Source: Blastocystis sp. Blastoise
Taxonomy: Eukaryota; Protista; Bigyra: Opalinata
Direction of reading: 5' to 3'
Assembly: GCA_039096225.1 (NCBI GenBank)
Contig: JBBPEB010000007.1
Coordinates: 434,001-498,000 of the forward strand
DNA length: 64,000 nt
Position 1 is the stretch's first letter; every line of letters starts with the position of its first letter. Positions 1-64,000 of the stretch are shown here, in pieces. Below the pieces are notes generated by a model. It saw only the letters and a list, made by a program, of their open reading frames with translations, made no database searches and was not told the origin of the DNA. Position numbers and translations under genes: made by a program.

Positions 1-1421
1 TTTAAAAGGATATATAGCTTGAATATCTTCTTCATTATATATATATTTATAGAAATAGGATTGTGTATTATTAGGAGTATATCCATCTATAAATACAGAA
101 GAAGAAGGAGATAGAGCAGAAGCAGTAGAAGTGTCTGTTAATATTAAACTCTCTATATATATTATATTTATTATATTTATTATATATATTATATATGTAT
201 ACCTGATTTTTCATGTTTCACAATAGACTATATTTTAAAAAATATATGAATATATCATTTAAATATATATATAGATAAAAATATACATGTGTTTTCCATG
301 TAGAAATTGGACAAAAATAATTAGCATGTGTTGTTGGACTAATAATATATATATATATATTTATGATTACAAAAGAAAAATATAATTTCATAAAAATATA
401 TATATTTATTTACTAATGATATTTAAATAATATTCCCACGGGAACATTCTTTTGAAGACGAGATTTATCTTCAATATTAATAATTAAATTATTATCTAAT
501 GTTGCTGATATAAACTTTAAATGAATTCCATAATTATAATATTGACGTAAAGTAATATGAAACATTAATCGAAATTTTCTATATAGATATATATATTATA
601 TTTATTATTATTATTATTATACTATAAATTAATTAATTTATTATAAAAATAATACATAATAATATAATATACATATTATTATAAGATAATGTGAATTCAG
701 TAACTGTAGGAAAAGATAGAAATTCCATTACCGAGCAAACAGTACTATCAAATATATAATTAAAGAAATCAATATAGTATTCATTATATATATATAAATA
801 TAATAAAAATAAATAATAGGATATTAATTTGTTTATTGTCAAAGTATTCAATTTTGAAAATTCCTGTTTTTAATAATCGCTTTTGAATAATAATTCTATA
901 AAGTGTATATATATATAATATATATAGATAATACATACATAAAAAAACATATATATATATATATATATTTAAAAAAACAAATATATACATTTAAAACATA
1001 TATAGATTTAAAATAAAAAATAATATTAATATAAATACGTTTTTTCTAATGGTTGTGGATATTCATATTTTGTTAGAGAAGTGGATGAGAAATTCTTTGT
1101 AACTAAATCAAACAGAGATGTAGGTTCACCTTTTTCTAGAAGAATAAATCTCAAGTTCATAAGTTAAGATATATATATAAAATTCTACAAATATATTATA
1201 TAACATTAATAATAATAAAAAAAGGATATTTTGCCTTTTATTGGATGATGTTCTAATGTAATATATTTAAATGAAACATTAATCTTCATAGAATCTTGAC
1301 CATTGAAGCAGGAATAGATATTGTTTGTACTCGTTGCTACATCACAATCATCAGGATCTAATGAATTCATAAAATTTAAAAAAATGAATCCTATACCGAA
1401 TTTTGAGCAACTTGCGCCCAT
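1..1421 (-). CDS. Multi-exon protein with N-myristoylation/palmitoylation signal (MGASCSK) and a probable C2-like domain; 3' end lies outside the window
   Basis: Hand-spliced frame stays open through 7 introns (5 GT-AG, 2 U12-type): MGASCSKF..HPIKGK|LRFILLE..GIFKIEYFDNKQIIDSTVCSVMEFL..; the FKIEYFD...IDSTVCSVMEFL pattern resembles C2 strands. Confidence 0.6.
752..824 (-). other. U12-type intron with AT-AT termini
   Basis: 5' ATATCCT; branch-like TTCTTTAAT ending 7 nt before the 3' end; 73 nt; flanking exon frames join through this splice, whereas the nearby AG and AC acceptors give stops. Confidence 0.7.
1155..1229 (-). other. U12-type AT-AC intron
   Basis: 5' ATATCCTTT, branch TCTTAAC, 3' TTATGAAC; joins GK|LRF in frame. 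Confidence 0.9.
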
Positions 1422-2159
1422 TTAAAATTAATTCCAGCTTTTGATATGCTTTTAAAAAGTATGATAAAGATCTAATTTCTATTTCTTTTTTTGAACACAA
1501 ATTTCCCTGATTATTTCTTCATTATCACGAATTAAACACGAAAAAATCAAAAATCCTCACAAAAACGAAAGGCTTAGAAAACACCAAGTTTCTATTTGTG
1601 TTTACATCTTTTTTTCACTATTCATGAATTCATCTGTTAACAAAAATACTCACAATATATGTAATATCATCAAATAAATTTATATAATTTTCTCAAAACG
1701 ATCATTTCGACCCTTTTTGGATTCAACCATTACTATTTCTAGGTTAACTAACTTGAAGCGTATCACAGAAACTCTAAAACATCAACAGAATATCAAAGCC
1801 AATGATATTTATCCAAAGTAATTCAAACATAAAAGATTTTAAAACAACTTGACCTCTCACTCAATACAAACTACCGTTTCACCTCCTGAATCACCTCATT
1901 ATCATCGTTTCTCAAGGCTATATCCGAATAATAATAATAAAAAACAAAAACTTGAATAAAAGAAAAATACAGAAAATTTCTGAAAGAAAATAAAAACACA
2001 TGAGGAACAAAAAAAACTGACTACAAATAAAAAGAAAACTACGGGAAATCAAAAGGGAAATGAAGAAAAAAAAAGAGCAAAGATATAGAATAAATTATTA
2101 TACATTCATAAACGTTTTTTAAAGCACTAAACAAACCTTAAAATATTATTAAAGGCATT

Positions 2160-21824
<19,665 letters not shown>

Positions 21825-22320
21825 AATACATTCTATTCTATATTATATATATATTTTTTTTTAATTTATTCTACATAATTTTTTTGTATTTATTTATTCC
21901 TTTTTTGTTTTTTTTTTCCTTCTACATATTAAGCATTGAATGCCTTTTTTTATTGTTATTTCTATTTTAATAGACTCTGTAATTCTAATTAATTTTTATT
22001 TCATATGTTATTCATTTCTTACTTCATTTTCCATTCAATGTAATCAAATTTTATTTTTATAAACTTGTTTGTATTCTTTCCATAATTCTATTATCAAAAT
22101 CATTTTCAAATCAATCATTTGTCCTATCTATCACAAAAAAAACAATACACAAAAAAAAAGTAGACAGTTTATAATATAATTGTGTTTATTTTTAAAAATA
22201 CACTTATGTTTTATAAATAATTTGGAAAGTGTCAAAAGAATCATAATTTAATTTTATTTTTGTTTATTCTATTTTTATTCATGAATGATTACTCAAATGC
22301 ATATTTAATCTTGTTTTCGA

Positions 22321-22806
22321 ATGAAATTATATTTGCTTCTACTATTTACAGTTTTCGTTTCGAGTGTTTTTCAAGATACAGATACATCTTGGTATAATGA
22401 GAAGGTTAGAGAAGGAATAGATGCATATAAATACTGGGAATCAATGCAAGTTGTGAGTCAAAATGAAGATTGTTGGAGTGTATATTCTTCTTTTTACTTT
22501 ATTAAAGAATATCATGTATTTTTTTATGATAATTTTAGAGAGCTATTCATCAGTTTGATAATGATTGTGAAAATATGAATACTAGAGACAAACAAACATT
22601 TTCTTATAATGTATTTCGTTGTTTTATGAATGACAATAGAAGATTATTAACTCCTTGTTTTGAAGCTGATTCCTTCGATTGTATATCTCAATTAACTAGT
22701 GAAGAAATTGTTTTATATACTATGTTTAAAAACCAAGCAGAATCTATTTGTTACTTTCAAAAAACAGTAGTATGCATAGAATTATATATAAATATTCTAT
22801 TATAGC

Positions 22807-22848
<42 letters not shown>

Positions 22849-24905
22849 TTATTAATATTATTATTATATTTATTGTTATTATTATATTTATTAATATTAT
22901 TATTATTATTCATATATATGTTAATATTTTTCATAAGTTTTTTTTTTATAGTTTTGGCAACAAAGAAATACTCGAATAATTAATAATCTTCAAGATACTT
23001 CTTTTGAAGTATTAAAACAAATTTATATATATATTATTTTTGTATTGTCTCTTTTTTATTCATATTTATATCATTATTATTTATATATTATATTTAACAT
23101 GAATATGAATATACACGATCATTTATATATAACTATATATATATAGTTATATGTCTGTTGATAGGCAAGATTCGATAATTCAGAATCAGGATGATATTTT
23201 ACATGGTTATGATAATACTATAAAAGTTATTGAAAATGCAAATCATAGTATTACTGGCTTATCTGTATTTATATATATTATTATTATAATAATTATATAA
23301 TATATTGTTATAAAACAATAAAATGTCTTTTTTTATTGTTGAATAAAATAATATATTTAATATATATATCTATATATAAATATATTAATTATAGAATTAT
23401 ATAAATGATAATTTAAGTGATGTACAGAAGAGTTGGAAAGAGAATGTAAATAAAATAAAAGAAATGTTAAATAGAATCAAAGAACAATTAGCCTATATTA
23501 TTGATTTACAAAATATTATCTTTGTTGCTTTTAATAATATAAAATCATTTATTGTCTTCTTATTAATGATTGGAAGTGTCTTTATTCTTACTAGTCATAA
23601 ATATGTATATAAATATATTTATTTAGTCTTTATTTCAAATAAATTAAACATTTTTATTATTGTTCTGTATAAATAATCTATTTATTTCAAATAAATTAGA
23701 CATTTTTATTATTGTTCTATATTAAAAAAACTATTTATTTCAAATTAATCAAGCATATTTTTATTGTTCTATATAAATAATCTATTTATTTCAAATAATC
23801 TATACATTATTTTTCTTCTGTTATATAGTCTATTCATCTAAGACCTTTTCTATTGTTTCTTCTTCTTCTTAGTTTCTTTATAGAAAGATGGGCTCTTCTT
23901 TATTTTCAAGAATGGTTTTCAGATATTCTTATTCTTAAAGTAATTGATAATTGTCGATATACATTAGGACTCTTTATGGTTATTTTAGTAGTTCGTTCTT
24001 TTATTCTTGGAAATAATCACTCAAAACAATCTTATCAACATATGAAAGAAATGGTATTTTATATTATTAGTTATTTATAATAGAATTCATCCTTTTTTTA
24101 AACTATATTTTTTATATACATAAATAGACTATATATATATATATTTATGTTTATTTTACTTATATAGTATAAGGATTATGATAGTTATAATCATATTCGA
24201 AAGAATCATAATTATGCATATCATTATATTCCATTAAGTAAGGACCCTAATGTATTTGATTTCGATAATGATCCTACATATATGCCTGTAGAATATTCAT
24301 ATGATGAGGACGAAGAGAATAATAATGATGAAAATATTAATAATGATAATAATAATGAAGATGGTAATCATGATAATGAAAATCTTGATTTCTTAAAAGA
24401 ATATAATCAAAATTTTGATTCTCATGTATATTATGTTATCTAATAGATAATTTTATATTTTTTATATATACTTTCATAATATTTATTATTAATATATCAT
24501 TTTATACTATTCTTTATTATTATATATATTTTTTATACTATGTTTTATTATTATCTATATTTTTATACTACTTTTTATATTCAATAACTTATTATTTTAT
24601 CTTCATGATTATTATACTCCTTATTATAGTCCTCTACAATATCATCCCAATCAAGATATTTCCTTCGTAAGAATGTTCCCACTAAATATATCCTTTCTAT
24701 TCTTTCTTTTCCTATAAATAAATATAATATAGCTTCATAATATCTTCTCTATATTCTCCAATAAAATAATTAAATTACATATACATATTCTTAATTCTTT
24801 ATAAATAATAAGATTATAGAATATGAGCATCCAGATCTCTTTGAGAAGCGACTTGTTAATACTCAAAAGTATTATTTAAAACATCCTACATATTATTTAG
24901 ATTAA
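22321..24905 (+). CDS. GEX1: GEX1/Brambleberry/Kar5-family nuclear membrane fusion (karyogamy) protein
   Basis: Signal peptide; Cys-rich domain CWSRAIHQFDNDC..FRCFMND..TPC..DCISQL..AESICYFQ..FWQQ; coiled coil; three TM segments; acidic tail. The end is 24905 if the U12 intron is spliced, otherwise 24740. Confidence 0.85.
23629..23800. repeat. ~52-bp minisatellite (~3.3 copies) in a GEX1 intron
   Basis: TATTTCAAAT anchor at 23631, 23683, 23736 and 23787 with a conserved TTATTGTTCT between anchors. Confidence 0.85.
24688..24804 (+). other. Probable U12-type intron with AT-AA termini
   Basis: 5' ATATCCTTT; branch TTCTTAAT ending 9 nt from the end; splice joins VPTK|YNKIIEYEHPDLFEKRL..YLD*. Confidence 0.6.
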
Positions 24906-25746
24906 AGAAATATAGTACTAGATCCAGTTTCTTCAAATATATATATTTATAATCAATCATTATATGGAAATTACCTTTTTAATACTCTCATTATCAATAT
25001 AATATAAATATATATATTATACAAAAAATATTATAAAAGAATATTATTTATTGAAGAAACGTGTGTTTTTCTTATCTATATCTATTTCTCTATTTCTTTT
25101 TTCTTTATATTATGTATCTATTTAAGTTAATTTTGTTTATCCTTTATTGTTTGTTGTATTATTATTTCTTATAATGTATGATTATCCATTCTTTATGTAC
25201 ACCGTACATTTTGTTAGTCGAAAATCATGTTTCACAAAAATAATTAGTATTTTTGAATATATATCACTAGAAAATAATGTGTACAAAAAAATTATACCAT
25301 CATTTGCATGATAAACCTATAATTATTTATTCATTATCAATACCCATTCATCCTGATTCATAAATACTTGTAAAACAAAAGTTTAGAACCATTTCATGAT
25401 CATTCAATTACATTCTATTGGGTGAAATCCACTATTTTAGCATTATTTAATATAATACACGTATATATATTAATAAATCATATATATAAATAGAAACTAA
25501 CTTATCATAAAATCATATTCTTCTTCTAATTACTCGTATTATTTCAAGCCAGTGATAATATCATATTTTCGTATCGTGTACTCTGTGTTTTGCAGATATA
25601 TGAGATATTTAGAAAAGTGATATTGGCAAACACGGCAAAAACACCGAACTCACTTTTTTATCCTTTAATTCATCATAATTTATTAATCACCTTGAGTATT
25701 TATACTTTGTAATCTTCAGCACATAAAGTTCCTTAATAATCAAGAA

Positions 25747-26433
25747 ATGGCTGCCAATGACGATGTTCATGTACATTCCGTAGAGAGTGATCCAAGCAGA
25801 GAGTTTTCTCCAATGAATGTGTATTATAGATTAGAATCTCCAATTCGATTAACTCCTCCTCCTCCTCCAATGATGAAGACGAAATCAATGAAAAAAACAA
25901 TCATTCTTCCAACCATGTTAAAGAAATCAAACTCTGCAGATGAAATACGAAATGAAACTATGTTAAATAGAAGACATTCAAGACTTATGAGATTATATGG
26001 TCATTATTTAAGTGAAAGTACAGAGGTTATAAATGAAGATAATCCAATTACTGATTCATTCGATATAATTGATGAGTTGTCTCCTGACTATATGTATCCT
26101 TATGAGAGCATAGGTCGTCTTGATCTTCGAGAAAATGATAAGATATATCAAGTATTCATAGATCTTCCAGGAATCAAAAGAAAAGATATAGCCTTAAAAT
26201 TGATCCATAATAGTCTATATTTAGAATGTCATCGATTTGAAGAAGATGATGATCATGAATATACATATACAATAGGCGAACGTCATTATGGTCGAATATG
26301 TCGTAAGATTCCTTTTGAGGAACCAGTTCAAATCGATCAAATCAGTGCTAAATTTGAGAATGGAGTCCTTATCATTCTTGTACCGAAGCGTATAGACATA
26401 GTAACAACAGAAACACCAATTGAAATATCTTGA
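25747..26433 (+). CDS. Small heat shock protein (HSP20/alpha-crystallin), intronless
   Basis: DLRENDKIYQVFIDLPG..ERHYGRICRKIPF..ISAKFENGVLIILVPK. Confidence 0.93.
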   Translation: MAANDDVHVHSVESDPSREFSPMNVYYRLESPIRLTPPPPPMMKTKSMKKTIILPTMLKKSNSADEIRNETMLNRRHSRLMRLYGHYLSESTEVINEDNPITDSFDIIDELSPDYMYPYESIGRLDLRENDKIYQVFIDLPGIKRKDIALKLIHNSLYLECHRFEEDDDHEYTYTIGERHYGRICRKIPFEEPVQIDQISAKFENGVLIILVPKRIDIVTTETPIEIS

Positions 26434-27497
26434 ATTATCCTATTCATTTATTAAATAATCATTTTTCTTTCAAATCAATATTTAATGTAATTCTTTTATT
26501 GATTTTTTCATTAATATTAATTCTTTTTAATATACTATACGTTCTATAATTTAATAACGATAAGATTGGCTATTCATTCTTAGTAAATAGGAAATAGTTG
26601 AAATTATCTATGCATAATTATGTTTGTTATATTTGCTATCACACTAGCAGCTTCCTAATTAAATAATTAAATATTAATAAAAAAGAAAAATAAAATGAAA
26701 CCAATCTAACAACGCAATTATTTATTTAAATTGTAATATATACATTAAAAGCTTCTGTATAAGAGATATTTGATGTTTTAGGTCTCAAACAATAATATAT
26801 AAAGAATTTATGAAGAGAAGATAACTTTGAAAAGAATTCATCATAATAAAAAAAGAAAAAAACATGAAATCTTATTCATTTCATATGTGTTATCATCAGA
26901 TTATGTAGAAATCGTTATATATATGTTAGTTTTTAGTTATATGATATACTTTGGTTACAAAGAGTGTGAAACACCTTGATTATTGGAAAAAATGAAAATG
27001 ATCATGTTGTTAAAAAGGGCAATTTTATTTAAATAATAAGTTTATTATTGTGAGTACTTTAGACTCAAACATATTTTATTAAAAAAAAGCGAATACAATA
27101 ATAAAAATAATTAACGAATGTGAGTGTTGAGTATTAAAAGAAGTAGAAACACAAAGATATAATAAAAGCAAGTTGTTCATGAACATACAAATAGGAAAAT
27201 ACTTAAGATATAGACCTATGAATATAACGTATACAATTGTTGTGTCTTAAAAAATTGTGTTTTTAGAAAAAAAGGGATCGGGATTTTCATGGAGATATCT
27301 TTTATTTTGGAGGAAAAGTTTGGATATTCACGATACATCGCGTACCTTTCTACCCTCGACTTAGGATATGAGTGTCTATACTATCATTTTGCATATAAAT
27401 TCCTAAGTCGACGGTCATTTGCATTACCTTTTTCTTTTTATGTTTTCTTGGAAATAACTTAGTTATCTTAATTTTATTTATTCAAAACCAAATAAAA

Positions 27498-29169
27498 ATG
27501 GCTGAAACTGGTATATATTTTGTTATATTACTAATATATTTATCTTTCTCTTATTTTTTATGACTTATATTCTATAATTATAGCTACTGCTCCCGCTACT
27601 AAGGTACAATTTGAATTTATCTTAATTTAACTTAATTAATATTATAGCCTGAATTCGTTATTCGTGTATGCGATCCTGTCAGACAAGGTGAAGGTATGAA
27701 AGCCTATGTCACTTATACTGTTCGTACTGAAACTGATAACGAAAGTTATGATGAACATGAATATACTGTTATTCGTAGATACAGTGATTTCATTTGGCTT
27801 CATGACGCTCTTTCTGTTGAATATGGATACATTGTTATTCCTCCTATGCCTGAAAAGAACGCTTTAGCTCGTTTTGATGCTGAATTTGTTGAAATCAGAA
27901 GAGCTGCTCTTCAAACTTTCCTTATGTCTATCTCTCTATATATATAGTTTTAATTATATTTTTTTTATTATTGTTAATTTTTTTAAATATTTATTAGTAT
28001 ATCATGATATTTTCCATGAAATATATGTATTTTAATTTTTTTTTTAGCTTTTAATTGAACTAATGATTATATATATATAGCTTCATGCTACTTTAAAGAG
28101 TTCTGAAATTTTCAAGAATTTCTTAACTTTAGATCAAGATGATTTAAGTGGTTACAAGAAGGAAACTAGTACTGTATGTTCTAATGTTTTTTTTTTCAAA
28201 TCTATATATTGACATTTTTTATGTTATGTTTTTTTTTATAAAATAATACATATAATTTTAAATATAGTTATATAAAATATATATATATATATAATATATA
28301 TAGAAGATTTCTCTTAATGATTTAAAGGATAATCCTCTTGAATCTTCAATGAAGCTTTTAAATATTATTGGTAAGAAAGCTATGAAGATGGGTAAGGATG
28401 TTACTAAACAAATTAAAGATAAACAAGAAGGTGCTCCTAAAGTAGATGATGAATTTACTAAGAAAGCTCGTTATTTTGCTGAACTTCTTACTCAAATTGA
28501 TGGTTATTGTGAACATGCTTCTCTTCTCGTTGAATCTGAACGTGCTGAAGCTGAAAGTATGACTTTATTAGGTAATGCTATTGCTTCTCTTGATCAAATG
28601 GAAGATGAACAACCTCTTATTACTGCTCAAAAGAGTTATGAACAAGCTTCTGAAGCTTTATCTAGCCTTATGTCTGAAAAGGCTAATCTTGAAGTATTTA
28701 TTTTTTAATAATTATTTATATTATTTATTTATTTTAATAATTATTTAAATTGTTTATTTTTTAAATAATTTCTATATTATTATTATATATAGGTACGTGC
28801 TTTTGTTGAACCTATTCGTATTCAAGTATTATATCTTGAAGAAGCTAAGAATACTATTCTTCGTAGAGGTCTTACTCAAGATGAATATGATGATGCTTTA
28901 AAGAGTGCTAAGGCTGCTAAGGCTGCTTATTCTAAGGCTGAAAGTGGTGATGGTGATGCTACTGCTGCTAAGAAGGAATATAAGAAGAAAGCTAAACTTG
29001 CTAAGAAATTAGAAGAAAAACTTAAGGAATTTACTGATAAGATGAATGGTGAATTAGATGAATTCCAAAATAATAAATATCATGCTTTAAGAAATGTTCT
29101 TATTGATTTTATTAGACTTCAAATTGATTATGCTGGAAAGGTATTCTATTTAATTTTTTTTTTTAAATC

Positions 29170-29202
<33 letters not shown>

Positions 29203-29403
29203 TTAAATTTCTTATTATATATGTATTTTAAAGTTTATTTTGTAAATAAATCAAATATATAATATAATAAATATATAGATTAAGAAGATTTGGGCTAATC
29301 TTCTTCCTGAACTTCAAGCTCTTGATATTGAATCTCTTTCTGCTAAGGCTGTAGAAAAGGCTACTGAACAATTAGAAAATCGTGATGAAACTCCTCTTGA
29401 ATC

Positions 29404-29440
<37 letters not shown>

Positions 29441-29608
29441 ATTTCTGATGATGATGAATCTTCTGAAGAAGAAAAACCTAAGAAGAAGGCTAAGAAGGCT
29501 GCTAAGAAACCTGCTAAGAAGGCTAAGAAATCAAAGAAGGAAGATAGTGATGATGATGATAGTGAAGTTTCTGATCTTTCTGATGATGATTCTGATTCTG
29601 ATCTTTAA
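27498..29608 (+). CDS. PX-BAR sorting nexin (SNX1/2/Vps5-like)
   Basis: AYVTYTV..VIRRYSDFIWLH..IPPMPEK..FVEIRRAALQTFL, then helical BAR region and an acidic/basic tail. Confidence 0.9.
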
Positions 29609-30396
29609 ATTTAAAACATACAATCACTTCTTGTTCTCTTAGGTAGTTGTTATTTTCTATGTTATTATAAGCTACACAGTTCCTTTTATAAACTGTTCTG
29701 TTATTTATATATATAATATATTATATATATTTTCTTTTAAATAATTAATTGTATTCTATTCCATTATCTCAATCAGTTTTTGTGTGTTATTTCCTAAATA
29801 AGGTTTACACATGTGACATTGTATTTATTTTGTTAAACTGTGTTTATTTCGTTATGGTTGTTGACATATTATTATTATCTTAATTCTTTTATGTCATATG
29901 ATGAAAAATGTAATATGATAAAAACATAACTAATTTCTTATATAAGGAAATGAAAGTAAAAGAGTATTGACGGTAAAACAATTGTAATAACATAAGAAAA
30001 AAGTATAACAAGGAATCTATAATAAGAAAAGAATAAACAAATAATGATTTATATGAATAAAAAAACAAATACAGTATTTTGAAATGACATGAAATGATGA
30101 CACAATAAAATGAAAAGAAGAAAAAAGGAAAAAAATATAAATAATACCTTCTATTTTTAAAAATATATATATGTTATCTATTATTATATATATATATAGA
30201 TTTGTAAATAGATAAAGAAAATGATTATCAATAAGATATTTCTTTCTATAAAAATATGAAAGAAAAATAAATATTTATATAATATATATAATATATATTT
30301 TATAATATATAATATATATATATATAGAACACTGTGAAGAGTATTCTATTTTCTCACATAATTTAGTATATATTAAATAAAATTATTCATATTTCT

Positions 30397-30489
30397 TTAG
30401 AATTCGTGTTTATCTTGAAGATGTTCTTGAAGTTGAATAAATTGTCCAAATACTGGATCTTTCATAATCACAGAAACATGACATACTTC

Positions 30490-30520
<31 letters not shown>

Positions 30521-31396
30521 ATTTTATACATAGAATGATATTTAAAAAAAAAATATTTTTTGTAATTGATGAAATATAGTAAGTCTACTTAATATATAAC
30601 ATATATAGATATAATAATTTTTAAAATTAAAATAATAATAATAATAATAACATATATATATACGGTAAATATAATCATTTAATAATTTCATTCTAGTAAA
30701 TAAAAAGTCTTTGTCTAATCGTTTAAAGAAAGTCTTTGATGGAAAAGGAGGCTAAAAAGAGGGAATATATATATATATATATAGAAATATTAGCTTTATA
30801 TTAAAAGAATAATAATAAAAAAAAAAATAAAAATAAAAAGAATATAAAAAAAATAAAAAAAAAAATAAAAATAAAAAGAATATAAAAAAAAAATAAAAAT
30901 AATTATAATATCCCAAATACATACCAGCGCAAAGTTGAATTCTTTAACAAGATGGCAATGTAAATTATAAAAATCAGAATATCGTCTCCAAATATACCAA
31001 ATAACACCGTCTCGTTCAATAATTACTTTATAAGAAGCAAAATGTTGTTTCTTATATTGACAAATAGAAAAGTCCTACATAGAACATAAATTTAATACCA
31101 ATCAATGAAACAAAATATTATTATGTTTTTAAATAAATATCTAATTATATATAAAAACAAACAAATAAATAAATAAATAATAAAACAAAATACGGTAACA
31201 GTTACTCGAACATATCCTATCGTTGTTTGCCTAAGATAATCACTCAATTTTTCTGCTACTTTGAGAAGAGTCTCTTCTGTCTTATCAGTGTACTAAACAT
31301 ATTACAAACCATATGTACTCTATAATAAAAGCAAAAAAATACGGAAAGTGTAGACGCTCTGTTTTGGCTACTTTTATGAATTGGCTGTGAACTCAT
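30397..31396 (-). CDS. Small PX-domain-only protein (5 exons; absent from ORF track)
   Basis: Spliced: FASYKVIIERDGVIWYIWRRYSDFYNLHCHL..LPPFPSKTFFKRLDKDFLFTRMKLLNDYIYQV..DPVFGQFI. Confidence 0.85.
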
Positions 31397-31918
31397 TCTC
31401 TTTAACTGAACTAATATATACTAAGTCTCTACTTATTGCTATTTGATTCTATAAGTTAAAATAACAAATCTTTCTATAAAATAAACTACTTTAAAATAAG
31501 CTTCATTAGATTCAATGAAAGAATCCAGATTTTTTTTTGTTTTTTGGGGTTTTCTTTGTGTTTTTCCTTGAAATCAAAATATGAATTCTTTTTACTGATT
31601 TTAATTCAGATCGAATCTGAAAAAAGAATTCTGTAGTTTTTTGCTTAATTTTTTTTGTTGAATTCAAATTAGAATGACTGAAAATTATTTCAGTTCTCCC
31701 GATGCATTTTCTTTAAATATGGAGTGATTTTTTTTTTTTTCTGATTTAAGTACATTCTTCCCTTTGTACCTTTTTCCCTCATCAGAAAACATTGATTTTT
31801 AAATATTATTCTGGTCTTGAATAGAAATCATCCTTTTTCTACAAGTATCATTCTCGAATTTGTTTTATCTTATCTTATATTTGAAATTATTCAATATCAT
31901 TTGCAACGAAAATAAGAT

Positions 31919-37609
<5,691 letters not shown>

Positions 37610-38195
37610 AAATGATTGCCTATTTAAATCTAAAACTTTCTGTGATGTTATATATTGCAGTTATATCCAATTTATTTTCAATCTTATTTATATATCTTTG
37701 ACTCTCTTTTAAAAATAGCAACAATATAGCTATTTCAGTTTTCATATATTTATTATTATTATCTTTCTGGGTTTGAAAGTATTTTATGAAGCAATTTCAA
37801 TCCATTTATGTAACATTTATACAGTTATTTCAATAGTATTGATATTTTTTGTATTTTGTAAAAATGTTATTCTCATGGTTATTTGTTTTAATATCAATCA
37901 TTGTTTGTTTATTTTCATGATTATCGCATTTGTAAAAACCAAAAAGTCAAAAAGGGCCTTAATTATTTTTGAAATGAGCCTTTATTCGTTTTAAAAAGAG
38001 GTCATAAAAATAAAAATGAAATAAATCTTGATTTTTAAAGGGAAATTGTAGTTTATAAGAGGCCATATATTTTTATAGGACCCTTATTAATTTTATTGGT
38101 ACTTTTTATTCATAAAAAGGTTTTTCATTATATGGCTCTGTTTTTTTTAAAGAATATATTGTATTTTGCAGTATTTACATTATAGTTAATTCATT

Positions 38196-38995
38196 ATGTC
38201 TTCTAAACGTGGTATGACTTTTTATACGTTCAATTAGTAATTATTAATTAAAAATAGGTCGTGCTGGAGCTACTGGTCAAAAGTTCAGAACTACTCTTGG
38301 TTTACCCAACTGTGCTATCTTAAACTGTGCTGATAACACTGGTGCCAAGAATCTCTATGTTATTTCCGTTACTGGTGTCAAGGGTACACTTAACATGCTT
38401 CCTTCCGCCTCTGTCGGTGATATGTTTATGGCTTCTGTCAAGAAGGGTTCTCCTGAACTTCGTAAGAAGGTTACTCCTTTTTTCATTTTATATATATAAA
38501 TTTTTATTATTTTTATAATTTTTTCTTTATTTTTATTTTATTTTTATTTTATTTTTATTTTATTTTTATTTTTCTATCTTTTGATTTCATGTGTATAATA
38601 TTTATATATTTTTTTGGTTACTCCTGCTCTTGTCGTTAGACAACGTAAATCTTGGAGAAGAAAGAACGGTGTTTATCTTTATTTTGAAGGTATTTATATA
38701 TATATATTACATTTATAGATATTAACACAATTTCAAATTCAATCATTTATAAACGAATGATCTTCATCTTTTTTATTATTATTGAAATATTATTTTATAA
38801 ATAGATAATTCATTTCAAATATATATATTTTTATATTATTATTGCTATTATATACATTATATAAATATAGATAACGCTGGTGTCGTCGTCAACCCTAAGG
38901 GTGAAATGAAGGGATCTGGTATTACTGGACCTGTTGCCAAGGAAGCTGCTGATTTATGGCCTAAAGTCGCTTCTGCTGCTAGTTCCATCTGGTAA
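38196..38995 (+). CDS. RPL23: 60S ribosomal protein uL14 (L23), 3 introns
   Basis: [61 protein letters not shown]. Confidence 0.97.
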
Positions 38996-39210
38996 ACAAT
39001 TTCAACTTATTACGAAGATATACTGCAATGTGTTTTGTGTTTTGTTTTTTATTAAATATAACAGTTATATATATATTTAGCTTTATTTTTGTGGATATAT
39101 TTTTAAAATAATAATTTCTTTATCGTTTTTCTTTACATATTTTATAAATAGTATTACATTTTTAAATACAAAACCCAGAAAAAAGATAAAGCTATAAATT
39201 TATCATTCTT

Positions 39211-39848
39211 TTAAGCATCACAGCCTTTCATAATACTAATACCACCACTTGTTCCAAGACGATTAGCTCCAGCTTCAATCATTTTCATGGCATCTTCATA
39301 AGTACGAATACCACCAGCAGCTTTAACTTTACCATTGTATTGATCAGCAACACGTCTCATGATCTTAACAGCTTCAACAGTAGCTCCATCTATTATAGAA
39401 AGAGAATTATTTGAATAAATAAAAAAAAAGAATAGATACAATTTTTTATAGAATATATATTGTTTATAGTAATAGGAGAATAATTATAAAATAGTTGAAT
39501 GCATACTTATAATATAAATAAATATTATAATAATAATAAAAAGAATAAAAAAAGAATCACAAAAAAATAAATAGATAAAGAATTATAAAGAATATAACTA
39601 TACTAGTACCAAAACCAGTAGAAGTTTTAACAAATTGAGCACCAGCCTTAAAAGTCAAATGAGAAGCTTTTTCAATTTCTTCATCATTTAAATAACAACT
39701 ATATTAGTAATAATATATATATAGTATTATTTATTATTATTATTATTATATAGAATTCAATATACGTTTCAATAATAACCTTGAGAAGAGTATTATGTTG
39801 TTTACACATATCAGCTACAGACCTATTTTAAATATAACATTATTGATA

Positions 39849-39884
<36 letters not shown>

Positions 39885-40318
39885 AATATATATATAACTA
39901 ATAAATAAATAATAAATAAATAAATAAATAATAATAAAAAAACATAACAAATAATTATAGATTAAAAGAAATACTTTATATCTTGTTCAACAGCGTCGTA
40001 GTCACCAGCTTTCATTAAACCAATAGGAATAACCATATCAACTTCATCAGCACCATCTTCAATAGCAACTTCGGTTTCATGGACCTTAGCAGCTGTAGAT
40101 GTAGCACCTAAGGGAAAACCAATAACAGTACAGACTTTAACAGATGATTGTTCTTTCTTGAAATATTCAGCAGCTAATTTAACAAATACAGGATTGATAC
40201 AAACACTCCAGAAGTGGTTTTCAGTAGCTTCCTTACATAATTTCTCAATATCATTAGGAGTAGCAAAAGCTTTAAGGAGGGTATGATCAATATATGAAGC
40301 AATAGTCTTTGAATCCAT
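39211..40318 (-). CDS. deoC: Deoxyribose-phosphate aldolase, short bacterial type, 3 introns
   Basis: [59 protein letters not shown]. Confidence 0.96.
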
Positions 40319-40595
40319 AGTAAATCTTGTATAATCTAAAAGAAAATGAATAATCTTTAAAAGAAAATTTTATTTACGGATTTATTCTGAAGAATTCTTA
40401 ACTACCTATCATTTGTGTTTTTTCAGAATTTTCTTTAAAGAATTATTAAAAATCATTCATATTTCTATTATTAATTATAGAAAATATACTTTTGTAAGTT
40501 TGAATTACAGAACTCTATATATATACTATTGCTCCTTGATTTTTAATATTAAAGAAATTATCTCATTGTGATTATTCAAGAATAGTTGTGAAATA

Positions 40596-41744
40596 ATGCC
40601 ACCATCCTTATATTCAGAAGGTGAATATACTAAAAATAACAACTAGATTATACTATAATTGCTATATATAGCATTATCTGATATTCTTTTGGAATATTTT
40701 GAAGTTTATATTCATCAGATACTATTCTATTCAAAGTTATATCCAAAAGGTATTTTCATTATTCTATATACGTGAATGATTTCAATTTAGAATTATTTGA
40801 AAGATCTGTAAAGTATAATACGTTGACCATGATGTGCAGACATCCAGAACTGAATGAATATATATATAAATTTGTTCAAAGTTTAAAAGACTGGCTACTT
40901 GATGTATAAATATATATATTTGTCTTATTCTTTGTATATATTATTGTGTATACTTATTAATTATTATTTTTTTCTTCTAGGGTTCATTATCTTCCTTTGA
41001 TATATTGATTTATAATAATATTGATGAAATTGTTGAAACTTTTAAATTAAAGGTGTGATGTTATTATTATAATTATTATTATTCGATTTTTTTTTATATT
41101 TAATTATTCTATAGATTGAATCATTAGCTGTGAATTTAACAGATGTTATTGATTTTGATAAAGTATATTTTGATCTTATTTTTATGATATATAAAATATC
41201 TATATAATAAAGTCAGTCTAATAATGATTTATTTAAAAAATATATGTTGTTTTCTATTTGATTGAATATACTATATATTTTTTTGAATATGATTTTATAT
41301 AGATTAGAATATATATTAAATATATATATAGATTAGATCATCAATGAGATCTAGTATTTTACGAATCTCTTTATCAGAACAATATTATAAACAATTATCA
41401 TCAGGTATATATATTTTTTATTATTCAATAGTATATAGAATTCTATATATATATTATTTTTATATATTTTATAGAATGTACATTTCGTTTACAAGTCGAA
41501 AGACATATGGAGAAGAAGATAGATAATAAAATACATCAGAATATGAATCAAAAGGCAAAAATGAAATTAGATTATTCTGAAATTAAAGTATTATTATATA
41601 TGTTATCCTATTTTAAAGTTAAATAATAATAAATGTAATGATAACCTATATATATAGAAAGAATCTACATCAACTATTTTTACTCAATCCATTGGTACAA
41701 TTTATACTCCTATTCTTTCTATGCAAATATTATGTTATACATAA
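40596..41744 (+). CDS. REV7: HORMA protein REV7/MAD2L2 (DNA polymerase zeta subunit)
   Basis: Spliced: LSDILLEYFEVYIHQILFYSKLYPKELFERSVKYNTLTMMCRHPELNEYI..IVETFKL..CTFRLQV. Confidence 0.88.
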
Positions 41745-41882
41745 GTCATATAGTGAATTCTTTTTGCTAATTCTTTTGTGTTTAAAAAATAAATATAAAT
41801 TATAGAATAATTAAAAAATAAAAACAAAAACCAATATAGAATTATCATAAACATCACATATATAACAATAAAACAAAAAGAT

Positions 41883-42622
41883 TTACATCAAATCCTTTTT
41901 AATAATTTCTAATAAATCATTCACTTGTGATTCATTCAAACGCTCAGGACATTCTTCAATAATCTAAATATTATATAGATATTATATAAATATAATAAAT
42001 ATAATATAAATATAATATAAATATAATAAATATAATATAAATATAATAAATATAATATAAATAGAATAATACAATAAATAGAATAATATAATAAATAGAA
42101 TACTATAATAAGTATAATAAATTGAATAATAAAAATATATCTAAAAAACATTAATAAACTATAATTATATACAAGATAGATATCTACTGGTAACATAGGA
42201 ACAATATTAAGTAATTGCATTCGCTCAGCTTTAGTTATATGTATATTAGCACTCTTTTCAAATTCATCTACATCTTTTAAAAACATCTCTACTCTATATA
42301 TTTTATAATTTTAATGATAGATTTCCTAAATTACAAAAAGAATTTAAAAAGCATAGAGAATAAAAAAAGGAGATTAACAAAGAAATAAAAAAAAAAATAC
42401 TTTTCAGGAGTGATTGTATCTGCTGCTGTTGTTTTAATATAAGAACGTACATGACTTTGAATAAAAGGAAATTGTCCAAGAATTCGTGATTGTTTCGTTC
42501 TTTTAGGAGGTCTTTGTTCTTCAACACACCATAACACTTCTGCATTCGATAATAATGTTTTTTCTTTTGCTCTATATATAAAAAAAATATCGATATAACG
42601 TAAAACAAACATACATTTCCAT
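41883..42622 (-). CDS. CRCP: RNA polymerase III subunit RPC9/Rpc17 (Rpb4 family)
   Basis: LLSNAEVL..VRSYI..ITKAERMQLLNIVP..DIYLIIEECPERLNESQVNDLLEII. Confidence 0.88.
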
Positions 42623-42891
42623 TTGATTTTGTTTTTGATAAAGTCTATCTAATGAATATAGATAAGAGTCGGTATTTGTTACATACTTATAGAATTAAGT
42701 CTTGCTGAATTTATAAAAATATATAGATAAACTGTATTTTAAAAGAAAACAATGAAACCATTGGGAATTCTCAATTTTATAGTCAATTATCCTAGATAAT
42801 CACAAGTAGAATGATTGATGTTCTATTTTTTTTTAAAGAACTTTTTAAAAGTCTTTTTTATATTTATATTCTCATAATATAGTTATCAAGA

Positions 42892-44245
42892 ATGTCTCGT
42901 ATGTTTTTTATACTTGATAGATTTACTTAGAATAGTTGAAGAATTAAAAGAACAACAAATGATGGAAATTGAAGCCATGGAATCCATCTATATGGACGAA
43001 TTTCAATTGATAAATAAGGATGAAGGTGAGTATTCTATAAAGATTATTCCTGATCCTTCTGGTGAAAACTTCGTATCTGTTGTTTTACATGTAAAATATA
43101 CTGAAGAATATCCTAATTCTCTTCCTGAAATTACTCTTGATGATCCTGTTTGTTTAAGAGGTACAGATCTTGAACAAATATATGATATAATTGATTCTTG
43201 TGGTAAAGAATTACTTGGAAATGAAATGATATTTACTATTGCTGAATCTGTTCGAGAATTCTTAATTCCTATTAATGAGCCTAGAAGTTCTGTATTTATT
43301 TATTATTTTATTTATTTATTTATTTTTTTATTAATTTATTTATTTACATAGTTTTCTTTATAATCTATATAATAATTTTATTATATATAAATATATAGGA
43401 AGTTAGTATGTATGAACAAATGATGAATAAACAAAAACATGATGCTAAAATACAAGCTATTGTAAGCTATTAATGTTTTTTTTAAATATATATATATATA
43501 TATATTTATATATATTTAGAAAGAAGCTGAAACTACTGTTGCTGAAAAACAAGTTAAAAAGAGAGGTATTTATAAGCTATTTATATATTTATTATTATCT
43601 ATGTTTCATTACAAATCTATATTAATTGCTTATATTCAATTTATATATATATATTTACTTTTATGATGAAATAATGTATATATATAATATAATATATAAT
43701 ATATACATATATAATATATATATAGGTACTCCTGTTACTCCTGAAGTCTTTCTTGCTTGGTTTGAAAAGTTTATGGATGAAATGGGCCATCATTTCTTAA
43801 CTGCAGAAGATAGTGATAAACCATCAGGTATATATATATATGTATTATTTGCTTATTTTTTATGATTTAATATTTTATATATATATATATATGCTATGTA
43901 CTTGAATAATCTTTATTATATATATATTATATTCTATTTTTTAGTTTTTTTTTACATAATCTATATTTAATGATAAACTATATATATAATATAACAATAA
44001 TAATTATTATAGGACGTGAATTATTCGAGAAACATTCTAAAGAATTATTGGCTCAAGAAAGATGTATATATATATATTTATATATTTATATAAATTCTTT
44101 TTTATATGACAAATAATAATATAATAGATTCTTTATTATCCTATACTATTACTATTATCTTTTTATCTTCTTTTATCATTTTCTTATCATTTTCTTATCA
44201 TTTTCTTATCATTTTCTTATCATTTCATTTCTTCTCTTCTTTTTC

Positions 44246-44279
<34 letters not shown>

Positions 44280-44458
44280 GTATAGCTCTTGAAGAGGGTG
44301 AAGGTGTATATGAAGATGAAGATGAAATATTAAAGGAATTAGAAGAACAACAAGCCAAAGAAGGGATTAATAATGATGCTACTCCTGAATATGGAGAAAT
44401 ATATAATATAGATTCAGATAATCTACCTAGTACAGATGATGAAGAAGATGAAGAATAA
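42892..44458 (+). CDS. RWDD1: RWD domain protein 1 (Gir2/DFRP2)
   Basis: EQQMMEIEAMESIY..YTEEYPNSLP..LGNEMIFTI; C-terminal GTPVTPEVFLAW..KPSGRELFE and acidic tail. Confidence 0.9.
44165..44225. repeat. 11-bp tandem repeat (TTTTCTTATCA)n in an RWDD1 intron
   Basis: About 4-5 visible copies. Confidence 0.8.
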
Positions 44459-45191
44459 AGAAATATATATTTGAATTCTATTCAAATAAAATAACTAGTT
44501 TTTTTATTTAATATATATAATTCTATTCTATAATATATATTTTTCTTTTATTCATCATCAACGTTAGGATTGATTCATCTCGTTTTTTTTCTGGTTTTAT
44601 ATACTTGGGAATATTCTTTTCGTATTCATTCTTGATAAGAAATACTTTCTTTCTATATATATATATTCTTTTTCCTCTTTGTGTTCATTTTTATACTATT
44701 GCATCAACAACTTGTTTTTTTTTGTTTTTCATTTTGTTTTTTTTATAACACTCCATTCAAAGTAAAATAATCAAAAAATATTTAAATTACAAGAATTCAT
44801 ATTTTGAAAATACTTTCGTTATGTAGTTCTTTCGTTTTTCACATACATGTGATTAGTCCTCATTCAGTATGTAGAATTATAGTTGTAGTTGACTAGACAA
44901 AACAGGGTCAGATATATCTATTATAGAAATATATATAAAACCCTAATTGACACACACAAAAAAACACATTTATGTAATTATAATATTCAAATTAAATACC
45001 ATCAACTATAGATTGCTATCAAATCATTCTCAACGGTATTTATATCACAATTTGATCAAAATTAAAAGAATAAATGAAAAAGAACAACAATATTGTGGAA
45101 ACACCATAATAACCATAAAAAAGAGTTATTATCCTGAAGTTTCACTTCTTTTCCCGAAACAACTTTTTTTCTTTAGTTAATATAGTTATCT

Positions 45192-48009
45192 ATGGAAAAT
45201 TTTTACGTTTCTGCAAACGGAAGGTCTGAGTCCATCCCATTGGATGACCCAGATACCTCTTGCGAAATGCTAGCTGATTGCATTGAAGTATTTTCATTTC
45301 TTAAACATCTTTATTATTTGTAGAAACTGTTTAATATACCAGTGGAAAGTCAGATATGGCAATATGATGGAAGAATGATTCCTATTGAAGGCACTTTTCG
45401 TTCACAACGATTTGCACGACAACAAACACTTTTCGTTTATACAAGACAAGTCTCTGATAATCAGGGTGATCCAAATCAAGAAATTACAATTTATGCTCAA
45501 TATGAAGACACCTGTTTGTCATTAGATTGCGTTTTGAATACAAGAATAGAGGAAATTCTTAATTGTTTTCTTTCTGTATGTACAATGAATAATTTGATTA
45601 TTACTTATTATACGTTTTTATTATAGTTATTCTTTGAAAGAGAAATTTTTGTTGATAATCCTTGTTTCGAATTTAATGGTGAATTCCTTGATAATGAAAA
45701 TACACTTGCTGATTATCATATCCAACATAGAGATAGATTAACTATCTTAAATAAACATCCTATTCAATTAGTATGTAAATATATTTTTTTTGTTTATAAT
45801 TATATTTTTAGGAATCTCCAAATCAATATTCTTCATTTAATATGAATATGAATAATATGAATATGAATATGAATAATATGAATATGAATATGAATAATAT
45901 GAATATGAATAATATGAATATGAATATGAATAATATGAATATGAATAATATGAATATGAATTATAATAATATGAATTATAATAATATGAATACTATGTCT
46001 CAATATCCTCCTATTACTATGTCTTCTAATTATAATCGTACTATTCCTATACCTCTGTCTAATCCTTATCCTTCTACTTATATTATGAATAATAATCAAC
46101 AATTACCTACTATGAATAATAATATGTATATGAATAATAATATGAATATGAATAATATGAATAATAATATGAATAATAATATGAATAATAATATGAATGA
46201 TATGAATAATAATAATAATAATCCAAATATTCCAAGTTCTATTCAGCCTATAAATCCTATACAATCCTTACCCTCTCTCTCTTCTCCTCCTCTTCCTCCT
46301 CCTCTTCCTATACCTCCATGTATACCTACTTCTAATCAGACTTCTTCTATTCCTATGCTATCATCACCTATTCATACTAGTAATAATACTAATTATAATA
46401 ATACTAATAATCCTAATTATAATAATAATCCTAATAATAATATACCTTCATCTCTACCTACTTTACCTTCTCTTCCTTTTCTACCTTCACTTCCTATACA
46501 AAACAATATGAATATAAATTCTTCTTCAATTCCAACATTACCACTCAATCAATTTAATTCGAATCCCTCTTTATCCTCTAATGCTGATCATGCCGCTGGT
46601 TCACAATCACGTGACCCAAACGTCATTAACAGTCTTTCAGGAAATAATAATATGAATAATATGAATATGAATATTCCTAATATGAATATTCCTAATATGA
46701 ATAATAATATGAATAATAATATGAATAATAATATGAATAATAATAATATGAATATTCCTAATATGAATAACATTATGAATAATAATATGAATAATAATAT
46801 GAATAATAATAATATGAATATCCCTAATATGAATAACATTATGAATAATAATATGAATAATAATATGAATAATACTATGAATATCCCAACTAATGCCTTT
46901 AGAATTCCTTCTCATCCATCTCTTCCTTTTATGCCGTTTCCTTATTCTATGTCATTTCCTTATTCTCTATCACTTCCATTACATAATCTCTCCTCTACTC
47001 TTCATAACCCAATGCAACTAATGAATCCAAATAATCCTATTATTCCTAATAATATAAATAATATGAACATTCCTAATAATATAAATAATATGAATATAAA
47101 TAATAATATAAATAATATGAATATAAATAATAATATTCCAAATAATTTCAGTTCTACTCCTGAAATGAACTTTAATTCTTCTTCTTCTATTAATATAATT
47201 CCTGATTCAGTTGAAATAATGAATGAAAATGATATAGATAAAGATGACGTATATATATATATATATATATTATTATATTATTATATCTCATTCTATATAT
47301 AGCAGTTTTGTCTCTATACTCATGATAAATTATATAAATTAATTTCTAAAAGTGATTTTAATAATTTGGATGATATTCTAACAGATATACATGTATATAT
47401 ATTTATATTCTTCTTAATTTTTTTTTCTTCTTATTCTTATTATTATTCTATATATAGACTAATAAATCTCTTCCTTATCCTATATATATATTTACTGACG
47501 GTCATCGTATTCAGTCTTTTGAAGAATTATATAATAGTCTTTCTAAGACGATCTCCTTTTATTCTGTATATTATTATTATAGTTTATTCTATATATAAAA
47601 TAATATATTTTATTTGTTTATTCTATATATTTGTTGTATATATATAAACGGATATATTCTATATAATAGTATTATTAAATAGTTTTTAGATAAGTTTTTA
47701 ACATATATATATATAGATATCTTCTATTGAAATGGATTCTATTCACTCTGAAGAACCTTGTTTTGAAGGTATATACTATTTATAATATTAATAATAATAA
47801 TAATAATATAATATATATATAGATGAATGTAATGATAAAACTACTGGTTATTTATGCTTTAATTGTATATATATTATATTATATTATATATATACATATA
47901 TATATATATAATTATTATAGATACTTCATCTTTCCTTTCTGTTGAAGCTATTAATAAATTCCTATGGAACATTCCTAAAGAAACATCTATTCTCTATATG
48001 TCTGGTATA

Positions 48010-48056
<47 letters not shown>

Positions 48057-49966
48057 TAATAATAATAATATAATAATTATGATAAGTAAAATAATGGAAT
48101 AAAATTATTTTATTTATTATTATTATATATATATATATATATATAGATATTAATGATATTAAATATCGATATAAGATATTTATTGATGATAATAATATCA
48201 CGAAATGTATTCCTTATAGTATTACTATACCCCTTTTAAGTATATATATTTATTATTATTAATATAACTATACTATTATTTATATATAGCTACTTTAGGT
48301 ATAGATTTTGAAAAAGAAGAAGAAAAAGAGGATGATAAGAAGATATATATATCATTTCCTTATACTCATCATATTACAACTGTTCATATATCCTGTATAT
48401 ATATTATATAAGATAATATTACTAATAATAATTATAATATTTTAATTCATAAATATGACAATAATAATAGTATACATAATAATATATATATAATAATAAT
48501 AATATATATAGTATTTGAAGATGACGATTTATATGAAGATGCAACTGAAGAACGAGAAACCGTTATAAAACACTATTTAAATTGTTTCCCTAAAGATGAT
48601 AAAATACAGATATTAATTGATCAAAAAGATTATTCTTCTATTCTTCACAGTCTTTCTAATGGTATCATATATGATAATGGTGATACTGGTATATATATAT
48701 ATATAATACTATATAATACTATATACATTTTTATTTATAAAACTATATATATACATTTTTATAAAACTATATATAGGTATATTACTATCAAGAATTCATT
48801 CTAATGATTTATTAATTGAATATCCTCCTGATATATCTATTCTTATTCAATCATCTATTGATAATTCTTCAAAAACATTGATTTCTTCATTATTTTTAGG
48901 AATGAATTCATTTATGATAAATGATCATTTTTATATTCAATCTATATCAAAAAATACTGGATCTAAAAAAGCAAAAACAATTGATTATGTATTTCCTTAT
49001 GTTAAGCAAAATGATGAGAATTCTTATAATATATTTGAAGGTTGTATTTATACTTATTATATTTCGAATATTAAAGATAAAGAAATTACTATTGGTTCAA
49101 CAACAATTATTTGTAAATATAATAATTTAATTATTCATTCAACAGATAGTCAATTTTCTATATTTATGGATTCTATTGAATATATATATCAGCCTTATCG
49201 TTCTATTTCTCCTATACAAAAACGTATTATTCCAACATTTACGGATAATGCTATAAAACGTAATCAATGTGTTGAACAGAGTATTTTAAAAGGTATGAAT
49301 TTATTAATTGAAGGTACAACTTCTTCTGCTAAAACATATACTGTTGAATATATATGTCAAAAATGTCAATTACCTTTATTAAGATTTAATTTCTCTCCTT
49401 CAACTACTCTAGAAGATCTTATAGGTGATTATATTATTAAAACTATTAATGGAAAACAAAAATTAGTATTTTCTGAAGGTCCATTTACTCAAGCATTTAT
49501 TAATGGTTATATATTATTATTAGATGAAATGTCATTAGCAAGAGAAGAAGTAATAGAACCACTTATGGGTTGTTTAGATTCTGAAGAATTATATATAAAT
49601 AAAACATCTGGCTATCAAATATATAAAATGCATAAAGATTTCCGTATTATTGCTACTCAAAATCCTGCTGGTTCTACTTATGAACGTACTAAATTTAATA
49701 ATCGAGTTTTAGATCATTTCAGACTGCTGAAACATCCTGAATTTCCTGAAATGAGTGATGAAGAAATTCAACGTATTTCTGATAATATTTTTATAAATAA
49801 TAATGAGAATAATAATAATGATAATATTGATGATGATGAATTGAAGAATAAGAATAATAATAAAGAGGATATTCATGAGAGTAATGAACGATCTTATAAT
49901 ACTTTTGAAGCTTATGATCAAGCTAAAAAAAGAAATGAGAAGTATAAAAAAGATATTATTGACAAG

Positions 49967-50003
<37 letters not shown>

Positions 50004-50405
50004 GTGATAAAAATAAAAATGAGGGTGATGAAGATATTCTTCCTTATTCTACTTATTCCCGTGAATATACTATTCGTGATTTCACACGTGTATCTTCTTT
50101 ATGTCGTTATATGTCACTTTCTCATGCTTTATCACTTGTATTTTCAAATCCAGAAATAGAATCCTTTAATTGTCCTTCTATTCCTATTACTTATTCAAAA
50201 CAACCTATGTATCCATCTATATGGAATGAATGTATATATAATATTGATAGAGGATTAACTGCAGGAAATCATATTTTAATAGTATCAAAATCTGCATTTA
50301 CATCTTCAACTTATATTCATGCTTATTTAGATTATAAAATGAATCTATATAATAAAAAGAATAAAGAAATGAAAAATAATAATGATTATGATGATAATAA
50401 TAGTG

Positions 50406-50442
<37 letters not shown>

Positions 50443-53400
50443 TAATAATAATAACAATAATAATAATAATAATTCTTCTGAATCATTATTATATTCTATA
50501 CATAATGTGAATACTATATATTGTTATAGTTCATTAGCTACAGATACTTTAGTAGGATCCTATATTATGAATAAAGAGAATCGTAAGAAGCCTATATGGA
50601 AAGATTCTGCTTTATTACAATCAATAACTAATGGTGAAATATGTTTATTTGAATCATTACATTTATTAAAATCAAATGTAATTGAAAGATTAAATTCATT
50701 ATTAGAATTAATTCCTAATGATGGAAATAATCATATTATTCGTTTTGATGAACGTACTATTCAACCTGTTATTACTATTCATCCTAATTTTAGAATTATT
50801 GCTACTGTAGAAGAAAATGCACTTAAACGTTTTTCACCTGCTTTATTAAATCGATTTTTAATTATTAATATAGATGAACAATTAATAAAAGATGAACAAT
50901 TATTTACTGATATTCCTTTTGATAAATATGATTCTAAAATATCGAATCATGATTATAATAAGAATGACAATAATAATAATTATAATATAAATTCTATAAT
51001 TAGTACTGATTCTGATAGTGATTCTAACACTAATTCTGATAGTGATTCAGATAGTGATAATAATAATAATAAATATAATAATAATACTAATAAATATTAT
51101 AATAATAATTCTAGTGATGATTCTTCTAGTGATGATTCTTCTAGTGATAATTATGAAGAAGAAGATTTTTTCTCTTCATTTTTAACAACGAACAAAATAG
51201 ATTTCAGTGAATTTGATACATTTGAAAAAATGAATATTTATAAATTATATAATTTTCTTTCTCAATTTTTAGATGATAAACAAATAAGTAAATATTTATC
51301 TGTATATTTAAAAAGTGATTCAATATCTTCTTTAGAAGATAATATACCTGATATTATTCATAAAAAAGAATATTTTGAATTATTATTTTCTATATGTTTT
51401 AATCGTTGTATAAGTATATATGGATTATCCGAAAGTGGAAAGACTTATTTATTAGATAATATATTATATAATATTCATAATTCAAATCATATAGTATTAC
51501 ATTTATCAAATGATACAGAAATAGGTCAATTATTAGGTCATTATTCTATAGATGGTGAATTTCATGATGGTATATTATTACAATGTATAAAAGAAGGTAA
51601 AGTATTAATATTAGATCAAGCACAAATGATTAATAAAGAAATATTTGAAGAATGTCAACAATTTATGAATCCTTTAATTGATTCATTTATATATAGTTAT
51701 CAAACTATACATATTCATCCTGAATTTAGAATAATATTTAATTATACTACACAATCTATAGAACATTTACCATATATATTACCTGAATATATACAAAGAA
51801 TACCAATTCCTTCGTATACAAAGGAAGAAATTAAATTAATTATAAATGATAAAGATTTAGATTTGATTATAGATAAAGAATCGCTTTCTTTATCATTACT
51901 TTTAAAATATCAAGAAATATATACATATTATTATGAACAATCTCATTTTTCTATTTTATATTATATATTTTTATATTCAAAGAATCCTGAAGAATTATGT
52001 AAATTAAATCCTAAAGAATATTCTATATATTTATCTTTTTGTTCAACTCCAATTACTTATAAAGAACGAAAAATTAATTATTTCGATGAAGGTTATAATG
52101 AAGATGATGATGATTATTTCTTAAGAAGTAGTAATTCTAATATAGATGACATATCAAATCATTTAATTAATAAATATGATGAATATATTACTGATAGTGA
52201 TAGTAGTGATAATGATAGTTATAATAGTGATACTGATAGTAGTGATAATGATAGTTATAATAGTGATAATAGTGATAATAGTGATAGTAGTGATACTGAT
52301 AGTGATTATTCTAATAATTCTAATAATTCTAATAATTCTAATAATTCTAATAATTCTAATAATTCTAATAATTCTAGTGATAGTGACAGTGACAGTGATC
52401 ATTATGTTATAAAGAAAAAGAAGAACTTTTTTGATTCAAAATCATTAAAGAAAGAATCTCTTCAATATAATGCACAAAAAACTCTTGTTACAAAGAAGTA
52501 TTATTATACTTTATCAAAATTAACAATGAATTTAAATATTGTATTATATAAACCTTTAGAAGATGTAAAACAATCATTTCTTCAATTATTATTTAAAGTA
52601 TTATTATTAAAGAAATCATATCCATTATTATTTATTGGTCAATCGGATGAACGTAATAATTTAATTTCTTATCTCTATCCTTCTGTTGAATGTATAGAAT
52701 TATCTCATAGTTTAGAATCATTTCATTTATTAGGTCAAACAACAATTATGAATAATATAGCTCTTAAACAATTATTATTAACATTTAATCATATATTAAA
52801 AGATGAAGATCATCCTTTTTATTCATGGATTAAAAATATAGAAGAAAAATCAAATGATAATAATAATAATCAAACTTCATTATTATTATATCAACCAGGA
52901 ATAGTCTTTAATTCTATATTAAATAATCAAGTTATAATATTAGATAATTTAGATTTATTAAATCATGATACTTATCAACGATTTTTACTTTTATTAAATA
53001 TATCTCCATATGAAGTATTATATGAAGATATGAATGGATCATTTTCTAAAGAAATTAATAATTATTATTCTAAATTAATAGATTCTAATTATAATTATAC
53101 TATAAGTAAAAATCATATATCATTTCCTATTCATGCAACCGTCGATCGATTACATTATAATACTGTTGCTTGTTATCATGATTTCTTCCCTATATATCTA
53201 TATACTACAGAAGATGAAGAATTATATAATAAATATCCTATATTAGAAAAAGTTGATGATTTATTATTATTAACAAATCATCATACAAGATCTATACAAG
53301 AAGGATTAAATAAATATAATATTTCATTAACTATTATTGATATATTACAACAAATTATATCTTCATTTCATAAATTATCTGATTGTTTATATTTCTTAAT

Positions 53401-54029
53401 GAGTTGTTTTACTGATAGTCTTTCTAGAAATACTTTAAATACATTACCTTTTATTCATAATGTTTCTCCTCAATTATTAACATTATTAAAACAAAATAAT
53501 GATAATGAAAATGAAGTTAATGTTAATGATTTATATGATATATTTGAAAAATCATTTATTGATAAAATATGGCCATTATTTAATAATAAAAAATCTACTA
53601 TAAAATTTTATCCTGTAAAAACTATATTAATAATAGGTATTATTATACAATTAGGTAATGAATATAATATACCAACAATATTAGAAGGTGCTCCAGGTAT
53701 AGGTAAATCAGCTTTTGCTATTGAATATTATAAATATAAACAAATACCTTTAGAACGATTTAATTTTGCACCTAATATGACTATACAAGATTTATTTGGT
53801 AGTTATACTATTAATCAATTTAAAGAATTAGATTTTATACCTGGTAAATTAACAACATTTTTAATGTCTGATTCTACTAAACAACATGTATTATTATTAG
53901 ATGAAATTAATTTAGCACCTGTAGATGTATTAGAAGTTATTACTTCTCTTATTGAATATAGTAAAAATACAAATTTAGATTATTATTTAAATAATATTAA
54001 AAAAGATGATGATAATGATGATGATGATG

Positions 54030-54072
<43 letters not shown>

Positions 54073-57000
54073 GAATGATAATAATAATAATAATAATAAT
54101 CAATATAAAAATATATATAAAAATAATAATAAACAAAATAATAATAATTCAGAATATAAATCAACTATGGTTTCTTTACGTAATTATTTCTATATACCTG
54201 GTTTTAAAAAGATATGTTTACCTCCAATGACAATTATATGTACATTAAATCCTGCTATTATGTCTTCTCAACGTAATTCTTTACCTAATTCATTAATACA
54301 GAAATGCTTATTATTTAAAGATATAAGTTATTCTATATCAGAATTAATTTATATTAGTCAACGTATTATTGAAAATGTTGCGAATACATTAGAATCTACA
54401 AAAGATCTATATGAAAAGAATAAAAATAAGAATAATATAAATAATGTTACTATTATTCAATCCAATGAATTTATTAATATTCTTAAAGAATTATTTAAAG
54501 CAAATTTAGAACTTTCTAAAGAATATCGTACACCTTTTTCATTAAGAGATATTCTGAAAGTATCTGAATTAATCTTAAAAGGAAATTTAAATATATATGC
54601 TGCTTTTTGGATTGTATTTGGTTGTAAATATTATGAAAAAGGCTATAAAAGAATTAATTCTATCTTAAAATTAAATTCAATAGATAATATATCTATTCAA
54701 ATCAATTCAAATTTATTAGTCTTTCATGGCCCATGGTCAATTACATTTGATGTCGAAAATAAAGAAAAAGATCCTTTATTATTATCTTCTGAATTATTAT
54801 TATGTTATAAATTAGCATTATCTTATGAGAGTAAACGTACTATTATTTTATATGGTCCTTCACCTTCAGGTAAATCGTATACTATACAAAGATATGCAGA
54901 ATTAATGAAAAAGAAATTAATTCGTATACCATTACATTCTGAATCTTCTTCTTCTACATTATTAGGTGAATTAGAATTATTAGAAGATAATGGTAAACCT
55001 ATATTAAGATTTAGAAATGGACCTTTACCAGATGCTATGGAAAATGGGTATTGGATATTAATTGAAGATATTCATTTAGCTAGTGGTGAATTATTAGAAA
55101 GATTTAATAGTTTATGTGAAGAAAATCCTACTTTTAAATTATTAGAATCAGATGTAGAATGTACTTATGTTAGTAATTTATCGAAAAAGTATTTTATAAA
55201 TGATTTAATAACAAATAAACAAATCGTAAATCCAAAATATGGTAAAAAATTAATACATCCAGAATTTCGATTATTTTTTACATTATCTACGAATAATATA
55301 ACTGTTATTCCTCCACCTTTATTATCTCGTTGTATTATTATTGCTACAGAATCATTATCAAATCAACAATCTATTCAAGAATTATGTTTATTAAAACATA
55401 ATAGTTTTAAACCTGAAAATTTTGGTGAAAAAGAATGTACAAATTTCCGTAAAGCTTTGAATGTAATTGATACAAATGATAAAGAACAATTTAAATTAGT
55501 ATATGATCATGAAATAAATTCGAAGAATAAAGTTATAGTAAGTCTTAATAAATTTAGTAAAAAAGATGACGATTATTCTACATTTTTAACATTATTACAA
55601 TCAAATAAACCAGATATAAATGCATTAAGAGAATGTATTAAGAAGATTATTAAATATTCAATTGATACATTTACGGATCAAGATTATGAATTAATTGATA
55701 AATGTATTTATAGAAATAGAGATAATTTTATTGTATATCCTTTATTTTTAATAAAGAAAACTTTAGAAGAACAGAAAGGAGTGAATATACCTATTTATCG
55801 TCAGAATAATCCATATTATAAACGATTTAAACATTGGTTACAGTTATCTGATTATAATATACCTTTAAAGAATGAATATAAACAAAATTTTAATTATATG
55901 CATCCATTATTATTATCAACAAATAAAAATATTGAATTTAGTAATATATTTGAAATTGAAAAGCCAAATATAAATAGTTTCTTTTATTATTATTTAAAAG
56001 ATGAAATGGATGTATTTTATAATCAAAATACTATAAGAGAACATAAAGTTATATATCAATATATTGAAGAGATTATAGAAAAAGAAAATATTATAGATAC
56101 AAAAAAATATAGTAGTATTATTGGTTGTGTTAGTAGTTTATGTTCTATATATTATAAATATTCTAAACTTAAGAAAGATATTGATGATGCTACTAACAAT
56201 AAGCATAATGAAAAATGTTTTTCTTTATTAGAAGAAATTAATAATTATATTCGAGATATACCAAGAATTAAAAAGGTTTTAGATGAAAATCATATATATC
56301 CAAAAGAATTAACTACATATATTACTGAAATACGTGAAAGTAAAGATAGTTTAGATATGTATTATGATAAAGATACAGATAGTAATACAAAATCAAACCG
56401 AAATAAGTTATTATTAACACGATATAAAAGTAAATTGAAAGATTTTGATCAAGGTGTATCGAGTGGTTTAGACAACATAGAAAAATCAATTAATATAAAG
56501 AATTATTTACCATTTTTTGAAAAACTAAAATCATTCCAAGATAAACTTGATTATAATACGATTAATAATAAAGAATTAAAATTATACTTACAATGTAGTC
56601 ATTTTATAGTATTTTATGAATGGCTAGATAGTCAGAAATTGAATGTAGTTTCATCATTTTATCAATTTTATGATATGTTTAAATCAATTCAATTAAATTC
56701 AGAACAATTATTTATATCTATTGGTGATTTTAAAAATTATTATCCTTATTTAAAACAATATATTAATTATTATATGTCATTATTATGTTCTTATATTACT
56801 ATAGATGATACTATATTAAAACTAATAAAGGGAAGTGATTTATATATACATCAATCTAATGTTAAAGAAGAAGAGTTAATAAAATGTTTATCATTTTTAG
56901 GTAAGCATGATTGTTTATCTATAGAAAATAATAAACGAATTAAATCTTTAAAATCAACAACGAATAAAGAAACAATAAAATCAAATTATAATTTTATTAT

Positions 57001-60000
57001 TAAAAAACAATTTCTAGATACAAGTCCTGTGCCTTTTATAGATATATATAAATCTAAATTATTACAATTAAAAGAATTAATTATTCAAGAAGGAAGTTTA
57101 GATAGTAATTTATTATTATCCTCAGGTAATTATACTTCTGAATATAATACTATAGAAGATATTGAAGAAGGTAAAATATATAATAAAAGAAATTTTGAAT
57201 ATGAACATCAATATAGACATTCTTCTCCTTATAATGAACTTAATGAATTCATTATTAGTACAAATATTAATAATAAAGATAAATTATATTTAATATGTCC
57301 TTATAAGAGAATAAATGCTTATCAAGTTGTTTATTCAATTATAGAAGAATTATTTAAAAATAAAGAGAAAAAGAATTTATTAATAGAAAAATGTAAAGAG
57401 TTGAATGATTTTGATTCGATTATAGAAGATATTGATAATATATATGAAGAAGATTATATAGATAAAAAAGAAAGTAATGAAAATAAACAAATAGCGAATA
57501 AAGACAAGATTCAAAAACTAGAAGAAAATGAGAATAGAATTATTAAAGAATTGAATGATTGTGTTGATACTATTGAAGGAAAAATGGTTGAAAGAGTAAA
57601 AAGTGATGAAGAAGCTAAGAAATATACTCAATCTTTAGAGAATCATAATTCAGTTTTGTTTTTAAATACTTTATTATTTCATAAAGCATTTAATAACACA
57701 ATTAGTACAATAAAATCTTTGGATAATAAATGTATTTCATTTGAAATGATCAAATTTAGTATATACAAGATTCTAGAACATTCTGAAAGGAATTCTTTTA
57801 GATCCGAGAAAAATAATTCCTTTTCTTTTCAAATTGTATATATAACTGTAAGTAAAGAAATAGAATCTAAAAATGATAGTATTCAAGTAACATTGAAGAC
57901 TAAATATAATCATTATCAATCATTATCTTTAAGTTATTCACCTATAGAATTAAAACCAAATAAAATTAATGATGTATTAAATGTTATGGATGAAAAGAAA
58001 GATAATTTTGAATTATCTATTCCTTATATATATAAAAAGAATATGAAGAATTCTGTATATATATTTGTATTACCTTTTTCGACATTTCCAATGAGTGTAG
58101 AAACTAATGTCGAAACTAATATTTCATATTATTATTATTCATATATTATTAATAAAAATGTGCAATCCTTAACAGATAATTTTAAAGATGTTGAAGAAGG
58201 TAATAATAATAATAATAATAATAAACATAAAAAAGGAAAGAAGGCTAATAATAATAAGAAAAAACAAAAACAACAAAAAAACATGATTATTAATGGATTT
58301 GATGAAAGAATTGCTTATGTATTATTATTATTATTAAAAAACTTTTGTATTACTTATACTATTCATTATAAAGTTGAATTTCCTAAGCCATCAATTGATT
58401 TATTGAATCAGTTTTTTGAAAATCAATCTCGTAATTTATCAGTAGATTCTCTTTCTAAACCAAAAAATAAATTTATTTATTTCTTTAAGAAGCCTATAAA
58501 TGATAGTGATTTATCATTATTAATGTTTGAAGCTTATGAAGATAAACAAAATGAAAATTATGGATATATTACTTTTAATTATCAAATATTATATACTATT
58601 TATCAACAAGAACATCCGATCAATAATCAATTAGATGAAGAAGAAAAGGATCAGAATCTTTTATATAAGAATTATCCTTCTTTATTATTAAAAGAAATTA
58701 CTATTATTAATAGTATTTATACAATACAAGTAGATAATAGTTTAAAGAAACCATTACAATTATCAGATTTGATTATTATTACAGATAAATCGGATAATTT
58801 ACCCTATAAACAATATAAATGTAAAGAAAATCAATCTATAAATAAAGAAGATGAACATTATAAAGAATTACAAAAAGATTTTGAAAAGAATAAGAAAGAA
58901 AAAGAAGATTTATTAGAATATAAACAAAGATTAGAGAAAGAAGAAATAGAATTAGTAGAACCAAAACATTTAAGTGTGAATATATTTATTCCTCCAATAA
59001 AAACTATGAAACGTATTTCTGATTCTATTCAATTTACTTTAAAAGATTGTATAGTTATATTAGGAAATAATAATGAAGAGATTTTATTCCCTAAAGATGA
59101 TATATATCATTTACCTGTATTTTTATTAAATTATCATAAACCTAGTATATCTATACCTATAATGAATCCAAAATCATTATCATTATCATTTAAAAGTGAT
59201 GATTGTATTGTAGAATATAAAGAAAATCAATTATATATTACTTATGAAGACAATGCTTTTCATAAAATACGATTAATGCAATCCGCTATTCATATAACTG
59301 TAGAAGAATCATATACAAAAACATTTTTTGTTACATTTTCATTTTCTGATGATGATAAGATTGTTTTTGTTGATAAAGAATGTAGTTGTTTTAGTAATAT
59401 AATAACTGTATCTCCTCAAGAACGTGAAGTTCATTATACATATAAAAATAAAACAGGAGAAATTAAAAATCAATCTTATAATAAAAAGAATAGTAAACCT
59501 CAAAAATATAAATTATTTGATGAATATTATGTTTCTTTTGAAGATACGGAACAGAATTGTAAATATTTTAAAATTAAAAATGGTGAATTTACTCCTTATA
59601 TGAATAGAAAAGATTGTATTAATTATTTATCAATTCCTCCTTCTATAATAAATCAAGTAGATACATTTATAAATAATATTGAATCACATAATATTAATTT
59701 CTATATAGAAGCCTTACAAAGTTTACCTTATCTTTTATGTATACAGAATAATCAAGAGAATTATGTTATATATTATTCTATATATAATTATTTAAAACAA
59801 TCATGTGATAAAAATCTTTATTTACCTTATATAAAGGATATTATTAATACTATAAATACATTATTAACACAGAAAAAGTTATTATCATGGACAGATGCAG
59901 ATTCTATAATACAAGCAAATAAAGAAGATAAAAAGAAACACAAACAAGAAGTTCAACAAATAAAAGAAAAAGAAAAAGAAAAAGAAAAAAAGATTGAAGA

Positions 60001-60191
60001 AAATAAGAAAAAACAAGAATTAAAAGCTAGTTTATTTGTCACTACTTCTACTTATATATCTCCTCAACAAAAAGGAAAAGGACAAACAAAGAATATATTA
60101 AAGAAAGATTTAACAAGTGAATTAAAGAATACTATTAATTTATTTACACCAAAACCTGTTTTGGATGCTTCTTATAATGATATTGATATAG

Positions 60192-60249
<58 letters not shown>

Positions 60250-63200
60250 ATCAATATTAACAGAAGAAGAACTTAAAGAAAAGAAACTTAAAAAGCAAAA
60301 GGAAATAGAATCTATACATGATAATTTACGTTCTATTCAAAGTAATATTGTTGTGGATATGTTTAAGAAATTATCATTAAATAAATATTTTGAAGAATAT
60401 ATATTAAAACGTTGTGATACAGAAGAATGTATAAAACCGAAAAGAATAGAAAAATCAACAATAATTAATATATCAATTGAAAATGATAATGATAATAATG
60501 AAGAGAAATTAAATAATCTTTCATCTAATGAATATGATTCTATATATAAATCAATATTACCTTCATTTATTCATCTTTATGATATAGTTTATTCTTCGAA
60601 ATATATTCAATATGAATCAATACAACATTTATCAATTATTATAGATACAAATCTTTCATTTAAGAAACAAAAATCCAGATTACGTACAATTGAAGCTATC
60701 CTATTGGTTCTTCTTTGTGAAGAATGTCATATTGGTTGTTCTATTTATTGTACAGGTTCAAGAAGTCAAATATTCTTATTAGCTGTTGAAAAAGAATCAA
60801 TTGAAAGTAAAATAACTAAATTGTTTGATTTAGAAAGTATTTCAAAAACACCATCTACTCCTTTAGATTTCTTTGAATATAAGACTATTATTAAAGATGA
60901 TCCTACTAAAAAATATATATTAATAACAGATGCTTTTTCTGAACAATTAATGTCTACAAATACTATTATTAAGGAATATATACAGAAATTATTACCTTAT
61001 TTATATATTATTCATATTATTGGAACACAAGAAGATGAAAAACTTTCTGATAAGAATCAACAATTTATGAATAATCAATTACAATTATTATATAAGAATA
61101 ATCTATATAGTGTACAATCCTATTTAGAGATTAAATCCTATAAGTATCCTGATTCATTTATTCATTTCTTTTTTACTGATAAACTTATTCAATTAAAATA
61201 TTCACAAAAAGTTAGTAAAGATAATAATAATACTATAAAATCAATACCTCTATATAATAATTCACAAATACCTATAGAAGATTATACTATATTAAAATAT
61301 GATCATCAAGGAATAAAACCATTTATTTTACCAGATATTCGTGAAGATCGTTTATTATATATTCCTGAAGTGAATAATGAAGAATTATATACTTATTTAA
61401 ACAGTAAAATACCTGGAGATCTATTTTTTAATGTATTTAATAATACTATATTACAACCCAATAAACCTACTTCATGGGTAGCTTCTACTACAGGTACTAC
61501 TTTACATAATAGTAATTATTTCCGATTTGTATTAACAGGAACAGGTGATGGTAAAATATTTAAAAAGAAAACAGGAAATAAAATAAGAAGTTATTGTGTT
61601 TCTATAGTAATTGATTGCAGTTATTCTGCATTTAATACTATTAATAAATCACATAGTTATAGTACTATATTATTTTTATTAAGAGGTATTAGTGAAATGT
61701 CTATTCCTTGTATTGATATATGGGTTATTAATGATTCTATTCATCAAATAGCTACTGGAATTAATTCGGATCAATTATGGACTGAATCTATCTTATCTAC
61801 ACTTATTTCTTCTTTAGAAAAACCATCTAGAAATACTATTTTATCTCAAGGATTATTAATTGCTTGCTCTACATTAAAAGCAAGATCAGAAAATAGTTTA
61901 TTATTTGTATTCACTAATGGAACAACTATAAAAGGTGAACAAGAATATATTAATTCTATTTTAACTAGAAATGATATTCTTTGTTATACAATAGGACTTG
62001 GTTATTTATTATATAATTATAAAAATATATATCCAACATTTATTTGGTCTGCTAATCCTCATTTATTAAGAGATATTTTTATGAATATTAATATATCTTC
62101 AAATACTATTCGTCCTACTATTGAATGTAAATCATTCTCTATATTTAATCAACTTTCCAATACTATAGAATTATCAGAACAATCTTATGAACCTCATAAT
62201 GAAAATATTATTAAACAAATTAATAATCATGAAGGTATATATGAACAATTAGCTGGTGTTTTTAATATACAATCGATAGAAGAAGGTAATAATAATGATA
62301 ATAAGAATCAATTTGAAGGACAAGAAATGAATACTGATTTTGATTTATGTAGAGATGGATCGTTTAAAGGATTTAAAGTATTATTTGTTATATTATATTT
62401 ATGTAGAAATGAAAGAGATGATCAAGGTCATATTATTGATCCTAAAATTACAAGAGATATATTAATAGAAGGAGATGTAGAGAAAGATTATCGTATGTCA
62501 CCCTGTATTAAATTAGAACAAAAAGGATTTAAAGTTGATATTGTATATGATTATGAAACTGCTTCTCGTTATTTAGAAACAGGTAAATATCGTGTTTGTT
62601 GTATTACATGTAGTCCTGGAGATAAAGTATTACCTGAAAATGATAATAAGATTTATAGTCATATATCCAATAGTTATGGTAGATATGAACAAAATGCAAA
62701 TGGAAAACGTATCAATAATGATTATAAGTTTTTATCATTATTTTTAAATACATTACATCATTTTAATAATTGTGGAGGAGGTATAATGTGGATGTTAGAG
62801 AATTATCCATATACATTTGAAGCAGATATGTATTTTAAATCTTTTGAAGATATTCCACAATTAGTAGATCCAAGAAAAGCTATTCCTGGTGGTAATAATA
62901 TAGTTAGAGATAAAAGTGGTATTAAGAATAATGCTACTGAACCAGGTACATATATACAAGTAGGTGGTGATGTAATAAGAAATAGTACTCAAGCAGTTAT
63001 TCAATTAGATGTCGGATTAACTACTATTTATGAAGGTAAAACATTAGCTGCTATGAGTGAAAGTGCATTAATTAATAGAGGATTCTTTGTTTTTGCACGT
63101 GATCATGAAGGAAATCCTTCTATAATGATTCGTGAAGATTCAAATCGTCATAGTAATAATAATGATGGTACTCATAAAGGTAGAGTTATTATTGATAGCG

Positions 63201-64000
63201 CTGCTTCTAAATTATTCTTAGAATTCGATACTATAGGTACATGTCGTTGGATATCCAATAGTTTTGCTTGGTTAGAAAATGTTGAAGAATATATACTTGC
63301 AGGTGCATCTGTTTTACCTAAAACACTCGATATGAATAGAAATATTCGAGAAGTAACTACAGATATTCCTTATGAAGAACGAAGATCTTCAAAATCAGCT
63401 AATTTTGTATTAAGTATAATTGTTGATTGTACAGGATCTATGCAAGGAGAAATTGATGGTGTTAAATATAATATTGTTCGTGCTATAGAACAAGTTGAAG
63501 ACTATAAAAAGAAACATGCTTTATCTTCATGTGAAATATTAATGCAATTTATGGGTTATCGTGAAATAGAAGCACTACATCATAATCATCCAGATCGTTT
63601 CTTCTCTGAAATTAAAAATAATAGTTTTGACATTCAGAATTATTTATATAGTGTTCAAGCTGGTGGTGGTTCATGTTGTTGTGATTTAGAAGGTGGATTA
63701 GAAGATGCTGTTGATAAAGTTATTAATAAATATCCTTCTCCTGAATATGTCCATGCTTTTATTATTATTGGTGATCAACCCTATCATGGAGAACAATATG
63801 GATGTAGATATTCTAATCATCATCCAGTGACTGGTCAGTCTTATGATCATGTATGGAGAAATGTGAGTAATAAATTAAAACAACTTGATGCTTATGTATA
63901 TTTTATTCCTGCAAGAAATGAAGAAATGTTACCATCATATGAAATATTGCGAAAAGCTTATGATCCTACACATGTGTTCAAAACAAAAATGTCAAGAGAT
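45192..64000 (+). CDS. Giant divergent midasin-like protein: UBL-UBL, N/M-rich region, 6 x AAA+, linker, VWA, MIDAS-VWA, GATase-like domain, VWA (3' partial)
   Basis: 12 GT-AG introns between 45288 and 48776, then one frame open from 48777 to the window end (missing from the ORF track because it has no stop). Walker A: GTTSSAKT (~49313), GLSESGKT (~51422), GAPGIGKS (~53687), GPSPSGKS (~54854); midasin motifs EDLIG, LLLDEINLA, ERLNSLLE, IHPNFRIIAT; MIDAS VIDCSYS. Confidence 0.88.
45842..47130 (+). repeat. (ATGAAT)n/(AAT)n low-complexity coding region, Asn/Met-rich
   Basis: MNMNNMN and NNMNIP repeats in frame. Confidence 0.9.

Follow-up and report, generated by a model that had tools for sequence, protein, structure and literature searches.

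A reading frame of some 6,000 codons in the genome of the tortoise-gut protist Blastocystis sp. ‘Blastoise’ raises the question of whether it represents one gene, and what kind of machine that gene encodes. The window analysed here, a stretch of 64,000 nucleotides, ends within this frame. An initial annotation had read it as a repurposed midasin paralog of more than 6,000 codons that fuses ubiquitin-like (UBL) domains, a six-module AAA+ motor and effector domains. The gene is real and about 6,000 codons in length. Its giant last exon (48777-64000) is devoid of stop codons, whereas the other two frames contain 390 and 1,010, and the probability of such a stop-free run arising by chance is ~1e-231 given the base composition. 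The open frame containing this exon spans 5,098 codons (48707 to 64000), of which the first 23 are intron-like. As initially described, the frame is still open at the window edge; extension beyond it gives a stop codon after another 23 codons, at window-equivalent positions 64070-64072. The figure of 5,074 codons for the last exon stands, but the total is better stated as about 5,950-6,000 codons, because the small exons in the interval 47249-48511 are not uniquely fixable; a total above 6,000 is not clear. It is an intact gene under selection.

Table. Exons, domains and other features of the giant gene, in window coordinates.
Feature	Position	Strand	Description
Exon 1	45192..45287	+	32 codons; ATG and N-terminal half of putative UBL1
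Exon 2	45324..45575	+	84 codons; C-terminal half of putative UBL1 and N-terminal half of UBL2
Exon 3	45627..45770	+	48 codons; C-terminal half of UBL2
Exon 4	45812..47248	+	479 codons; M/N/P-rich low-complexity region
Several small exons	47249..48511	+	conserved coding blocks 47458-47565, 47921-48004, 48290-48394
Exon 9	48512..48688	+	59 codons; conserved pre-ring segment, then giant exon
Giant last exon	48777..64000	+	5,074 codons in window; stop at 64070-64072
AAA module D1	49277..49741	+	Walker A GTTSSAKT, Walker B DE
AAA module D2	50471..50878	+	degenerate; Walker A gone, Walker B = FE
AAA module D3	51386..51802	+	Walker A GLSESGKT, Walker B DQ
AAA module D4	52637..53164	+	Walker A gone, Walker B DN
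AAA module D5	53657..54325	+	Walker A GAPGIGKS, Walker B DE, both canonical; N-rich insert
AAA module D6	54818..55354	+	Walker A GPSPSGKS, Walker B ED
Linker	55355..60499	+	~1,700 aa; terminal K/E- and N-rich tract
VWA-1	60500..61186	+	midasin MIDAS-type fold; D-x-N-x-S plus SD
VWA-2	61367..62095	+	midasin MIDAS-type; DxSxS intact (DCSYS), T-N-G in place of T-D-G
GATase1-like (ThuA / IFT52 ‘GIFT’-type) domain	62366..63349	+	class I glutamine-amidotransferase-like fold
VWA-3	63386..64000	+	generic VWA, motif DCTGS; runs 23 codons beyond window

The UBL-UBL head and N/M-rich region assigned to the N-terminus were recovered as in-frame GT-AG exons upstream of the motor. The three UBL exons have GT-AG at every border and maintain the frame. 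Exon 1 starts with an ATG at 45192, is followed by a GT donor at 45288 and matches the N-terminal end of P0001 (WA158_005327), the annotated protein of a paralog. Exon 2, bordered by an AG acceptor (45322-45323) and a GT donor (45576) with the phase kept, aligns with P0001 residues 32-168 (tblastn E 7e-15). Exon 4 lies in an open frame (45812-47299), has its donor (GTATAT) at 47249 and is without a Pfam family match. From here to exon 9, at least 180 in-frame GT-AG paths (GTA...AG) lead through three conserved blocks alignable to both P0001 and P0002, and the exact borders are ambiguous. Exon 9 is 45% identical to P0001 residues 593-648, and its junction with the giant exon (donor G/GT at 48689, acceptor at 48776) restores a Gly codon with the frame intact.

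The ambiguity of these borders would also suit a pair of adjacent genes, a small UBL-UBL/low-complexity protein (45192 to ~47248) and an AAA-VWA giant beginning downstream. Metamonad members of the family lack an N-terminal extension, with D1 beginning at residue ~21 in T. foetus and related proteins, and the annotation paper cautions that neighbouring genes may be merged (PMC10690189). We nevertheless consider two genes unlikely. The paralog on contig C21 keeps the same order of UBL-UBL, low-complexity region, small exons and giant exon in an RNA-informed single protein, and apparently has one intron position inside the UBLs in common with the gene studied here. In-frame GT-AG paths are available throughout, and the blocks directly preceding the giant exon, which are shared with P0001 and P0002, splice with the phase maintained. 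Nor does the giant exon itself offer a plausible start ahead of conserved sequence. The prediction that the UBL exons and the motor form one transcript rests on the RNA-informed annotation of a paralog: the database model of WA158_005327 joins the UBL and giant exons in one protein, and its annotation pipeline picked introns with RNA-seq support (PMC10690189).

The six tandem midasin/MoxR-type AAA+ modules reported initially are present in the last exon. Pfam AAA_5 matches it in 5 stretches (E 6.5e-62), and jackhmmer delimits six modules (exon residues 191-345, 589-724, 894-1032, 1311-1486, 1651-1873 and 2038-2216). Both Walker motifs occur in D1 and D5 only; D3 and D6 have Walker A alone, and D2 and D4 are degenerate. 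D1 has both motifs in all family members examined, whereas D4 is degenerate family-wide.

Midasin (Rea1/MDN1) is likewise one chain that combines six AAA_5 modules with a long linker and a MIDAS-type VWA domain; its known MIDAS ligand is a UBL domain, and a Kipferlia member of the family is auto-named ‘Midasin’ in UniRef. Even so, the gene is almost certainly not the organism's canonical midasin, working in 60S biogenesis. A spliced midasin is found at a separate locus of the same genome (G000:C34:~165900-175100). It is colinear with residues 320-2451 of Polysphondylium midasin and is the only site genome-wide of the midasin lid families AAA_lid_5 and AAA_lid_7, neither of which was found in the giant gene by Pfam search. 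As had been proposed from the outset, the giant gene is therefore not the ribosome-biogenesis orthologue, and it is not the only midasin-like gene of the genome. In a module tree, the family D1 clade (SH-aLRT 96) and D5 clade (98) group Blastocystis with metamonads, and none of the family's modules pairs with the midasin module of the same number. With the ring as query, midasins score 104-180 bits over 6-8% of the query, against 447-1,772 for family members. The canonical identity is refuted by the C34 midasin, the module tree and the lid families. The module phylogeny also speaks against a repurposed midasin paralog: since the modules do not pair by position, the giant gene is a separate hexa-AAA_5 lineage and not a recent midasin duplicate.

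Further differences from midasin concern the ATP sites and the domains added to the chain. The complete Walker motifs are at D1 and D5, whereas the active sites of Rea1 are mid-ring. The MIDAS-type domain is duplicated, a GATase1-like domain and a third VWA come after it, UBLs are present in the same chain, and there are at least 16 copies versus one. Sequence-profile comparison detected no similarity to the midasin linker or tail (best E 0.39). The dynein heavy chain likewise has six unequal AAA modules, some of them degenerate, and the giant exon has weak Pfam matches to AAA_7 and Dynein_heavy. However, it lacks DHC_N, stalk and microtubule-binding Pfam signatures and carries VWA domains, which are absent from dynein; Blastocystis has no flagella (PMC10690189).

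Structure models bear out, at the level of fold, the three VWA domains and GATase-like domain claimed for the tail, in the order VWA (MIDAS-type), VWA (MIDAS-type), GATase1-like, VWA. The model of VWA-1 (mfc911e130a3f; pLDDT 68, pTM 0.72) best matches the MDN1 MIDAS domain (8ql1_A, Z 14.6, rmsd 3.9, 213 aligned), followed by that of Rea1 (6qta_A, Z 14.0) and then NorD (Z 12.0). For VWA-2 (m0a76c516457d; pLDDT 78) the top matches are again the MIDAS domains of Rea1 (6qta_A, Z 18.0, rmsd 2.9, 202 aligned) and MDN1 (8ql1_A, Z 17.0). VWA-3 resembles integrin beta I-like, vWF A1 and TFIIH VWA domains (Z ~16); its Pfam VWA_4 match is weak, although the T. musculus homolog gives E 3.4e-11 with this family. 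The MIDAS motifs are imperfect in both VWA-1 and VWA-2, and that of the nearest paralog reads DCTQR.

The middle domain has the fold of the IFT52 N-domain (5fms_A, Z 14.7, 199 aligned), an OST subunit (6s7o_G, Z 14.4; compare OST48) and a ThuA-like protein (1t0b_A, Z 14.3, 215 aligned). It differs from these in its position between two VWAs of an AAA+ giant, is unrelated to them by Pfam sequence and has no catalytic triad. No conserved Cys or His was found among its near-invariant columns; the domain is thus apparently non-catalytic, and the label ‘effector’ given to it is unfounded.

In a Foldseek search, the top matches of the tail were NorD VWA domains of NorQ-NorD complexes (9qh6_G, E 1.6e-7). 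Bacterial MoxR-class systems (NorQ-NorD, CbbQ-CbbO, MoxR-vWA ternary conflict systems) also combine AAA_5/AAA_3-type modules with a VWA as working partner, and a metal-insertion mechanism has reportedly been described for MoxR-VWA pairs. Together with the confinement of the family to anaerobic protists, this might point to a maturation factor of NorQ type, which would supply some enzyme of anaerobic metabolism with its metal or cofactor, or restore its activity, in the manner of NorQD, CbbQO and the chelatases. Such a role seems improbable. By VIA, NorD (Z 15.6 and 12.0) ranks below the Rea1/MDN1 MIDAS domains for both VWA-1 and VWA-2, and no partner enzyme is linked to the giant gene. In the bacterial systems a ~300-aa ATPase forms homohexamers and the VWA protein is separate, whereas here six modules and three VWAs are fused in one spliced eukaryotic gene of ~6,000 aa; a chain of this length, containing a 1,700-aa linker and present in 16 diverged copies, is unlike a dedicated maturase.

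The gene is not a one-off, a point missed initially. An 898-aa tail query identified at least 16 giant paralogs in the genome (ORFs of 4,429-5,515 aa) with the tail in common, and the family extends to other genomes, with 195 matches among 1.84 billion representatives. The named carriers are Blastocystis ST1 and ST7, Tritrichomonas, Histomonas, Kipferlia, Chilomastix, Dysnectes and Aduncisulcus, and the family is limited to anaerobic protists (Blastocystis including human subtypes, parabasalids and fornicates). AAA modules correspond position by position with relatives in Blastocystis subtypes and metamonads.

Several features of the family could be those of a conflict or defence machine, in which copies of a diversified intracellular sensor-motor would recognise different invaders or selfish elements; a MoxR-vWA conflict-system concept has reportedly been described. 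Paralog fragments lie near contig ends, and five copies form a recent burst (80-93% identical). The linker is the fastest-evolving region, with 24-41% identity between nearest paralogs versus 50-83% for ring and tail; it has no Pfam family, and an atlas search gave no lead. The spread in anaerobic protists is patchy, the Blastocystis clade adjoins a T. musculus pair, and metamonad homologs give faint bpMoxR and nSTAND3 Pfam matches. RNF213 (mysterin), for which a role in immunity has been proposed, is also a giant single chain whose six-AAA ring is active at some of its sites only. We regard defence as rather unlikely, however. Domain searches found no recognisable nuclease, protease, TIR or E3 effector, and no associated effector gene or domain was detected; the GATase1-like domain, as noted, lacks a conserved catalytic Cys or His. 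The tail consists of VWA domains with no RING or E3 module detected at the Pfam level, and no search related the gene to RNF213 by sequence. The defence analogy drawn initially to RNF213 and MoxR-VWA systems stays speculation. Between Blastocystis and metamonads the entire architecture is conserved, as is the distribution of live and dead ATP sites, which resembles a cell-biological machine more than an arms-race receptor, and the family is also present in the free-living anaerobes Kipferlia, Dysnectes and Aduncisulcus.

The UBL head, judged by sequence similarity, is not a feature of the whole family, and similarity to the UBL exons was detectable in the C21 paralog only. Exon 3, one of 37 ubiquitin-like candidates genome-wide, matches Pfam ubiquitin as a half domain (E 4.8e-4, profile positions 36-66 of 72, under the gathering score), and its PDB matches are almost exclusively ubiquitin chains (Ub residues ~39-72). 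Exon 2 alone had no Pfam or PDB sequence match. When P0001 was used in place of the window gene, co-folding of residues 4380-4645 and Mg with residues 1-170 scored 0.37, against 0.01 for the best of 3 controls, with at least 66% contact agreement among runs and partner pLDDT of at least 80. The mark applied is reached by 51/78 solved complexes and 2/108 mismatched pairs; at scores of 0.60 or under, it is reached by 5/78 solved complexes and by all 4 passing mismatches (of 180). Docking of the UBL on the MIDAS domain is thus weakly supported by the model, and the pass may reflect memorised solved complexes of Rea1-MIDAS with Rsa4-UBL.

We suggest that the gene probably belongs to an uncharacterised family of single-chain hexa-AAA+ machines in the AAA_5 (MoxR/midasin/dynein) clade, built on a midasin-like plan: a six-AAA ring, a long linker and, at the chain end, metal-ion-dependent VWA (MIDAS-type) gripping domains. 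ATP turnover, chiefly at D1 and D5, would drive movements of ring and linker, while the MIDAS-type domains might grip a client by an acidic residue on their metal ion. The held client would be tugged, leading to its extraction or remodelling, as by Rea1 on Rsa4 and Ytm1. For the paralog pair on C29 and C21, the likeliest MIDAS ligand, in cis or in trans, would be the tandem UBLs at the N-terminus, which could serve as an autoinhibitory latch or as a head-to-tail linker between molecules. The family is unnamed and has never been studied, its proteins being annotated ‘hypothetical’ in databases. Because canonical MDN1 is retained, we infer that the clients are not pre-60S particles, and the many diverged copies suggest that these clients differ from one copy to another.

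The giant AAA+ gene that opens at 45192 encodes a machine built on the midasin plan and belongs to an unnamed family; the observation on which the initial annotation rested is confirmed, whereas its interpretation is partly supported. An open frame runs from 48707 to the window end, and from the splice acceptor at 48777 the giant exon contributes 5,074 codons with no stops, the other two frames containing 390 and 1,010. By base composition the probability of such a stop-free run is ~1e-231, and a chance ORF is therefore ruled out. Followed past the window, the frame ends at window-equivalent 64070, 23 codons beyond the edge, and the stretch from 62081 to 64000 and onward is the tail of this 15-kb exon, not a gene of its own. 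The interval 47249-48511 contains conserved coding blocks through which at least 180 in-frame GT-AG paths pass, and the small-exon borders within it are candidates. The predicted gene length is ~5,950-6,000 codons in total; the giant size first claimed stands, but the total is not clearly above 6000 codons.

The nearest proteins in the databases bear WA158_ locus tags from "Blastocystis sp. Blastoise", a Blastocystis of the tortoise gut whose genome (33.3 Mb in 34 contigs, ~21% G+C) is the one studied here. The nearest paralog, on contig C21 (P0001, WA158_005327), shares 53-58% identity with the gene, and its database model links exons for two predicted ubiquitin-like domains (UBL1 and UBL2) to the giant exon, in an order that matches the one seen here. 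The annotation pipeline behind this model selected introns with RNA-seq support (PMC10690189). Sequence searches on the gene itself used single exons, one at a time. Elsewhere in the window, long ORFs at 5485-18959 (+) with RCC1 repeats (9429-11501), MIB_HERC2 (13784-16696) and SPRY (17859-18959) look, from their sequence, like another giant gene with introns, whose product would resemble HERC1/HERC2, and a small heat-shock protein gene lies at 25747-26433 (+; HSP20/alpha-crystallin, E 4.7e-12).

Table. Exons, modules and domains of the giant AAA+ gene, with selected paralogous loci of the same genome
Feature	Location	Strand	Details
Upstream exons	45192-45287, 45324-45575, 45627-45770, 45812-47248	+	Clean GT-AG introns, in frame, read from DNA
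Last exon junction	48512-48688 spliced to 48777	+	Gly codon rebuilt at the join
D1			Walker A GTTSSAKT, Walker B DE
D2 and D4			Degenerate
D3			GKT, DQ; only Walker A kept
D5			Walker A GAPGIGKS, Walker B DE
D6			GKS, ED; only Walker A kept
VWA-1	60500-61186, upstream of tail		Model pLDDT 68, pTM 0.72; MDN1-MIDAS Z 14.6, Rea1-MIDAS Z 14.0, NorD Z 12.0
VWA-2	61367-62095; tail residues 21-263		Best match Rea1-MIDAS 6qta_A (Z 18.0, rmsd 2.9, 202 aligned); next MDN1-MIDAS 8ql1_A (Z 17.0)
GATase1-like domain	Tail residues 354-681		IFT52-N 5fms_A (Z 14.7), OST subunit, ThuA-like; range Z 14.3-14.7
VWA-3	Tail residues 694-898		Generic VWA, Z ~16
Copies 80-93% identical	C8:~1414100-1428800, C26:~829500-844100, C16:~1706400-1720800, C25:~926100-940500, C30:~43300-57700
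Partial tail copies	C25:9662-11233, C16:17306-18166, C22:15721-16578		All <20 kb from contig ends

The six tandem AAA+ modules originally proposed are borne out: a Pfam scan of the giant exon returned AAA_5 (E 6.5e-62), and jackhmmer resolved six AAA_5 modules (D1-D6) in one polypeptide, and likewise in all paralogs and the homologs from metamonads. A family-wide table of motifs shows D1 with both Walker motifs in all members, and D4 dead in all. At four-fold degenerate sites the gene and its C21 paralog are 0.78-0.90 identical in three segments, D1, D6 and the beginning of the MIDAS domain (49100-49800, 54900-55400 and 61200-61700), and about 0.3-0.7 identical over most of the remaining gene; the D6 protein is nearly the same in both. 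The raised silent-site identity, for which few sites were counted, could result from gene conversion or merely from codon bias.

Six tandem AAA_5 modules in one chain are also a feature shared with canonical midasin (MDN1/Rea1), the AAA+ ATPase of 60S biogenesis. Here, however, the modules are not position-orthologous to those of midasin, the midasin lid domains are absent, and the MIDAS-type VWA is present but duplicated and not terminal. Nor is the gene the single orthologue of its genome, which has at least 16 paralogs and a separate midasin gene. The latter was located by tblastn at C34:~165900-175100, which is colinear, exon by exon, with residues 320-2451 of Polysphondylium midasin at 35-59% identity; this reading covers the ring half of the gene, upstream of the 3' half that includes the MIDAS domain. 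The same Polysphondylium query gave only scattered, non-colinear AAA matches on the window. In a whole-genome search, AAA_lid_5 (PF17865) and AAA_lid_7 (PF17867) were found at C34:168852-173659 and nowhere else, and both are absent from the Pfam scan of the protein studied and from the precomputed Pfam lists of the paralogs P0001, P0003 and P0004. In a tree of 114 AAA modules, a D1 clade (SH-aLRT 96) and a D5 clade (98) join Blastocystis with metamonads, and no module of the family groups with the same-numbered module of midasin. The colinear locus, the module tree and the restriction of the lid domains to C34 rule out canonical midasin as the identity of the gene, in agreement with the original view that it is not the ribosome-biogenesis orthologue.

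The same annotation had seen the gene as a repurposed midasin paralog, a proposal that the profiles do not favour. Alignment of the linker (~1,700 aa between the ring and the VWA domains) and tail of the family with those of midasin by hhalign gave no signal (best E 0.39), and even the MIDAS domains were unmatched. Together with the C34 locus, the lid restriction and the module tree, these blank profiles show that what ties the family to midasin is its clade and design rather than a recent duplication. Searches of the genome with PF21108 (MDN1_4th) and PF00092 (VWA) had no match anywhere, and these blanks are uninformative. A dynein heavy chain was ruled out as well, since the searches returned no family specific to dynein and the protein has VWA domains.

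The 898-aa tail was modelled with AlphaFold2 (pLDDT 78), and three domains were resolved. Models and structural comparison provide fold matches for all four elements of the order first read from the sequence, namely a degenerate VWA, a MIDAS domain, a GATase-like domain and a further VWA. The best matches of VWA-2 are midasin MIDAS domains, and VWA-1, as modelled, is a second midasin-type VWA. When the whole tail was searched with Foldseek, NorD VWA domains were the top matches; a PDB sequence search with the tail gave no match, and Pfam returned a weak match to VWA_4 and nothing else. The metal-site motifs read D-x-N-x-S plus SD in VWA-1, DCSYS in VWA-2, which has T-N-G in place of the family-consensus T-D-G, and DCTGS in VWA-3. 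Comparison with ThuA-like 1t0b_A (Z 14.3, 215 of 240 residues aligned) assigns a GATase1/flavodoxin-like fold to the domain between VWA-2 and VWA-3. Across 30 sequences its near-invariant residues are Leu, Gly, Tyr, Ala, Phe, Glu, Thr, Asp and Asn; no Cys or His is among the near-invariant columns, and the Cys-His-Glu triad was not found. Thus, the domain is probably a binding or scaffold module, not an enzyme.

Searched against its own genome, the tail recovers at least 16 open frames, each 4,429-5,515 aa long, together with fragments that in some cases lie close to contig ends; the partial copies in the table may be subtelomeric fragments. Five copies (on C8, C26, C16, C25 and C30) share 80-93% protein identity across ~4,800 aa, the product of recent amplification of a gene of 15 kb. 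Their MIDAS motifs are degenerate, VWA-2 reading DCKCS and VWA-3 CTSGN. The reading of paralogs covered the copies other than C8b, the two on C3, C13b and C26b. At 16 genes of ~15 kb in 33.3 Mb, the family occupies ~0.7% of the genome.

Beyond this genome, a search with the tail recovered 195 relatives among 1.84 billion representatives, and phmmer comparison of the tail with family members gave E values from 1e-147 down to 1e-20. In Blastocystis and parabasalids the match to the tail profile spans HMM positions ~24-900, whereas in most fornicates it spans ~60-720. Named carriers are Blastocystis ST1 and ST7, Tritrichomonas musculus, T. foetus, Histomonas, Kipferlia, Chilomastix, Dysnectes and Aduncisulcus, and all named relatives are labelled "hypothetical" or have automatic names. 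With position-orthologous modules, a live D1 and dead D4, and the ~900-aa tail, the gene is a member of a family of giant AAA_5 / tandem-MIDAS / GATase1-like / VWA proteins of Blastocystis and Metamonada. Literature searches on Blastocystis and midasin, and on midasin-like, vWA and Trichomonas, found no account of this family, and a protein embedding search with the linker gave no usable match.

In the tail tree, all Blastocystis sequences form one clade (100) whose neighbour is a pair from T. musculus (99), and both are separated from the remaining parabasalids and from fornicates. Because Blastocystis sits beside this pair, transfer between anaerobic protists is possible, and the tree, which is unrooted and has long branches, is compatible with it. 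One T. musculus member with the full tail module (P0195, 6,200 aa) is named "Protein kinase domain-containing" in UniRef, and on the strength of this name some members may carry an enzymatic domain. A JGI metagenome protein named "NorQ" (P0014, 4,172 aa) has a midasin-like plan of six AAA_5 modules and a C-terminal VWA_2; its modules have long branches and are separate both from midasin and from the family. P0139, encoded on a 4-Mb contig, was rejected as a bacterial relative, being a VWA/Ig-like protein without AAA modules.

A UBL head is not shared by the whole family: metamonad members mostly begin at or near D1. In the gene studied, each UBL is split by an intron. The half domain of UBL2 encoded by the third exon alone matches Pfam ubiquitin at E 4.8e-4 (20.3 bits, under the 25.4 cut-off), and PDB matches of this exon are nearly all ubiquitin, with E values of 0.26-1.6 for single ubiquitin. 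UBL1, which has no Pfam or PDB match, is a putative domain called from the paralog alignment and the pattern reading of the initial annotation.

By its design, the protein would be expected to work in a midasin-like manner. An ATP cycle of the ring, in this case probably run by D1 and D5, would shift the linker and tail, the MIDAS-type domains would grip an acidic residue of a ligand via a metal ion, and the gripped client would be pulled out of its complex. The UBLs in the same chain are the obvious candidate ligand. Co-folding was carried out on the paralog P0001, pairing residues 4380-4645 (MIDAS) and Mg with residues 1-170 (UBL pair), against a mark that 51 of 78 solved complexes attain, as do 2 of 108 mismatched pairs. 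The pair scored 0.37 (best of three controls, 0.01), within a range, 0.60 or under, where the mark was reached by 5 of 78 solved complexes and by all 4 passing mismatches (of 180); contact agreement between runs was at least 66% and partner pLDDT at least 80. These models hint weakly that the UBL pair of P0001 may dock on its MIDAS domain, and the pass may instead reflect memory, since a similar complex has already been solved.

An analogy to RNF213 or to MoxR-vWA conflict systems, with effector domains in the chain, had also been drawn. The additional tail domains are real, but no effector or E3 module was detected with the protein: AAA and VWA are the only Pfam families returned for it and for 30 tail homologs, and the GATase1-like domain lacks the conserved residues named above. 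A role of the family in defence is possible, given its expansion in copy number, fast-evolving linker and patchy distribution, although no effector domain is present and the architecture is conserved in free-living anaerobes. A broader picture, which we consider rather improbable as a whole, is that, next to dynein and midasin, the family constitutes a third eukaryotic lineage of single-chain hexa-AAA+ machines, one that only anaerobic protists have and that gene transfer may have spread among them. Its UBL-bearing members would be self-latching extractors with their own MIDAS ligand, and the 16 or more diversified copies of this tortoise Blastocystis would each act on a different client, possibly in surveillance or defence.

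To our knowledge, few single-chain machines with a ring of six AAA modules are known in eukaryotes, namely dynein, midasin and RNF213. Each of these has taught much about the way in which ring ATPases convert ATP into directed force. The genes described here add one more family built like midasin, so far unstudied, which differs in its live ATP sites (D1 and D5) and has a doubled MIDAS domain, two more tail domains and, in this subfamily, a possible ligand within the chain. Its carriers include human-gut Blastocystis, Tritrichomonas and Histomonas, which are of medical and veterinary interest and whose members of the family are all still labelled "hypothetical". That the family is restricted to anaerobic protists is relevant to the sharing of genes between gut eukaryotes. 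If true, a UBL-MIDAS pair built into the chain would be a self-contained model for the grip and release of ligands by midasin-type motors.
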